Of a stretch of 64,000 nt of DNA, positions 1 to 64,000 are shown piece after piece. The position numbers and the translations under genes are program-made. The notes beneath the pieces were generated by a model. The model was given only the letters and a program-made list of their open reading frames with translations. It was not told the DNA's origin and did no database searches. The stretch's first letter is position 1; the number at the start of each line of letters is the position of its first letter. The DNA is from Vulcanimicrobiota bacterium. GTDB lineage: Bacteria > Vulcanimicrobiota > Xenobia > Xenobiales > JADMJV01. The DNA lies in NCBI GenBank assembly GCA_050250895.1, contig JBFWNU010000001.1:3108891-3172890 (forward strand). Direction: 5' to 3'.

Positions 1-1
1 C

Positions 2-40
2 AGCGAACTCATGCGAGACCTGGAGACGTTGCGCAGCTGA
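2..40 (+). CDS. C-terminal fragment of an upstream gene, probably DUF4132 (YehI-like)
   Basis: Frame 2 reads SELMRDLETLRS*, like the SE(V/L)MRD ending of DUF4132 proteins; its stop overlaps the next ATG (TGATG). Confidence 0.55.
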   Translation, partial: SELMRDLETLRS

Positions 41-1116
41 TGCAGGTCCAACGTCCGCCCGCCGAGCTACTCTACGCCGACGAACTGGCTCGCCTGGCCA
101 AGAAAGACAAGCACCCCCGCCCGCCGGGCTGGCGGTTGTCGCTGCCGGCGGTGCGTACTTTCATCATGGGTGACGACAAGCTCAAGGTTCGGCGCAAATT
201 CGTGGGCAATCCGTCGCTGGTGGATCGCGCCATGGTGACGCTGGCCACCGAGCGCGGGCTGATGCTGGTGGGTGAGCCGGGCACGGCCAAGTCATTGTTG
301 TCAGAGCTTTTGGCGGCCGCCATCTCAGGGCGCTCGACCCTGACGATCCAGGGGGGCGCCTCGATCACCGAAGACCAGATTAAATACTCCTGGAACTACG
401 CCCTGCTGGTGGCCGAGGGCCCCAGCCCCCGAGCCCTGGTGCCGGCCCCGGTCTATGAGGCCATGCGTGAGGGAATGCTGGTGCGCTTTGAAGAGATCAC
501 GCGTTGCCCCCTGGAGGTTCAAGACAGTCTGCTGTCGGTGATGTCGGACCGGGTGTTGGCCGTGCCCGAACTCGCGGGCAAGGACGGCATGGTTTTCGCG
601 GCCGAAGGCTTCAACCTGATTGCCACCGCCAACACCCGCGACCGCGGCGTCAACGAGATGAGCGCGGCGCTCAAGCGGCGCTTCAACTTCGAGACCGTCT
701 TTCCCATCCCTGATTTCGACACCGAACTGGCCCTGGTGCGGGAAGAGTCCTCGCGCCTGTTGGAACGCTCGGGCGTGCCCAAAGCTTGCCCCGACGACGT
801 GCTCGACCTGCTGGTCACGACCTTTCGCGAACTGCGCAGCGGGGTGACGGTGGAGGGTCAGGCCATGGAGCGGCTCAGCACCGTCATGTCCACCGCCGAG
901 GCGGTGGCCGTGGCTCACGCGGTGGGCGTGCGCGGTTGGTACACCCGCGGAGAACCCGGCAACCCGGCCGACCTGGTCGAATGCCTGGCCGGCACCGCCG
1001 CCAAGGACGACGCCGAAGACCTCAAGCGTCTGCGCACCTATCTAGAACAGCGAGTGCGCCGGCGCGGTGAAGCCCACTGGAAGGCTTTCTACGAGGCCCG
1101 CCATCGACTAGGGTGA
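40..1116 (+). CDS. MoxR-type AAA+ ATPase, YehL-like
   Basis: Walker A GEPGTAKS, Walker B variant RFEEITR, ATANTRDRGVNEMSAALKRRF. Confidence 0.9.
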   Translation: MQVQRPPAELLYADELARLAKKDKHPRPPGWRLSLPAVRTFIMGDDKLKVRRKFVGNPSLVDRAMVTLATERGLMLVGEPGTAKSLLSELLAAAISGRSTLTIQGGASITEDQIKYSWNYALLVAEGPSPRALVPAPVYEAMREGMLVRFEEITRCPLEVQDSLLSVMSDRVLAVPELAGKDGMVFAAEGFNLIATANTRDRGVNEMSAALKRRFNFETVFPIPDFDTELALVREESSRLLERSGVPKACPDDVLDLLVTTFRELRSGVTVEGQAMERLSTVMSTAEAVAVAHAVGVRGWYTRGEPGNPADLVECLAGTAAKDDAEDLKRLRTYLEQRVRRRGEAHWKAFYEARHRLG

Positions 1117-2151
1117 GCGCGAAGGCGCGCCCAGTAGCCCCGGCAACGCAAAAATTTGATGGGTGGCTTTGGACTGTTGGGCCTCGAGTTCATGTAGCCC
1201 GCCCTCGTAGTACTCTTTCATGCGCTGATAATACACCAGGTCGGTCTGACCGTCAGAGATCCAGACATAGTAGTAGCGGTGGACCTTGAGGTCGCCCTCG
1301 ACTTCTTTCTCGTCGAGGTCGGCTCGCACCAGCGAGTCGAAGGGCAGCTCGGCGTAGCCGCCGCGGTGCGGCCCGCTAATCACCCGCCGGACGCAGTCGA
1401 TCACCAGGGGCCGACTGTTGTAGATAGGGTACTCGATTCGCCCTTGCCCCGTCTGGGGTGAGCCGAAGCTGACCTCGATGGCCTGCTCGCGCAGGGCCAA
1501 CGGCACGATGCGCTCATTGCCCGCGACATCGTCTTCAAACTGCTCGAGACCCGCCCACTCCAGACCGTAGGCCGAGAACACCGCCGCTACCTGGGGGGTG
1601 TGGCGCAGTAGCCGGGTGTCGTCGGGCCGCTGGCGCGAGAGCAGCTCGCGATCGAAATAGATGGGCAGCAGATAGACCCTGCACTGGCGCAACTCTTCCA
1701 GGCTGTGGCGCCGATAGCCGGTGTGATCTTCAAAAAGGGGAGCCTGCTCGAGGGCGGCCCGAAATTCGCTCGGGCCCTGGAGTTGGGCCAGCCAGGCCTG
1801 GGCCGTTTGCAGGTTGCTCATGGCATGCACCTCATCGGCCAGGCAGCCCAGCACGGCGGCCTGATAAACCCGCCGTAAGATGCCCCCCGGTCGGTCGGGC
1901 ATTTCGGCCACGAACAGGTGGGCGTCAAAGCCTGGCAAGTCGGGGCAGTTCTGGACCGGCCCGACCACCCCGCGCACCACCCAGTGCACCTTGCCGGGGC
2001 GGGCAAAGGCCAGCCGACCGACCACGGTGCCACCGGGCAGCAAAGCCTCATCGAGAACCACCGGTTCGAAGGCGTGCTCGAGAGGCAGGTTGGGGCGAAG
2101 CGACAGGCCCAGGTGAAAGTCGGCGTAAAGCGGCATGAGAATGAATACCAC
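1108..2151 (-). CDS. Hypothetical protein (start may be ATG at 2136)
   Basis: 347-aa ORF with globular composition that fills the gap between two plus-strand genes. Confidence 0.7.
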   Translation of the reverse strand: MVFILMPLYADFHLGLSLRPNLPLEHAFEPVVLDEALLPGGTVVGRLAFARPGKVHWVVRGVVGPVQNCPDLPGFDAHLFVAEMPDRPGGILRRVYQAAVLGCLADEVHAMSNLQTAQAWLAQLQGPSEFRAALEQAPLFEDHTGYRRHSLEELRQCRVYLLPIYFDRELLSRQRPDDTRLLRHTPQVAAVFSAYGLEWAGLEQFEDDVAGNERIVPLALREQAIEVSFGSPQTGQGRIEYPIYNSRPLVIDCVRRVISGPHRGGYAELPFDSLVRADLDEKEVEGDLKVHRYYYVWISDGQTDLVYYQRMKEYYEGGLHELEAQQSKATHQIFALPGLLGAPSRSP

Positions 2152-2174
2152 CGTCCCGTCGGGAAGCCTCCCCG

Positions 2175-4373
2175 ATGCAGCTGCGGGTAGTGGGAGTGCG
2201 TCATCACAGTCCGGCCTGCGCCCGTTTGACCGAGGGGGTGATTCGTCAATTGCGTCCGGCGGTGGTGCTCATCGAGGGGCCGGCCGACATGAACGACCGC
2301 CTCGACGAGTTCCTGTTGGGACACGAGCTGCCCATCGCCCTCTTTAGCTATCATCACGCCGAGCCTTTCAGCTCGAGCTGCTGGGCTCCGTTCTGCGATT
2401 ATTCGCCCGAGTGGCGAGCCCTGGTGGCCGGCCGCGAGGTGGGGGCCGAGGTGCGCTTCATGGACCTGCCGGGCTGGTCGCGTTGCTTCTGGGAGCGCCG
2501 CAATCGCTTCGCCGACGGCGACCGCTTTCGGGCCGACTTCACCGCCGAACTCTGCCGTCGCCTCAATCTTGACGGGCCGGATGCCCTCTGGGACCACCTC
2601 TTCGAACTCGACGACGAGCAACTGGGCGAGCGCCTCGACAGCTACTTCGCCAAATTGCGCTCGGCCGACGAGGAGAGCCCCGAAGACCACGACCGCGAAC
2701 AGTTCATGGCCGCCTGCGTGGCCTGGGCCATGCGGCAAGGCGGGCCGGTGGTGGTGGTGTGCGGCGGCTTTCACAAGCCCTATCTCGAAGTGGCCTGGAA
2801 AGACCATTCGGGTGAATGGCCCGAGTTGCCCGAGAGCCCGGGCCGCCAGGGCAGCTATCTGGTCCCTTATTCTTTCAAGCGGCTCGACAGCTTCGTGGGC
2901 TATGAGTCAGGAATGCCTTCGCCGGCCTACTATCAGGCCGTTTGGGAGGTGGGCGTCGAGGGCGCGGGAGACCACTTGCTCCGGTTGGTCAGCCAACGGC
3001 TACGAGCCAGGAAGCAAGCCGTTTCGGCCGCCGACCTGGTGGCCGCCATGACCATGGCCCGAGGGTTGATGCAGCTGCGCGGTCACGCCGTGATGGGCCG
3101 CTGCGATCTGCTCGACGGGCTGGCTTCGGCCCTGCTCAAACAGGCCCAGGACAGTCCTTTGCCCTGGACCGGCCGGGAGCGGCTGCGAGCCGGAACCGAC
3201 CCGGTGGTGGTCGAGGTTCTGGCCGCCCTCTCGGGCGAACGGGTGGGCCGGCTGGCCGAGGCCACTCCTCAGCCTCCGCTGGTGGCCGACGCTTTCGCCC
3301 AAATTGCACAGGCCGGGCTCGAATTGCCTCAAGAGGTGACCTTGCAGCTCGAGAGCCAGGCCCGGGCCAGTCAGGTGCTGCACCGGTTAGCGGTGTTGGC
3401 GGTGCCGGGGTTCGAACGGGTGAGTGGCCCAAACCTGGCCGTCGAAGCCACTTTGACCGAGCGTTGGAGCCTGGCCGAGTTGCCCACCACCCGCACCGGT
3501 CTCATCGAGGCCGCCGCCTATGGCGGAACCCTCGAAGATGCCGCCCGAAGCCGTCTAGAGGAGTTGCTCCGGGGCTGCCAGGACAGTCAGGCTCTGGTGG
3601 CGGTGCTGACCAAAGCCTATTTCTGCGGGCTGTTCGAGTTTCAGGAGCGGGTGCTGCAGCTACTCTCGCAGTGCCTGGCGGCCGAGTCTTCGCTGGGCCG
3701 GTTGGGCGGTGGCCTGGCCGCCCTCATCGACCTCTGGCGCTATGGCGGCGGGCGCTTTTTGAGCTTTGTCGAGGCCATGTTCGAGCGCGGGTTGTGGCTG
3801 CTCGAGACCGTCGCCGGCGCCGGCTCGGGCCAGGATGGCGAATTGGTGGTGGCGGTGGCGGCCCTACGCGACGCGGTCTTGCATGTCGGGTCGCCGGTCC
3901 TGGCGTTGCAAGGGGTGCTGGCTCGCAAACAACACGACGCCCAGGCTCCGCCAGCCCTGCGGGGCGCCTGTCTGGGTGCTCTCTGGTCGCTGGGTCTGGC
4001 CGACCAGCGAGAGGCGGCCGCCGCGGTGAGGCGCACCGCGCTGCCCGAGCAGCTGGGAGATTTTCTAGCCGGACTCTTCGGTCTGGCCCGCGAGCAGGTC
4101 GTGGGCCAGCCCGGGCTGGTGGCCGTGATCGACGAGCTGGTGCGGGGGTTGTCGCGTCACGACTTCTTTCTGGCCTTGCCGGCGCTGCGGCTAGCCTTTA
4201 CCTACTTTCCGCCCCGCCAGCGCGACCAGCTGGCCCGACTGGTGCTCGAGTTGCACGGCGCTCCGCAGCAGAATCTGCGGTCTCGCCTCAAGGTGGCTCC
4301 CGCCGAGTTGGCCAGGGGCATGGAAGCCGATGCCCGCCTGCTCGAGCTAATGCAGCGATTCGGACTGGCCTAG
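2175..4373 (+). CDS. DUF5682 / YehM-like protein
   Basis: GVRHHSPACA, VLIEGPAD, VVCGGFH, GYESGMPSP motifs; yeh-like gene context. Confidence 0.88.
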   Translation: MQLRVVGVRHHSPACARLTEGVIRQLRPAVVLIEGPADMNDRLDEFLLGHELPIALFSYHHAEPFSSSCWAPFCDYSPEWRALVAGREVGAEVRFMDLPGWSRCFWERRNRFADGDRFRADFTAELCRRLNLDGPDALWDHLFELDDEQLGERLDSYFAKLRSADEESPEDHDREQFMAACVAWAMRQGGPVVVVCGGFHKPYLEVAWKDHSGEWPELPESPGRQGSYLVPYSFKRLDSFVGYESGMPSPAYYQAVWEVGVEGAGDHLLRLVSQRLRARKQAVSAADLVAAMTMARGLMQLRGHAVMGRCDLLDGLASALLKQAQDSPLPWTGRERLRAGTDPVVVEVLAALSGERVGRLAEATPQPPLVADAFAQIAQAGLELPQEVTLQLESQARASQVLHRLAVLAVPGFERVSGPNLAVEATLTERWSLAELPTTRTGLIEAAAYGGTLEDAARSRLEELLRGCQDSQALVAVLTKAYFCGLFEFQERVLQLLSQCLAAESSLGRLGGGLAALIDLWRYGGGRFLSFVEAMFERGLWLLETVAGAGSGQDGELVVAVAALRDAVLHVGSPVLALQGVLARKQHDAQAPPALRGACLGALWSLGLADQREAAAAVRRTALPEQLGDFLAGLFGLAREQVVGQPGLVAVIDELVRGLSRHDFFLALPALRLAFTYFPPRQRDQLARLVLELHGAPQQNLRSRLKVAPAELARGMEADARLLELMQRFGLA

Positions 4374-4843
4374 TCACCCCAGCGGGCCCGGCGTCGCCGT
4401 TCGGTGGCCGTTAGTTCGGCCAGCCTTCGGGCCGCCGGGGTAGACAGAAAGGCTGGGTCGGGGTCGAGGCCGACCCGGTCGAGATCGAGGCGGTCTGAAT
4501 CCCAGCAGGTGGCGATGGTGGGGTCGTGGCTAAAAACCAGATCGGTGTGCCCAGCGCAGGCCTGAAAGAGCGTCTCGAAGGCCTCGTCATCGAGTTCGAG
4601 GCGGGTCCGCAACTGGCGGGCCCGCTCGCCTCCGCGCAAGCCGTGGCCGGGGTCGTGGTCTTCATTCTGGCGCTGGCAGTCGTGAAAATAGGCAAAGCAG
4701 CGGACGACCACCGGATCGGCCCCGGTCTGGCGGGCCAGATAGAGCCCGTAGCACTCGACTCGCTGCCAGTGCTGATAGCCGTGGACAGAGTCCTCGCCGA
4801 GTCGATACTCGCGACGCAATAGCTCGACCAGTTCAGGATCCAT
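4370..4843 (-). CDS. HD-domain metal-dependent phosphohydrolase
   Basis: HGYQHWQRV, FHDCQR, HG, CWDSDRLDL. Confidence 0.85.
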   Translation of the reverse strand: MDPELVELLRREYRLGEDSVHGYQHWQRVECYGLYLARQTGADPVVVRCFAYFHDCQRQNEDHDPGHGLRGGERARQLRTRLELDDEAFETLFQACAGHTDLVFSHDPTIATCWDSDRLDLDRVGLDPDPAFLSTPAARRLAELTATERRRRARWGD

Positions 4844-4892
4844 GCTGGTGGGTTCGCAGGCGGCACGGGGCCCCCTTTCGAAGTTGGGCCAG

Positions 4893-6011
4893 ATGGAATT
4901 GGACCCTCTCCAACGTTGGCGATTGGTGCTGGGTGAGGCCGCGGCCGACCAGTTGGGCGGCTGTCAGGGACGATTGGCCGAGTGCGACGCGGCCCTGAGC
5001 TGGCTTTACGGACGCGAAGGCCAGGGCGAAGGACGCGAAGAGCGGCGCAGCGGTGGCAGCGACGACTCGCGGCTGACCACTGTCGACTGGCTCGATTCGG
5101 TCCACCAGCTCTTTCCCAAAGAGACCATCGAGCGGCTCGAGCGCGATGCCGTCGAACGCTATGAGTTAGAAGACCTGGTTACCAATCCGGCCGTGCTCGA
5201 GCGGGCCGAGCCCAATCAGACTCTGTTGCGGGCCGTGCTGCGCACCAAGCATCTGATGAATCCCGAGGTGCTGGCCATGGCTCGCAAGCTGGTGGCCGAA
5301 GTGGTCCGCCAGCTGATGGAGAAGTTTCGCACCAGCCTGCGCTCGGCTTTCCTGGGCACTCTCGACCGGCGCCGTTCCAGCCCCGTCAAGGTGGCCCGCA
5401 ACTTCGATTTTCGCCGCACTCTGATCGCCAACCTCAAGCACTACGACCCGGCCACCCGCCGGCTGGGGCTGGAACGGCCGTTCTTCCACGCTCGCACGCG
5501 ACGCCACACCGAGCGCTGGCAGTTGATCCTGCTCGTCGATCAAAGCGGCAGTATGCTCGATTCGACCATCCACGCGGCCGTGACCGCGTCCTGCTTATGG
5601 GGTTTGCCGGGCATGAAAGTGCACCTGTGTGCCTTTGATACCAACATCGTCGACCTCACCGATCATATCACCGACCCGGTCGAGACCTTGATGAAGGTCC
5701 AGCTGGGTGGAGGCACCGACATTGCCAGGGCGGTGGAGTATGCCACCAGCCTGATCGAGAACCCGCGCAAGGCCATGGTGGTGGTAGTGAGCGACTTTTA
5801 CGAGGGGGGGCAGGTGAGCTGGCTGGTGGCTCGGGTGCGAGCCCTGTGCGCTCAGGGCAGCCTGGTGCTGGGTCTGGCGGCCCTGGATTCTGAGGCCAAT
5901 CCCAGCTATGATCGCGAGATGGCCGCCCGGCTGGTGGCGGTGGGCGCACAGGTGGCCGCCATGACCCCCGGCCAGTTGGCCGAGTGGATCGCCGAGAAGG
6001 TGCGCCGGTGA
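4893..6011 (+). CDS. VWA (CoxE-like) domain protein, YehP-like
   Basis: RWRLVLG N-terminus, MIDAS DQSGSM, GGGTDI, VSDFYEG. Confidence 0.9.
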   Translation: MELDPLQRWRLVLGEAAADQLGGCQGRLAECDAALSWLYGREGQGEGREERRSGGSDDSRLTTVDWLDSVHQLFPKETIERLERDAVERYELEDLVTNPAVLERAEPNQTLLRAVLRTKHLMNPEVLAMARKLVAEVVRQLMEKFRTSLRSAFLGTLDRRRSSPVKVARNFDFRRTLIANLKHYDPATRRLGLERPFFHARTRRHTERWQLILLVDQSGSMLDSTIHAAVTASCLWGLPGMKVHLCAFDTNIVDLTDHITDPVETLMKVQLGGGTDIARAVEYATSLIENPRKAMVVVVSDFYEGGQVSWLVARVRALCAQGSLVLGLAALDSEANPSYDREMAARLVAVGAQVAAMTPGQLAEWIAEKVRR

Positions 6012-7882
6012 GACGGGATCTGCTGGCCTTGACCCCCGACAAGCTGGCCGCTCTGGCCAATCGCGGGCTGGTCAAGCGGGCCCAGAAGATGGTGGCCGAG
6101 GCCCCGCCCAGCCTGGAGATGCTTGAGGACGGCACCCTGGTGGCCCGCGACGGCGAGGTCGAGACGCGTCTGCCGGCCGGGGTTGCTCTGACCGAGACCA
6201 GTTGCAGTTGCCAGGCCAGAATGTGCCGTCACCGGCTGGCCGCGGTGCTGGCCTATGCGGCCCTGGGCCAGACGCGCGCCGACCAGACCCTGTGGTCGCC
6301 CGGCGAGTTTAGTGATGACCAACTCGAGCAGTTGCTGGGCAGTCGCGGGCTAAGCCGCGCCAGAAGCCTGGCTAGCCAGGGGCTGGTGGGGGAGATTTGC
6401 CACGAGGAGGTTCCCACCGTCCGGCTGGCCACCACCACCGTCCGTTTTCTGGTCGAGGGACACCCCGAGCACGCTCGTTGCGATTGTCAGCAGCGGACAG
6501 CCTGCCCCCACGTGGCCCTGGCCGTGTGGTTGTGGCGCGCCGCCGAGGGCCGGCCCGGCAAGGCTTCGCTGGGTTCCGAGACCATCGAGGCCGAGGGGTG
6601 GGGGCCAGCCCTGGAAGCGGTCCACCAGCTGCTTGGCGAGGGGGTCGCGCAGGCCGGACCGGGTCTTTTGGCCAGGCTCGAGCGCCAGGCTGCCAACTTC
6701 GGGCGCTGCGGCTGGGTCTGGCCCGGCGACCTGGTGAGCGAGTTGGCTGAGCATTTGCGCCTTTACCAGGGCCGCAGCGCGGCCTACTCGGCCGATGGTC
6801 TGTGTCTGCTCTTGACCGAGGTCGAAGCCCGGGCTCGGGCCTCGAGCAGCCAGGGGGCCTGCCCGGCTCGGGTGGTCCTGGGTCTGGAGGAGGCTCAGGA
6901 GACGAGCCTGGACCACCTTGACCTGGTAGGCCTGGGGGCTCGCTTGCGACCGGGCAGTCAGGGCGTGCTGGCCGAGGTCTATCTGGCCGACCCGGCCAGT
7001 GCCACCGTGCTGGTCATGAAAAAGGAGTTTCAAGGCAGCACCGCCCCCGAGGTGGCCAACCTGCGTCTGGCCCCCGAGGCTCGACTGGCCGCTCTCGCTG
7101 CCGGCCGCCTGGTAACCGGCCAGGCCCGGCGCCGACCCAATCGGCAGTTGATGCTGGGCCGTTCACGGTTAGGCAAGACCACGGTCACGCCCCAGGCCGG
7201 CCACTGGCATGTCTTGCCGCCACCTTTGTTGGTCGAGGACTTCTCGCTCTTTCGGCGCGAGCTCGACAGCCATCCGCCGGCCTTGATTCGGGCCCGGCTG
7301 CTGGCCGAAGGGGTGCGCGTGGTGCGGGTGGCGGCGGTAGGCTCGCTGGGCTATGCGCGGGCCACCCAGACCCTGTCGGCGGAGTTGCTGGATCATCAGG
7401 GGGTCAGCCTGTTGCTACGCCGCGAGCATCGGGCTGTGGTGCCCGGGGCGCTGGATGCGCTGGCAGCGGCCCTGGAGCAGGGGCCGGCCTACGTCAGCGG
7501 GCGGGTCGATTATCAGGGGGGCCTGCACCTGGACCCGCTGGCTCTGGTCACCGACCGGGTGGTGGTGCCCGATCTGTGCGAACCCGGCCAGGCCGAGGTG
7601 GCTGCCTGGGCTGGACCACCGCCCGACCCCCTCGAGGCGGCCTTGACCGCCAGCCAGCAGCTGCTGGTGGAAGCCAGCCAGCGGGGCCTTCGCCAGTTGG
7701 GTGAGGAGTGGTCTCAGCGGGCAGAAGCCCAGTCAGTAGTCCTGGGCGAGTTCGGTCTGGCCTCCCTGGCCGAGTCACTGGCCAGACTTTCCCGCTCGCG
7801 GACCGCCGTGGATTGGCTTGATTGTGCGCTTAGAGCCGAATTGACCGGCCTTTGTCTGGCCGGATGTCACAACCCGTCATGA
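6008..7882 (+). CDS. SWIM zinc-finger protein, YehQ-like
   Basis: Two SWIM motifs (CSC..CRH, CDC..CPH), LANRGLVKRA; GTGA overlap with the VWA gene. Confidence 0.88.
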   Translation: MRRDLLALTPDKLAALANRGLVKRAQKMVAEAPPSLEMLEDGTLVARDGEVETRLPAGVALTETSCSCQARMCRHRLAAVLAYAALGQTRADQTLWSPGEFSDDQLEQLLGSRGLSRARSLASQGLVGEICHEEVPTVRLATTTVRFLVEGHPEHARCDCQQRTACPHVALAVWLWRAAEGRPGKASLGSETIEAEGWGPALEAVHQLLGEGVAQAGPGLLARLERQAANFGRCGWVWPGDLVSELAEHLRLYQGRSAAYSADGLCLLLTEVEARARASSSQGACPARVVLGLEEAQETSLDHLDLVGLGARLRPGSQGVLAEVYLADPASATVLVMKKEFQGSTAPEVANLRLAPEARLAALAAGRLVTGQARRRPNRQLMLGRSRLGKTTVTPQAGHWHVLPPPLLVEDFSLFRRELDSHPPALIRARLLAEGVRVVRVAAVGSLGYARATQTLSAELLDHQGVSLLLRREHRAVVPGALDALAAALEQGPAYVSGRVDYQGGLHLDPLALVTDRVVVPDLCEPGQAEVAAWAGPPPDPLEAALTASQQLLVEASQRGLRQLGEEWSQRAEAQSVVLGEFGLASLAESLARLSRSRTAVDWLDCALRAELTGLCLAGCHNPS

Positions 7883-7914
7883 CAAATCGGGCTTGGGTGT
7901 TGTATTCTAGCAAC

Positions 7915-8190
7915 GTGATGAAACCGAAAATGTTGGTCCTCAGTCTGGTCGCGCTGCTCTCGACGGTTCTGGCTCCCGCCCTGGCCCACGAGCAAACGCA
8001 AGGGAAACACGAAGACCACCCCCATCACCACCAGGTGGTCGTGGTCGAGGTGGCCCAGGCTCGATACTATATCGCGACCTGCTCGCAGAATGACCTGTAT
8101 CAGCGCTTCGCCTCTCGCGAGGCCGCTTATCAGGCGGCTCAGGCCCACGCCCGTCAGACCGGGCACAAGACCGGAGTCATCAAAGAGTAG
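7915..8190 (+). CDS. Small secreted His-rich protein
   Basis: Sec signal ending ALA/H, HEDHPHHH, C-terminal C...HxxxTGH; TATTCT 6 nt before the GTG. Confidence 0.7.
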   Translation: MMKPKMLVLSLVALLSTVLAPALAHEQTQGKHEDHPHHHQVVVVEVAQARYYIATCSQNDLYQRFASREAAYQAAQAHARQTGHKTGVIKE

Positions 8191-8718
8191 TTACTGGCCG
8201 AGGATAATTCCCAGGCCCAATCCGAACAAGAAACCGGCCGCGGCATCGTTACCATCCTGATGATGACCGTGGCCGTGTCGATGATGGCCGTTACCATGAC
8301 CATAGCCGTGCTGGTGTCCCACCCTCGGGTTGTCGAAGTGGTGGTTGACGATGTAGCCGTCGCGGGCCACCGTGTGTTCGCCGGTACAAGAGTTGTAGCT
8401 TTCCTGGTAGCTGTGGGCGTTGCCCCAGTTGTCGTATTGGATGCTGGACTGGGTCTGCCAGCCACAGCGGTTCCAGCCGTGGGCTTCGGCCGGGGCGGCC
8501 GTGCCCAGGGTCAGGCCGGCGGCCACGACACCCAGACCGAGCACCGCGGCGGCTTTGCCAAATCCGCTGCTCTTGGGAGGGTCCCCTGCGCTCGACAGGT
8601 CGGCTACATCGGCGGGCAAGCCGGGGTCGGCGATTTCCTGGCCTTTGCTGGCCGAGGCCGAAGGGGGCGCCGTCTTGGCGGTGATGGTTCCGGCGTTGGC
8701 GCGATGGTTGACGAACAT
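8191..8718 (-). CDS. Hypothetical protein with low-complexity N-tail, internal signal-like helix and His/Gly-rich C-terminus
   Basis: GGAGG SD 6 nt upstream; AAAVLGLGVVAAGLTLGTAAPAEA; HGHG-rich tail. Confidence 0.75.
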   Translation of the reverse strand: MFVNHRANAGTITAKTAPPSASASKGQEIADPGLPADVADLSSAGDPPKSSGFGKAAAVLGLGVVAAGLTLGTAAPAEAHGWNRCGWQTQSSIQYDNWGNAHSYQESYNSCTGEHTVARDGYIVNHHFDNPRVGHQHGYGHGNGHHRHGHGHHQDGNDAAAGFLFGLGLGIILGQ

Positions 8719-8773
8719 GATATTCCTCCCAGAATTGCTGAGACCAGGTTAATTCGGCTGCGTTAAGAGATCG

Positions 8774-9808
8774 TCATCCGACCAGGCGCTGACAGAACCA
8801 GTAGAAGCCGGCCAGAGCAACCAGGATCGAACCGAGCCGAACGCAGGCGGTCCGCCACACTTGCTTGTGAACCCACAGGATGATGGGAAAGGCGATCAGA
8901 GTGATGATCAGCTGGCCCAGTTCGACGCCGACGTTGAACGATACCAGGGGAACGGCCGCTCCCCAGCCGTGGAGATGCATTTCTTGCAGGACGCTGGCAA
9001 AGCCCAGACCGTGGAGCAGTCCGAACCCTCCGGCCACCAGGGGGCGCCGATCGTGCTCGTCGGTCTCGAGCTGGGGCCAGAAGTTCAAAGCGGCCGCCAG
9101 CACGATCGAGAGGGCGATGGCGCACTCGACCAACTGACCGGGCAGACTGACCAGGTCGAAAACCGCCAGAGCCAGGCTCAAAGAGTGGGCGATGGTGAAA
9201 GCGGTGACCACCTTGACCAGCGTCCACAGCCGGCCGCCAGCCAGCAGCAGACAGAGCAGAAAGAGGATGTGGTCGTAGCCCGTCAAGATGTGGACGACGC
9301 CCAGCCCGATGAATTCCCGGATGGACTGGCGGGGTGCCTCGAGAGCCACCACCGTCTCAGGGTGTTCTTTAGTAAAGAGCAGACTGGTCGAACTCTCGCC
9401 GTTGTGGAGGACGGCCAGGGTGCGCCCGGTAGGGTCGTCGGGAGGAAATAGATCGTAGAAGATCCGCAAACCGGCCAGGGGCTGGTCAAAGCTCACTTTG
9501 AACTCGAGTCGATAGTGGCTGGGCGAGGTTTCGAGCCAGCGTGGCTCAGACGGACTGCCCTTGGTCTGGTTGGAAAACAGTTCGAAGTGGCCCTCGAGCA
9601 GAGCGGCCAGATCGACCCCGCTGAGCTCGCCTGGAGCCACTTCTCCGTCGCCGTCGCGGTCGGCGGTGGCCAGCATGGCCCGCGGCACTTTCCAGTCCAC
9701 CGTGACCATCTGGCCCTCGACCCGAAACTCGATGTACGCGTCGTTTAGGGGGTGAGCTCCAGCAGGCAGGCTCAGCCACACCAGCAGTATGACCCAGAGG
9801 TGGCGCAT
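8774..9808 (-). CDS. HupE/UreJ family membrane protein
   Basis: HILTGYDHILFL, TAFTIAHSLSL, FGLLHGLGFA, FNVGVELGQL. Confidence 0.9.
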   Translation of the reverse strand: MRHLWVILLVWLSLPAGAHPLNDAYIEFRVEGQMVTVDWKVPRAMLATADRDGDGEVAPGELSGVDLAALLEGHFELFSNQTKGSPSEPRWLETSPSHYRLEFKVSFDQPLAGLRIFYDLFPPDDPTGRTLAVLHNGESSTSLLFTKEHPETVVALEAPRQSIREFIGLGVVHILTGYDHILFLLCLLLAGGRLWTLVKVVTAFTIAHSLSLALAVFDLVSLPGQLVECAIALSIVLAAALNFWPQLETDEHDRRPLVAGGFGLLHGLGFASVLQEMHLHGWGAAVPLVSFNVGVELGQLIITLIAFPIILWVHKQVWRTACVRLGSILVALAGFYWFCQRLVG

Positions 9809-9884
9809 CAAGGGCTGCGTTCTGGTCCCTTGGGCCGATCCCCTGGAAGGAAAGACGGGTCAAAGCTGGAAGCAGGGGGCCGTC

Positions 9885-11429
9885 ATGGGGTCGGGGATTT
9901 TCCGCATACTCGCTTTGATCGGACTCTTGAGTTTGGTTGCCTTTGGGCAGCCGGCCGGCAGCCCCGGTCTGATCGATCGCGAGCCGCGCCTTACCGTTGA
10001 CAATTTTGTGTTCGAAGGCAACCACCTGGCTTCGGAGGCCGAGCTCCAGGGGGTGGTGGCCCCCTTCGTGGGCGAGTCGCTCTCGCTCGAGGAGCTGCGT
10101 CAGGTCGCCGAGCGGGTTACCGAGTACCACCTCGAGCACGGCTACAAGCTGGCCCGTGCCTATCTGCCCGAGCAAGACTTCGCCAACGGCACGGTCAGGA
10201 TACTGGTCCACGAAGGCAAGATCGATCGCATTGAAGTGGCCGGCGCGAAGTATCACTCCCCCGAGTTGATCCGGTCCTACTTTGGCGAGACCGAAGGTGG
10301 CGACTACGTCGACGGCGAGGTCATTCGGCCCTTGCTGCTCATTAACGAGTTGCCGGATGTCAAAGCCAATGTCCAGATGCAGCCGGGCAGCCAGGAGGGC
10401 ACTTCGACCATGGTCGTGACCCTCAAAGAGCGCAATCCCTTCGAGGTTTCGCTGGGTTACAACAACTACGGCACCCCCTCGACCGGCGAGAATCGGGCCG
10501 GCTTGACCCTTGCCCACAACAATCTTTCCGGGGTCGGCGACCGGCTGGCCGTCAATGGCACCTTCGGCTTTCCCGCCCGCAGCACCGCCTATCTCACCGC
10601 CGGCTACCAGCGCCCTCTCAACACCGACGGTCTATCCTTTGGCGTCAGCTACTCCAACAGCGCCTACGTGCTCGGCGGCGCTCTCGAAGTGCTCGATGTG
10701 CGCGGCGATGCCGATATCTACACGGTGTCACTGGGCCAGGCTCTGTGCCGTGCGTTGTCCCACCAGTCCGACGTCGGCCTCGATGTCACCCACGCCCGAG
10801 TGGACACCACCATTTTGGGCGGGGCCTTCTCGCGAGATGAATACACCAAGGCCCGAGTCTTCTACCAGGGCCGCTGGCTCAATCCCGAAAACCAGACCTA
10901 CCTGCGGGCCGGCTTCACCCAGGGGTTTGTCGAGCCATCGATCATTCCCAGCCGGGTAGGCGTGGGGCAGAGCTTCAGCAAGCTCAATCTGGACCTGCTG
11001 CAGATGCACCGCCTCGGGCCTCAGTGGCGCCTGGCCTTGCGGGCCAGCGGGCAGTTGGCGGACTCGCTGGTGGCGGCCGAGCAATATTCGGTGGGCGGCC
11101 CGTATACCGTGCGCGGCTATCCCCAGGGAGAACTGTTGGGCGACTCGGCCTATACCCTCGGCGGTGAACTACTGTGGTCGGTCCTGCGCGACGACCCCGA
11201 TCTGGTGAACCTGGCCCTTTTCGTCGACCACGGCGGCGCCATCCTGAGCCAGCCGCAACCGGGCGAAACCCAATCGCGCCAGTTGACCGGGGCCGGAGTG
11301 GGCGTGCGGCTCCGTTTCAACGAGGACACGCAGGCGCGACTGGACCTCGGTTTCCCGTTGTCGCCCAGCACGAATTCTCGCGGCAATTCACCGGTGATCT
11401 ATGGGGGGTTCTCGACCAGACTATGGTAA
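9885..11429 (+). CDS. ShlB/FhaC/HecB (TpsB) outer-membrane translocator
   Basis: POTRA (GYKLARAYLPEQ), NNYG, SVGGPYTVRGY, beta-barrel C-terminus. Confidence 0.92.
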   Translation: MGSGIFRILALIGLLSLVAFGQPAGSPGLIDREPRLTVDNFVFEGNHLASEAELQGVVAPFVGESLSLEELRQVAERVTEYHLEHGYKLARAYLPEQDFANGTVRILVHEGKIDRIEVAGAKYHSPELIRSYFGETEGGDYVDGEVIRPLLLINELPDVKANVQMQPGSQEGTSTMVVTLKERNPFEVSLGYNNYGTPSTGENRAGLTLAHNNLSGVGDRLAVNGTFGFPARSTAYLTAGYQRPLNTDGLSFGVSYSNSAYVLGGALEVLDVRGDADIYTVSLGQALCRALSHQSDVGLDVTHARVDTTILGGAFSRDEYTKARVFYQGRWLNPENQTYLRAGFTQGFVEPSIIPSRVGVGQSFSKLNLDLLQMHRLGPQWRLALRASGQLADSLVAAEQYSVGGPYTVRGYPQGELLGDSAYTLGGELLWSVLRDDPDLVNLALFVDHGGAILSQPQPGETQSRQLTGAGVGVRLRFNEDTQARLDLGFPLSPSTNSRGNSPVIYGGFSTRLW

Positions 11430-14400
11430 GACGCGGTTTAATCACTTTCTTGTTGCTGGCCTGGATGGGCTGGGCCTGGGCTGCCCCCGACGGGCCCGAG
11501 GTGGTCCACGGTCAGGTGCAGATCCATGGGTCCGGGGCCAACACCATCATCACCCAGGGCACCGATCGGGCCATCATCAACTGGAACGGCTTTAGCATCG
11601 ATGTTCACGAGCTGGTGCGGTTCATCCAACCCAATCAGCTTTCGGTCATCCTCAACCGGGTCGTCGGCCAGGACCCATCGGCCATCCTGGGGCAGCTGCA
11701 GGCCAACGGCCGCGTCTTTCTCATCAACCCCAACGGCATTCTCTTCGGACCCGAGTCGCGTGTCGACGTGGCCGGCTTCATGGCCAGCACCCTCGACATG
11801 CGCGATGAGGACTTCCTCAACGACCGCTACCTGCTGACGCAGAACGCCGACAAAGTGCTGGCCTCGGTGATCAACCAGGGCGAGATCCGGGTCACCGAAG
11901 GCGGCTTCGTGGTGCTGGTGGCGCCTCTGGTCTCGAACCAGGGCCTGATCGTGGCCGAGCTGGGTCAGGTGGCCCTGGGGGCCGGTCGTCAAGCCACCGT
12001 CAACTTTGACGGCCAGGGTTTGATCAATTTCCTGGTGGAGACCCCCGAAGGCCTCGAGCCCGGCACGGTGATGCTCGACCCGCAGGCGGCCGCGGGCCTG
12101 CTCTCGTCGGTGGTCAAGGACCCCGGCATCGTCGAAGCCTCGGCCCTGCCCACCGAGCTCCCCGAAGGTACCCTCATTGCCGGCGGCACCATCGATGTCA
12201 GCGGGGCCAACGGTGGCCGCGTGCTGCTCGATTCGACCCACACCACGGTAGCCAGCGGCGAGATTAACGCCAGTGGCCAGGCGAACGGGGGAGAGGTTCG
12301 CATCCTCTCCCACGGCACCTCGGTGCTCAGCGGTCAGGTCCAGGCCACCGGCCACGACGGCGGAACGGTCGAACTCAGCGGCGAGAACTTTGCCTTGCTC
12401 GGGGCGGTCGACGTGACGGGCCTGGGTGGGGTGGCCGGGCTGTTCTATCTCGACCCGGCCACCATCACCATCGTGGACGGAGCCGGGGGCTCGCTCGATG
12501 GCCTCTTTCTCAGTAATATGGGCGTCTTCTTCGCCGACGACATGCCTCCCAACACGATTTCCAAAGCTGCCCTCGAATCGGTCTCGGCGGGAGCCTCGGT
12601 GCGACTCGAGGCCACCGACCAGATCACCGTCAACGACATCGCCGGCGACCAGATCAATCTTCAAGACGGGGTCACCCTCGAGTTGGTGGTGGCCAACGGA
12701 AACGTCGTCTTCGAAGACGTCAACGACACGATTTCCACCGGTAGCGGCGGCAATCTCTTTGTGGATGTGAGCAACGGCGGGGCTACCCTGGGGCGCCTGT
12801 TTGCTCCGGACGGAAAGATCGGCATCCAGGCCCGCGACGATGTCGTTTTTCAGGACCTGGGCACGCTGGGGTTGGTGAATAATGGGTCGGTCGCCATCAG
12901 CAGTACCGATGGCGACATTTTTGGGCACAATATCGGGACCGGCTCGCTGGTGCTCATCGGCACCAACATCGGGAATAGCGATGCGCCCATCACCATCGAC
13001 GCGACCTCTCTGGCGGCCCAGGCTAGCAACGAGATCGCCCTGCACGAGACGGACGCCGACACCCTGGACGGGTTGGTCCTGCGGGCGGCGGTAGGGCAGT
13101 TCACTTCGAGCAACTTTCTCTCGGTCGACTATGGCCTCAAAGGCGACAACATCAGCCTGGTGGTCGATTCTGGCGACCTGACCATGGCTCGCAACGATCT
13201 TCAAGATCCGCTCGAGGCCACGGTGGTGGGCAACAATATCTCTTTGCAGGCCAACGGCGGTGATATCCAGGGCCTGACCAACCCCGCGCCTCCGGCCAAC
13301 GATGTCGATCTCGACATTTCCGGCGGCACTCTCAGCTTGAGCGCCGACGGCATCGCGCCGTTGACCACGCTCAATACCTCGGTCAATCAGCTTTCGGCCA
13401 CCTCTTCGACCGGCGACATTGCCATCAGCAACCGGATCGACCTGATTCTGGCCTTCCTGGACGCCGGCGATGACGCCTTCATCGACGCTCCCAACCTGAC
13501 CGTGTCAGGCGATCTCATGGCCGCGTTCGATCTCGATCTCGAGGCCACTAGCGGCTCGATCAACGGCAACACCTCGGTGCTGTCGGCGAATCGCCTCTTC
13601 TTGACGGCCAACGACAACATCGGCGCCATGTCTGCCCCCCTCCATGTCGACAGCAACATCTTCCGAGCCGATGCCGCCCATGGGATGATCAACGTGGTTG
13701 GCGAAGGCTCGCTGTTTGGGATCGATCAGGCCACGGCCGGCACCTCGGTGTCGCTGCACGCCGCCAATGGCGACTTACAGATCTTCGGCCCGGTCGAGGC
13801 CGATAGCGGACCCATCGCCCTGACCGCCACCGGTGATGTGTTGATGGCCGCGAGCGGCAGCGTCGACGGCTCCTCGATCTTTCTCGAAGGAGCGTCGGTG
13901 GGCACCGCCTCGAACCCTATCGAGATCGACGCCACCACTCTGGCCGGTCGAGCCACCAACGGTGGGTTCTTCGTTCAGGAACTCGACAGTTTCACCCAGG
14001 ACGGACTGACCATCGGAATGGTCTCGACCGACCTGGGCAGCGCCTCGGGCGTCTCGGCCACGGGGGATGTGATCCTCGAACTCCTCGACGGCGACCTGAT
14101 CTTCAACGATGGGGTCACGGCTGGCGACTTTCTCGGTATTTCGGTTAGTTTTGGCTCTGTGGCCAACAATTTCTCGGGCAACGACCTGACCGCCCACCAC
14201 GTCTCGATCAGCGCCTTTGGCATCGGCACCTCGGATGCCCCGGTGACGGTGAGCGCAGCCAATTTGGCCGCCAGCACCAGCGGTTCGATGAACCTGGCCG
14301 TCGATGGCGTGACCATCGCCGAGGTCACACCCCCCTCCGGGTCGAGCCTCTCGACCCTTTCCGGGCTGTCGGCCGGTGGCGACATCAGCCTGATGTCGAG

Positions 14401-16684
14401 CGACGAGGTGGCCCTGGCCGCCCCGGTCGCCGCCGGCATGATGGTCGAGCTGAAAGTGGCCCAGGGTGACCTGATTCTGGGTGACCTGATCAGCGCCGGC
14501 ACCACCGTCTGCCTGGCCGCTGACAACGGCTCGATTCTCGACGACAACGGCGATAGTCTCAACGTGCAGGCTCCGGCAGCCTCGTTCGACGCCCCCAACG
14601 GCACGGTCGGCACCAGCGAAGATAGCCTCGAGACAGCCATTTCGACCGTTTCGGGCCGAGCCCGCGAGTTCAACTTTCATCACACCATGGCCGTGACCGA
14701 GGGGCTGGTGTGCGGTATCGATGGATTGATCCTCACCGCTCTTGCCCCGGCGGAGCAAGTTGAAGAGGTGCCGATCGATAGCTCGATCTATCCGCCCGTG
14801 CCAGGCTATAACGAGAATGTCGGCCAGAACAACCCCGACATCTATCAGGACATTCAACTGCTCAACGAGCTGATCTCCAACGGCGCCGACGGGCCCATCC
14901 GCGACATGGTGGGCTGGGTCTTTCTGCTCGACGGAGTCACCGTCGACTCCGAACAACGGGTGCCCGACTACAACCAGTTTGGCCTCACCGGGGGCGACCT
15001 GGGTGACATCGCCCAGGGCCTGCGCGAGCGCGGCTGGCAGGTCAATCTCAACGGCAATCAACTGACGGCTACCCGGCCGGGCTTTTCGCTGGGCGCCATC
15101 CAGAACGGCAACCAGATCACTCTGGCCATCGGCGAGATGGGCGCTCAGACCAGCCCCGGTCCTGCTCAGGCGGGCCAGGGCCAGCAGACCGATCAGAACC
15201 TGCAGACCGCGGTCGACTTCTTGCTCGATGGCCCGGGGGTCAAAGTCGACGCGACCCAGCGGGTGCCCGACTATGACGAATACCACCTGTCCGGTGACCC
15301 CGATCAGCTGTGGGACGACGCCCTCAAGGGACTGGAAGAGAACGGTTGGCGCCTGCTGACCAACAGCAAAGAGCAGATTGTGGCCGTGCGCGACGGTCTC
15401 AAGGTCGAGCTGACCCGCGAGGGCAACCGGGTCGTCATGAGCGTGAGCGAGTCGGGTCTCGACGACGATCAGGGCATGCGTTCGGCCGTCTCGTTCTTGC
15501 TCGACGCCCCCGGGGTGCAGCTGCTAAGCTGGCAGAGAGTCCCCGACTACAACAGTTTTCAACTAGCCACCGGCAAGAGTCTTCAGGACGTGACCGGCGA
15601 CCTGCGCCAGCAGGGCTTCACCATCACCTCTCAGGACGGCAACTCGGTGACCGCCACCCGAGGTGACTTCGAGGTCACCGTTACCCGCAACCAGGCCGGC
15701 CAGTTGACTCTGGAGGTCGTCGCGGCAGCTACCGGCCAGGGCCAGCCGACGGCCGGTGGCGAGCAGCTCGACACCCAGTTGCGCAACGAGATCGCGTGGC
15801 TCTTCGAGTCGCCTCGACTGCATCTGGCGTCCGAGGTGCGTGTTCCCGATTACAACCTTTCCAACGTCGAAGTCTTGGGCTCGCTGTCGGAAATGCTCGA
15901 CTGGCTGGCGGCGGGGTTCACCCAGCGCGGCTGGAAAGTCGAACGTCGCGGCAACGGGCTGGTCGGCACTCGCGGCAACCTGACTTTGAACGTGACCCCT
16001 CGCCAGGGCGGCCTGGCTATCGAGATCGTCACCAGCGAAGGCGGCCCGACGGGCAACGGCCAGGATGCCGACGCCGACCTCCTGGCTCCGCTGGCCAGCC
16101 TGCTGAGCGACCAACGCCTGCAGCTGACCGAGCAGGTGCGGGTGCCCGACTTCGGCCAGCTCGAGTTCGTCTCGGACCGCCCGTATCAAGAGTGGTTGGG
16201 CGAGATCGGCCGTATGCTCGGACAGAACGGCTGGACCGTCGAGCGCACTGGCCAGGAGCTGCGGGCCACCCGCGGCAACCAGGTTTTGCAGGTCAGTCCG
16301 GGCCGTTCGGGCTTCGTGGTCGAAGCTCGCCAGTTTGACTCGCTACCCCAGTCGGCCGACAGCGGCCTCCATCAACAGCTGAGCTGGCTCTACGACATCC
16401 CGGGCCTGGGCTTCGAGTCGACCGTGCGGGTGCCCGACTACAACGCTTATCGCCTCACCAGCTCGCTGCCCTTTGCCGAGCTGCGCACCAGCGTCAGCAA
16501 CCAGTTGCAGGGCCAGGGTTGGAAGGTGTCGGTCGAGGGCGAAGCCCTGATCGCGACCCGTGGTAGCCTGCGTCTAGAGTTGCGCCAGCAGGCCGACGGT
16601 CCCACCCTGGACGTGACCGACACGGCCGCATCCGAAGTTTCTTACAGCCAAACCAGTACAACGAAAGAGACGGTTACACCATGA
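11423..16684 (+). CDS. TpsA filamentous-haemagglutinin-like exoprotein (1753 aa) with six C-terminal repeat domains
   Basis: Signal peptide, TPS domain (IINWNGFSI, LNRV, GRVFLINPNGILFG), beta-helix region, RVPD(Y/F) x6. Confidence 0.92.
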   Translation: MVRRGLITFLLLAWMGWAWAAPDGPEVVHGQVQIHGSGANTIITQGTDRAIINWNGFSIDVHELVRFIQPNQLSVILNRVVGQDPSAILGQLQANGRVFLINPNGILFGPESRVDVAGFMASTLDMRDEDFLNDRYLLTQNADKVLASVINQGEIRVTEGGFVVLVAPLVSNQGLIVAELGQVALGAGRQATVNFDGQGLINFLVETPEGLEPGTVMLDPQAAAGLLSSVVKDPGIVEASALPTELPEGTLIAGGTIDVSGANGGRVLLDSTHTTVASGEINASGQANGGEVRILSHGTSVLSGQVQATGHDGGTVELSGENFALLGAVDVTGLGGVAGLFYLDPATITIVDGAGGSLDGLFLSNMGVFFADDMPPNTISKAALESVSAGASVRLEATDQITVNDIAGDQINLQDGVTLELVVANGNVVFEDVNDTISTGSGGNLFVDVSNGGATLGRLFAPDGKIGIQARDDVVFQDLGTLGLVNNGSVAISSTDGDIFGHNIGTGSLVLIGTNIGNSDAPITIDATSLAAQASNEIALHETDADTLDGLVLRAAVGQFTSSNFLSVDYGLKGDNISLVVDSGDLTMARNDLQDPLEATVVGNNISLQANGGDIQGLTNPAPPANDVDLDISGGTLSLSADGIAPLTTLNTSVNQLSATSSTGDIAISNRIDLILAFLDAGDDAFIDAPNLTVSGDLMAAFDLDLEATSGSINGNTSVLSANRLFLTANDNIGAMSAPLHVDSNIFRADAAHGMINVVGEGSLFGIDQATAGTSVSLHAANGDLQIFGPVEADSGPIALTATGDVLMAASGSVDGSSIFLEGASVGTASNPIEIDATTLAGRATNGGFFVQELDSFTQDGLTIGMVSTDLGSASGVSATGDVILELLDGDLIFNDGVTAGDFLGISVSFGSVANNFSGNDLTAHHVSISAFGIGTSDAPVTVSAANLAASTSGSMNLAVDGVTIAEVTPPSGSSLSTLSGLSAGGDISLMSSDEVALAAPVAAGMMVELKVAQGDLILGDLISAGTTVCLAADNGSILDDNGDSLNVQAPAASFDAPNGTVGTSEDSLETAISTVSGRAREFNFHHTMAVTEGLVCGIDGLILTALAPAEQVEEVPIDSSIYPPVPGYNENVGQNNPDIYQDIQLLNELISNGADGPIRDMVGWVFLLDGVTVDSEQRVPDYNQFGLTGGDLGDIAQGLRERGWQVNLNGNQLTATRPGFSLGAIQNGNQITLAIGEMGAQTSPGPAQAGQGQQTDQNLQTAVDFLLDGPGVKVDATQRVPDYDEYHLSGDPDQLWDDALKGLEENGWRLLTNSKEQIVAVRDGLKVELTREGNRVVMSVSESGLDDDQGMRSAVSFLLDAPGVQLLSWQRVPDYNSFQLATGKSLQDVTGDLRQQGFTITSQDGNSVTATRGDFEVTVTRNQAGQLTLEVVAAATGQGQPTAGGEQLDTQLRNEIAWLFESPRLHLASEVRVPDYNLSNVEVLGSLSEMLDWLAAGFTQRGWKVERRGNGLVGTRGNLTLNVTPRQGGLAIEIVTSEGGPTGNGQDADADLLAPLASLLSDQRLQLTEQVRVPDFGQLEFVSDRPYQEWLGEIGRMLGQNGWTVERTGQELRATRGNQVLQVSPGRSGFVVEARQFDSLPQSADSGLHQQLSWLYDIPGLGFESTVRVPDYNAYRLTSSLPFAELRTSVSNQLQGQGWKVSVEGEALIATRGSLRLELRQQADGPTLDVTDTAASEVSYSQTSTTKETVTP
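14900..16625 (+). repeat. Six diverged ~100-aa tandem domains within TpsA
   Basis: RVPDY/F near 14956, 15260, 15536, 15838, 16139 and 16427, each followed by a GW/GF and ATRG-like motif. Confidence 0.85.
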
Positions 16685-17454
16685 CCTATCGAACCATCCT
16701 GACTCTCGCCCTGGTCGGCCTGCTGGCAGGCTCGGCATCCGCCCAGGCCGAGCGTCCAGGAACGAGCATTCCCCCGGCCCTCGAGGCGCTGGCCGCCCAG
16801 GTGGTCGAATTGGCCGTCAAGGCTCGGGTGGACAACGGCGTGTCGCAGACCGGGCGCCTGGACTATCTGGCCCGAGCCGGCCGTGGCCACGCCCAGGAGA
16901 TGCTCGACCTCAACTACTTCAGCCACACCTCTCCTACGCCGGGGCGCGAGCGACCCAAGCAGCGCATCGAATTGGCTGGTGGTTGGGACCTGGCCATGGC
17001 CGAGAACATTTACCGCTCCAACGGGATACCGGCTAACGAAGTGGCCGAGGCGGTGGTGGCAGCCTGGCTGAAAAGCCCGACTCACCGCCATAACCTGCTC
17101 AACCCGAAGTACAACCGCATGGATGTGGGCATCGCTCTGACCGGAGAAGACAGCTACGCCATCGTGCAGATGTTTGCGTTCCAGGCCATTTCTATCGAGA
17201 GCTTGACGGCCACTCCCTCGGGCTCGGGCTACAAAATCACCCTCAAGGGCAAAGTGGTGGACGGGCCGAGCAACAAAGGCGCTATCGCCATCGGCAACAG
17301 CATCGGCAGCAAGTTCGAGGCCGACTCTGCGGGTCTGTTCGAGGTCAGCTTCGAGGCGCCGGCCGACGCCATGATCGCGGTGGGCCTGCAGAAACCCGAT
17401 GGCCGCTACGCCATCGATCTGGAATTTCCGGCTTCTTTCGCGGCCAACCGTTAA
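16681..17454 (+). CDS. Secreted CAP/SCP domain protein
   Basis: HAQEM..NYFSH, AENI, WLKSPTHRHNLLNP; ATGA overlap with tpsA. Confidence 0.9.
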   Translation: MTYRTILTLALVGLLAGSASAQAERPGTSIPPALEALAAQVVELAVKARVDNGVSQTGRLDYLARAGRGHAQEMLDLNYFSHTSPTPGRERPKQRIELAGGWDLAMAENIYRSNGIPANEVAEAVVAAWLKSPTHRHNLLNPKYNRMDVGIALTGEDSYAIVQMFAFQAISIESLTATPSGSGYKITLKGKVVDGPSNKGAIAIGNSIGSKFEADSAGLFEVSFEAPADAMIAVGLQKPDGRYAIDLEFPASFAANR

Positions 17455-17483
17455 AAAGAAGAACCCCGGTGGGGAGCCGGGGT
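17453..17483 (-). terminator. Intrinsic terminator
   Basis: ACCCCGG/CCGGGGT stem followed on the minus strand by TCTTCTTTTT. Confidence 0.6.
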
Positions 17484-17554
17484 GGGGGATTGGGTTGTCT
17501 TGGGGTTTGTGAGGTCATCTTACCCCAGGGCAGCCCTTCCGTCTGTGTGCTGGT

Positions 17555-18214
17555 TCACAATTTGGGCGTCTCGAGTTCGGCCTCGAGAAATGCGGCGAAC
17601 TTTCGGTCGGTCGACAAGAAGAACTCGGGGATCTTCTCGAGCAGAGCGGGCTTGAGGGTGTACTGTTCGCAAACCAGGCTCATGCGAGGCTTGCCTTCGG
17701 GACTGTGCTCGACCTTGCGCACCGAGTGCCGCAGCGAACCGAGAAACTCGACCAGGGTGTTGGCCTGAGGCCGCACGCGGGCGAAGGGGACAATGAAATA
17801 GAGTACCAGCTCTCCACCCACCAGCCCCGCCGGGACATCGACGTAGAGCACCGAGGTTTTGAGGGGATAGGGCACCATCTCGGGGAGGGTAAAGGTCAGC
17901 AAGGTCCGGTCGGCGTGAGCTGCCACGCCCGCCCCCTGGTGAATCACCAGCGGATTGATATAGAACGCGTTGCAGCGGTCGTCGAGCACGGCCTCGAGAT
18001 AGGGCCGCATGGCGGGCAGGGCGGCCAGCACCCGGGATAGACCCGAGCGCTGAAAGACTACCGAGAAGCCGTACGTACCTTCAAATCGATTGCTGAGATC
18101 GCTACCGGCCATGTAGGGTGAATTGCTCAGGTCATCGAGCAGAGCTTTTAGATCGCCGGGGTCGAGCAGCCCGGGAGCCACTCGATAAGGGAACAATCGT
18201 TGGTACCATCTCAC
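17555..18214 (-). CDS. 2OG-Fe(II) oxygenase family protein
   Basis: HAD (HxD), GGEL, distal H (LRHSV) and RxS (RMSLV). Confidence 0.82.
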   Translation of the reverse strand: MRWYQRLFPYRVAPGLLDPGDLKALLDDLSNSPYMAGSDLSNRFEGTYGFSVVFQRSGLSRVLAALPAMRPYLEAVLDDRCNAFYINPLVIHQGAGVAAHADRTLLTFTLPEMVPYPLKTSVLYVDVPAGLVGGELVLYFIVPFARVRPQANTLVEFLGSLRHSVRKVEHSPEGKPRMSLVCEQYTLKPALLEKIPEFFLSTDRKFAAFLEAELETPKL

Positions 18215-18256
18215 TGCCAGTCAACTAGCGTCTATCGTCTACCGGCTACCGTCTGA

Positions 18257-18946
18257 CTAGAGCGCGATCATGAAGTCAGCCAAACCCTGATCGTCGTCAC
18301 CGAGCACCTCGCGGGCGGGGACGTAGGCTTTGGCGCGGATAGAGTCGCCTGGAGTAAGCAAGCTGACCCGTTCTGGGGACTCTTCACTCTCATCGGCAGC
18401 CTGGCTGCTGGCCGGTTCGCGGCTTTCTTCGCTGCGGTTGACCTTGACCGGCCGAGCCACCTGGCTGATGGCGGCGGCGGCGGGTTGGGCGGGTAATTCT
18501 TCGGGGCGAGTCACCTCGGCGGCCAGGCTGGTGGCGGCCGGTTGGCTGGCTTCGTGGCGGACCACCTCGGCCTGCTGTTGGACCGGGACAGGCGGAGGAG
18601 CCGGTTCGGCGGCGGCGGGGGCGGCCGTCACGGGCTTGGCCTTGATGGTGCGGGCGGCCGCCTGCATCTTGCTGATGGTGGCCGTCTCCTCAGAGGGGGT
18701 CACGGACTCGACCCTGTCATCGGTGTTGACCTTGCTGGTCTCGGCCACCTTTTGGGTCTGCTTGGGTCCGTCCACGCGGTTGAGCAGCTCCTTGCGAAAG
18801 GTGCTACCGCCGGTGCCAAGTTGATTATCCTGGCCCGGACCGGCTCCCCGGCGAGCCTCGTTGGCATAGATGGCGGCGGCCCACATCTCGAGAGCCGTCT
18901 CGCGACGTTCGTTCTTTGAGGAGATTTCTTCTATCGGTGAGGACAT
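18257..18946 (-). CDS. Low-complexity (A/P/S/E-rich) hypothetical protein
   Basis: 229-aa ORF; TAAAAT 6 nt before the ATG. Confidence 0.7.
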   Translation of the reverse strand: MSSPIEEISSKNERRETALEMWAAAIYANEARRGAGPGQDNQLGTGGSTFRKELLNRVDGPKQTQKVAETSKVNTDDRVESVTPSEETATISKMQAAARTIKAKPVTAAPAAAEPAPPPVPVQQQAEVVRHEASQPAATSLAAEVTRPEELPAQPAAAAISQVARPVKVNRSEESREPASSQAADESEESPERVSLLTPGDSIRAKAYVPAREVLGDDDQGLADFMIAL

Positions 18947-19017
18947 ATCCTGATTTTAGCCCGGGTGGGGCCCCCAGCTGTGAACAGTGCTTTAACTCCG
19001 ATGGCTTCGGAAAAACG

Positions 19018-19034
19018 GTAACAATTCTGTAACA
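19018..19034 (-). promoter_or_regulatory. OmpR/PhoB-type direct repeat TGTTAC-N5-TGTTAC
   Basis: GTAACA at 19018 and 19029 (11-bp period), upstream of the gene starting at 18946. Confidence 0.45.
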
Positions 19035-19056
19035 GTTTTCGCGCCCGCGCGGCCGG

Positions 19057-20436
19057 TCAAGGCTGCTCGACTAGAGGCAGGTCAAACTCGAAGGACTTCC
19101 AGCCCGACCCTTCCTCCAGACGGATCTTGCTGCCATGGGCTCGCAAGATCTCGCCCACGATGGAAAGCCCCAGGCCGGCTCCTTTGCGGCTGCGGGCCCG
19201 GTCCACTTTGTAGAAACGCTCGAAGATGGCCTCCCGGTCCCGGGGGGGGATCGGTGGCCCGTTGTCTTTGACTCGAAACACCACTCGATCGCCCTCGCGC
19301 TGGCATGACGCCACCACACGGGTTCCGGGAGGATTGTGGTCGATGGCGTTGGCAACCAGGTTCTTCATCACTTGCATGATGCGACGCTCGTCGCCGCGAA
19401 CGGCAGCCTCGACCACCTCGGTCGAGAGTTCGATCTGGCCGGCCAGGGCCAGTGCCTGGGCCGGCACGACCGCTTCCTGGACGGGGACGGCGGCCTCGAA
19501 GAGTTCATGGCGCATAGAGATTTCGCCCGTCTCGAAGCGAGCCAGATCGGTGATGTCGTCGACTAGATAGGACAGATGCTCGACTTGTCTTAGCATCGAC
19601 TCGAGCCGGGACCGGCGTTGCTGGTCCGGGACCACCCCGTCAAGCAAGGCCTCGATGGTAGCCCGGAGGGTCGTCACCGGCGTGGACAACTCGTGAGAGA
19701 CGTCGTTGAGCAGCCGGCTGCGGGTAGTGATGTCTCTCTCCAGGCTGGCGGCCATCTCGTCAAAGGCGCGGGACAGGCCACCCAGTTCGTCGGAACGTTT
19801 GAGTTCTACCCGGGTCGAGAGGTCTCCGTCGGCCATGCGGCGGGCCGCGGTCTCCAGGCGAGTGATAGGGTTGACCAGATGGCGGGTCAGGATCCAGGCT
19901 ACCAAACCGGCCGGGAGCAGGGCCAGGAGGATGTTGCGGAGCATCCAACCTCCCGGCCCGCTTCGGCTGAGCGGAGGCAGGCGCCGGGTGAAGGCCACCA
20001 CCGCCCCGGGGACGGCCCCATCGAGTGGGATGGGAATGGCGGTAAAGTGGCCCCGGCTATCTCCGCTGCGCGCCTGGTCGTAACCTCCGCCGACGGTGTG
20101 GTTCCTTTGCAGTTTTTCGATCTCGTCAGCGGTCAGCTCGAACGTAGGTAACTTGGGGCACCAGTTTTCCTCTCCGAAAGGCACCACCGTGAGGAAGTAG
20201 GGGGTGCCCTGGTTTTTCAGCAGCAGAGCGGTTTGCAGCTCGTCGTAGTGACCTTTTTGAAGAGCCTCTACGACCATCGAGACCGCATCCCGCGCCTGAT
20301 GTTCGGTGTTGGCCAGGAGCCGAGGTACGAAGGCGCGGTGGAATTGGAGATAGTTGCCGACAGCCACGATTGCGGCGGCGCTGAGGATGACCAGAAAGTA
20401 GGTGGCAAAGACCTTGCTGAAGAGCCTAGTCGCCAA
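19057..20436 (-). CDS. HAMP-domain sensor histidine kinase
   Basis: Two TM helices, HAMP, H-box DVSHELSTP, NLVANA, DNGPPI, GAGLGL; likely TTG start at 20436. Confidence 0.92.
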   Translation of the reverse strand: MATRLFSKVFATYFLVILSAAAIVAVGNYLQFHRAFVPRLLANTEHQARDAVSMVVEALQKGHYDELQTALLLKNQGTPYFLTVVPFGEENWCPKLPTFELTADEIEKLQRNHTVGGGYDQARSGDSRGHFTAIPIPLDGAVPGAVVAFTRRLPPLSRSGPGGWMLRNILLALLPAGLVAWILTRHLVNPITRLETAARRMADGDLSTRVELKRSDELGGLSRAFDEMAASLERDITTRSRLLNDVSHELSTPVTTLRATIEALLDGVVPDQQRRSRLESMLRQVEHLSYLVDDITDLARFETGEISMRHELFEAAVPVQEAVVPAQALALAGQIELSTEVVEAAVRGDERRIMQVMKNLVANAIDHNPPGTRVVASCQREGDRVVFRVKDNGPPIPPRDREAIFERFYKVDRARSRKGAGLGLSIVGEILRAHGSKIRLEEGSGWKSFEFDLPLVEQP

Positions 20437-21097
20437 ATCGATAGCCCACTCCGCGGATCGAGTGTAGGGCATGGTTGGTGCCGAGATCGCGCATCTTCCG
20501 GCGCAAATTGGTGATGTGCATGTCCACAGCGCGAGAGTCGGTGGCCCGGTCGAGCAGCTCATCCCGGCTGAAAACTTTGCCTGGGGTCGCCATCATGCGT
20601 CGCAGCATCTCGAACTCCGAGAGCGTCAGTTCGACCCGACCTTCGCCCAGGGCCAGGGTCTGGCGTTCGAGGTCGAGTTGCAACGGCCCCCACTCGAGGA
20701 CCCGGGTGGGTGTCGCCGAAGGGGCCTTTTCTCGCTCGGTGCGGCGCAATACCGCTTTGATCCGGGCCACTAACTCGCGGGCCGAAAACGGCTTGGGGAG
20801 ATAGTCGTCGGCCCCTAACTCAATGCCCAGAACGCGGTCGAATTCGGTCTTGCGGGCCGAGATGAGGATAATCGGCAGGCGACTCTTTTGACGCACATGC
20901 TTGAGCACCTCGAGGCCGTCAAGCCCCGGCAGCATGATGTCGAGAATGGCCAGATCGGGGGGCGCATCGACCAGGGCCGAAAGGGCTTCGTCGCCTCGAC
21001 CGAACCGGGTTACCGAGTAGCCCGCTCCCTCAAGATGACAAACGAGTATCTCACCCAGGTCGGCTTCGTCTTCGACCAGGTAGATTTGCCGCCTCAC
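20426..21097 (-). CDS. OmpR-family response regulator
   Basis: LVEDE, LDIMLPGLDG, GADDYLPKPF, wHTH ending RGVGYRF. Confidence 0.95.
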   Translation of the reverse strand: MRRQIYLVEDEADLGEILVCHLEGAGYSVTRFGRGDEALSALVDAPPDLAILDIMLPGLDGLEVLKHVRQKSRLPIILISARKTEFDRVLGIELGADDYLPKPFSARELVARIKAVLRRTEREKAPSATPTRVLEWGPLQLDLERQTLALGEGRVELTLSEFEMLRRMMATPGKVFSRDELLDRATDSRAVDMHITNLRRKMRDLGTNHALHSIRGVGYRFGD

Positions 21098-21106
21098 CGG
21101 CTAGAC

Positions 21107-22096
21107 TCAGAGGGCTACGTTGTCGTAGGCGTTGAGATCGAGGGCGAACCGTCCGGTTTGGACGTAGTCGATGACCGTCGCATAGCGGTTGAGGTCACTG
21201 ATGGTTCCGCTATTAATGATGTCTTGCAACGACAACTGACCGCGATCGATGGCTTTGGCCACCGCGCCGATGGTTTGAACATCGGTTTGGCCCACTCCGC
21301 CCAGGCTGGCCAGATCGCCTGCGCCTTTTTGAATCAAAAGATTCTTGAGACCGGCGTTGTCATAGAAGCCGGGCCCGTTGAAGTTGTTGCCTTTGAAGAC
21401 CGAGGCGACCTGCATGAACAAGCGCGACTCGGGATTCATCTGGTGGAAAGCATTCACCCCGCCTTGCAGACCGCCGACGCTGAGCGGGTCATAACCCCCG
21501 GCGAAGGCCGCGAACTGGTAGGCGTAGTTGCGGGCCACATCGGCGTGCCACAGTTGCGGGCTCTGGACGCGAGCAAAGCGACTGCCCTGAATGGCGTCGG
21601 CCTGCGAGATGCTGGTGCCGCCGGAGAGGGTGCCGCCGGCTAACTGCGCCTGCAGATAGCTGGCGAAATCTTGACTGTCACGCGAGGGCGGAAGCTGGGT
21701 GTAGAGGTCGGGCGAGGCGGTGGTGCCGGCCCCGATGGTGCCGCCGTAGCTTCCGCCGCCGGTGCCACCGGTGTAAGCGCCGGGGGTGGCTTGGCCCGAG
21801 CCGTAAGCCCCGGCCACCGAGAACGAATCGTTCGGGTTGTAGCCGCCGAAGGACTGTTGCGGGTTGTAGGGTGCGAAAGGCTGATTGCCGCCGAACTGCT
21901 GCGGGTTGTAGCCGCCGCCGCCGAAGGAGTTCCAACCCTGGCCGAGCTGCGTGATGGCCCCGAGCAAAGCCTGGAGCAACCCGATGAGCCCCTGTTGGCC
22001 CTGGGGAGCGCCGACCCCTCCGAAATTGGCGATGGAGCTACCGAACGTGGGGGTGGGAACTCCACCTAGATTGAACGAGGAAATAAAATTGGCCAA
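21107..22096 (-). CDS. Gly/Gln-rich, Cys-free hypothetical protein (harpin-like N-terminus)
   Basis: GGAGG SD before TTG; YNPQQ repeats; globular-looking C-terminal half. Confidence 0.8.
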   Translation of the reverse strand: MANFISSFNLGGVPTPTFGSSIANFGGVGAPQGQQGLIGLLQALLGAITQLGQGWNSFGGGGYNPQQFGGNQPFAPYNPQQSFGGYNPNDSFSVAGAYGSGQATPGAYTGGTGGGSYGGTIGAGTTASPDLYTQLPPSRDSQDFASYLQAQLAGGTLSGGTSISQADAIQGSRFARVQSPQLWHADVARNYAYQFAAFAGGYDPLSVGGLQGGVNAFHQMNPESRLFMQVASVFKGNNFNGPGFYDNAGLKNLLIQKGAGDLASLGGVGQTDVQTIGAVAKAIDRGQLSLQDIINSGTISDLNRYATVIDYVQTGRFALDLNAYDNVAL

Positions 22097-22236
22097 AATA
22101 CCCTCCGGAGTCTATAGTTCGCGCTGGCGTGGCTGACAGCCTTTCTTGCTATTAGAATACGACCTGGTCGTAAAGAAGCCTGGAGGTTTTGTCAGCTGGA
22201 TGTTTCGTTACTGTTGCCGATTTGTAAACTCGCGCA

Positions 22237-22398
22237 CTACTTCGAAGAGCATAAATGGGCGGCCAAACCCCAGGCATCCCCCGAGCGAGGACCTCTCACC
22301 GCTACCACAGTAGCGCTGACCACCGAGAACAGGTGAATCGGTTGCGCCTGGATGGGCATGTCGCCCGCTGAAATGATTGTCTTGTCGTTTGCCGCCAT
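22237..22398 (-). other. 53-codon small ORF and/or structured RNA
   Basis: GGAGAG SD then MAANDKTIISAGD...LCSSK*; encloses a ~110-nt self-complementary segment (22257-22366). Confidence 0.4.
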
Positions 22399-22509
22399 AG
22401 TTTTACTCTCCGCTACTACTCCTGACCTCAGTCTAAGTCAGCGGCGGCCGGTGACCAATCGGGGCTTTGTTACAGGCGTTCAGGAATTGTTGCGAGATTG
22501 TTGCCGTTC

Positions 22510-24357
22510 CTACAGGATCAGGCGCACGCCGCCGAGCTCGGCGATGTTGTGGGGGAACCGATCGCCCGGCGTTCCGATGAACATGTAGTTCTTGGGCACA
22601 TTCATTCTCTGGCTGAGGCTCTCGATGAGGGCGGGGCCGAAGGCGCCTTGAACCAGGATCAAGTCGACCTTGAGCTGAGGATACTCGTGGTCGATGATGC
22701 TCACGTGCTCTTCTAGAGTGGGGGGGATCTCTTCTTTGTCACGATAGACGTGGACCACCTCGAGCCGGCGCGTCTGCTCGTTTTGCAATACGTAGAGCGC
22801 GGCTCGATTGAGGTTGGAGAGGTGGTCGCCCTTGGAGAAGTAGATGACCGTCAGGCTGTTGATCTGCTCGATGTGGTTGTTCACGTTTTCGAGCAGGTTC
22901 TGGTTGAACTCGTTGACCGAGGCCGCTGCCGACTGGGATACGAAGAGGATGCCTCGCAGAATGCGGATGCGCAGGAACATCAGGGCCACCACCACTCCGG
23001 TGCTGACGAAGTAGATGAAGAAGAACCAGACGTACTGCGGGTTGAGGACGACGTTGCCGAAGATCCCCAGCACCACGGCCGCAAAGGCCGTACAGACTCC
23101 GGGCCAACTGGCTTTGACGTCGCGGGGAAGCCGCGAGCGTTTGACCTTGAGCATCATGTTGCCCAGCGCGAACAGGGCCATCACTCCCAAAAACGAGATG
23201 GTGTAGACCCCGGCCAGGGTTTTGACCTCGCCCTGGGTGACCAGCAAGATAGAGGTGCACAGGCCGAAGAAGAGCAGCAGGATATAGTGGTTGGTCCGGC
23301 GCCACTTGTTCTCGAGTAGAAGCCACTGGGGCAGACAGCGGTCCAGGCTCATTCGACGCACCAGGCCGCTCACCCCCACAAACGAGGTCAGGACCGCGCC
23401 CGAGAGCACCAGCACGGCGTCGATGCTGACCATGTGACCAAGCCAGGGCAAGATGCTCAGGCGGCCCATTTCGGTTAGCAGGGTCTCTTTGTTGGCTTCG
23501 AAGTCGGCCAGACGCACCAGGCCGAGTGACAGAAAGCTGATGACGGGGTTGAAGAAGGCCACCGCCAGCCACATATTGCGCAAGGTCTTGACGAAGACGC
23601 CGCGGGCCTGCTCTTCGATGAAGTTGGCCGAACTCTCGAACCCGCTCACCCCCAGCAGGGCGGCGGCAAAGCCAAAGAAGATGGCGCGGCCGGCCCCCTG
23701 GGGCGGGATTACAGCCAGGTTCTCATAGAGAATGGCGGGATTTTGGGCCACTGAGTATCCGCAAGCCAATACCAGCAGAGACAGGGTCGAGATGTGAAAG
23801 ATGAAGATCGCGGTGGCCACCGCGGCGGACTCGGTGATGCCGATAATATTGAGAAAGGCGAAAATGGCCAGGAGCACGATGGTGGCCATCATCACGTTGA
23901 GAGAGTGATACATTTCGCCCGCATAGCTCATGGCCTCGAAGGCGCTGATCACGGCGGTGGCGACATACGACAGAATGGTCAAGCAAGCGGCCACCGACGC
24001 CCAGGCTTTACTGGTGGTGTTGAGCAGCACGTTATATGCCCCGCCGTTGAGGGGGAGGGCGGTGCCGACCTCGCCGTAGATCTTGCGAAAGAGATAGAGG
24101 ATGGCCGCCACGATGAGCAAGCTCAAAGGAGCGTAGGGACCGGCGAAGATGGCGCAGATGGCCGAGACGTACAGGCAACTCGAGCTGATGTCGTTACCAC
24201 AAATGGCGGTGGCTCGCAGTTCGCCAAGCTGAGGATGACCCGGCCCGTGTTGTTCGGGCGGAGTATCGTCGAGGCCCTCGAGGGTGATGACGGCGCCGTA
24301 GCCTGCGAAGTCGTCGCGTTGTTCGTCTGTGAATTCTTCGATCTGCAAGTCAGCCAT
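22510..24357 (-). CDS. APC-family amino acid/cation permease
   Basis: ATAICGNDISSSCLY, GVSGFESSAN, many TM helices, soluble C-terminal domain. Confidence 0.9.
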   Translation of the reverse strand: MADLQIEEFTDEQRDDFAGYGAVITLEGLDDTPPEQHGPGHPQLGELRATAICGNDISSSCLYVSAICAIFAGPYAPLSLLIVAAILYLFRKIYGEVGTALPLNGGAYNVLLNTTSKAWASVAACLTILSYVATAVISAFEAMSYAGEMYHSLNVMMATIVLLAIFAFLNIIGITESAAVATAIFIFHISTLSLLVLACGYSVAQNPAILYENLAVIPPQGAGRAIFFGFAAALLGVSGFESSANFIEEQARGVFVKTLRNMWLAVAFFNPVISFLSLGLVRLADFEANKETLLTEMGRLSILPWLGHMVSIDAVLVLSGAVLTSFVGVSGLVRRMSLDRCLPQWLLLENKWRRTNHYILLLFFGLCTSILLVTQGEVKTLAGVYTISFLGVMALFALGNMMLKVKRSRLPRDVKASWPGVCTAFAAVVLGIFGNVVLNPQYVWFFFIYFVSTGVVVALMFLRIRILRGILFVSQSAAASVNEFNQNLLENVNNHIEQINSLTVIYFSKGDHLSNLNRAALYVLQNEQTRRLEVVHVYRDKEEIPPTLEEHVSIIDHEYPQLKVDLILVQGAFGPALIESLSQRMNVPKNYMFIGTPGDRFPHNIAELGGVRLIL

Positions 24358-24392
24358 GGATTACTCCAATATGGGTTAGGGACGCGGGAGGG

Positions 24393-24716
24393 TCAGCAGT
24401 TGTTCCAAGCGGAAGCCGGCCCCGGGGGGGCGCGGGAAGGACCGCGCTGCTCTGGCACCGGGGGGCTGTCGTTGTGCTTTTCGACGGCCACCCGGCCATA
24501 GAAAACGAACTCGGCGGGGGAGTTCGGAGCCGGCTGCGCCGGCGAGACGGATACCCCGGCAACGGGGTCGCGCGCCTTGTATTCAAGCAATGACAAACCG
24601 GACTCAGTCCCGGTCGGCTCGATGGCCGTGGAGGTTCTGAGTCCGGTCGCCAGCAGCAGCAGCACCATTGCCAGGAGGTGCGTCAGGCGCATACGGCGGA
24701 GGGCTCCATTTCTCAC
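24393..24716 (-). CDS. Signal-peptide uORF with RAPP arrest-like motif
   Basis: Hydrophobic LLAMVLLLLA; C-terminal RGPSRAPP; ends 35 nt before the permease start. Confidence 0.6.
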   Translation of the reverse strand: MRNGALRRMRLTHLLAMVLLLLATGLRTSTAIEPTGTESGLSLLEYKARDPVAGVSVSPAQPAPNSPAEFVFYGRVAVEKHNDSPPVPEQRGPSRAPPGPASAWNNC

Positions 24717-24820
24717 TCAGCATAGCGAGGAAGAGGGCGACGGTCAAGTCGGGTTACTCGGCCCCGCGCCAGGCCTGGGAGTGAGCGCCCCGGGCCGACG
24801 CCCCCCAGGGTTGGGCCAGC

Positions 24821-25462
24821 TCAGTAGCGTCCGGCCATCACCACGAACCAGCGGTGGTTGGTGTCGCTCAGCTTGCCTTCGGCATCGGTGCGCAGCGTCT
24901 TTTTGGTCACCGAATCCGAGACGTTGCCGCCGATGACGTCGATTTCGCCCGGGCGCACTGCCACCACCAGGTCGGTGTGGGACTTGTAGACCTGGCGCTG
25001 GTGGTCATAGTCGATGTCGTCCTGGCGGGCGTAGCCTACCAAATCGCCCACTTGAGGCGCGCGTTCGCTGAGCCGATAGCCCCAGAAGGCAAAGCTCTGA
25101 TCGCCGTCGCGACGGGCCTGAATCGAGCGCCGGATATAGTGGGCGTGCCATTCGGAGTAGTGAAAGCGCGGACCCAGGCCGGCCTGGCGCATCAGCCACG
25201 ACATGAAGGCGGCCGACCAGGCTTCGTCACGGTTGCGGCCGTCGATGTCTAGATGAACCCCCTGGCGCCAGTAGTCGCCTACCCGCTGCCAGTAGCCCTC
25301 GTCGTTCTCCTGGGCGCCCTGATGGGTCAGTTGACCGTCGATACCGATCGTCTGGCGTCCGAACAGTTCCCATTCCTGGTTGGCGATGGCTACTGCCCGG
25401 TCGAGAGAGGTCTCGGCCGCGGCCGGAGCCAGCAAGAACAGCAAGATGAGGAGTTTTTTCAT
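24821..25462 (-). CDS. Secreted DUF2272 domain protein
   Basis: QEWELFG, WSAAFMSW, PQVGDLV, SHTDLVV, IGGNVSDSV. Confidence 0.85.
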   Translation of the reverse strand: MKKLLILLFLLAPAAAETSLDRAVAIANQEWELFGRQTIGIDGQLTHQGAQENDEGYWQRVGDYWRQGVHLDIDGRNRDEAWSAAFMSWLMRQAGLGPRFHYSEWHAHYIRRSIQARRDGDQSFAFWGYRLSERAPQVGDLVGYARQDDIDYDHQRQVYKSHTDLVVAVRPGEIDVIGGNVSDSVTKKTLRTDAEGKLSDTNHRWFVVMAGRY

Positions 25463-25512
25463 CCTTGCACCTCCTTCGGGGGAATTGCACAGTCGGTGTT
25501 AAACTCTCGACC

Positions 25513-27642
25513 ATGCCGAGGCTGTTCCTTCTTTTATTGATAGCGATTTCTTTCTTGCCGTGCGCCGCCGATGAGCGGATCGACAAGCTCCTGTCCGAGA
25601 TGACCTGGGCCGAGAAGCTGGGTCAACTGACTCAGTATGCGGGGTCATCTACCGGGCCGGTCCCCCTCAAAGCCGAGATGCAAGAGCGGGTCGGCCGGGG
25701 AGAAGTGGGCTCGGTGCTCAGCATCGCTGGCGTGGCCCGAGTGCGCCAGCTTCAGCAAGAGGCGGTCGAGAAGACCAGGCTGGGGATTCCCCTGGTGTTC
25801 GCCTACGACGTCATCCACGGTTACCGCACCGTCTTTCCCATCCCGTTGGCCGAGGCCGCCAGCTTCGACCCCGAGCTGGCCGAACAATCGGCTCGCATCG
25901 CCGCCCGTGAGGCCACTGCGGCCGGTATCGCCTGGAACTTTGCGCCCATGGTCGACATCGCCCGCGACCCGCGTTGGGGGCGCTGCATCGAAGGCTCGGG
26001 CGAAGACCCTTACCTCGGCTCGGTGATGGCGGCCGCCCGGGTGCGCGGTTTTCAGGGCAAAAACCTCAAGGCTGCCGACACCATGGCCGCCTGCGCCAAG
26101 CACTTCGCCGGCTACGGCGCGGCCGAGGGGGGCCGCGATTACGATGCGGCCGAGATTTCCGAGCGCACCCTCCGGCAGGTTTATCTGCCCCCCTTCCAGG
26201 CCGCCGTCGAGGCCGGAGCCATCACCATCATGGCTGGCTTCCAGGAGGTTTCGGGGGTGCCCGCTCACGCCAACCCCTTTCTGCTCGAGCAGGTGCTGCG
26301 CCAGGAGTGGGGCTTTGATGGTCTGGTGGTCAGCGATTACAACGCCATCCGCGAATTGATGGCCCACCGCATCGCGGCCACGCCCCATCAGGCCGGCGAA
26401 CTGGCTCTGCAGGCCGGAGTCGACATGGACATGATGGGCGACATTTATCGCGACCTGCCCGAAACGCCCGAAACGCGAGCCCTGGTGGACCGCTCGGTGC
26501 GCCGGGTGCTCGAACTCAAAGAGCGGCTGGGTCTGTTCGACGATCCTTATCGCTACCTCGATGAAGAGGCCGAGAAACGCTATATTCTGGCTCCCGAGCA
26601 TCGACAGGCAGCCAGGCGGGCCGCCCAGCGCTCGGCCGTGCTGCTCAAGAACGACGGTGGCGTTCTGCCCCTGGCCAAGCCCAGGAGGTTGGCCTTGCTG
26701 GGCAGTCTGGCCACCGACTCGACCAGCCTGCTGGGGGCCTGGAACACGGCCGGTAAGCCCGAAGAGACCACCAATTTATTGGAAGGTTTTCGCCAGGCTC
26801 TACCCGGCGCCGAGGTGGTGCATGCCGACGAGACCGATCTCGCCTCTGCTCTCGCGGCGGCCCGCGGGGCCGAGTCGGTGGTGCTGGTGCTGGGAGAGAT
26901 CGCGGACTGGTCGGGGGAATCGCGCAATCGCACCCGCCTCGGACTGCCCCCCGAACAGCTGGCCATGGCTCTCGAGGTGGCCAGGCTGGGCAAACCGACG
27001 GTGGTCTTATTGATGCACGGACGGCCCCTGGCCATTCCCGAGTTGGCCGACAAGCTGCCCGCTATCCTGGACATCTGGCATCCCGGCAGCATGGGAGCGG
27101 CGGCCGCCACCGACCTGGTCTTCGGTCAGGCCGCGCCAGGTGGCAAGCTGCCCATGACCTTTCCTCGAGCGGTGGGTCAGGTGCCCATCTACTACAATCA
27201 CAAGACTTCGGGACGGCCGGCTCAAGCGGGGGTCGAGCGCTACACCATCGATTATGTCGACGAGTCGCTCGAGCCGCTTTTTCCTTTCGGACATGGACTG
27301 AGTTATACCACCTTTGCCTATTCTGACCTCAGGCTCGAAGGCAAGCTGCCCCTGCGGGTGGCGGTCACGGTCAAGAACACCGGCCGTCGCGCCGGTGACG
27401 AGGTCGTGCAGGTTTACGTGCGCGACGAAGCGCGCAGCATCACCCCCCCCGAGCGCGAGTTGAAGGGCTTTCGGCGGGTAACCCTGGCTCCCGGCGAGGC
27501 CCGCCAGTTGACCTTTGACCTGGACCGGTCGGCCTTCTCGTTTATCGGCCAGGATCTCAAAGAGACCTTCGAACCGGGCCAGTTTACCATTTTCGTGGGA
27601 GGCGATTCACGGGCCACCCTGTCCGCCGAGGTGACCCTCTAA
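25513..27642 (+). CDS. bglX: Periplasmic GH3 beta-glucosidase (BglX-like)
   Basis: DVIHG, DIARDPRWGR, KHFAGYG, VVSDY, FPFGHGLSYT, Fn3-like C-terminus. Confidence 0.93.
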   Translation: MPRLFLLLLIAISFLPCAADERIDKLLSEMTWAEKLGQLTQYAGSSTGPVPLKAEMQERVGRGEVGSVLSIAGVARVRQLQQEAVEKTRLGIPLVFAYDVIHGYRTVFPIPLAEAASFDPELAEQSARIAAREATAAGIAWNFAPMVDIARDPRWGRCIEGSGEDPYLGSVMAAARVRGFQGKNLKAADTMAACAKHFAGYGAAEGGRDYDAAEISERTLRQVYLPPFQAAVEAGAITIMAGFQEVSGVPAHANPFLLEQVLRQEWGFDGLVVSDYNAIRELMAHRIAATPHQAGELALQAGVDMDMMGDIYRDLPETPETRALVDRSVRRVLELKERLGLFDDPYRYLDEEAEKRYILAPEHRQAARRAAQRSAVLLKNDGGVLPLAKPRRLALLGSLATDSTSLLGAWNTAGKPEETTNLLEGFRQALPGAEVVHADETDLASALAAARGAESVVLVLGEIADWSGESRNRTRLGLPPEQLAMALEVARLGKPTVVLLMHGRPLAIPELADKLPAILDIWHPGSMGAAAATDLVFGQAAPGGKLPMTFPRAVGQVPIYYNHKTSGRPAQAGVERYTIDYVDESLEPLFPFGHGLSYTTFAYSDLRLEGKLPLRVAVTVKNTGRRAGDEVVQVYVRDEARSITPPERELKGFRRVTLAPGEARQLTFDLDRSAFSFIGQDLKETFEPGQFTIFVGGDSRATLSAEVTL

Positions 27643-28781
27643 CCGCGGAGAGGTTGGTCGGGCAGAATCCCGGCTCCCAGTTCGCTCTCGGCGCCGGGTT
27701 GGGCGATCGTTTGTTGCAATACCCGAGCAAGGGCCTCTTCGCGGGTCAAGGCGGGGTCGCGACGTAGCAGCTTGTCGAAGGCCCGCGAGCCCTGGGGGGC
27801 GGCATACGACGAGCCCGAATGGTGACCAGAGTGGCCGTCGACACAAAGGGGGCGGTCGACTGCGTCGGCGGCCAGCACTGCTCCCGCCATGGGTGAAGCC
27901 AGGGCCGCCGGGCCGTTGGCGTCGTCGGCAGCCCCCACCAGCACGGTCGTCTCGGTGGCCAGGTCGTTGCGGAAGAATTCCGGGGCGACTTCCAGGCCCA
28001 GCCCGGTAACGGTACGGTAGAGCTGTCCCTGATTGCCGGCCGACATCACACGAATGATGCCCAGTTCGTCGGCCCGGGCAGAGGCGGCTTCGAGTCGCTG
28101 ACGAGCAGCCGCCACCGAGGGATCGTGGGCGTGGACCGTGGCGACACGCTCGAGTAAGCCGGCCATCAGATCGTGGTCCGAGACGCCCGCGTCGAGGCCC
28201 AGTTGTTCGCTCAGACGCACCCGGAAAGCCGGCTCGTGGGTGCGGCCCCAGAGAGCCTCGACCACCCGCGACTCGGAGGCCCCCTGCGACTGGTTGATGA
28301 CCAGACGAAAGCCGCGCGCGGTTTGCTCTTGCAGGCCACGAGTGGTGTTGTCCATTCGGCCCGCGAAATGCTCGCGCACATAACCGTCGAGCGAGCCGGG
28401 AAGGCCCTGCTCGAGGGGCTGCATGGACTGGCCGATGCTCACCTGTTGGCGGGCTGAGGTGGGCACCACTTCGCACACCGAGCCCCGGCCGGTCAGCTCT
28501 TTTTCGACCAGTTCGCCGTGGGTAGTACCGCTGTCGGCGTTGGTGAAATCGTCGAACACCACCAGGCCGGCATAGCTCGGCTGGGGGGGAGGGCTGGCGC
28601 AGCAACCGGCCAGGCCGGCCGCGGCGGCGCCTAGCGCGAGCACGACGGCCCAACGCGACCCATGGGCTGAACTGCCCTCGAAGCTCTCGCGCGGACCCGG
28701 AAGGTCGGCCGGCTGGGGGTTAGACTGCTGTTTGGCGTGAGGTGGCACCAGGCGGTGGTCGGTCCGCCCGCGGATGTTCAC
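27639..28781 (-). CDS. S8 subtilisin-like serine protease with internal lipobox-like segment
   Basis: Triad VVFDD / THG / GSSYAAP, oxyanion SAGN; LAGC after a ~55-aa tail. Confidence 0.8.
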   Translation of the reverse strand: MNIRGRTDHRLVPPHAKQQSNPQPADLPGPRESFEGSSAHGSRWAVVLALGAAAAGLAGCCASPPPQPSYAGLVVFDDFTNADSGTTHGELVEKELTGRGSVCEVVPTSARQQVSIGQSMQPLEQGLPGSLDGYVREHFAGRMDNTTRGLQEQTARGFRLVINQSQGASESRVVEALWGRTHEPAFRVRLSEQLGLDAGVSDHDLMAGLLERVATVHAHDPSVAAARQRLEAASARADELGIIRVMSAGNQGQLYRTVTGLGLEVAPEFFRNDLATETTVLVGAADDANGPAALASPMAGAVLAADAVDRPLCVDGHSGHHSGSSYAAPQGSRAFDKLLRRDPALTREEALARVLQQTIAQPGAESELGAGILPDQPLRG

Positions 28782-28809
28782 CCCCTGACTCTAGGCCGGA
28801 ACTCTGAAA

Positions 28810-30123
28810 CTAGTCTGAATCTCGCAGCCGGGCTCGAACGGCCAGCACCACCACCAGCAGCGGCAATCCCAGCAACACCACGAAGCTCATGACGATGTGC
28901 AGGACCTGACCGGCCGAGAGGGCATAGCCAGCTCGGACCACGTTGCGCCAGGCCCAGGCGGCCCCGCCCAGACAGAGCAACAGCGTCCCGATTTGAGCCG
29001 GGGTCGGCCGTTCGACCGAGAAGTGAAACTGACGCACTTTCTGCGTGAGCCTGGTCAAACGACGGCCGGCGGCCTCGAACAGCCAGCCGGGCCGGCGCCA
29101 CTCGAGCAGCCCCAACCCGACCGGGATGGCCGCCCCCAGGGGAGCGGTCAGCTTGACGAAGGTGGTCAAAGCGAAGCTCACCACCGCCAGCGGCAATCCC
29201 AGCAAAGCGGCCGGCTGCTCGAGCACGCTCTGATAGCAATGGATCGCCCAGGAAAGGGCCACCGCCGAAGCCACGAGGCCAAGCCAGCCCAGAGCTCTGG
29301 CGAGCCATCCAGGGGGAGGATTGGCGCTCACCACCACCTGGGCGATGGCCGTGCCCATGGCCAGGGCCCAGACCAGCTCTGAGCCCGACACCAAACCCGC
29401 CAGGGCCAGCCCTACCACCAGGGGGAGCCAGCCGCGTCCCAGTCCGATGAGCAGTCCCGCCACCCCGACCACCAGCAGGCCCTGGGCCAGCACGCGGTTG
29501 AGCGGCCAGGGCCGTCCCGAACCGCCGAAGAAGGCGATGGCCCGGCCTAGCAAATAGGGATCGAGGGTCTCGCCCGAGTGGTCGCAATAGGGTGAGAGCA
29601 CGACCGGGCCGGCTTGCTGGAGTTCGTTTAAAGAGTGGACCTGATCCCAGGCTCCCGCCCCCGCCAGGAAGTTCTCGGTGCCGGGCTCGACCGGAAAGCC
29701 GAAGGCCACCACCTTGCCAAAACCAGGACGTTGAGCCAGATTGAGCACGAGGTCCGCCCCCATGGAATGTCCTAGCAAGTGGCGGGGCGGCTCGAAGCTC
29801 AAGCCTATCTGCTCGAGCTGCTCGACATAGGTGTAGAAATCCTCGCCCGGGGCCAGATGCACGGCCACCCCGCGAAAGCCCCCCTCGGCCATGGCTCGGG
29901 CCGCCGGCAGGGCCGTGTCTCTGCCTTGAAAGACGGAATGGACGCACAGAATCGTCCCCCGAGGCGGACCGGCCGGCTCGAAGACCGTGACCGGAACCCC
30001 GGCCAGGCTGGCCTCGTGCCCGGCCGGACCGGGCCGCAGCAGGCCGGCCAGGCCAAGCAAGATCAGCAGGCCGAACCCAAGATGCTGCCAGCGCATAAAA
30101 AAAAATTGCTCGTCAGTGAACAT
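28810..30123 (-). CDS. Alpha/beta-hydrolase fused to a multi-pass membrane domain
   Basis: GHSMG nucleophile elbow, DH, C-terminal TM helices. Confidence 0.75.
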   Translation of the reverse strand: MFTDEQFFFMRWQHLGFGLLILLGLAGLLRPGPAGHEASLAGVPVTVFEPAGPPRGTILCVHSVFQGRDTALPAARAMAEGGFRGVAVHLAPGEDFYTYVEQLEQIGLSFEPPRHLLGHSMGADLVLNLAQRPGFGKVVAFGFPVEPGTENFLAGAGAWDQVHSLNELQQAGPVVLSPYCDHSGETLDPYLLGRAIAFFGGSGRPWPLNRVLAQGLLVVGVAGLLIGLGRGWLPLVVGLALAGLVSGSELVWALAMGTAIAQVVVSANPPPGWLARALGWLGLVASAVALSWAIHCYQSVLEQPAALLGLPLAVVSFALTTFVKLTAPLGAAIPVGLGLLEWRRPGWLFEAAGRRLTRLTQKVRQFHFSVERPTPAQIGTLLLCLGGAAWAWRNVVRAGYALSAGQVLHIVMSFVVLLGLPLLVVVLAVRARLRDSD

Positions 30124-30164
30124 TTTGCCTGCCTGAGTGGTCTATAATCTGGAGGCCGAGCACG

Positions 30165-30446
30165 ATGACCAACGAGACATATCAGCAGCTTCAACTTCTA
30201 GCTGACCAGGTGGTGGTTGGTCTCGACCAGACCTTCAGAATGCCCGGGCGCCGCAAGCGCCCCCTGGGCCTCGCTGTGCTGGCCCGGCTCGCCGTGGACC
30301 ACGACCTGGCCGCTTCACCTTCGGAACTCGAGCAAGCCCTCGACCGGGCCGCGCGCCGTCGCCATCGTCCCCATACTCGCTTGCTGGCCTGGGTTAGCCG
30401 GGCGGCGGCTGCCCTCTCGTTGTCTTTCTGGGCGCTCAGTCGCTAA
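30165..30446 (+). CDS. Small hypothetical protein
   Basis: TATAAT and GGAGG upstream; ends at the terminator hairpin. Confidence 0.65.
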   Translation: MTNETYQQLQLLADQVVVGLDQTFRMPGRRKRPLGLAVLARLAVDHDLAASPSELEQALDRAARRRHRPHTRLLAWVSRAAAALSLSFWALSR

Positions 30447-30449
30447 TAA

Positions 30450-30480
30450 GGAAAGAGGCACCCAGCTTGGGGTGCCTCTC
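30450..30480 (-). terminator. Intrinsic terminator (possibly bidirectional)
   Basis: 10-bp stem AGAGGCACCC/GGGTGCCTCT, followed on the minus strand by TTCCTT. Confidence 0.75.
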
Positions 30481-31575
30481 GTTCCCGGCCGCCTCCACTC
30501 CAGCACCGGGATCCCGATATCGCTTGCGCGTCGGGCCACGTCCCTCTTTTATCGCAGTAGAGACTCTGCGGTCTACTTCTTTTGGCGTTGTGGACGCCGC
30601 GGCATCTCAGTAGTTCCGCTGCTTGGCCGCCATCCTCTCCTGCACCAAGCTCCCGTGGTCCGCCTTGCCGGCATCGCTGAGTTGCCTCATCGACCTTTCC
30701 CCTCGCGGGTCCGGCAAGTGCGTCGGGCCTCGCTTCGAATGTCCTCAGACGAAGCGCTGCGCATTGCTCAGGTGTGTATGCTACCCCTGTCATCTTTTGG
30801 CTGTCGCCGCGGCCTTTTGACAGTTCCGCTCTCGCCTTTCGACGCTCTCGCGCCCGGTGCGAGCTTCCAACCCTCGAGTTCCGCGCTCGTCGGTGTGATC
30901 GATGCCTCGATCCCGTTTGTCCAGTCGGCTCTGGGCGCTCTCAGGTCTGAACGCAACCCCTGCTCCTATATGCGGCTGAGCAGTTCCGTCCCTGGCCGCC
31001 ATCCACTCCTGCACCAGGATCCCCGTGTTCCGCCTTACCCGGCTGCGCTTCGAGGTTTCGTTGCGCTCTTTCTCCTCGCGGTTCCGACTGTTGGCTTTGG
31101 GGCCTCGTCCCGACACCTGATCGGGACTTCGTACACTCTTAGGGTGGGTGTTCCCCTGTTCTCTTTCGGCGCTTAGCTTCGCCACGGCGTTCGAACAGTT
31201 CCGCTGCCTTTGGGTTAACCCGTCAGGCTGCATCTGGTCACCGATACATCTCGACTGCCGGTCGAGTCGGGCGTTCTAGGTCTGAACGCAACCCCGCTCA
31301 GCATTTGACGTCGCGGAACGTCACGGCGTCTGAGCGATCCGTTGCCTGGCTTTCGCACCAAGCTCACCAACACACTAACCTCGGCGCAGCTCAAAGTTAC
31401 CTTTGCGCGTCTTTATCCTCGCGGCTCCGAGAGAGATGTTGGTCTTGCCTCGCATGTCCACCCGAGGCGGTGGAGGCACCTGGTCTGTGCCCTGCCCTGA
31501 CATTTGCTCTTTCCGAGCGGGTTGCCAGCCCCTCCGAGTCTCACGCTCCTCGGGGCGGCTCCGTGACCGGAACAT
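30450..31575 (-). ncRNA. Candidate ~1.1-kb modular structured ncRNA (about 3.4 diverged units)
   Basis: Bounded by a consensus promoter and a terminator; motifs recur 340-370 nt apart with compensatory stem changes; no credible ORF. Confidence 0.75.
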
Positions 31576-31580
31576 TAATT

Positions 31581-31608
31581 ATTATACCCACGATGACGTT
31601 CCTGTCAA
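31581..31608 (-). promoter_or_regulatory. Consensus sigma70 promoter
   Basis: TTGACA (31608-31603), 16-nt spacer, TATAAT (31586-31581). Confidence 0.9.
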
Positions 31609-31905
31609 ACCCGAAAGGAATTTCGCCTCGGGTCTTGGCCGCCTGGCAGCCCCTCGGGAGAGGGGGGCTGCCACTGCCCGCCGTGGCGCCTGAGCGGGGC
31701 TGGACGCGGACGTGGATTTTAACGCGGACGCCGTCTTCTGCACTTGAACGTGTGCGCCTGCTGGATCTCGAATCCGTCGTGCCAAGCTGCCGAATCGCGG
31801 CCACCCGCCGGGCACACCAGCCTGGCGCGACCCGCCAACTCCCCAGCAAGCCGAACCGACCCGCGCCCGACCTCGCCGGGCCTCGGGGCGAACGCTTGCT
31901 CGAGG

Positions 31906-31989
31906 TTGTGCGCCGCACAGTCCGGTTTAGGCAGTGTACGGCGCAAGTGTGCGCCGCCCATGACGATTTGCCTGGTGTACGGCGCACAA
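31906..31989. repeat. REP-like inverted-repeat cluster
   Basis: TTGTGCGCCG...CGGCGCACAA outer 10-bp inverted repeat; two TGTGCGCCGC and two GTGTACGGCGCA copies. Confidence 0.6.
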
Positions 31990-32115
31990 CCCTGGCCGCG
32001 GAACGCCTGCCGCCGCAGCCAGGCCCGCCGCGCCGACTCGCCAAGCCAGGCCGACCCGCGCCCGACCACCCCACGCCCCGCGCGACCCTCTCCGCCGGAT
32101 CTCCGTGTTCATCCC

Positions 32116-32571
32116 TCGAGCGCCCACTGGCGAGCGACGCCAACTGCACTTCGACAGTGCACCCCGACGGGTATCTCGCCGGTTCCAGCCCCGTCGCGCA
32201 TCGATGAGCGATACGCCCCTCCACCCAAATCCTCAAGCCGTGCCAATCAAAGAGGCCGCCGCCCAGCAACCCATACCTCTGCGTCTCGGCGGACTCGGCG
32301 GTTTTCACCACGAGAGGGCACCTCGCAGCGGCGCTCACGACGCCCCGCGGTTCTCACGATCGAGCGCCCACTGGCGAGCGACGCCAACTGCACTTCGACA
32401 GTGCACCCCGACGGGTATCTCGCCGGTTCCAGCCCCGTCGCGCATCGATGAGCGATACGCCCCTCCGCCCAAATCCTCAAGCCGTGCCAATCAAAGAGGC
32501 CGCCGCGCACCGCGCACCCCTACAACCTCTGCGTCTCGGTGACCTCGGCGGTTTCAACCACGAGCGGGCAC
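32116..32571. repeat. Tandem duplication (147-bp near-identical core, 244-bp period), each copy followed by a CCTCTGCGTCTCGG element
   Basis: 32116-32262 matches 32360-32506 with one mismatch seen; tails at 32275-32321 and 32525-32571. Confidence 0.9.
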
Positions 32572-32582
32572 GTCTCCCTACG

Positions 32583-33302
32583 CTAGGCGAATAGTCGTCC
32601 GACGTACATGTCCATCTGGCGATGCCACCAGGGCCAGTCATGGGCTACTTCGGGGCCCCACAGGTCAAAGTTGTGCTCGATGCCGCTGGCGGCCAGGCGG
32701 TTCGAGAACTCGCGGGTCCAGTGGATGCGTTCCCACGGACCCTGACCGCAGAGGACGTGAATCTGGCACCCGGCCAGGCGGGCGGGATCGTAGTGGCGCA
32801 GGTAGTCGACCGGATTGTGGGCGTAGCAGGTGTCGTCGTAGTAACCGTCCAGGCAGGAAGTGATGTCGTAGACGCCGCTCATGCAGATCCCGATCTTGAA
32901 CAAGTCGGGATGGCGCAGCAGGCTGTTGGCGGCGTGATAGGCGCCGAAGCTGGCCCCGGCTACGGCGATGGGCAATTGCCCCTGGCAGTCGTGATAGATG
33001 GCTGGAACAACTTCGTCGGCCAGGTAGCGATCATAGAGCGCCTGGCGGCGAATGCGTTCGGCCGGGGGGACCGAGAAGTTCGAAAGGCTCTCGGAGTTGA
33101 TGCTGTTGACGCTAAAAAGCTTGACCCGTCCGGCCTCTACATGGTGGGCCAGGGCCCCCACCATGCCCATGCGCTCGTGCTCTTCGAAGTCTGAGCTGGC
33201 CGTGGGGATGAGTAGGAGAGGGGTGCCGAAATGGCCGTAGATGGACATCGGCATCGGTCGTCCGAGGACCTGGCTGTGTTGGGCAAACTTATGAATACGC
33301 AC
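32583..33302 (-). CDS. Putative esterase (alpha/beta hydrolase)
   Basis: YGHFGTP, GASFG, AHDWPWW. Confidence 0.85.
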   Translation of the reverse strand: MRIHKFAQHSQVLGRPMPMSIYGHFGTPLLLIPTASSDFEEHERMGMVGALAHHVEAGRVKLFSVNSINSESLSNFSVPPAERIRRQALYDRYLADEVVPAIYHDCQGQLPIAVAGASFGAYHAANSLLRHPDLFKIGICMSGVYDITSCLDGYYDDTCYAHNPVDYLRHYDPARLAGCQIHVLCGQGPWERIHWTREFSNRLAASGIEHNFDLWGPEVAHDWPWWHRQMDMYVGRLFA

Positions 33303-33335
33303 CGGGCGCGATTCTCGTCGGGGCGGAGCGTTCCT

Positions 33336-34193
33336 CTAATTGGCTACCAGTTCCCAGCCCTCTGACGAGGTGCCTCCGGCCGACTCGACCCGGTTGCGGC
33401 CACCCTGCTTGGCGCGGTAGAGGGCCTTATCGGCAGCCTGAATCAGGTTGACGAAATTGTCTGACCCGACCACGTCCGTTCCCGCTACGCCCAGGCTCAT
33501 GGTCACCATCAGGCTGCCCCAGATGGTATCGATGGGTCGTGAGCAAAGCTCGCTGCGGATGCGCTCGGCCACCTGGACAGCGAAGGAACTCGAGGCCCCT
33601 GGCAGCACCACCATCATTTCTTCACCGCCATATCGGCCAGGCGAGTCGATGGCCCTGATCGAGATGGCCAGCCGGCGGGCCACCTCTTGCAGCACCGCGT
33701 CACCGCAGGGGTGACCGTGATTGTCGTTGATCCTCTTGAAGTGATCGACATCGCACAGGATGACCGACAGCGAAGTGCGTTGGCGGCGGCTGCGTTCGAG
33801 CTCTTCTTCGAGGATCTCGAAAATGGCGCCCCGGTTGCGGAGCCCGGTCAAGGGGTCGGTGGTGGCTCGCTCGTAGAGTTCGCGGTTGGCTTCTTCGAGT
33901 TGCTCTTTCTGGGCCCTGGACATCAGCAGTCCGCCCGCAAAGGCCAGGGCTTGGCCGGCGGCGGTCAGCAGCAAGCCCATCGGGCCGAGGGTGACGGCGC
34001 CAGCGACGCAGCCGGCCACCATTCCGCCAACGGCCAACAATTTGCCCACCGAGGGCCCGAGAGCGCGCCCACCCGAGAGCTTGACTCCGTCGCTGGGCAG
34101 GGCCGGACCCCCAGGTTGCTCGGTCTTTGGCGTGGCGCGGAAGCGTAGCCCGCTAAGAAAGCTCTTGCCGGGCTCGGGACCTTGAACCTTCAT
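33336..34193 (-). CDS. Membrane-anchored diguanylate cyclase
   Basis: DPLTGLRNR, DVDHFKRINDNHGH, RxxD I-site, RYGGEEM, ADKALYRAK. Confidence 0.93.
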   Translation of the reverse strand: MKVQGPEPGKSFLSGLRFRATPKTEQPGGPALPSDGVKLSGGRALGPSVGKLLAVGGMVAGCVAGAVTLGPMGLLLTAAGQALAFAGGLLMSRAQKEQLEEANRELYERATTDPLTGLRNRGAIFEILEEELERSRRQRTSLSVILCDVDHFKRINDNHGHPCGDAVLQEVARRLAISIRAIDSPGRYGGEEMMVVLPGASSSFAVQVAERIRSELCSRPIDTIWGSLMVTMSLGVAGTDVVGSDNFVNLIQAADKALYRAKQGGRNRVESAGGTSSEGWELVAN

Positions 34194-34279
34194 GCCAACG
34201 GGTATTCGACGGCGAGGCCAGATTTCCTCGGGGTTTGACCTCGAGAGGAGTGGCAGCTTGTGAACGGAATTGTGGCGGC

Positions 34280-34690
34280 ATGCGAAAGATTTGTATCTTC
34301 TGGCTGGTACTTTGCCTGGCCGGCAATGCCTGGGCCGACCTGACCATCCGCAAAGGCGGCAGTCTGTGGGCCACGGTCGAGTCCGGCGGCACGATCCGTA
34401 TCGGCGGCACCATGGTCGGTGAGTTCGAGTCTAATGGCGCGGTGCGCAAGGCCGGCTCGCTGGTGGGCGAGGTCGAGTCTGGCGGCAATGTCCGCAAATC
34501 GGGCAGTCTCTATGGTCAGCTCGAGAAAAGCGGCTATCTGCGCGTGGGGGGCAGCCTGGTGGGTCAGATCGAAAGCGGCGGGACCATCCGCAAGAACGGC
34601 TCCATGTGGGGGTCGGCCGAGGGGCTGTCAAGCTTTGAGGACATGCGCAAGGTCACCGCGGTTTTGATGTTCTTTAGTGACGAATTTTAA
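34280..34690 (+). CDS. Secreted 15-aa-repeat (beta-flower-like) protein
   Basis: Signal peptide; six to seven IRKxGSLxGxxESxG-type repeats. Confidence 0.8.
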   Translation: MRKICIFWLVLCLAGNAWADLTIRKGGSLWATVESGGTIRIGGTMVGEFESNGAVRKAGSLVGEVESGGNVRKSGSLYGQLEKSGYLRVGGSLVGQIESGGTIRKNGSMWGSAEGLSSFEDMRKVTAVLMFFSDEF

Positions 34691-34764
34691 CCTGGTTCAC
34701 CCTTTCTTAAGGTTTTGAGGCCCCATCCCCAGCGGATTTCGTCTAAAATGGCGACGGAGGGGTC

Positions 34765-35052
34765 ATGTCAAAAACCGATCGAAGAAACTATCCCCGGGTG
34801 CTCACCGACACTACCGTGTGCGTCTGGGTCAATGGAAGTCACACCGTTGGCCAGGTTCATGACCTGAGTTCAGGCGGCGCCCGGCTGTCGCTGAGGGGGC
34901 CGCTCCGGGTCGGCCAGACGGTCCGCATGCTGTTCGAGACCGGGGTGAACCGATTCGAAAGCGTCGATGCCGTAGCCGTGCGTCGCTTTGACGACGGGGC
35001 TGGGGTCCGCTTCAAGAGCCCGACGAGTCGGGCCCGTTTATTGGGTCCTTAA
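34765..35052 (+). CDS. Single-domain PilZ protein
   Basis: RRNYPR (RxxxR) and DLSSGG (DxSxxG). Confidence 0.88.
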   Translation: MSKTDRRNYPRVLTDTTVCVWVNGSHTVGQVHDLSSGGARLSLRGPLRVGQTVRMLFETGVNRFESVDAVAVRRFDDGAGVRFKSPTSRARLLGP

Positions 35053-36824
35053 GGAGTCAGGGTCACCAGGTTACCGATCAGACGGGCCAGCACGATCAGA
35101 TTGGTGTTCATACCCGAGTTCCACACCACCACGGCATCACCGTTGCTGGTGCAGGCCACTCTCGAGGCCGAGTTAAATCCGTTTCTGGCGGCCAGACCCG
35201 GGGCGGCTTGACCGGTCGAGATGTCCAACGCGGCTCCCACCGCAACCGGCGGGGCCGAAGCGACCGAGCGGAATCGCTGCAGCATGATCTCGGAGTTGCC
35301 GCCGGTGAACTGGGTCCAGGTGACCAGGAAAGTGCCGTCACTATTGACCACGGCCACGTCGGGCAAAATGGCGCTGTTCATGTTGACGGGGGGCACGATC
35401 TCGAGTTCGGGACCGATGGCCATCTTGTCAGGCATAAAACAGCGAGCGTAGAGACCGGTGCCCATGATGGTGCTGTCGAACACCGAGTAGACGAAGACGA
35501 TCTCACCGCTCTCGAACCAGTCCACCGCCAACCCGCCGACGGAAGCTTTCATGGCGCTGGGCTGGCCGCTGTTGACTACGAACGGCGTGTCGGCTGAATT
35601 GAAGTCTTCGAAGACGGCGTCGACGGATGCCCCACCTGAGGAGAAGACGATGACCGCTGGCGTCGGAGTGTTCTTGCGGTTGGCCACCTCGGGATTGACA
35701 TTGGACATCACCGGGGCGAAGGTTTGTAATAATTCGTTGACCGGCGGGGTGCCGACGGCCGGGACCGAGGCCGAATTGGCCGAGGAGATCTCGTATTGCA
35801 CCGCCTTCACGTGCATAGTTGGATCGAGAAAGGCGTAGTGAATGGGGGCCACGCTCGGACCCGCGTTGGCCATCGAGACCGAAGCAGGGTTCGAGTTGCC
35901 GGCCGCGATGGTGATGACCGAGGCCGGGTCCGGCTCGAAGAAATTCATGTTCAGGCTATTGTTGACGGCGTTCAGGGGGCCGAGCACCACTGAGCGAATG
36001 ACCGGTCCGGCCGAAACCATCGGGCTCGGGTTCGAATCGGACCAGACCACGGTGAAGGCGCCGTCGTCATTCATCGACAGGCGGGGATTCTTGGCGTTCG
36101 TGATGGCCATGCCCTGAGTGTTGTACTGGCTGATGTCGAAGTCATTACCGGCCGACGGGTCGATGTCGGTCTGGGAGGTGGGTATGCCGGTGGAGAAGTT
36201 GGCCTGGAACCGCTCACCGTGGATGTAGCCCGAGATGGAGAAGTTGGCATCGTCGGTCACGCTGGCCGCCACTACGAAGAAACCGTCATCGCGAATATCG
36301 ACATCGGGCTGACCTTGAATGATATCGGCGTTGGCTACCGGACGGAAGGCCGGTCCGGCTAGCGAGAATTCTCCCCCGGTGCCGCCGTTGCCCTGAAATG
36401 CGATCTGGGTCACCTGGCCCGGGTTGACCGGGGCCAACTGCTGACCACTCAAGAAGAGCGCGCCGGTGCTATCGAAGACCTGCAGCATGAAGAGATGGGT
36501 GCCGGGGATGACCTGGCTCACCGTGAAGGATTGCTGGGTCTGGGTGCGGTCGAAGTTGAACGCGGTGGCAGGGTGAACCGGTTCTTGCGTCTCGGGGTCG
36601 AGGATGTTGATGATCAACTGGTCGACACCGCCGCTGGCCAGCAGTTCGTCGGTGCGAGGAATAGCCGATGGGTTCAGGCGGAAAGTGACCGAGCCAGTCC
36701 CGACTCCGCTGCCCGGTCCGGCCGAAGGGGTCCCCTCGGTGGCGGAGCCACCACCTCCGCAGGCCGTAAAAAGTAGCGCGGCAAGAAGCATCGCAACCCA
36801 CCAGAGTTTGGGCGCTTTAGACAT
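35049..36824 (-). CDS. Lipoprotein with conserved N-terminal module and beta-propeller-like C-terminus
   Basis: Lipobox FTAC-GGGG; repeated P.V....DG.F.VVW-type blades. Confidence 0.8.
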   Translation of the reverse strand: MSKAPKLWWVAMLLAALLFTACGGGGSATEGTPSAGPGSGVGTGSVTFRLNPSAIPRTDELLASGGVDQLIINILDPETQEPVHPATAFNFDRTQTQQSFTVSQVIPGTHLFMLQVFDSTGALFLSGQQLAPVNPGQVTQIAFQGNGGTGGEFSLAGPAFRPVANADIIQGQPDVDIRDDGFFVVAASVTDDANFSISGYIHGERFQANFSTGIPTSQTDIDPSAGNDFDISQYNTQGMAITNAKNPRLSMNDDGAFTVVWSDSNPSPMVSAGPVIRSVVLGPLNAVNNSLNMNFFEPDPASVITIAAGNSNPASVSMANAGPSVAPIHYAFLDPTMHVKAVQYEISSANSASVPAVGTPPVNELLQTFAPVMSNVNPEVANRKNTPTPAVIVFSSGGASVDAVFEDFNSADTPFVVNSGQPSAMKASVGGLAVDWFESGEIVFVYSVFDSTIMGTGLYARCFMPDKMAIGPELEIVPPVNMNSAILPDVAVVNSDGTFLVTWTQFTGGNSEIMLQRFRSVASAPPVAVGAALDISTGQAAPGLAARNGFNSASRVACTSNGDAVVVWNSGMNTNLIVLARLIGNLVTLTP

Positions 36825-36863
36825 GATCAGTCCCCCCAGGTCAAAAAAGTTGCCGTATCTTTC

Positions 36864-38024
36864 TTAAGAGTTCTCGGCTCTCCTCCTCAAGGCAGAACCA
36901 TGAAAGCCGGCTAGAGAAGTGGCCAGCACCGAAGCGGCCACCGCGAAGCAGGCGGGATAGCTCAGCACCTGAGCTACCAGCCCCGAGGCCAGGGCGCCGA
37001 GCAGAAAGCCGCCGTCGAAGGCAGCCGTGAACAGGGCCATTCCGGTGCTGCGGTCGCCCGGGTCGGTGCGCCTCAGGGTGAGAAGGGACAGGGCCGGATA
37101 AGCCACGCCGTGGGCTAGACCATAGAGAAGTGCGGCGCCGCTGAGCAGGACGACCGCGTTGGAGGGGGCGAGTTTGCATAGGAGCAATAGCGAGAGCACC
37201 TGGCAAGCCAGGGCGGTGGGGATCAGCCGCTCTGGACCCAGGCGGTCGAGCCAGCTGCCGGTCCCCAGGCGGACCAGAATCGAGGCCACCGAAAAGGCCA
37301 GAAAGAACGGCGCCACGCTGGACAGGCCGCGGGTTACCCCGTAGGGGGCCAGAAAGCACCATACCAGACCCATGGCCCAACCCAGGGGAACGGATACGCC
37401 CAGCATCGGAGCCAGGGACCGCCGACCCATCAACTCGAAGATACTGGCCGGCGAGGGTGCTCCCTGGGGGTGGAAGTCGGGCAGCCCCAGCAGGCCGACG
37501 AAAGCCGCCAGGGAGAGGACCCCCGCGGCCAGAAAGAGGACTGGAAAGCCGGCTCGGGCCACCAGTGCCTCGCCCAGAGCCGGTCCCAGGGCCCCGGCCA
37601 ACAGTCCCGATACGCCGAACATCCCTTGTAGTTCGCCCACACGCTCGGGTGGGGCCAGATCGGCCACCCAGGTCCAGATCGAGGTGAGATAGATGGCGAT
37701 CCCGGCCCCGTGCACCATGCGAATGGCAGCCACCAGCAGGGGCTGGGTAAAACCGCTGGCCAGGGCCAGGCTGGCCAGGGCCGTCAGCAGGCAACCGAAC
37801 AGAAAGAAGAAGCGTCTACCTCTCAGGTGGCACCAGTTACCCAGTTCGATGCGAATCAGGATGCCGGCCAGCGAAAAAGCTCCTGCAATGACGCCGAGTT
37901 CCCAGCGCGGATAGCCGGCTCGTTCCAGATGCAGCGGCACCAGCACCAGCAGGGCCGTGTTGCCTGCCAGACAAAAGAGATTGCAAAGATTGGCCGCCCA
38001 GAAGGCGCCGGTGTAAGCGCTCAA
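36864..38024 (-). CDS. MFS transporter
   Basis: About 12 TM helices; motif-A-like GSWLDRLGPERL. Confidence 0.88.
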   Translation of the reverse strand: MSAYTGAFWAANLCNLFCLAGNTALLVLVPLHLERAGYPRWELGVIAGAFSLAGILIRIELGNWCHLRGRRFFFLFGCLLTALASLALASGFTQPLLVAAIRMVHGAGIAIYLTSIWTWVADLAPPERVGELQGMFGVSGLLAGALGPALGEALVARAGFPVLFLAAGVLSLAAFVGLLGLPDFHPQGAPSPASIFELMGRRSLAPMLGVSVPLGWAMGLVWCFLAPYGVTRGLSSVAPFFLAFSVASILVRLGTGSWLDRLGPERLIPTALACQVLSLLLLCKLAPSNAVVLLSGAALLYGLAHGVAYPALSLLTLRRTDPGDRSTGMALFTAAFDGGFLLGALASGLVAQVLSYPACFAVAASVLATSLAGFHGSALRRRAENS

Positions 38025-38100
38025 TCTCCAGGGAATTTAGCTGGTCCAACAGACCATCCTGCTATGGGGGAGTCAATCGACGATTAGCGAATCGCCCGGC

Positions 38101-39399
38101 ATGCGCATCTTGATCGTGACCTTGTTGTTGAGTTCCATGGTCTGGGCCCAGTCGGCCGCCACGGCCCTGGACCAAGGCCAATACGAGGAAGCCTGGCGCC
38201 TGTATCAGGCAGAATTGGCGGCTTCTCCCGACAAGCTCGACGCCCTGGCGGGCGGCTCCGAGGCCTTGCTGAATCTGGGGCGGGCCGAGGAGGCGCTCGC
38301 GTTGGCCAACCGCGCCTGTCGATTGACCCCCAACGATCCCGCCTGCCTGGCGCAACGGGCCGAGATCCTGGGGGTGCTGGAGCGACCCCAAGAAGCTCTG
38401 CAGGACCTCGATCGGGCCATCGCCCTGGCCCCCGATGCGCCGTACCTCTATCTGGCACGAGGTTATGCCTACGCCGACCTGGGCGAATTTCCCGAGTCGG
38501 TAGCCGATCAGACCCGCGTCATTACGCTCGAACCGACCAACGCCCTGGCCTACGCCGGCCGGGCCTACGCTCGGGCTCAGTTGGGCGAGATCGACGAGGC
38601 TTTTCAAGACGTGGCCACCTCGCTCAAACTTGCCCCCGAACTGGTGCCGGCCATTCACACCCGGGCCGACCTGTTCTTTCGCCGGGCTCGCTATGTCGAG
38701 GCGCTCAACGACTATGACCGGGCCATTGCGCTCGACGGCACCGAGCCGTTCTTGTTTGCCGGTCGGGCCGGAGTGAAGGCCTCGCTCAATCAGCTCGAAG
38801 CGGCTCTCGAAGACTACAACCGGGCCATCGAATTAGCTCCCAATCGGCCTGCTCTCTATAGCGAGCGGGGTAACCTCCTGGCCGTGATGGGTCGGATGGA
38901 GGATGCTCTCAAGGACCATAACACGGCCGTCGGGCTTAGCCCCAATTCGCCCGACCCCTTGGTGGCCCGGGGACAGTTCTTTCTCGACTGGGAAAGGGCT
39001 GAGCGCGCCCTGCAAGACTTCAACGAAGCGATCCGCGTGGACCCGACCATGGGCGAGGGTTATCTGGGTCGCGGCGAGACCTATCTAGCCATCGGCCAAC
39101 CCGACCAGGCCCTCGGCGATCTCAATAAGGCCGTCGAGCTGTCGCCGGCTCTTTTGTATGCCTATACGGCGCGGGCCCGAGCCTTCGAGGCCAAGGGTGA
39201 CAAGGAGAGGGCTTTCCAGGAATACAGCGACCTGCTCAAAACCACGCCGACCTTCTCGCCGGCCCTGCTCGGACTGGGTTATCTGCAGCTCGAGAAGGGT
39301 GACTCCAGGGCGGCCCGCAAGAGTTTTGAAGCGGCTCTCGAGCACGCCTCGACCCCGGATCTGATGTCGGAAGCTCGGGCCGCTATCAGCGACCTCTAA
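38101..39399 (+). CDS. Secreted TPR repeat protein
   Basis: Signal peptide; about 11 A..DY.RAI.L.P repeats. Confidence 0.92.
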   Translation: MRILIVTLLLSSMVWAQSAATALDQGQYEEAWRLYQAELAASPDKLDALAGGSEALLNLGRAEEALALANRACRLTPNDPACLAQRAEILGVLERPQEALQDLDRAIALAPDAPYLYLARGYAYADLGEFPESVADQTRVITLEPTNALAYAGRAYARAQLGEIDEAFQDVATSLKLAPELVPAIHTRADLFFRRARYVEALNDYDRAIALDGTEPFLFAGRAGVKASLNQLEAALEDYNRAIELAPNRPALYSERGNLLAVMGRMEDALKDHNTAVGLSPNSPDPLVARGQFFLDWERAERALQDFNEAIRVDPTMGEGYLGRGETYLAIGQPDQALGDLNKAVELSPALLYAYTARARAFEAKGDKERAFQEYSDLLKTTPTFSPALLGLGYLQLEKGDSRAARKSFEAALEHASTPDLMSEARAAISDL

Positions 39400-40471
39400 C
39401 TCGCCGCCCAGCCACCCCGACCGTGGCTGCCAGGGCCACCACGTCCGGCCCATAGGCGGCCACCACGGCGGGGAGTCGACCGGCTTCGCAGAGCACTCCG
39501 GCTGCCGACGAGACCAGCCAGTAAACAAAGAAGATAACCATCGAGGAGGCCAGCGCAAAGGCCGGACCGGAACGCCCCGGCATCTGGCCGAGCTGCAGGG
39601 CCAGGGCTCCCAACACCAGGCAGGCTAAAGGCATGGCCAGCCGCTGATGATAGACAAGCAACAACCGCGCCGCGCTCTGGCGATCAGGGTGGGTCCGCAG
39701 GCGCTCTTTGATGTCGGCTCGCGAAAGCAGACGGGGTGGGCGCCGCTGCTTTAGCAGCTCCCGGGGGGCGCTCATCGGTTCGAGCGGACTGGCGCTATAG
39801 AGGTGTTCGGCGGTCAACTCGGTGGCCAGGTTCTCGTGGCCGTCGAAGGTGGTGCGCCTCACTCCTTCGAGTTTCCAGCCCCCCTCCTGCCAGACCGCCT
39901 TCTCGGCGTAGAGCTGCTGCTGGCGACGACCCTCGTAGAAGTAATTGACGAAGACGCCGCTGGCAGTCCCTTCCTCGGGTGAGAAGGTGCGAGCGCAGAC
40001 GAGTCTTTCGCGGCCGTCGGGCAAGACTTCCAGGCCGCTGACCAGGGCCCGGGAGAGGCCTTGTTTACTGTGGGACTCGAGCAGAAGCTCGGCGGCCTGG
40101 CTGGCGGTCTGGGGAACGACCTGGTCCGAGAGCCCAAAATTGAGCAGAGCCGCCAGGGCGAAAAGAGCCAGCCCGGGCCAGGTCACCGCCCAGGGTGAAA
40201 GCCCTCCTGACTGGATGGCCAGCAACTCGTTGTCGTTGGCCAGTCGGCGGTAGGCAGTCAGGGTGCCAAGCACGATACCCATGGGCAAAGTGAGCACCAA
40301 CCAGCTCGGCGCCATCAGGAGAAGATAGCGGCCGGTGGTGGAAGCCCCGCGGGCCTCCAGCAGAATCCGGCCGGGACCGGCCACTAGATCCACCGACATC
40401 AGCAAGGCCAGAAATAGCGCGATGCCGGCCAGGATCGGTCCGATCAATTCGCCCAGCAGATAGCGAGTCAC
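39386..40471 (-). CDS. LptF/LptG family permease
   Basis: RYLLGEL, RLANDNELLAIQSGGLS, periplasmic beta-jellyroll, RLAMPLACL. Confidence 0.85.
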   Translation of the reverse strand: MTRYLLGELIGPILAGIALFLALLMSVDLVAGPGRILLEARGASTTGRYLLLMAPSWLVLTLPMGIVLGTLTAYRRLANDNELLAIQSGGLSPWAVTWPGLALFALAALLNFGLSDQVVPQTASQAAELLLESHSKQGLSRALVSGLEVLPDGRERLVCARTFSPEEGTASGVFVNYFYEGRRQQQLYAEKAVWQEGGWKLEGVRRTTFDGHENLATELTAEHLYSASPLEPMSAPRELLKQRRPPRLLSRADIKERLRTHPDRQSAARLLLVYHQRLAMPLACLVLGALALQLGQMPGRSGPAFALASSMVIFFVYWLVSSAAGVLCEAGRLPAVVAAYGPDVVALAATVGVAGRRVRGR

Positions 40472-41187
40472 GAGTTGAAGGTGGCTCCCAGGTAGTGCTC
40501 TCGAACCTTCGGGTCACGTCGGATCTCGTCGGCCGTTCCGGCCAGCAGAATTCGGCCGTCGACGATGACGTAGCCTCGGGTAGCCACCTCCAGAGCCGCT
40601 CGCACGTTGTGGTCGGTGATCAGCACGCCCAGGCCCGCCACGGCCAGGCGACCAACCAGCTCGCGAAGGTCGTCGATGGTCACCGGGTCAAGACCCGCAA
40701 AAGGCTCGTCCAGCAACAGGTAGGTCGGGTTCAGCATCAGGGCTCGAGCCAGTTCCAGCCTTCGCCGTTCGCCACCCGAGAGGGTCGCGGCCGATTGGTT
40801 CCGCAGGGCAGCCAGCGAGAACTGGGCGAGCAGGTCCTCGGCTTTGGCCTCAAGAGCAGCCACCGCCTGACCCCGCGCCCGGGGCAAGATGGCCAGATTC
40901 TGCCACACGGAAGCCCGGCGAAAGACCGAACTCTCCTGAGGAAGATAGGCCAGGCCGAGGCGCGAGCGCTGATACGCTGGCATCGCGGTCACATCGGCCG
41001 TGGCCAGCTTGACGGCGCCCTGTTCGGCCCGAAGGTGGCCCGCCAGGATCGAGAAGACGGTGGTTTTTCCAGCTCCGTTGGGTCCGAGCAAAGCTACCAC
41101 CTCGCCGGCTTCGACCTCGAGCGAGATATCCTGGGCGACGATTCGCCCTCCGTAGGACTTGGTCAAGGCCTCGGCAATGAGTGTCAT
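40468..41187 (-). CDS. lptB: LPS export ABC ATPase LptB
   Basis: GPNGAGKTT, YLPQESSVFR, LSGGERRR, LDEPFAG, ITDHNVR. Confidence 0.9.
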   Translation of the reverse strand: MTLIAEALTKSYGGRIVAQDISLEVEAGEVVALLGPNGAGKTTVFSILAGHLRAEQGAVKLATADVTAMPAYQRSRLGLAYLPQESSVFRRASVWQNLAILPRARGQAVAALEAKAEDLLAQFSLAALRNQSAATLSGGERRRLELARALMLNPTYLLLDEPFAGLDPVTIDDLRELVGRLAVAGLGVLITDHNVRAALEVATRGYVIVDGRILLAGTADEIRRDPKVREHYLGATFNS

Positions 41188-41741
41188 AAGCTCGAGAAGT
41201 CAAAGTCCAGCGAGAACCGCAGGCCGCTGGCCTGGGCCCGGCCGCGGCGGTTTTGGACCAGGTAAGGGCCCGGAATCTCGAAGGCTGCGGCCTCGGGGTT
41301 CCAAAAAGCCTGGCTGGCTTGCAGTTCGAGATCGCGATGCTGAAGGCGAAAGCCCAGCAGTTCGGTGGCCCGCCCGGGCTTGGATTGGGCCTGGTCGGCC
41401 GCGATGGTGATCCAGTCCCCCCCGCGCCTCTGACGCAGTTTCAGGCCGCGGATCAAGACCGGCAGGCGGGCCTCGAGCAAGGTGTCCAGGGCCGCGAAAG
41501 GATCGGGTTCGTGACTCTCGATTTCGGCCTGATCGAGTTCATAGCGAAACAGGCCCCGCACCCCGAAAACTCCAAAGACAGGCTGCCGGCCCAGCGCCAA
41601 CTCAGCGACCACCAGCCGGTAGGACAATTGGCCGGCACGATAGCGTCCAAACTCGACCTGTCTGGCTCGAAGCTCGGCGCTCTCGGGCGCGGCCAATCCT
41701 GCTGAACTCAACAGCAGGCACACCAGCAGAAGGCTTCTCAC
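41184..41741 (-). CDS. Exported hypothetical protein (possibly LptC/LptA-like)
   Basis: Signal peptide, beta-rich, ends overlap lptB and the upstream gene. Confidence 0.6.
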   Translation of the reverse strand: MRSLLLVCLLLSSAGLAAPESAELRARQVEFGRYRAGQLSYRLVVAELALGRQPVFGVFGVRGLFRYELDQAEIESHEPDPFAALDTLLEARLPVLIRGLKLRQRRGGDWITIAADQAQSKPGRATELLGFRLQHRDLELQASQAFWNPEAAAFEIPGPYLVQNRRGRAQASGLRFSLDFDFSSL

Positions 41742-43237
41742 TGCAGGATGTCGGGAATTCCGTTCATGTTCGTATCGTGGTTCGGGTCGGCCAGGCTGCC
41801 GGGCACGGCCGGAACGAACACTGGCGAGAATGGCATCCCCATGAAGAACCCGTTGGCGTGATCGCCTGCCAGGGGCGGGAAGAAGGGTCGCAGGTCGAGA
41901 CCATTGGCGAAGTAGTTAGGCAGATCGAGAGTCCCCTGGTCACCGTTGGAAGCCATCGTCATCACCTGCGAAGTCAGGGCGTTGCGATAGGCCGTGATGT
42001 CGTTGCGAAAGGCCGTGATGTCGGCCGGCGGAACGTTGAGGATGTTGATGAAGTCATCACTCTGGGGGTCGGTCTCGGCGGCCATGAAATCCAGGGCCGC
42101 CAGGGCATCGTCGAGCGAGCCCGACAGCTGGGCCGGAACGCCGCCCAGCAGAGAGCGGTCGAGATGGTTTCCGGCGTTAGGGTTGTTGCCGAACAGCGTG
42201 GCCAGGGTGCGCAGCGGGTCGTTGAGTGCGACGCCCACGTCGCTGCTACCCAGGTCGTAACTGGTGGCCACCAAGAGACCCGCCAGGATGGAACGATAGC
42301 CCGCCCGCAGGGCCAGCACATCGCCGTAGTCGCTCTCGACATTCTTGAGGGGTCCGTCGGTGAGAAACGACCAGTTGATGGCAAAGCCCGTGGAAATGGC
42401 GTTGAGATTGGCGATGGCGCCCTCGACTTCAGAGCGCAGGCGACCGCCCAGAAAGATGCGGGCTTCGCTGGCTGAGAGCCCCAGATTGAAAGAGGCGGGA
42501 GCCGTCAGGCTCTTGTAGTCGGTGCGCCCGGCGGCAGCAAAGCCGAGCAGGTCGAGGAAGTCTCCCATTCGGTTAAGGTCGGTGGCGTTGCCGTCGGACG
42601 GAAGTTCCGCGGCCACTGCGGCCACTCGGGTCAAGGCGTAGAAGAAGTTGGCCTGGTCCGAGTCCACCTGGGAGGTAGTGCTGCCGATGTTGGCAACGGC
42701 TTGTTGGAACAGGTCGCGGGCCGAGACCAGATTGGCGTAGCCGCCCAACTGAAGCAGGGCCAGGCCCTGGGTGACCAATCCAGCCACGTCGCCCCCGATT
42801 CCGCCGCCGCTGCCCAGCGAGAAGGCTACCTGGGTGACCTGGCCAGGATTGACGGGAACGAGTTGCTCTTGGAAGAGGGTGACCTCGCCGAGGCTGTTAT
42901 GGACCTCGATCCGTACCAACCAGGTGCCGGGTAGAACTCCGGTGACCACTAGCGTCTGGGTGGTCGAGTTGCCGTCGGGTGAGAAGACCGAGGTGGGGTG
43001 AATCGGAGTCCGAGTCTGAGGGTCGAGGATCATGACCTGAATCTCGGTGACCGAACTGGTCGATTGGGCCAACACGCGCGGGTTGGGGTAGGAAACCCTG
43101 AGGCGCAGTTCGGCCAGATTCGAGCCGGGACCAGGACCCGCTGAGGGCGTGCCGCCGGCGGTTTGGCCGCCGCCGCCGCAGGCAGCCAGACAGGTCAGTA
43201 GAAATAGGCAAATGAGCCCGTGGAATTTGGAATGCAT
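41738..43237 (-). CDS. Lipoprotein sharing its N-terminal module with 35049-36824; helical C-terminus
   Basis: LAAC-GGGG; shared GTPSAGPG, ILDP.T..P.HP, PVNPGQVTQ. Confidence 0.8.
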   Translation of the reverse strand: MHSKFHGLICLFLLTCLAACGGGGQTAGGTPSAGPGPGSNLAELRLRVSYPNPRVLAQSTSSVTEIQVMILDPQTRTPIHPTSVFSPDGNSTTQTLVVTGVLPGTWLVRIEVHNSLGEVTLFQEQLVPVNPGQVTQVAFSLGSGGGIGGDVAGLVTQGLALLQLGGYANLVSARDLFQQAVANIGSTTSQVDSDQANFFYALTRVAAVAAELPSDGNATDLNRMGDFLDLLGFAAAGRTDYKSLTAPASFNLGLSASEARIFLGGRLRSEVEGAIANLNAISTGFAINWSFLTDGPLKNVESDYGDVLALRAGYRSILAGLLVATSYDLGSSDVGVALNDPLRTLATLFGNNPNAGNHLDRSLLGGVPAQLSGSLDDALAALDFMAAETDPQSDDFINILNVPPADITAFRNDITAYRNALTSQVMTMASNGDQGTLDLPNYFANGLDLRPFFPPLAGDHANGFFMGMPFSPVFVPAVPGSLADPNHDTNMNGIPDILQ

Positions 43238-43322
43238 CGAACGCGAAATCCCCTCCGAAAGTAGCCGACTCCTTCGGACAGTAGACGACTTCCCCTGTGC
43301 CTTGAGTGAAATATTGGTTCGC

Positions 43323-45467
43323 TCACCGTTCGGATTGAGAAATCAGCAAAAGCTTCAGGCCGGCCGGGTTGAGATTGGCCAGGTCCAGCAGATAGCTCGG
43401 CGCCAGGACGAACTTGACGGCCTCGGCCTTGACCGTGATATGGCCGCCCAGCAAGCTCGAATCGCCGGGCTGCTCGACGCTCGGGTCCCCGCCGTAGGCG
43501 ATGACGGTGCCTTGAATGTTCAGTTTTCCCCAACGGGTGACATCGTCGTGACCGAGCTTGCCGATGAAGTCTCCCCAGCTGTAGACGACGCCCTTGAGCT
43601 TGACATCGAAGTAGTCATAGCTGGTGCCGACCTTCTGCAGAGGAGCGATGACGATGTCCTCGCGGGAATAAAGGCTGAAACCCTCGGCGACGGCTCCTGG
43701 ATTGGCGGCCAGGTCGATACCCAGACCGGCCAGCCGGATCTGACCTCCGGCGATGAGCGAAGCACCCTCGCCCTTGAGCCGGCCCCCGATGCGAATGTCT
43801 CCCTCCGAGGTCACGGCGGCGTATTCGCCCGTCGGGTCGATCTCGAACTGCAGGTCCTGAGGCGTGATCGAGTCCGACACACTCGCCTCGTTGAGAAACT
43901 GGAGCTCTTCCGGGGCCACTCCTCCGCTGGAATAGGTGGCCGAAATGTAGGTGTTGGCGGCCGAGTTCGAGACGCTGGTGCCGGGCCCGCTGGTGTAGGG
44001 AGGGTTGGTCAGGGCGGCCCCCCCCACGGCGGTGAAAGTCTGGCCGCTAAAGAGTTCGCTCAGCAACATCGAGGCCGACCCGCTGGCCACCACCGTGCCG
44101 CTGGGAATGTCCCAATTGAGTTGGCCGCTACCGTAGGGTGAGGTGTATTGACCGTTACTGGCGACCTGGGAGAGGAAGTCTTGCAGGTCGGCCGGATTGG
44201 CGGCCAGATAGGTCGGGGCCGACGAAATGTCCACCGGAGTGCCCGGGCTGGGAGGCTGTTCGGCCGCGCCGTGGCGGGGGATGACGGTCAGATCCTGGGT
44301 GCCGGCCAGAGTCGACTCGACGTAGACGCTGTCGGTGATTCGCAAGGTCGGCTTGCCGCTGGCGTTGGTGCCCAGACCCAGCGGTCCGCCGGTCACCACC
44401 GAGCCCGCCAGGCCAGGATTGGCGGTGATGGCGTCGACGTAGTCTTCGTAATTCATGTCGTAGTAATGAAAGCTCGAGTCGGCCTCCCAGAAGACATAGA
44501 CGCCGGCGGGCACGGTGTCGTTGGTGGAATCGGCCTTTTTGAGCTGGTCCCAGGCCACCCGATAAAAGTCGTCGTTAGACTCGACGCCGCGATTGACGTT
44601 GGCGCCTTCGTTGGCGGTGATGGTCGATTTGGCCAGTAGCTCGCCGGCCGAGGTCGAGGTGGCTTCCAGGTTGACGGGGCCGCCGTTGGTGACCTCGAGT
44701 TCGGCCTTGGAACGGATGCGGGGGGCGGCGTCGCTGGCGCTGGCCAGCTCGACCTGGCCGCTTCCCTGCAATTCGACGCTGAACTTGGCGCCGCTCATCG
44801 AGGCGGCGTCCTCGACCGGGGTGGTGGTTAGCTGCAACTCGTCGATCTGATGGATCGACTCGATCACCCGCCGGGTCGCCGAATGAAGGGTAGGATTGGG
44901 GTTGGCGCTGGTGGCCCCGGTCAGTTCCGAGCTACTCACCCCCTCCACCACCAGGGCTACGCAATGAGCCGGCACGGGATGGTCGGCTTGATTGCCGTCA
45001 ACCGACCAGCCAGGCCCGTCGGCGATCGGGATGGGAGCCGGCAGCGAGGCCATCAGGTTGTTGACCGAAAGATGGGGGTTGTCGATGGTGAGGGTAGGAT
45101 CGTCCATCCCGTCCTCTCCGCCGCCGCCGTCTTGATAATTGAAGCGCAGTCGGAACTGGCTGGTGAGCGAGCCGCTCCGGATCAACCCGATGACGTTGCC
45201 GTGGTCTTCCACGACCACCAACTCGGGAGTCTCCACGACCACCGCGTTGGCGTCACCGCGCCAGTTGGGATCGACCTGCAGTCGGGCCAGGGCGTAGTCT
45301 CGGCCCGACAGGGCCGCGGCTTCGGCGGCCGTGTCCCGCTCGCCGCTGCGAACGAGGCCAAAATTCTGAGGGGCGATAGCGGTGGCGGCGGCGACATACA
45401 TGGCCACCAGCAGGGCCATCAACATCACGCCAATGAGCACGATGCCCGTGTTTCGAACTTTTTTCAT
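43323..45467 (-). CDS. PilX-like minor pilin/adhesin
   Basis: KKVRNTG-IVLIGVML pilin-like N-terminus, AEAAALSGRDYA, large beta-rich domain. Confidence 0.7.
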   Translation of the reverse strand: MKKVRNTGIVLIGVMLMALLVAMYVAAATAIAPQNFGLVRSGERDTAAEAAALSGRDYALARLQVDPNWRGDANAVVVETPELVVVEDHGNVIGLIRSGSLTSQFRLRFNYQDGGGGEDGMDDPTLTIDNPHLSVNNLMASLPAPIPIADGPGWSVDGNQADHPVPAHCVALVVEGVSSSELTGATSANPNPTLHSATRRVIESIHQIDELQLTTTPVEDAASMSGAKFSVELQGSGQVELASASDAAPRIRSKAELEVTNGGPVNLEATSTSAGELLAKSTITANEGANVNRGVESNDDFYRVAWDQLKKADSTNDTVPAGVYVFWEADSSFHYYDMNYEDYVDAITANPGLAGSVVTGGPLGLGTNASGKPTLRITDSVYVESTLAGTQDLTVIPRHGAAEQPPSPGTPVDISSAPTYLAANPADLQDFLSQVASNGQYTSPYGSGQLNWDIPSGTVVASGSASMLLSELFSGQTFTAVGGAALTNPPYTSGPGTSVSNSAANTYISATYSSGGVAPEELQFLNEASVSDSITPQDLQFEIDPTGEYAAVTSEGDIRIGGRLKGEGASLIAGGQIRLAGLGIDLAANPGAVAEGFSLYSREDIVIAPLQKVGTSYDYFDVKLKGVVYSWGDFIGKLGHDDVTRWGKLNIQGTVIAYGGDPSVEQPGDSSLLGGHITVKAEAVKFVLAPSYLLDLANLNPAGLKLLLISQSER

Positions 45468-45526
45468 TTTTAGCTCTCACCTTCCAGGAAGGACGGACAC
45501 CCTGTGGTAAAATGTTAGAGTCGAAC

Positions 45527-46024
45527 ATGTGTTTCTCCTTCTCTAAGAGGCAAGGCTTCACGCTGGCAGAGATGATTCTGGCCATCGCCTTCGCGGCTGT
45601 GGCCATTCTGACTCTGCTCGTGTTGTGCGGCTCGGCCTTGCGCGCCAACCAGCGGACTGCGGACTCGACTCTGGCCGAAACCTTGGCTCGGTCAGAATTC
45701 GAGCGCCTGCGGGCACGGGTGGCCGGCGACGAGCCGGCCGGTTGCCACGACAGCTTTTGGAACCACACGGGACCGGGGCCCTGGACACCCCCCTGGAACC
45801 CGAGTGGCCAGGTGCGTCTGGATCGAACCGACTTTAGCCTCACCATCTATGCTGAAACGGTGCCCGACGCCACCACCGGCTTCGCCCTGGGCACCGGCCT
45901 CACGGGGGTCGAGCACCCTGACAATCGGGTCAAGAAGGTCGATCTGGTGATCAGCTGGATGGATGGCGAGCGCCAGGGTTATGGCCGCACCACCATCCAT
46001 CGTAGTCGGCTGGTGTGCGAATGA
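45527..46024 (+). CDS. Prepilin (PilV-like minor pilin)
   Basis: KRQG-FTLAE N-methylation motif; KKVDLVISW. Confidence 0.85.
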   Translation: MCFSFSKRQGFTLAEMILAIAFAAVAILTLLVLCGSALRANQRTADSTLAETLARSEFERLRARVAGDEPAGCHDSFWNHTGPGPWTPPWNPSGQVRLDRTDFSLTIYAETVPDATTGFALGTGLTGVEHPDNRVKKVDLVISWMDGERQGYGRTTIHRSRLVCE

Positions 46025-46779
46025 GACGCGGCTTCTCGATGCTCGAGGTGATCGTGGTGCTCGGCATGGCGGCCCTGGTGGCGCTCGTTTTTCAACTGGC
46101 TTTTCGCCAGAGTATCGGCGTCTATCGCAAAGTGGCCAGTGAGGACCTGGCCATGCGCAATCTGCGCAAAGCACGCGATCGTCTCAGTCAGGAGTTGGCC
46201 GTGTCTTGTTTTCAAGAAGTGCGGGTGAGTCCCGGCCCCACCAGTTTGGTGGGTCGCGACGGTGACGCGGTCTGGTTTTTATCGGCCGTCGATCCGGCCA
46301 CCGGCCACTTCATGCGGCGCCAGGACGGAACCCCGTTCTGGCAGAGGACCATCCTCTACTACCCGGTGATTCCCGCCAACAAGTTCGCAGGAGCGGGGTT
46401 GGAGGTGGGCGGCTATGAGGTGAGTTGCCCCAACAAGGTGCTGGTTCGCAAGGTCTTCGATACCGGTCCGGCCACCCACCCCGCCGACGAGTCCACGGCC
46501 GAGGAGTTGCCGGCTGACATGACCCCGTTCTTGGACCGGCCCGATGGTTTTGACACCAGCGCCATGAGCGGCCAGACGGTGAGCCTGGTCGCCACCGACC
46601 TGATCACCTTTCGGGCGGTGGCCGACCCGGCCGTGCGCGAGGTGCGTTTTGACGTGCGTAGTCTGGCCATCGGTGACGCCAGTCGCGAACTGGCGGTGGG
46701 CTCGGTGGACCTGCTCGAGACGCGCTTTACCAGCCGGCTCGATTTTTCTATCTTCCCGATCAATCGCAGCACGCCCTGA
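46021..46779 (+). CDS. Prepilin (PilW/GspJ-like)
   Basis: RRG-FSMLE motif; ATGA overlap with the upstream gene. Confidence 0.85.
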   Translation: MRRGFSMLEVIVVLGMAALVALVFQLAFRQSIGVYRKVASEDLAMRNLRKARDRLSQELAVSCFQEVRVSPGPTSLVGRDGDAVWFLSAVDPATGHFMRRQDGTPFWQRTILYYPVIPANKFAGAGLEVGGYEVSCPNKVLVRKVFDTGPATHPADESTAEELPADMTPFLDRPDGFDTSAMSGQTVSLVATDLITFRAVADPAVREVRFDVRSLAIGDASRELAVGSVDLLETRFTSRLDFSIFPINRSTP

Positions 46780-47716
46780 GCAAGGCGGCGATGGTGGTCT
46801 GGCCGAGTTCGCGAGTGAGCTGGGTGACCGAATAGAACATCGCTTCTCGGACCAGCCGCTGGGCCGGATGGTCCAGGCTGTTGGCCCGCCCTCCGGCCGA
46901 AACCACGCTGGCCTGGGCCGCCAGCAATCCCAGCCGCACGGCTCGGGCGCGGATCTCTAAGCCATCCTCCCCGCCCTGCCACCGGCGGGCCCGTTGGCGT
47001 AAACTCTCGTACTCTCGTCTCAGCAGCGGCTCGGGCACCAGCTCGAGGGCTGCTCGGGTCACCCCCAACGAGCGAGCCGAGTTGGCCACGATGTTGGCCA
47101 GGTCTCGACCCGCCAGTTCCTGGGGCGTAACCCGGGCCAACAGGCGCTCGGCCGGAAGCTCCAGGTCGAGCTCGAGGGCCACTGTGTTGGAGGCTTGCAT
47201 GGCGCATAAGAGCTGGACGGGACCAGGCCTGACCCGGTCGAGTTCGGTGACGGCGAAAAGAAAGTCTCCCTCGGCGGTGGTGCCAGCCACCACCACGTCT
47301 TGCATCAGTCCCCAGCCGGTGAACCAGGGGGCCGTGCCGCGAAAGCGCAGGTGCCCTCCCTCGAGCCGGGCCTCGACCTCGACGCGCGGCCGGCGGATGT
47401 GGGCAAAGCAGATGCCGGCCAGGCGACGACCGCTGGTCCACTCCGGCAAGAATTGCGCGGCTAACGGCGTGCCGACCACCCGACGACAGGCGCTCTCATG
47501 CTGGCTCGACACGAAGGTGGTCACCCCGCAAGCCGACGACATCAGCTCGAGATAGTCGAAGCGCTCGAGACGATCGGCCTCGAGCAGAGGCCGATAGAGG
47601 CCCGAGGCGGCCAGCTGGCGGACCTGCTCGGCGACCACTTCCCAGCTCTGGTCAGCGCGCTGGGCCTGCTGGCGGAACTGTTCGGCGAAGCCGGCGGCGA
47701 TGGCCATCCAATCCAT
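46760..47716 (-). CDS. Acyl-CoA dehydrogenase-fold flavoprotein
   Basis: GTAPWFTGWG, GGRANSLDHPAQRLVREAMF; start set at MDWM (47716). Confidence 0.8.
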   Translation of the reverse strand: MDWMAIAAGFAEQFRQQAQRADQSWEVVAEQVRQLAASGLYRPLLEADRLERFDYLELMSSACGVTTFVSSQHESACRRVVGTPLAAQFLPEWTSGRRLAGICFAHIRRPRVEVEARLEGGHLRFRGTAPWFTGWGLMQDVVVAGTTAEGDFLFAVTELDRVRPGPVQLLCAMQASNTVALELDLELPAERLLARVTPQELAGRDLANIVANSARSLGVTRAALELVPEPLLRREYESLRQRARRWQGGEDGLEIRARAVRLGLLAAQASVVSAGGRANSLDHPAQRLVREAMFYSVTQLTRELGQTTIAALLRACCD

Positions 47717-47830
47717 AAAGCGCCCTTCGGCCGGGGTCAGATCGGTCCTTTCGGAAGCGGGTTTACCTGGCTGTAACAACTTTCTAACCTTTTTGGAACA
47801 TGATCTCGCCTGGAAGGACGGTAGAACCCA

Positions 47831-49273
47831 ATGCAAATCCACGCCAACTCTCTCAACTCCACCCCACGAACCTTCAGCTACAACCAGCAGGACTCGTCGG
47901 TCATGCCGGCGGCCACCATCACCCTCGACGATGTCTCGGTCGGCCGTACCCCGGCCACCGACCTGGTGAAACTGCGCAACATTCACTTTCTACCGGCCGA
48001 AGGCCGTTTTGAGCCCGACCCCGCTACCACCCTCAAAGCCAGCAGCAACGGCGACTTCGTCTATTCCGAAGGCAGCCGCGACTACACCACCGCCAACGCT
48101 TTCGCCAGCACCGCCCACACGGTGGCGACCTTCAACGACAAGCTCGAGCAACTCACCGGTAAGTCGATTCATTGGGCCTTCGACGAGGGGCACTTGGGGG
48201 TGGCACCTCACGCCGGGGACAAGATTGCCGAGGACTTTCCCAACGCTTTCTACTATCGCCCCGCTGGCAACCTGTTCTTTTTCAACTATCACAGCGGCGG
48301 CCAGGCCACCAGCACCGGCAACTCGGGCGAGATCGTGGGCCACGAAGCCGGCCACGCCATCCTCGACGCCCTGCGTCCCAATCTGATGGGCTCGTTCAGC
48401 TTCGAAGCCGCAGCCTTTCACGAGGCTTTCGGCGACGCCGTCTCGATCTTGATGTCGCTTGAAGACGAGCGCACTCTAGCCCTGGCTGCCCGCCAGACAG
48501 GTGGTGACCTTTCCAACCCCAATATCATCTCTGAGTTGGGAGAAGAAATGGGCCCGGCCATCGGCCGCAGTTCGGTGCGCGATGCGCGCAACAACTTCCG
48601 CTACGTCGATCCCGACAGTCTGCCGGACCCCAGCAACGAGCGCGTCCCCGCTGACCAGTTGGCTCGCGAGTCGCACAGCTTCGCCCGGGTCTGGACGGGA
48701 GCTTTCTATGAATTGCTCGATAAGGTGGCCGACGACTACCGCGCCCGCGGCGCCAGCCCTCAAGAAGCCCTGCGCGAGGCGGGCCGCGAGGGTTGGAAGA
48801 TGCTCATCGGCCAGATCGACAACGCTCCTCGGGGTAGCTACGTGACCTTCCGCGACATGGCCGGAGCCCTGTTGCGGGGTGATGCCCAGCAGAACGGCGG
48901 AAATCGCCAGGAATTGATCCGCGATGTTTTTGGCGGTCGTAACATTCTCGGCCCCGAGCCCGAGGTCCAGTTTGCCACCGCGGGGGCGGCCCCTCGCCAG
49001 TTCGAGCTGACCCTGGGCCAGGAGTTCGGCGAGCTGGCTGGAGCCAGGGTGAGCTTCCAGGACGAACCCGCCATCTTCGCCTCGAACAGTCCCAAGCACG
49101 GCGAGCGCATCAAGAAGGATCTGGCCGCTCTGCACCGCAACGGCGACATCCTGGTGCCGGCCGAAGGTCACGAGCCTACGCTGGCCGACTTCTTGCGCCC
49201 CGACGGCTCGCATTATCACGCCTATCTCGACCGAGCGAGCAACGAACTCAAACCCGTGCTCCTCGCCGGATGA
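47831..49273 (+). CDS. Zinc metallopeptidase (M36/M4-like gluzincin)
   Basis: NAFY, HEAGH, FHEAFGD, ESH; no Sec signal. Confidence 0.87.
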   Translation: MQIHANSLNSTPRTFSYNQQDSSVMPAATITLDDVSVGRTPATDLVKLRNIHFLPAEGRFEPDPATTLKASSNGDFVYSEGSRDYTTANAFASTAHTVATFNDKLEQLTGKSIHWAFDEGHLGVAPHAGDKIAEDFPNAFYYRPAGNLFFFNYHSGGQATSTGNSGEIVGHEAGHAILDALRPNLMGSFSFEAAAFHEAFGDAVSILMSLEDERTLALAARQTGGDLSNPNIISELGEEMGPAIGRSSVRDARNNFRYVDPDSLPDPSNERVPADQLARESHSFARVWTGAFYELLDKVADDYRARGASPQEALREAGREGWKMLIGQIDNAPRGSYVTFRDMAGALLRGDAQQNGGNRQELIRDVFGGRNILGPEPEVQFATAGAAPRQFELTLGQEFGELAGARVSFQDEPAIFASNSPKHGERIKKDLAALHRNGDILVPAEGHEPTLADFLRPDGSHYHAYLDRASNELKPVLLAG

Positions 49274-49338
49274 TGGGATGCCCCCTGCGCCTACCCGCGA
49301 GGGTGGGGCGCAGGTCTGGCGCAGCCTAACATTCGGTT

Positions 49339-49551
49339 ATGAGCACTCGCCAGAAACTCATCCGTTTGATCGACCAGTTGCCGGAGGCAGAGCTGAGCAA
49401 CGTTCGCGACTATCTCGAAGGCCTGGTGGCGCGCGAGCGACCGTCGGGTCATCTTGACAGCCTGCGCCAGTTGATGCGGGCCGATATTCGCCGCTACCGG
49501 TTGTCGAGCCGGCTTCACTGTGATGAACTCGAACCCGAGCCTCTCAACTAA
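49339..49551 (+). CDS. Small helical protein (antitoxin-like N-terminus)
   Basis: RQKLIRLIDQLPEAELSNVRDYLE; TAACAT 6 nt before the ATG. Confidence 0.6.
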   Translation: MSTRQKLIRLIDQLPEAELSNVRDYLEGLVARERPSGHLDSLRQLMRADIRRYRLSSRLHCDELEPEPLN

Positions 49552-50192
49552 AAGCGCGGGTCTTTGGGTGGCAAGTTCACCGACCTGACAGTAGGTTCGT
49601 CGTCGACGATGTCGAGCAGAAAGCCACCGATGTCTACCGTGTCGCCATCGTTAACAATGGCTTTGCTATCGACCTTGAGCGCATCAGCCAGATTCAGCAC
49701 CTGACGGGTGCTGTCGGCTTTAACCAGATATTCGGCCACCAGTTTGGCGTGGCCGGGACCAAGCGCGTCCAACGAAGCCTGCGGTTCATCGCCGCAGGCT
49801 TTGCCTTGAGCCAGCAAACTGCGAAACAGCAATTCTCCGCCCACCATGGCGGCTCCGCAGGCGATGGCGATGCCGGTGCGCATCCCCATCGAGGCCAGGT
49901 CGTGGGCGTGAAAGATCGAGAAGAAACCGCCCACGAAGCCAAAGGCTCCAGCGTGGGTCACGGCCTTGATGATGGAAAGGTTGCGATCGTTGCTGCGACT
50001 TTTGTCCAGCCCCTGGTCGATGACCGAGCGATAGTCACGCAGGCGGGTCAGGTCGCTCTCGGGAGCCTTGATCTTGGCCGCCAGATCGATAGCCTCGTCC
50101 AGGGTGTCGACCCGTTCCTGCCACTGGTGGTAGCGTTCGCGGTTCCATGGCGAGAAGACCGGAAAGCTCTGCACATAGCCTTTCACATTCAC
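49548..50192 (-). CDS. Hypothetical two-TM protein
   Basis: Two hydrophobic helices; C-terminal GDTVDIGGF; TAGACT 6 nt before the GTG. Confidence 0.7.
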   Translation of the reverse strand: MNVKGYVQSFPVFSPWNRERYHQWQERVDTLDEAIDLAAKIKAPESDLTRLRDYRSVIDQGLDKSRSNDRNLSIIKAVTHAGAFGFVGGFFSIFHAHDLASMGMRTGIAIACGAAMVGGELLFRSLLAQGKACGDEPQASLDALGPGHAKLVAEYLVKADSTRQVLNLADALKVDSKAIVNDGDTVDIGGFLLDIVDDEPTVRSVNLPPKDPRF

Positions 50193-50225
50193 CCGCTCAG
50201 TCTAGCCGCCCGGCCTCAAAGAAAG

Positions 50226-51194
50226 CTAAATCCAGCGCAGCACGTCGCGAGCGTGATAGGTGAGGATCAAGTCGGCACCGGCCCGCTTCATTCCGGTGAG
50301 CATCTCGAGCACGACCGCTCTTTCGTCGATCCAGCCCTTCTCGGCGGCGGCCTTCACCATCGAATACTCGCCACTCACATTATAGGCAGCCAGCGGGTGG
50401 GGCAGGGCATCGCGAATTTCGCGCAGGATATCGAGGTAAGGAAGGGCCGGTTTGACCATCAAGATGTCGGCCCCTTCCTCGGCGTCGAGGATGGCTTCAC
50501 GCAGGGCCTCACGCCGATTGGCCGGGTCCATCTGGTAGGCTCGCCGGTCGCCGAAGCTGGGAGTGGAGTGGGCCGCCTCGCGGAACGGTCCGTAGAAGCT
50601 CGAGGCGAACTTGGCCGAATAAGCCATGATGGCGGTGTCTTGGAAGCCCTCGGCGTCAAGTCGATGGCGGATTGCCTCGACACGTCCATCCATCATGTCC
50701 GAGGGGGCAACCATGTCGGCCCCGGCCTGAGCGTGCGAGAGCGCCGTTTGAGCTAGCAGGTCGAGGCTTGGGTCGTTGGCTACCTGATGGCCCTCGAGCA
50801 AGCCGCAGTGGCCGTGGTCGGTATACTGACACAGGCAGACATCGGTGATGACCAGCAGTTCCGGATGGTTGGCTTTGGCCAGAGCCACGGCCCTTTGCAC
50901 GGGAGCCTCGGGATGCCAGGCCTGACTGCCCTGGGGGTCCTTGTGGCCCGGCAAACCGAACAGGATGATGGCGCGAACCCCTTCACCCACCGCCTTTTCC
51001 AGGTCTTGAGCGAAGCGGTCGAGGCTCAGGTGATAAACGCCCGGCAGGGCCGAGATTTCATCAGACACGCCTTCGCCTTCGACCACGAAGTAGGGCAGGA
51101 TCAGGTCGTTGGGGGTGAGCTGGGTCTCGCGCACCAGATCGCGCATGGTGGGGCTGCGTCGCAAGCGACGCATGCGTAGATAGGGAAACTGCAT
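50226..51194 (-). CDS. hemB: Porphobilinogen synthase
   Basis: RMRRLR, DVCLCQYTDHGHCG, APSDMMDGR, SSFYGPFR, MVKPALPYLD. Confidence 0.97.
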   Translation of the reverse strand: MQFPYLRMRRLRRSPTMRDLVRETQLTPNDLILPYFVVEGEGVSDEISALPGVYHLSLDRFAQDLEKAVGEGVRAIILFGLPGHKDPQGSQAWHPEAPVQRAVALAKANHPELLVITDVCLCQYTDHGHCGLLEGHQVANDPSLDLLAQTALSHAQAGADMVAPSDMMDGRVEAIRHRLDAEGFQDTAIMAYSAKFASSFYGPFREAAHSTPSFGDRRAYQMDPANRREALREAILDAEEGADILMVKPALPYLDILREIRDALPHPLAAYNVSGEYSMVKAAAEKGWIDERAVVLEMLTGMKRAGADLILTYHARDVLRWI

Positions 51195-51218
51195 GGCCCG
51201 GCAGTTAGGGCCGCGAGG

Positions 51219-51815
51219 CTAGGTTCCCTTCTTCTCCTGGTCGAGGCGGGCTTGAGCCTTCTGCTCTTTCAGGCGAGCGCCAGCGGCCACTTCTTCATCC
51301 GCGTCCGACAGCGGAGCGATGGTGTTGTGAGAGGGAGCCAGAGCCGAACGCTGGACCTTCTGCATCTTCTTGACCGTCTTTTCAGCGTCGGCGTCTTCGC
51401 CGGTGTCGATCATGACCTTGCCGGCCACTCGATAGGCCTGTCCATCGGGCCCGAGCTTGGACTCATAGCTGGGCATGCCCTGGGCCAATTCTTCGGCGGC
51501 CCGGTAGTGGTCCATCTCGTGTTCTTCGACGGCCTTGTCGACCTTGCGCAGCTCTTTGAGTTGCTCACGCTGGCCGTCGGTCATCTCGCCGAGCTTCTCC
51601 CGCGAGACCGAGGGACCACCATCGGTGGAAAAGGCGCTCATCAAACCGTCGAGCAGGTTGCCCGAGGCGCCCTTGTCTTTGCCTTCGGAGGGGGCCCGAG
51701 AGAACTGGTCGGCTTGACCGGCCTGGGCTGGTTGCGAGCCAGCCTTGCGGGCCAGCGGAGGGGCGGTCAGGCGGGGGGCGTCGTTCTCGCGAATGCTACC
51801 GATCATCTCCTCCAT
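51219..51815 (-). CDS. SprA-related (CJM1_0395-like) protein
   Basis: LRKVDKAVEEHEMDH, GPDGQAY, KVQRSALAP; alternative start at 51806. Confidence 0.75.
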   Translation of the reverse strand: MEEMIGSIRENDAPRLTAPPLARKAGSQPAQAGQADQFSRAPSEGKDKGASGNLLDGLMSAFSTDGGPSVSREKLGEMTDGQREQLKELRKVDKAVEEHEMDHYRAAEELAQGMPSYESKLGPDGQAYRVAGKVMIDTGEDADAEKTVKKMQKVQRSALAPSHNTIAPLSDADEEVAAGARLKEQKAQARLDQEKKGT

Positions 51816-51863
51816 TGTAGCAGCGATCCGATGTCCAGGTGTTAAGGAAAGGTAACGATTGCT

Positions 51864-52268
51864 TTACACTTTTAGTCCAGGAATCTGCCCGGCCAGGCGA
51901 CTGGCGAGCTGCTCGCCGGCCTTCTGTTTGACAAACTCGAAGAACATGCTCAAGAAACTGGGCGCTTTGTCGGCGTCTAGCCCCGAACCGGACAGGGCCG
52001 AGACCAGCTGGGTCAATCCGGCCACCTTGTCGCCGCCCAGGGCCCCGGCGGCGGCGCCCATCAGGCTGCCGAAGCCCGCGCCCACTCCCTCGGGACTCTG
52101 CACCAGGTCGGCGGCGCCGGGAACCTGGTTGAGCAGCTCTTGAAAGTCACCCTGAGCGACTTGCTTTTGAAGGGCAGACAGCAGTCCGCTGGTGGCGTTC
52201 TCGGCCGTGCCCTGATCCAGATCGAGGCTCCTGGAGGCGCTGGCGATGAAGTCGCTGATGCTAGTCAT
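51864..52268 (-). CDS. DUF2780-like small helical protein
   Basis: Helical Gly-rich protein, VPGAADL, GLDADKA. Confidence 0.7.
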   Translation of the reverse strand: MTSISDFIASASRSLDLDQGTAENATSGLLSALQKQVAQGDFQELLNQVPGAADLVQSPEGVGAGFGSLMGAAAGALGGDKVAGLTQLVSALSGSGLDADKAPSFLSMFFEFVKQKAGEQLASRLAGQIPGLKV

Positions 52269-52323
52269 GAAGCGGACTATTCCCGTCTGGAGGGTTGTTC
52301 CCTCTCGGACGGAATCTGGGCTC

Positions 52324-53205
52324 GTGAAGAAGCTGCTATTCTCGCTGGCCTACAGCAATCTCTGGCTGGCCCTTTCGGCCGCCGGGCAGACCTGGGTGAA
52401 CGCTCACCTGCTGGGGATTCCACCCCGCAAGCTGCCGGCCATCCTGGCCGTCATGTCGATGTACTGGGTCTATACCTTCGCCAAGACGGTTCGCTTCGAC
52501 CCCGCCGCCGACGCCGTCAACGACCCCGAGCGCACGGCCTTCCTCAAGCGTTGGCGATTGCCCCTGATCGTGTGGGGGATCAGTGCGCTGGTAGTGGGGT
52601 CTTACCTGGCCTGGCAGAGGTCGGCCACGACCTTATTCATCTTCTTATTGCCGGCGCTGGCTGGCGTCCTCTACGATGTGAAGTTTCTGCCGACCGGCTT
52701 CCGGTATCGGCGACTCAAGGACATCACCGGCGTCAAAGGTCTGGTCGTGGCCCTGGCCTGGACCATCCTGACGGTGGGGCTGCCCATTTGCTTCCATTGC
52801 TGTCGACCGAACGCAGGTCTGATCTGGTTGGTAGGCTTCTGGAATTTCGCGAACTGGTTCGTGAATACCACCTACTTCGACCTGGGTGATCTGGCCGGCG
52901 ATCGCGCCGAGGGCACGGTCACCATACCTGTTCGCTTCGGCTATGCCGCCACCCGTCGCGGACTACACTGTCTCAATCTGTTGGCCTGGCTGGTTCTGAG
53001 CGGGGGAGTCTGGGCCGGATGGTTGCCGTGGTTGGCCCATTTTCCTGGCTTGATCGTGCTGGTGAACTACTACATTCTGAGCCGAGCTCGGTCAGAAGAG
53101 GCCGACATCTCGTTCGAGTGTGATATCATATCAGACGGAGTCTACATCTGGGCGGCTGCTCTGTTGGCCCTTTCAGAAATATTTTTGGGCTCTGTCCTAG
53201 TCTAG
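52324..53205 (+). CDS. UbiA prenyltransferase family membrane protein
   Basis: DAVNDPER, RLKDITGVK, FDLGDLAGDRAEGTVTIP. Confidence 0.82.
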   Translation: MKKLLFSLAYSNLWLALSAAGQTWVNAHLLGIPPRKLPAILAVMSMYWVYTFAKTVRFDPAADAVNDPERTAFLKRWRLPLIVWGISALVVGSYLAWQRSATTLFIFLLPALAGVLYDVKFLPTGFRYRRLKDITGVKGLVVALAWTILTVGLPICFHCCRPNAGLIWLVGFWNFANWFVNTTYFDLGDLAGDRAEGTVTIPVRFGYAATRRGLHCLNLLAWLVLSGGVWAGWLPWLAHFPGLIVLVNYYILSRARSEEADISFECDIISDGVYIWAAALLALSEIFLGSVLV

Positions 53206-53209
53206 TTCC

Positions 53210-54400
53210 ATGATTCACAATATCGCCACCGCCAGACCCGTGATCGCTACCCCCACTCGAGCTGCGTCGACCGCTCCGGCGACTCCGCAAACTCCTGAGG
53301 CTCCGGTGAGCGACCGCGTTCAGTTGCAGCAGTTGGCGCCCCTCGAGAGCCCCAAGAAGGCCATCGACACGCTGGTCAGCGGACTGGGCTATTGCGAATT
53401 TCCCCAGGTGTCGCCTGACGGCCAGACCCTGGTCTTCAACGTGGTCCACGACTATGCCACTTCGCAGGTGATGGTGGTGCCCGCCAAAGGCGGCAAGGTG
53501 AAGGCCCTGGACACCGGCGAGCGTATCAAGCCCGAGAACGTCTCTGAGTATCTGGCTGCCCACGAAGGTCATATCCTCGAGCAGGCCAGCTGGGCCCGAG
53601 ACGGCAAGTCCCTTTTCTTCCGCAGCAACGAGCAGGGCACATTCGGTATCGGCCAGCACAATATGGCCGACGGCAGTCGCCAGATGCTGGTGCACAACCC
53701 CGACCTCAACATGAAGCATCCCAGCGAGATGCCCGACGGACGCATTGTTTGCTACGGCGGCCCGCCCAGCCAGCAATACCCCACCGTCGATCAATTTTCC
53801 AACCTTTTTATCGCCGACCCCAGCAACGGCGCCATCACGATGCTGACCGATTCGACCGGAGATTTCGCCTACAAGCACCCGGCCGTGCTCGGCGATGTGG
53901 TGGTGGCTCACAAAGAAGACAAACAGGCCGACGGAATGGCCGACCTGATTCGTCTCGACCCGGTCACTCGCGAGCAGGTGAAGATCACCGACACTCCTAC
54001 CGCCGACGAGCGCCATCCCTTCCACAGCCCGGCCGTGGACCTGCTGGTGTACCACCGCAAAGAAGACGGCGATAAGAACCTGGTGCTCTCGACCCCTGAC
54101 GGCAGCCGCACCGCTCAGCTGACCTTCTACGGTCGCCCGGCCCAGTCGCCCTGTTGGTCGCCCGACGGCAAGAAGATTTACTTCGTCAAGAAAGACATCA
54201 AGCAAGCAGAGGGCGAGCCGTTCTATGCTCGCCAGTCCGAAATCCGCGTCATGGATGTCGAGAAGGCCCTCAAAGACCTGAAGAAACAGGCTAAGGACCA
54301 GGTCGAGAAGCTCGAAGGCGAGGGCGCCAAGCCCGAACTGATCGAACTCGCCCGTCAGCAACTCGACAATTACAGCTACTTCTTGCGGAGGTACGACTAG
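53210..54400 (+). CDS. TolB-like beta-propeller (PD40 repeats) with low-complexity N-tail
   Basis: PQVSPDGQ, WARDGK, PCWSPDGKKIYF; no Sec signal. Confidence 0.85.
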   Translation: MIHNIATARPVIATPTRAASTAPATPQTPEAPVSDRVQLQQLAPLESPKKAIDTLVSGLGYCEFPQVSPDGQTLVFNVVHDYATSQVMVVPAKGGKVKALDTGERIKPENVSEYLAAHEGHILEQASWARDGKSLFFRSNEQGTFGIGQHNMADGSRQMLVHNPDLNMKHPSEMPDGRIVCYGGPPSQQYPTVDQFSNLFIADPSNGAITMLTDSTGDFAYKHPAVLGDVVVAHKEDKQADGMADLIRLDPVTREQVKITDTPTADERHPFHSPAVDLLVYHRKEDGDKNLVLSTPDGSRTAQLTFYGRPAQSPCWSPDGKKIYFVKKDIKQAEGEPFYARQSEIRVMDVEKALKDLKKQAKDQVEKLEGEGAKPELIELARQQLDNYSYFLRRYD

Positions 54401-54406
54401 CCCCTC

Positions 54407-55378
54407 GTGATCAATACCCACGGTTTTCTCATCGCCGGTCAGCCGCTCGCTCACACCGCTGCCCCCACTCCCGGCCGCCAGTTTCTGCTGGAGGGCACCA
54501 CCGATGTTTATGAGGTGTTGCCTCGCGAGCACCGGTTCCAGCCGGGCGAAGGCCCCATTTATCCGGCTCTGGGCAAGAAGCTGCTCCCGGCCGTCGACGC
54601 CCTCGAACAGACGGTGGGCCAGCTGGGTAAGCACCCCACTCCGGAAGAAGCCGACCGCTCCAACATTCGGCGCCTGATCCGGGTCATGCTGACGCTCTCG
54701 AGCGCTTATCAAGATAGCTATCCTGACAAGAAGCTGACCAAAGCCACCCGCAAGCTCAAGCGCGTGGCCTCGGCCATCGGCAAATACAAAGACCATGGCA
54801 TCCTCCAGCAAAAAGTTGACGAGCTCTATCCCAACGGCGTTCCCAGGAAGCTCCAGAAGCGCCTCGATGCTCACCTGGAAAAGCGCGAGGCTGACTTCAA
54901 GAAGGCCTACCGCCAGTTTCGCAAAGAGGATCTGGCCTACGTGGTCGATGTCCTCAGTCGGCCCGCCAGTCTCGACGGTACGCGTTCACCCCACGACATC
55001 CAAAGCGCCGACTGCGCGCGGCTGAGTGGTCACCTGTCGGGTCTGGTCGACGAGGTCGAGAAGGTCGGGCTCACCCATCACGATCCTCACGATTTTCACG
55101 AAGGCCGCAAGGCCTTGCGCTGGGTGCTGCTGACCGCTCAGGGCACTAACGACGTGCTGCCGATTCCTTCGGGCTCGATCGATTCGATGTCGAACCTGGT
55201 CAACGGGTTGGGCGTGGCTCAGGACAGCTGCATCGCCTGGGAGTGGCTGCGCGACGAGGGCTTCAAGTCTGAGGCCAAGGCCATGGAGAAGGAATACTGG
55301 GACCTGCACGACCACGAGTTGGTGGCCGCTCGCCAGTTCCTCGACGCCGGTCACCTCGATCAACTGCGCTCGCTCTAG
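54407..55378 (+). CDS. CHAD domain protein
   Basis: RRLIRV, IGKYKD, FHEGRKALR, LGVAQD. Confidence 0.7.
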   Translation: MINTHGFLIAGQPLAHTAAPTPGRQFLLEGTTDVYEVLPREHRFQPGEGPIYPALGKKLLPAVDALEQTVGQLGKHPTPEEADRSNIRRLIRVMLTLSSAYQDSYPDKKLTKATRKLKRVASAIGKYKDHGILQQKVDELYPNGVPRKLQKRLDAHLEKREADFKKAYRQFRKEDLAYVVDVLSRPASLDGTRSPHDIQSADCARLSGHLSGLVDEVEKVGLTHHDPHDFHEGRKALRWVLLTAQGTNDVLPIPSGSIDSMSNLVNGLGVAQDSCIAWEWLRDEGFKSEAKAMEKEYWDLHDHELVAARQFLDAGHLDQLRSL

Positions 55379-55908
55379 AGGCCCAGTTCACCTTCGCTGC
55401 GCTCGAGCCGGCGGTCGTGCCACTTGACCTTTTCGTTAACGACCGCGACCTTGGCGTGAAACTCTTCGCTGACGACTCCGAGGTAGCGGGCGAACAGTTG
55501 GTGCATCGTGTCGTGCATCTTCTCGAACTGCTCACCGATGAAGGCCATGGCGTCGGCATCGGCCTGGTCTTTGTTGACCATCCACTGACTATGCTCGTTG
55601 AGGATGCGAGTGTGCTCGTGGAGTAGGGCTGTGTGCTCGTCTAGCTTGCGACTGTGTTCGTCAAGCTTTTGGCTGTGCTCGTCAAGCTTTTGGCCGTGCT
55701 CGTCAAGCTTTCGGCCGTGCTCGTCAAGCTTTCGGCCGTGCTCGTCAAGCTTCTCGGTATGCTCGTCAAGCTTCTGGGTATGCTCGTCAAGCTTCTGGCG
55801 ATGCTCGATATGGTGCTGGGTGTGATCGGCTAGAACTTCTGAGTGGCGCTTGAGAATGTCGGTGTTCTCGGCGACCTGGCGATGGAGGTCTTTCATAGGC
55901 TCCACCAT
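55375..55908 (-). CDS. Heptad-repeat His-rich coiled-coil protein
   Basis: (Q/E/R)KLDEH(T/G/S) x8 plus degenerate heptads. Confidence 0.8.
   Translation of the reverse strand: MVEPMKDLHRQVAENTDILKRHSEVLADHTQHHIEHRQKLDEHTQKLDEHTEKLDEHGRKLDEHGRKLDEHGQKLDEHSQKLDEHSRKLDEHTALLHEHTRILNEHSQWMVNKDQADADAMAFIGEQFEKMHDTMHQLFARYLGVVSEEFHAKVAVVNEKVKWHDRRLERSEGELGL
55590..55806. repeat. 21-bp coding tandem repeat
   Basis: TGCTCGTCAAGCTT core recurring every 21 bp. Confidence 0.9.
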
Positions 55909-55947
55909 ACGCCTTTCGGCCGGCGGCTACAAGAAGACAAACATTCG

Positions 55948-56310
55948 CTACCAGGGATTGACCGAATGTTCCAGATACCCACCTTGCTGGTCGAACAAAA
56001 AGCCTCCGTAGTTGACGAAGTCGATGCGAAAGCAGTCAGGGCCGTTGGACTTGACCACCGGGGGATGGTCGAGTAGCCAGGATTGCTTGTCGTCGATGCA
56101 GGCAAAGGCGCTCTGCAAGACACCGTTGGTGAGCGGGACCGGTCGCCCTGAATCGGCGAAACAGCCTGTCTTCGGGTCGATGAAGGCGCGAGCCCCGGGA
56201 GCCAGTCCGGCCAGGCTTTCTTTGGCCTGCCAGCCGCTGACTTCCAGCGGGATACGATAGCTGCCGACTCCGTTGCCGGCGTGGTGAACGGAGAGTCTGG
56301 TATTAATCAT
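55948..56310 (-). CDS. Hypothetical protein
   Basis: 120-aa ORF; TACAGT 7 nt before the ATG. Confidence 0.6.
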   Translation of the reverse strand: MINTRLSVHHAGNGVGSYRIPLEVSGWQAKESLAGLAPGARAFIDPKTGCFADSGRPVPLTNGVLQSAFACIDDKQSWLLDHPPVVKSNGPDCFRIDFVNYGGFLFDQQGGYLEHSVNPW

Positions 56311-56401
56311 CGGCCGCACTGTACTTGAGTCGGCTTAACCAACTCTGAAAGTCAGAGCAGCGTCTCACCACCATAAGTCACCACCGCCGCGCGGCCGGGA
56401 G

Positions 56402-56434
56402 AAAAAAAGAGCTCCTCGACGGAAGTCTGGAGCT
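56402..56434 (-). terminator. Intrinsic terminator after the tRNA
   Basis: AGCTCC...GGAGCT stem followed by CTTTTTTT. Confidence 0.65.
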
Positions 56435-56508
56435 GGTGGCGGGGGGGAGAATCGAACTCCCGACCAAGGGCTTATGAGTCCCCTGCTCTGCCGCTGAGCT
56501 ACCCCGCC
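56434..56508 (-). tRNA. tRNA-Met(CAT), probably elongator
   Basis: 75-nt cloverleaf GGCGGGGTAGCTCAG...CTCATAA...GTTCGATT...CCA; G1-C72 pair argues against initiator, Ile2 not excluded. Confidence 0.93.
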
Positions 56509-56517
56509 GCAGAATGC

Positions 56518-56546
56518 ATATTACGACCTCGGCCAGGGGATGTCAA
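56518..56546 (-). promoter_or_regulatory. sigma70 promoter of the tRNA
   Basis: TTGACA-17-TAATAT. Confidence 0.8.
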
Positions 56547-56587
56547 GCTCTCGGAGGGAACGGCCGGGCGACCACAAACTAGCCCGC

Positions 56588-57853
56588 ATGGATCCTTTAG
56601 AGCTGGACGTTCGCTCCGAGATTGGCAGGCTGCGGGCGGTCATGACGCACCGTCCCGGGCGAGAAGTGGATCGGATGGTCCCGGGCATGATGAGCGAGTT
56701 GCTCTTCGAGGACATCCTCTATGGCCAGGACGCCCGTGCTGAGCACGACGCTTTTCGCAGCGTACTGGCGGTCGTGGCCGACGAGGTACTCGACATCAGT
56801 ACTTTCCTGGCCGAAGCGCTGGTGGATGACAGTGTCCGGATGGCCTTTATCCAGGCTGTCTCTTACCTCGAGCAACTCCACCCCGAAACGGCCGAGATGC
56901 TCTCGGGGATGAGCGCGCCCAAACTGGCCGACGCCGTCATCGGCGGCCTCGAGTATGAAGAGACCTTCCGTGGCTGGCGAGTGACCCCGCTCCCCAATCT
57001 GCTGTTCGTGCGCGACCCGCTGGTGGTGGCCCAGGACGGCGTGTTGATGGGCTCCATGGCTCGCGTTGCTCGACGTCGCGAACCCCTCATCATGGAGTTC
57101 GCCTACGGCTACCACCCGCGTCTGCGCCTTAAGAAGACCGACCGATTCTATTTTGATGCCCTCAATCGTCCCGGCTATCTGCGCCGACGAACCGTGCCCG
57201 GTCTCGAGGGGGGCGACTTTGCCGTTCTCAGCGACAAGGTGCTGGCCATCGGCCGCTCTGAGCGCACCAGCGAAGTGGCCATCGATCTCCTGGCCAATTC
57301 CTTGATCAATAACAGTTCCATTGAGACGATCCTCATGGTTTTGCTGCCCGAAGAGCGGGCCATGATGCACCTCGACACTGTCTTTAGCCAGACCAACCAT
57401 GAGGAGTGTCTGGTGTATCCACCTTTCTTCATCGGCGAAGGTCCCGATGTCTGCCCGGTGATTCGCAAAGACTTGCGCCGGGGGCATGTACACTCCGAAC
57501 TCAAGCCGTCGCTGCTCGAGGCTCTGGCCGAGGAGGGCATCCAGCTCGAGCCTATCCCGTGTGGAGGCAAAGACCCCATCAACCAGCGCCGCGAACAGTG
57601 GACCGACGGAGCCAACGCTGTGGCTCTGGCCCCCGGCGTGATCATCCTCTACGAGCGCAATCGTTACACCGTCGACGAATTGGCTGCCCGGGGCTACCAG
57701 GTGGTCCATCCTGACGAGGTTGCCGCCGGCAAGGTTTCTCTGGACCTTTCAGGACCCAAGAAATACGTGGTGCTGGTGGAAGGCCACGAGTTGTCTCGGG
57801 CACGTGGGGGCCCCCACTGCATGACGATGCCTTTGAAGCGCGATTCGATTTGA
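56588..57853 (+). CDS. arcA: Arginine deiminase family protein
   Basis: SEIGRLR, HRPG, PLPNLLFVRD, LEGGD, MHLDTV, EQWTDGAN, ELSRARGGPHCM. Confidence 0.9.
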   Translation: MDPLELDVRSEIGRLRAVMTHRPGREVDRMVPGMMSELLFEDILYGQDARAEHDAFRSVLAVVADEVLDISTFLAEALVDDSVRMAFIQAVSYLEQLHPETAEMLSGMSAPKLADAVIGGLEYEETFRGWRVTPLPNLLFVRDPLVVAQDGVLMGSMARVARRREPLIMEFAYGYHPRLRLKKTDRFYFDALNRPGYLRRRTVPGLEGGDFAVLSDKVLAIGRSERTSEVAIDLLANSLINNSSIETILMVLLPEERAMMHLDTVFSQTNHEECLVYPPFFIGEGPDVCPVIRKDLRRGHVHSELKPSLLEALAEEGIQLEPIPCGGKDPINQRREQWTDGANAVALAPGVIILYERNRYTVDELAARGYQVVHPDEVAAGKVSLDLSGPKKYVVLVEGHELSRARGGPHCMTMPLKRDSI

Positions 57854-57878
57854 CACTCTCGGGTCAAAGCTATACCAT
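57850..57878 (+). promoter_or_regulatory. sigma70 promoter
   Basis: TTGACA-17-TACCAT with an ATG 7 nt downstream. Confidence 0.75.
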
Positions 57879-57885
57879 GCCCTCT

Positions 57886-57951
57886 ATGGGAGACCCTTCC
57901 CTATCGGACCTCGATGAACCGCCTTCAGGAGTGAGTTTCTGGCCGTCGTGA
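57886..57951 (+). CDS. Putative 21-aa leaderless leader peptide
   Basis: MGDPSLSDLDEPPSGVSFWPS*; stop overlaps the GTG of the next gene. Confidence 0.45.
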   Translation: MGDPSLSDLDEPPSGVSFWPS

Positions 57952-59318
57952 ATCTCGCTCCTTTCTTGCTTCTGGCCGAGACCGGCGAACACGCGCTGCC
58001 TCTTTCCCTGCCCTGGGCCTTTCTGCTCATCGCTTTTCTGTTACTACTCAACGGCTATTTCGTAGCTCTCGAGTTCGCCCTGGTGGCGGTGCGCAAGACG
58101 CGCATCGACCAGATGGTGCGCGAGGGCGTGCGGGGCGCGGCTTCGGTCAAAAGAGGCAAGGAGAAGGTCGACGACTTTGTAGCCACCGCCCAGCTCGGGA
58201 TCACGGTGGCCAGCCTGGCCATCGGTCGCTTGATCGAGCCAGCGGTGGTAGCCGTCATTCAAAAGCCGTTTCACGACCATCTCGGGATCGAGATCACCGG
58301 CCGGGGCGGGCTGGGCTTCGCTTTGGGGCTGGGCATCGGCACCATACTCCACGTTGTCCTGGGTGAGCAGGTGCCCAAAATGCTGGCCATTCAGCAGCCC
58401 ACGCGCCTGGCTCTATGGTTGGCGCCGCCGGCCGAGATTCTCCTGACCATCTGCCGACCTTTCGTCTGGTTTCTGTCGGCCTTGACCCACATCAGCCTCA
58501 AGCCATTCGGCGTCCAGGCCGATGGGGGTCATCACGACGGGCCTCCTCACTCAGAGGAAGAAATCCGCGATATTCTCACCCGCCGGCTGCAGGCCGGGCT
58601 GGCCGAAGAGGCCGAGAACGAGATGATCGCCCGGGTTTTCAACTTCTTCGACATGTCGGCCACCCAGATCATGATTCCCCGTACCGAGATGGTCTTCGTG
58701 CCCGGCAGCGCCAATGTTCGCGAGGTCATGCAGATCGCCTCGGAAGAAGGCCACGACCGCTACCCGGTCTATGGAGAGAATATCGACGAGATCGTGGGGA
58801 TCCTGCTCCTCAAAGACCTCGTGAGCTTCATCGCCGAAGACCCCGATTCTTTGGACCGTCCCATCGACAACCTGTTGCGCGAGGCCCTCTGCGTGCCGGG
58901 TAGCGTGTCGGGTTCGGCTTTGATGACACAGATGCGCGAGCAACACACTCGCCTGGCCATCGTGCTCGACGAATACGGCGGCACAGCTGGAATGGTCACG
59001 CTCGGCGATGTGCTCGAGCGGATCGTGGGCGAGGTCGATGAGGAGACCGAAGAACTGGAGATGGAGGACGTGGTCGAACTCGCTCCCAATCTCTATTCGG
59101 TGTCGGGCCTTCTGCTCACCGAGGACATCGAGGAACTTTTCGAGTCAAAGATCGAAGACGAGCACAACGACACCATCGGCGGAGTAGTCTTTAGCCAACT
59201 GGGGCGCCGTCCCGAGGTGGGCGACGAAGTACGTTTGAACGGGCTGGTGTTTCGCGTCGAGCGCCTCGACGGTCTGCGCATCGACCGTCTGCGCGTGCGG
59301 CTGGAGCCCGACGAGTAG
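57948..59318 (+). CDS. Hemolysin-family CNNM/CBS/CorC protein (Mg/Co transport)
   Basis: NGYFVALEFA, QLGITVASL, GEQVPK, CBS pair, DEYGGTAG, CorC_HlyC domain. Confidence 0.93.
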   Translation: MNLAPFLLLAETGEHALPLSLPWAFLLIAFLLLLNGYFVALEFALVAVRKTRIDQMVREGVRGAASVKRGKEKVDDFVATAQLGITVASLAIGRLIEPAVVAVIQKPFHDHLGIEITGRGGLGFALGLGIGTILHVVLGEQVPKMLAIQQPTRLALWLAPPAEILLTICRPFVWFLSALTHISLKPFGVQADGGHHDGPPHSEEEIRDILTRRLQAGLAEEAENEMIARVFNFFDMSATQIMIPRTEMVFVPGSANVREVMQIASEEGHDRYPVYGENIDEIVGILLLKDLVSFIAEDPDSLDRPIDNLLREALCVPGSVSGSALMTQMREQHTRLAIVLDEYGGTAGMVTLGDVLERIVGEVDEETEELEMEDVVELAPNLYSVSGLLLTEDIEELFESKIEDEHNDTIGGVVFSQLGRRPEVGDEVRLNGLVFRVERLDGLRIDRLRVRLEPDE

Positions 59319-59422
59319 TCAGACGGTAGTCGGCGTTGCCGGCAATATGTGAGGGAAGCGCAACGCAGCCACAGGGGATGGAGCAGCGCCCCGAATGCAC
59401 GAGGGATTTCCTGACAGGCCCC

Positions 59423-59806
59423 TTAGTAGTGGGTACAGTACATGCGGTGCTGCTGGCAGTAGTAGGGCGGGTTGTTGCAGCCGGGCTGGCGTCCGTGCCG
59501 ACCGCGCGAGTTGTAGTTGCGGTTGTCACAACGGGGGTCGTAGTAGCCCTGGTTATAGTAACCTTGATTATAATAGCCCTGGTTATAATAGCCCTGGTTG
59601 TAGTATCCGCGGTTGCGATAGTAGGGTTGATGGTTGCAGTAGCGATTGTGGGCGCCGCACCAGTAGCCGCCGCGGTTGCCACCCACCGAGATGGTCACGC
59701 TGGGGCCGTTGCAACCCCCGCCGCCGATACTGATACCGATACCCGGGCCGGCCCAGGCGGCCGAAGTCAGAAAAACAAAAGTTGTAATTGCAAGAATCCA
59801 TCGCAT
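59423..59806 (-). CDS. Small secreted protein with NQGYY repeats and Cys/His motifs
   Basis: Signal peptide ending AWA; NQGYY x4; two CxxHxxxCxH motifs. Confidence 0.75.
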   Translation of the reverse strand: MRWILAITTFVFLTSAAWAGPGIGISIGGGGCNGPSVTISVGGNRGGYWCGAHNRYCNHQPYYRNRGYYNQGYYNQGYYNQGYYNQGYYDPRCDNRNYNSRGRHGRQPGCNNPPYYCQQHRMYCTHY

Positions 59807-59918
59807 AGTGCCCCCAACATACCCGGCGGCCGGCGGCGCAAATCCTAACAAATCGTAAACTCCGCGGCGTCGGCACCAACCGATGCTTTGAAAAATCACG
59901 GTTTGGCTTCGGCCGCCC

Positions 59919-59949
59919 AAATAAAAAAGCCACCCCGAAGGGTGGCTTC
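59919..59949 (-). terminator. Intrinsic terminator of nrdJ
   Basis: AAGCCACCC-TTCG-GGGTGGCTT followed by a T-tract. Confidence 0.9.
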
Positions 59950-59962
59950 GAAGCCGAGTGGG

Positions 59963-62500
59963 CTAGCACTCGGAGTGCCCGCAGTTGTAGCAGCTTTGAC
60001 AGCCTTCGATGTAGACCAGCGAGGTGTTGCCGCAAGCGGGGCAGAGGTCGGCCATGACCGCATTCTCGGCACCGGCCGTGGGCGGTTCGACCACCTTGGC
60101 GGCCGGGGGCGCACCCGGGCTATCCTCGAGCAGATACTGCTCTTCGAGCGCCTGGGCTAGAGCATCCGGGAGAGAGCGGACACGGGAACGGCCGAAGCCC
60201 AGCGAACGAGGTCCGCCGATGCCGGACAACTGGTTGACGATCTCGTAGATACGTTCGCGAGGAGTCAGGGGGGAGCTGACCCGCAAGACCAACGAGGTCA
60301 AACGACCGAGCGCTTCCGCCATCGCCTTGATGTCGCTGCCACCTTTGCCGATGTCCACGAAGACCTCGAAAGGACGACCTTCTTCATCGTCGTTCATGGT
60401 CACGTGGGCGGTGCCGGCGGGAGTCGCCTTGGAGACCGTGGCCCCGTAGCGACGGTAAGGGCGCGGACGAACCTTGGGCTGAGGCGTATCCAGGACCTTA
60501 GCCTTGGGCTCTTCCTTTTTCTCCTCCACATCTTCTTTGAGATGTAGAACCTGCTCATCACGCGACTTGTCACGATAGATGGTGCCGCCCTTGCAACCCA
60601 GCCGATACATCAGCTCGTAGAGTTCGCGCGTCTGCTCTACGGTGTAGGTCGACGGGCAGTTGCAGGTTTTGGAGATGGCCGAGTCCACCCAACGCTGGGT
60701 CGCGGCCTGAGCGCGGACATGCTCCTCGGGAGTCAGGTCCATGGCGCTCACGAAGTAGTCGGGCAGCTCCTGGCCAGGATGCTCGCCCTGCCACTCCTCG
60801 AGAACTTTGACTTTCTCTTCATGCATACCCAGACGGCTCTTGCGGAAGTAGCTCCAGAAGTAGAACGGCTCGATACCGGTCGAAGTACCGACCATCGTGC
60901 CCACGGTGCCGGTGGGAGCCTGGGTCAGCAGGGTGACGTTGCGGATGCCCTTCTCGCGCACGGCTGTGCGAACCCGCTGAGGCATCTTCTTCATGAAGCC
61001 GCTGTCGAGGAACTTGTCGGCTTCGAAGTAGTCAAACGAGCCCTTCTCGGCAGCGATGTCGGCCGAAGCGAGATAGGCCTCTTCGGCGATGAAAGCGTAG
61101 AGCTTGTCGATGAAATCGATCGACTCTTGCGAGCCGTAGCGCAGTTCGAGGCGAATCAACATCTCGGCCAGGCCGATGGTGCCCAGTCCGACGCGGCGTT
61201 CTTTCCGTTGTTGCTCCTCGTTCTCTTTAAAGAAGTAGGGCGTGGCGTCGATGACGTTGTCGAGGAAGCGCACTGCCGTGCGCACCGAACTGCCGAGACG
61301 ATCCCAGGTCACCTCGCCGTGGTCGACAAAGCGCGCCAGGTTGATGTGACCGAGATTGCAGACCGACCATGCCGGCAGCGGCTGCTCGCCGCACGGGTTG
61401 GTGCAGATCAGGTCGCCCTTCTCGTAATAATACGAGTTGGACAGCTTGTTGGAGCGGTCCACGAACCACATGCCGGGTTCGGCTGAAGCCCAGGCGCTCT
61501 CGGTGATCTGGTTCCAGATGTCGCGAGCGCGGACCGTCTTGTGGACTACCACCTGACCGCCCTTTTCGCGCCAGGCATTGAGGTTGCCGGTCCATTCATT
61601 GGCATACTTAGGATCGTTGGTGTCAGGGAAGACCAGTTCCCAATCGGAGTCAGAGTCGACCGCGGCCATGAAATCGTCGGTGATACCCACCGAAATGTTG
61701 GCGTTGGTGATGCGACCCATCTCGCGTTTGCTCGAGATGAACTCGAGCACATCAGGATGCCAGATATTGAGGATCAGCATCAAGGCGCCGCGGCGTGAGC
61801 CGCCTTGCTCGATCAGGCCAGTCACGAACGAGTAGAGACCGCCCCACGAGACCGAACCCGAGGACCGCCCGTTGACGCCGCGCACATAGGCGTAGCGAGG
61901 ACGCAGGGTGGAAAGGTTGATGCCGACACCGCCGCCACGACTCATGATCTCGGCCATGTGGGATAGGGTGTCGAAGATGCCGTCGCGTGAGTCGACCGGA
62001 CTGGGAATGACATAGCAGTTATAGAAGGTCAGGTTTTGATCGGTGCCGCAGGCGGTCAGGATGCGGCCGCCGGGCGTGAACTTCCAGCCCTGGAGCAGGC
62101 TGCGGAACTCTTGCTCCCACTGCTGCTGCTTTTCTGGGGTCGACTCGACCACCGCAGCGCCGCGGGCCACGCGATCCATCATCTCTTCGACGGTGGTCTC
62201 GATGGGCTTGTCTACATGCTCAAGAGCACGCTCGACCTCTTCGCCGTCGCGCAAGGTGACGGTCACCTGCTGGCCGGTAACGGTCTTGACCGAGCCGATC
62301 TCGCGTTGGCCGGTCTTGGGGTCGACCACGGCCACCACGGTGTCACCGGGCTTGAGGCTCTCTTTTTTGCCGTCCTTGAGGGCGTAACGATCAAGGAAGA
62401 TCTTTTCGCCCAGGGGCGAGAGTTCGTTGCTTTCCACCAGAGTATTTCTTTCCAGGACCCCGACGGGGCCCGGGGTTCCATTTCGACGCGATTTAGCCAA
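59963..62500 (-). CDS. nrdJ: Class II (AdoCbl-dependent) ribonucleotide reductase with TSCPD domain and Zn ribbon
   Basis: PGGRIL, NCYV, GGSRRGA, TNPCGEQ, APTGT, SAISKT, CPACG...CYNCG. Confidence 0.95.
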   Translation of the reverse strand: MAKSRRNGTPGPVGVLERNTLVESNELSPLGEKIFLDRYALKDGKKESLKPGDTVVAVVDPKTGQREIGSVKTVTGQQVTVTLRDGEEVERALEHVDKPIETTVEEMMDRVARGAAVVESTPEKQQQWEQEFRSLLQGWKFTPGGRILTACGTDQNLTFYNCYVIPSPVDSRDGIFDTLSHMAEIMSRGGGVGINLSTLRPRYAYVRGVNGRSSGSVSWGGLYSFVTGLIEQGGSRRGALMLILNIWHPDVLEFISSKREMGRITNANISVGITDDFMAAVDSDSDWELVFPDTNDPKYANEWTGNLNAWREKGGQVVVHKTVRARDIWNQITESAWASAEPGMWFVDRSNKLSNSYYYEKGDLICTNPCGEQPLPAWSVCNLGHINLARFVDHGEVTWDRLGSSVRTAVRFLDNVIDATPYFFKENEEQQRKERRVGLGTIGLAEMLIRLELRYGSQESIDFIDKLYAFIAEEAYLASADIAAEKGSFDYFEADKFLDSGFMKKMPQRVRTAVREKGIRNVTLLTQAPTGTVGTMVGTSTGIEPFYFWSYFRKSRLGMHEEKVKVLEEWQGEHPGQELPDYFVSAMDLTPEEHVRAQAATQRWVDSAISKTCNCPSTYTVEQTRELYELMYRLGCKGGTIYRDKSRDEQVLHLKEDVEEKKEEPKAKVLDTPQPKVRPRPYRRYGATVSKATPAGTAHVTMNDDEEGRPFEVFVDIGKGGSDIKAMAEALGRLTSLVLRVSSPLTPRERIYEIVNQLSGIGGPRSLGFGRSRVRSLPDALAQALEEQYLLEDSPGAPPAAKVVEPPTAGAENAVMADLCPACGNTSLVYIEGCQSCYNCGHSEC

Positions 62501-62592
62501 GACACTGCCTCCCTACGGCCGTGGGCCGTTTTAATGTTTTGGTAACGCGCGAACTAAATTCGCGCTTTGTTGGAATCATTTTCAACTTTGCT

Positions 62593-62621
62593 ATCCTAAC
62601 CTTGAATTGAAATCTTGTCAA
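62593..62621 (-). promoter_or_regulatory. nrdJ promoter
   Basis: TTGACA-17-TAGGAT. Confidence 0.75.
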
Positions 62622-62666
62622 CTACATCTGGGAGTTTGTTCAAGAGGTGGCCACTACATGTTGTGG
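62619..62666. promoter_or_regulatory. Tandem NrdR boxes
   Basis: CAACTACATCTGGGAG and CCACTACATGTTGTGG, 32 bp apart, the first overlapping the -35. Confidence 0.8.
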
Positions 62667-62827
62667 GTAGACTGTCCACAGGCATGACCGCGCAGTGGTC
62701 GGACTTGAAGTCGTCTTGTGGAAAAAGGCTCTAGTGTTTTCCAGGGTTCCCACAGGAATGTCACAAGAATTTTACTTTTTCAGGGTGTTTTAAGGGCTAG
62801 ACTCAAGCCACCAAATAGGAGGTTCCC

Positions 62828-63742
62828 ATGTTGCTCAACACCGCTCAAGTCAAGAGATTCGACTCTGCACCCAACTACAAAGTCTACCGCGGAGCGGGAG
62901 CATCTGCCCGAGAAAGCCAGGACGTCGACCAGGTGACCATCGGCACCTATAACGTCAAGAATCTCTTCGACGGCATCGATCAAGACCCTTCGCGGGGAAC
63001 GACCGAGAAGCCGGACCGCGAGCTGCGAGCCCTGGCAGCAGTGATTGCCAACTCGAAGGCTGACGTGGTGGCGCTGCAGGAAGTCGAGAACATCGATGTG
63101 CTCAACAAGTTCCTGCAGGACTTCATGCCCGAACAGTTCCAGCACGCGGTGCTGGTGGAGGGCAACGACGGCCGCGGAATCGATGTCGCGGTCATCTCAA
63201 AGTTCGACATCACCAACGTGGTTAGCCACAAGGAGAACCGTTTTCCCAAGCCCGACGGTTCGGGACAGACCGACTTCTCCAGGGATCTTTTGCGCGTAGA
63301 CCTGCAGGTAGGTCAGTACCCTCTGAGCGTCTACACCACCCACCTCAAATCAAAGCGTGGCGGCGAAGAGTCGACCGTCCAGCGGCAAGCCGAGGCCAAT
63401 GAGGTTCGGCGGATTCTAGAGCAGGAAATGGGCAACTTCGAAGGCAAGAATTTCGTGGTTACCGGAGACCTCAACGATTCACCCATGGCTAATACCACCA
63501 AAACCATTCGCGAGGGCGAGCCGGGGCATCCCAGGCTGATCGACGGTCTGGACGGCAAGCCCTGGAATCAGCGCGACACCTGGCCCTCAGATCGGCCTCG
63601 ACGCCAGATCGACTTCATCATGTTTCCCGAGCATATGGCCGACAATCTGGTCAAGCAAGAAGTTCAACATCATTCCCAGGCCTCGACTGCCTCGGACCAC
63701 ATGATGGTGGCGGCCACCTTCAATTTGCGGGATGAGGCCTAG
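62828..63742 (+). CDS. Endonuclease/exonuclease/phosphatase family protein
   Basis: TYNVKNLFD, LQEVE, HLKSK, GDLND, IDFI, SDH. Confidence 0.92.
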   Translation: MLLNTAQVKRFDSAPNYKVYRGAGASARESQDVDQVTIGTYNVKNLFDGIDQDPSRGTTEKPDRELRALAAVIANSKADVVALQEVENIDVLNKFLQDFMPEQFQHAVLVEGNDGRGIDVAVISKFDITNVVSHKENRFPKPDGSGQTDFSRDLLRVDLQVGQYPLSVYTTHLKSKRGGEESTVQRQAEANEVRRILEQEMGNFEGKNFVVTGDLNDSPMANTTKTIREGEPGHPRLIDGLDGKPWNQRDTWPSDRPRRQIDFIMFPEHMADNLVKQEVQHHSQASTASDHMMVAATFNLRDEA

Positions 63743-64000
63743 TTGCGAGCACTGGTGACGGGGGGAGCCGGGTTTATCGGCTCCCATCTGGTGGAGCGGT
63801 TGCTCGAAGAGGGTCACGACGTTCTGTGCCTGGATAACTATTTCACGGGACGTCGCCAGAATCTGCAGCATCTACTCGACCATCCGGGTCTTGAGTTGAT
63901 TCGCCACGACGTGGTCGAGCCTATCCTCTTGGAGACCGATTGGGTCTACAACCTCGCCTGCCCAGCCTCGCCGGTGCACTATCAGTTCAACCCGGTCAAG
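63743..64000 (+). CDS. UDP-glucuronate decarboxylase-like SDR (truncated by window end)
   Basis: TTG start; [35 protein letters not shown]. Confidence 0.9.

Follow-up and report, generated by a model that had tools for sequence, protein, structure and literature searches.

A tandem-module, structured non-coding RNA family encoded in Xenobia genomes

The locus 30444-31574 (-) of the window, by which we mean the whole 64,000-nt stretch of DNA analysed here, constitutes a gene of its own, whose product is an abundant and highly structured non-coding RNA of ~1.13 kb. In this RNA, five to six diverged copies of a single ~140-nt module follow one another head to tail. The family it belongs to matches no catalogued RNA family, and we put the probability that it is a new, real, modular structured RNA family at roughly 0.95. 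A preliminary description, made from the letters of the window, had suggested a structured ncRNA of modular build, with covarying stems, that had not been described before; this proposal is supported on all four points at which it could have failed, namely Rfam, covariation, transcription and coding frame.

Gene boundaries, transcription and coding content

The gene is delimited by three elements, listed in the direction of transcription (window coordinates).

31581..31608 (-): sigma-70-type promoter; -35 TTGACA at 31608-31603, 16-nt spacer, -10 TATAAT at 31586-31581
31500..31574 (-): 5' leader, ~75 nt; conserved start UCC(A/G)GUCACGGAG(C/U)CGCCCCG and a GC-rich hairpin at ~31559-31526
30444..30480 (-): intrinsic terminator; 11-bp stem at 30480-30453, then a U-rich tail (T-rich in DNA)

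The perfect TTGACA-16-TATAAT promoter that had been reported to point into ~1.1 kb was recovered at 31608..31581 (-) with a consensus score of 12/12, as the sole such site in the 2.6 kb between 29800 and 32400 (shuffle mean 0.3); transcription probably starts near 31574. A TTGACA-like -35/-10 pair was present at the aligned position in 18/22 full-length homologs, and an RNA-library contig in run X6 extends to 31560. The 5' leader is conserved in all six paralogs of this genome and throughout family f1 (HMM positions 38-58), and in BLAST searches the leader block (query 27-82) was matched alone in relatives. At the other end, the terminator was indeed found where the transcript ends, with a stem of 11 pairs (30480..30453) in place of the 10 bp originally counted. 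A hairpin and T-run occupied the aligned 3' end in 17-18 of the 22 homologs, and an RNA-library contig in run X3 stops at 30471.

We then considered expression (assembled RNA-library contigs, not reads, with strand, exact ends and RNA intactness beyond their reach; uncovered parts of the window in the RNA runs were not counted as evidence). In run X3, a 988-nt contig at a depth of 888 spanned 30471-31456, and related contigs lay over the RNA core at depths of 1411 and 3907; flanking depths were 0-21 within 1.5 kb on each side, apart from 81 in the final bin (33343-33500). The pattern was the same in run X6, whereas DNA run X1 exhibited no peak over the RNA (~3-8 there; elsewhere mostly 0-13, with one bin at 48). 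RNA-library contigs are thus confined to the promoter-terminator interval and are deep compared with both the flanks and the DNA run, which bears out transcription of the locus. Among metagenome contigs carrying the family, 42/80 start 40-85 nt upstream of the first module; the -10 box of the genomic copies ends 73-99 nt upstream of that module. In 23/80 environmental contigs, the sequence opens close to the transcription start and stops shortly beyond the last module. Most of the metagenome contigs (67/80) are at most 2 kb long.

The sequence is GC-rich, and ORFs of 59-147 aa are open on the transcript strand, which is the one point in favour of a protein-coding or small-peptide gene. Pfam, however, returned no family for 30790-31233(-) or for the other tested ORFs overlapping the RNA, and among the six paralogs the ORFs are conserved neither in place nor in frame. 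Pairwise indels among these paralogs were mostly not multiples of three (117/142) and would shift a frame, 3-base periodicity was absent from their mismatches, and the lengths of 286 repeat units were spread evenly over the residues modulo 3 (101/83/102). These results agree with the initial judgement that the transcript holds no credible ORF, and leave a coding function with a negligible probability.

Module anatomy and covariation

The module recurs every 139-341 nt within the window RNA. Its layout is stem iii, then GGGGUA, H1 (with a conserved loop of consensus CAnACCnnAG), H2/3, and a long arm, at whose end a three-way junction bears a GNRA-capped hairpin; H7, a hairpin with a purine-rich loop, usually lies 3' of the module and follows three modules in the window RNA. 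The module, represented by covariance model R1, has eight helices, and the CAGGGGUAGC-H1 element is kept in every module of every lineage.

The four recurring motif types (i-iv) singled out in the preliminary description all correspond to repeat families. Motif (i) is family D3 (30694-30714, 31067-31087 and 31410-31430; spacing 373 and 343 nt), a 3-4-bp hairpin with a GNRA tetraloop that reads CCC[GCGA]GGG in the window RNA and occurs as CCCA[GCAA]UGGG and UCCG[GUGA]CGGA in homologs. Motif (ii) is families D2 and D5 (30494-30515, 30633-30654, 31002-31023), motif (iii) is D1 (30594-30620, 30804-30830, 31179-31205), and motif (iv) is D4, identical over 18 nt at 30943-30960 and 31278-31295, with a third copy at 30770-30787 (78% identity). 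The repeat period is where that description erred: the claimed ~350-nt unit gave way to the ~140-nt module as the true repeat, with a family-wide unit of 175-300 nt. The modules and associated hairpins of the window RNA are as follows, from 5' to 3'.

31365..31499 (-): module 1, diverged; R1 30.0 bits, E 9e-6 (99-kb search), E 1.2e-7 (locus)
31182..31297 (-): probable module 1b, tentative; begins with the GGGGUUGCGUUCAGACCU hairpin, which is motif (iv) and an exact 18-nt D4 repeat
31019..31158 (-): module 2; R1 26.0 bits, E 8e-5 (99-kb search), E 1.1e-6 (locus)
30991..31018 (-): H7 copy a; CCUGG-UGCAGGAGUGGAUGGCGG-CCAGG, purine-rich loop; repeats D2, D5
30871..30962 (-): module 3, truncated; R1 25.5 bits, E 1e-4 (99-kb search), E 1.5e-6 (locus)
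30787..30828 (-): stem iii of module 4; CGGAA, then CUGUCA ... UGACAG; repeat D1
30650..30789 (-): module 4, canonical and best conserved; R1 133.1 bits, E 1e-30
30622..30649 (-): H7 copy b; CUUGG-UGCAGGAGAGGAUGGCGG-CCAAG
30511..30581 (-): module 5, a degenerate remnant, weak; R1 12.5 bits, E 0.15 (99-kb search), E 0.002 (locus)
30484..30510 (-): H7 copy c; CCCGG-UGCUGGAGUGGAGGCGG-CCGGG; repeat D2

A low R1 score (5.5 bits, E 0.098 in the locus search) makes module 1b a tentative assignment. Module 2, which also matches the unit-3 HMM (E 6e-17), is preceded by stem iii CUGUUC/GAACAG, and module 3 keeps H1 and part of H2/3 with a shortened three-way-junction arm. In module 4, the 3' CAG of stem iii is the start of the CAGGGG signature, H1 pairs GCAU/AUGC around the loop ACACACCUGAGCA, H2/3 pairs CGCUUCG/CGAAGCG, and the arm (Pa, CCCG/CGGG; Pb; Pc) encloses both the GNRA hairpin CCC[GCGA]GGG and a GCAA-capped hairpin. 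Across this genome and its family, module 4 plus H7 scores 130-150 bits, compared with 12-48 bits for the other modules.

When 84 module instances, 80 of them distinct, were taken from families f1, f2 and f5 and aligned to R1, 92.7% of cells paired versus 76.2% after shuffling, with none of 500 shuffles reaching the observed value, and 30/30 pairs had two-sided changes; these pair counts are biased upward, since the alignment is fitted to the model. The covariation score was 0.395, compared with 0.160 in shuffles and 0.03-0.07 once partners were slid. For 18 sequences aligned with MAFFT, blind to structure, pairing was 95.1% versus 90.0% shuffled, double changes occurred in 13 pairs and the covariation score was 0.186 versus 0.090; none of 500 shuffles reached the observed values on four of five measures, and 244/500 did so on the fifth (further pair types). 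Core coordinates of the MAFFT analysis are based on this 18-sequence alignment; A1 and A2 omit L014, L029, L033 and L045, whose unit-3 HMM matches were partial or weaker, and A3 includes them again. The H7 helix also covaries in homologs (pairs 180-231 and 181-230), with its closing pairs CG/UA covarying at 9 versus 8 and 14 versus 3 sequences, and positions 4-7 of stem iii pair in 74-79% versus 43-64% in shuffles (72 anchored units of 286). Compensatory changes among homologs therefore exceed controls in both the R1 and the MAFFT alignments, as the covarying stems first reported would lead one to expect.

G-U pairs are frequent in the R1 module alignment, and HMM matches are one-stranded (0 on the opposite strand across 80 contigs); together these fix the transcribed strand. 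The folding energy of module 4 plus H7 was modestly better than that of shuffles (z = -1.62; 12/200 shuffles fold equally well), and the minimum-free-energy fold of module 4 recovers H3, the arm and H7. Given this modest z-score, the case for structure rests on covariation and not on thermodynamics. Homologs also share many GNRA tetraloops and carry expansion segments at fixed sites, and the modules bear further GNRA or UUCG loops.

Distribution, genomic context and known RNA families

Six full-length paralogs, among them the gene described here, are present in the 9.5-Mb genome. Every one of them has a separate promoter and terminator, and their similarity is limited to the RNA and ~130 nt upstream, with unrelated flanks. 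Searching 151 genomes of the phylum yielded matches only in three Xenobia families, f1 (13/15 genomes), f2 (5/5) and f5 (1/1); the RNA was found in 0/19 Xenobia genomes of f3 and is absent from f15 (71 genomes). A match in a sequence labelled Pseudomonadales (L039) was discarded as a chance match of the first pattern, without an HMM match. Module number per metagenome contig ranged from one, on short contigs, to at least 13, in arrays of up to ~4 kb: eight in L119, at least 10 in L140 (3 kb) and at least 13 in L135 (4.1 kb). Genomes carry three to five. Unit length spans 175-300 nt across the family, and units can be near-identical within one array (L119, 224-228 nt).

Pfam analysis of the neighbours at the six own loci gave no recurring protein family, and across all six the downstream genes vary in both family and orientation. 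Similarly, no family recurred among 77 neighbouring ORFs (28 loci plus the window) except GNAT, with five members; the two GNAT genes that were located (L081, L087) lie ~1 kb downstream on the opposite strand, and the other three are probably orthologous ORFs in congeneric genomes, at one syntenic locus. Two of the six own loci have GGDEF genes nearby, and a 437-aa ORF lies 330 nt downstream of the window RNA on the same strand. Ro60/TROVE was not found in the genome; Hfq is encoded there.

The presence of multiple copies in the genome, and this same-strand downstream ORF, would suit a repeat at the DNA level, such as a mobile element or satellite, or a leader acting in cis on the downstream gene, with transcription being incidental. 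Several observations oppose both ideas: the compensatory changes, including G-U pairs, show selection on RNA; each copy has a promoter and a terminator; and neither the flanks nor the identity and orientation of the downstream genes are kept across the six loci. Furthermore, no transposase or terminal repeats were seen, and viral contigs contained no matches to the RNA. We regard an explanation at the DNA or leader level as very improbable.

We compared the RNA with catalogued families using the 4227 models of Rfam 15, which include 6S, RNase P, tmRNA, SRP, OLE, GOLLD, ROOL, HEARO, raiA, riboswitches and ribozymes. Across the whole window, a single match, to a tRNA at 56437-56508, passed the gathering thresholds; when the region 30300-31800 was searched at E<=10, the best match reached 20 bits against a gathering score of 80, and six arrays from other genomes or contigs gave no matches at E<=0.1. 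The RNA had been put forward as a candidate new RNA, not recognisable as rRNA, RNase P, 6S, tmRNA or SRP, and the lack of an Rfam match even at E<=10 is in line with that description. The genome's RNase P RNA is encoded outside the window (C1:1125467-1125845, 305 bits), as is a sub-threshold 6S-like match (C1:76298-76466, 30.7 bits), and both identities were rejected for the window RNA. Full-text searches on Xenobia, Eremiobacterota and Vulcanimicrobiota ncRNAs and on large structured RNAs returned no article describing the RNA, although supplementary candidate lists could hold the motif.

OLE, GOLLD, ROOL, HEARO and raiA are RNAs of 0.2-0.8 kb or more with many covarying helices and GNRA loops, found by comparative genomics, and their functions are unknown or only recently emerging. 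They are single-copy folds not known to contain internal tandem repetition, whereas the family described here strings together from one to at least 13 modules over ~4 kb or more; none of the Rfam models for these five RNAs matches the window RNA. Published work on such large structured bacterial ncRNAs includes papers on OLE (PMC9723947) and raiA (PMC10861870).

The arrays resemble ToxI-type arrays in having a promoter, tandem RNA repeats, an intrinsic terminator and a variable repeat number. ToxI-type repeats, however, are ~34-45 nt long and are followed by a toxin gene, whereas the units here measure 175-300 nt and no conserved gene lies downstream at the six own loci or in relatives. A type III toxin-antitoxin RNA was rejected on this unit length and on the lack of a conserved same-strand toxin gene downstream.

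Possible modes of action and significance

Like the window RNA, CsrB, RsmY, RsmZ and CrcZ are abundant, have a promoter and a terminator of their own, and often come from several paralogous genes; they act in trans, as is proposed for the window RNA, through a binding element repeated many times, in numbers that vary by species. A sponge of the CsrB/RsmZ type would sequester CsrA dimers on the H7 loops, which contain GGA (UGCAGGAGnGGAUGG). Each H7 hairpin loop of the window RNA does contain two GGA motifs, carried as AGGAG and GGAUG, in three copies, and CsrA is encoded in the genome. The loop, however, is AGGUGGGAAGG in paralogs C-F and UGAGGUGGAG in other lineages, and the distributions of CsrA and the RNA mismatch: CsrA occurs in 4/15 genomes of f1, 1/5 of f2 and 0/1 of f5, where the RNA occurs in 13/15, 5/5 and 1/1, and in 67/71 genomes of f15, all without the RNA. 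The repeat itself also differs, being a GGA hairpin of ~10-20 nt or an A-rich stretch in CsrB, RsmY, RsmZ and CrcZ and here an elaborate, conserved and covarying ~140-nt module of eight helices, which is unlike known Csr sponges and has no Rfam match. On phyletic grounds we rejected the CsrA sponge, which we hold to be highly unlikely.

The reading we tentatively favour, at somewhat less than even odds, is that the array RNA acts in trans as a multivalent binding platform, serving as a decoy or a scaffold. Each module would fold independently, and the array would bind several copies of one partner, either a protein or another RNA, with the conserved H1 region and the H7 loops as putative contact surfaces. 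Binding capacity would be set by the number of modules per RNA together with the number of genes, and the partner would be encoded away from the RNA gene. Action in trans is suggested because no protein family recurs beside the RNA, either at the own loci or among the 77 ORFs, GNAT excepted; independence of the modules is suggested by the variation in module number and unit length and by the near-identical units within arrays. Among eukaryotic repeat-unit lncRNAs, NORAD and others likewise consist of diverged units of a few hundred nt and act as multivalent decoys; NORAD belongs to another domain of life and has no sequence relation to the family, so that the likeness is one of analogy only. 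Two features fit a multivalent platform poorly. In this genome and its family, conservation is far stronger in module 4 plus H7 than in the remaining modules, which is not what an array of equivalent sites predicts and which could point to a single specialised active centre; in addition, an abundance of GNRA tetraloops, together with expansions at fixed sites, is what RNAs with a global tertiary fold typically show.

These same features bear on an RNA-only architecture, in which modules would pack through GNRA-receptor and loop-loop contacts into one pseudo-symmetric particle. ROOL, GOLLD and OLE are reported to form homo-oligomeric assemblies, of which this architecture would be the intramolecular version. 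It is consistent with a GNRA-capped three-way-junction hairpin in every module, the further GNRA and UUCG loops, the expansion segments at fixed sites, the extreme conservation of one module and the absence of an evident protein partner in cis. Arrays that range from 3-5 to at least 13 modules, with units of 175-300 nt, are nevertheless hard to fit into one closed fold, and unsystematic inspection revealed no long-range covariation between modules. We consider such a particle unlikely.

Processing, which the preliminary description had set beside a scaffold or sponge as the other functional option, offers a further explanation, in which the transcript would be cut at module boundaries into active unit RNAs of ~140-250 nt, as in tRNA clusters, CRISPR arrays and ToxI. 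Tandem, variable-number and sometimes near-identical units fit a polycistronic precursor, and the conserved stem iii and single-stranded CGGAA flanking each unit could mark a cleavage site. On the other side, RNA-library contigs cross several modules at even depth (e.g., the 988-nt contig) and 23 of the 80 environmental contigs continue from the transcription start past the last module, although this contig-span evidence is weak because assembly joins overlapping fragments anyway; in addition, the arrays show no linked nuclease or toxin gene. A precursor role appears doubtful to us.

Intricately folded large bacterial RNAs of unknown function are rare, and OLE, GOLLD, ROOL and raiA each opened structural and functional work. 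The design described here, a complex module in tandem with evolving copy number and several genes per genome, is not seen among those four RNAs. The family is suited to covariation-guided modelling, cryo-EM and the search for partners, and with the R1 covariance model it can be annotated in metagenomic and metatranscriptomic data, in which contigs of this kind at present lack an explanation. We think it somewhat more probable than otherwise that the window RNA is the first described member of a new bacterial RNA class, comprising genomically encoded, highly expressed tandem arrays with up to at least 13 copies of a ~200-nt, intricately folded unit and reaching ~4 kb or more, present in several copies per genome and frequent in RNA assemblies from the environment. 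Its members would be multivalent RNA machines of large-genome, uncultured Xenobia lineages, either forming a large RNA-only architecture or titrating and clustering a global cellular factor. We know of no cultured member of Xenobia, and the biology of this group is otherwise inferred only from protein genes; with an apparent expression that is very high in wastewater and other environmental RNA data, this RNA may be among the most abundant transcripts of Xenobia.

A discrete, abundant, non-coding transcript

The RNA is a discrete, abundant, non-coding transcript whose gene occupies window positions 30444-31574 (-). The perfect TTGACA-16-TATAAT promoter claimed in the preliminary description was confirmed at 31608-31581 (-), where it is the sole promoter-like site within 29800-32400, and the terminator was recovered as a GC-rich hairpin with a T-rich tail at 30480-30453, its stem being 11 bp rather than 10. 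All four recurring motif types had been correctly located, between promoter and terminator (repeat families D1-D5). The view that the interval holds no credible ORF also stands: open ORFs on the transcript strand reach at most 147 aa, as expected for ~62% G+C, the ORFs overlapping the RNA matched no Pfam family, and six paralogs in the window's own genome gave no coding signal. Of the 142 pairwise indels in the six-paralog alignment, 117 have lengths not divisible by three, mismatches are distributed evenly among the three phases, and the longest ORF differs in position from copy to copy; the alignment is unlike a coding region. The same strand carries, 330 nt past the terminator, an ORF of 437 aa (28810-30123, -; GC3 0.80) that matched no Pfam family.

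We investigated expression in public sequencing runs. Approximately one-fifth of the words of the locus were found in 20 runs from seven studies (wastewater, sludge), eight of the runs being on record as RNA; three RNA runs and one DNA run were mapped to 28500-33500. Contigs of the RNA runs cover the promoter-terminator interval with low flanks, the depths being coarse values from assembled contigs in which strand and exact ends are unreadable, and from libraries that can contain DNA. In RNA run X3, a 988-nt contig (depth 888, ~95% identity) spans 30471-31456, whereas bins within 1.5 kb on each side show 0-21, the last bin 81; contigs of depth 1411 and 3907 cover the conserved core only and represent paralogs or relatives. 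In RNA run X6, depth was 10-115 over pieces covering 30493-31560 and near 0 in the flanks, and the DNA run X1 showed no comparable peak (~3-8 over the RNA, mostly 0-13 elsewhere, one bin 48). Because depth contrasts with both the flanks and the DNA run, these results point to a close relative that expresses the RNA very abundantly as a discrete transcript.

A repeated module with covarying helices

The repeat unit differs from the ~350 nt originally proposed. A covariance model of the folded module (R1; 151 positions, 30 pairs), run on the window RNA with filters off, gave five matches on the minus strand and a sixth, weak one; five to six diverged copies of a ~140-nt module, one after another, make up the RNA. 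The spacings of 343 and 373 nt noted earlier reflect retention of the GNRA hairpin in modules 1, 2 and 4 only.

Module matches in the window RNA (E in a 99-kb search; E within the locus)
31499-31365 (-), module match, 9e-6; 1.2e-7
31158-31019 (-), module match, 8e-5; 1.1e-6
30962-30871 (-), module match, 1e-4; 1.5e-6
30789-30650 (-), module match, 1e-30; 1.7e-32
30581-30511 (-), module match, 0.15; 0.002
31297-31182 (-), sixth, weak match opening with the exact 18-nt H1 repeat, within locus 0.098

Elsewhere, 3-4 modules spaced 150-240 nt apart were found in genus g2, and 5 modules with a period of ~255 nt in family f2. At least 120 metagenome contigs match the module signature; on all 80 examined, a sequence-only HMM placed modules, always on one strand and from 1 to 8 per contig. 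The 286 distinct units from metagenome contigs measure 175-300 nt, with lengths even over residues modulo 3. Environmental contig L119 carries 8 units, the six singly delimited ones being 224-228 nt and near-identical, in the order stem iii (CUG...CAG), GGGGUA, H1, H2/3, a three-way-junction arm (hairpins capped by GUGA and UUCG), the purine-loop hairpin H7 (GCCUGG-UGAGGnUGGAG-CCAGGC) and two small hairpins. The covariance model found at least 10 modules over 3.0 kb of contig L140 (2974 nt) and at least 13 over 4.1 kb of L135 (4106 nt), on a single strand in each; these matches span nearly the whole of both contigs, which are possibly incomplete, and the family may include RNAs of 3-4 kb or more.

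Most of the 80 environmental contigs are short (67 of ≤2 kb). In 42 of them the first module follows the contig start by 40-85 nt (median 61), and 23 of these also end ≤160 nt past the last module; at genomic loci, 73-99 nt separate the end of the -10 box from the first module. Such contigs begin at about the transcription start, without the promoter, and therefore seem to resemble assembled transcripts, which lends the expression result independent support. In our view, processing of the transcript into unit RNAs is a live alternative but less likely than the platform proposed below.

The conserved module has eight covarying helices. In a structure-blind MAFFT alignment of 18 sequences, covering the best conserved part of the RNA, compensatory changes were observed in H1 (GCAU/AUGC to GCGU/ACGC and GCUU/AAGC), H3 (CGUUUCG/CGAAACG to CGCUUCG/CGAAGCG), Pa (CCCG/CGGG to CCCA/UGGG) and the H7 closing stem (GCCUGG/CCAGGC to GCUUGG/CCAAGC, GUUUGG/CCAAAC and GUCUGG/CCAGAC). 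The first of the recurring motifs is a short GNRA-loop hairpin, CCC[GCGA]GGG, which varies to CCCA[GCAA]UGGG and UCCG[GUGA]CGGA. On this alignment, a 40-pair structure was 95.1% paired compared with 90.0% in shuffles, with double-sided changes at 13 pairs and a covariation score of 0.186 (0.090 shuffled; slid controls 0.02-0.09), none of 500 shuffles reaching any of the three observed values; further pair types did not exceed shuffles (244/500 reach the observed value). The R1 alignment (84 matches, 80 distinct, from three families), which is fitted to the model and so leans towards structure, was 92.7% paired compared with 76.2% in shuffles, with double changes at 30/30 pairs and a score of 0.395 (0.160 shuffled, 0.03-0.07 slid). 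Its conclusion is safe because the effect is large and agrees with the MAFFT-only result. The covariation claimed for the stems was confirmed on homologs. Variable positions of stem iii, which precedes the module, are paired in 74-79% of units compared with 43-64% shuffled (72/286 units anchorable). The minimum-free-energy fold of window module 4 recovered H3, the arm and H7, with a z-score of only -1.62. Conservation over the 84 instances peaks at CAGGGGUAGC together with H1, whose loop reads CAnACCnnAG.

Alternatively, the modules could pack together into one architecture made of RNA alone. This would accord with the numerous GNRA loops and with how exceptionally well module 4 is conserved in the window's genus; we consider it about as likely as processing into unit RNAs.

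Gene copies and phyletic distribution

Tandem repeats of evolving copy number occur in several genes per genome, with no partner encoded in cis. The window's own genome (9.5-Mb assembly, 17 contigs) contains six loci of 1.11-1.19 kb, A (the window copy) to F, alignable end to end (BLAST and MAFFT). All share a -35/-10 pair at the equivalent place, a 5' start identical in form, UCC(A/G)GUCACGGAG(C/U)CGCCCCG, and a hairpin and T-run of their own. Similarity ends at the RNA boundaries, extending ~130 nt upstream in four copies, and the flanks are unrelated, on which ground a mobile element was rejected. A leader of the downstream gene was rejected because the six loci are followed by genes of differing family and orientation.

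Paralogs C-F carry conserved blocks upstream of the -35 (C1:1926400-1926530, C1:114700-114830, C2:139270-139400 and C2:144270-144400; TTGTGAAC..ACAC..TGGGGATAACCCGGTGGACAAAC), the first of which is absent from A and B. Genus g2 has its own block, GATGTTACAAAAAAGTGTT..ACACTATTGACA, and array-upstream blocks occur in loci L083, L084, L092, L093 and L094. Such blocks may be UP elements or shared-regulator sites. Paralogs E and F, 95% identical and 5 kb apart (C2:132000-150500, L102), have further short repeats between and beside them; genes for an S1/P1 nuclease and a WD40 protein are close by, together with a weak transposase-like ORF. Of the six paralogs in this 9.5-Mb genome, two have a GGDEF diguanylate cyclase gene no more than ~2 kb away (window 33336-34193, -; L101:8394-9443, -).

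BLAST matched 10/15 other genomes of the window's family and 0/25 genomes of three other families. A profile HMM on homologous loci gave full-length homologs of 1.07-2.0 kb (22 non-redundant), 18/22 with a promoter at the aligned end and 17-18/22 with a terminator. Among 151 genomes of one phylum, R1 matched in 13/15 of f1 (the window's own family), 5/5 of f2 and 1/1 of f5 (same class), and in 0/130 of the other 17 families, including f3 (0/19; same order, genomes 1.9-4.7 Mb) and f15 (0/71). Viral contigs contained no match to the module signature.

An exact-pattern scan of species genomes gave 15 loci, 8 titled Vulcanimicrobiota or Candidatus Xenobia MAGs and 3 titled only 'bacterium'; a Pseudomonadales-titled match is due to chance and not a family member. 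Genuine copies sit on contigs titled Selenomonadaceae (L047, L049) and Burkholderiales (L044), labels that are probably wrong; both MAGs were placed in the family and genus to which the window belongs. At G013:C57 (L021, L030, L046), two family members on opposite strands point away from each other, their 5' ends ~40 nt apart and one promoter region common to both.

Identity and possible function

At gathering thresholds, the sole Rfam match in the whole window is a tRNA gene (56437-56508, -; 65.3 bits). The locus matches no known family, reaching 20 bits at best where the threshold is 80 (E ≤ 10), and the regular arrays matched none. RNase P RNA and 6S RNA were rejected because RNase P RNA and a sub-threshold 6S-like match lie elsewhere in the own genome; the latter, a full-length match (C1:76298-76466, -; 30.7 bits against a gathering threshold of 46.4, E 7e-4), may be a divergent 6S RNA of the lineage. 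A type III antitoxin array was rejected because there is no conserved downstream gene and the units have about five times the length expected of such repeats. A CsrA sponge was rejected because the phyletic patterns of CsrA and the RNA disagree: CsrA is present in the own genome, in 4/15, 1/5 and 0/1 genomes of the RNA-bearing families f1, f2 and f5, and in 67/71 genomes of f15, which is without the RNA. The titles and abstract openings returned by a literature search held no description of the RNA, and we know of no counterpart among large bacterial RNAs to a complex folded module arranged head to tail in variable number.

Since module number per array varies between 3-5 and at least 13, and units within an array are sometimes near-identical, the modules must fold and act largely independently. 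The usual reason for stringing identical binding elements together is valency, and a multivalent platform is therefore favoured. We tentatively propose that the window RNA is a trans-acting platform of this kind, decoy or scaffold, with a probability of about 0.4. Several copies of a single partner would dock on the array, with contacts made by the invariant GGGGUA-H1 region and by the H7 loops, which are rich in purines, and binding capacity would be set by gene number and module number.
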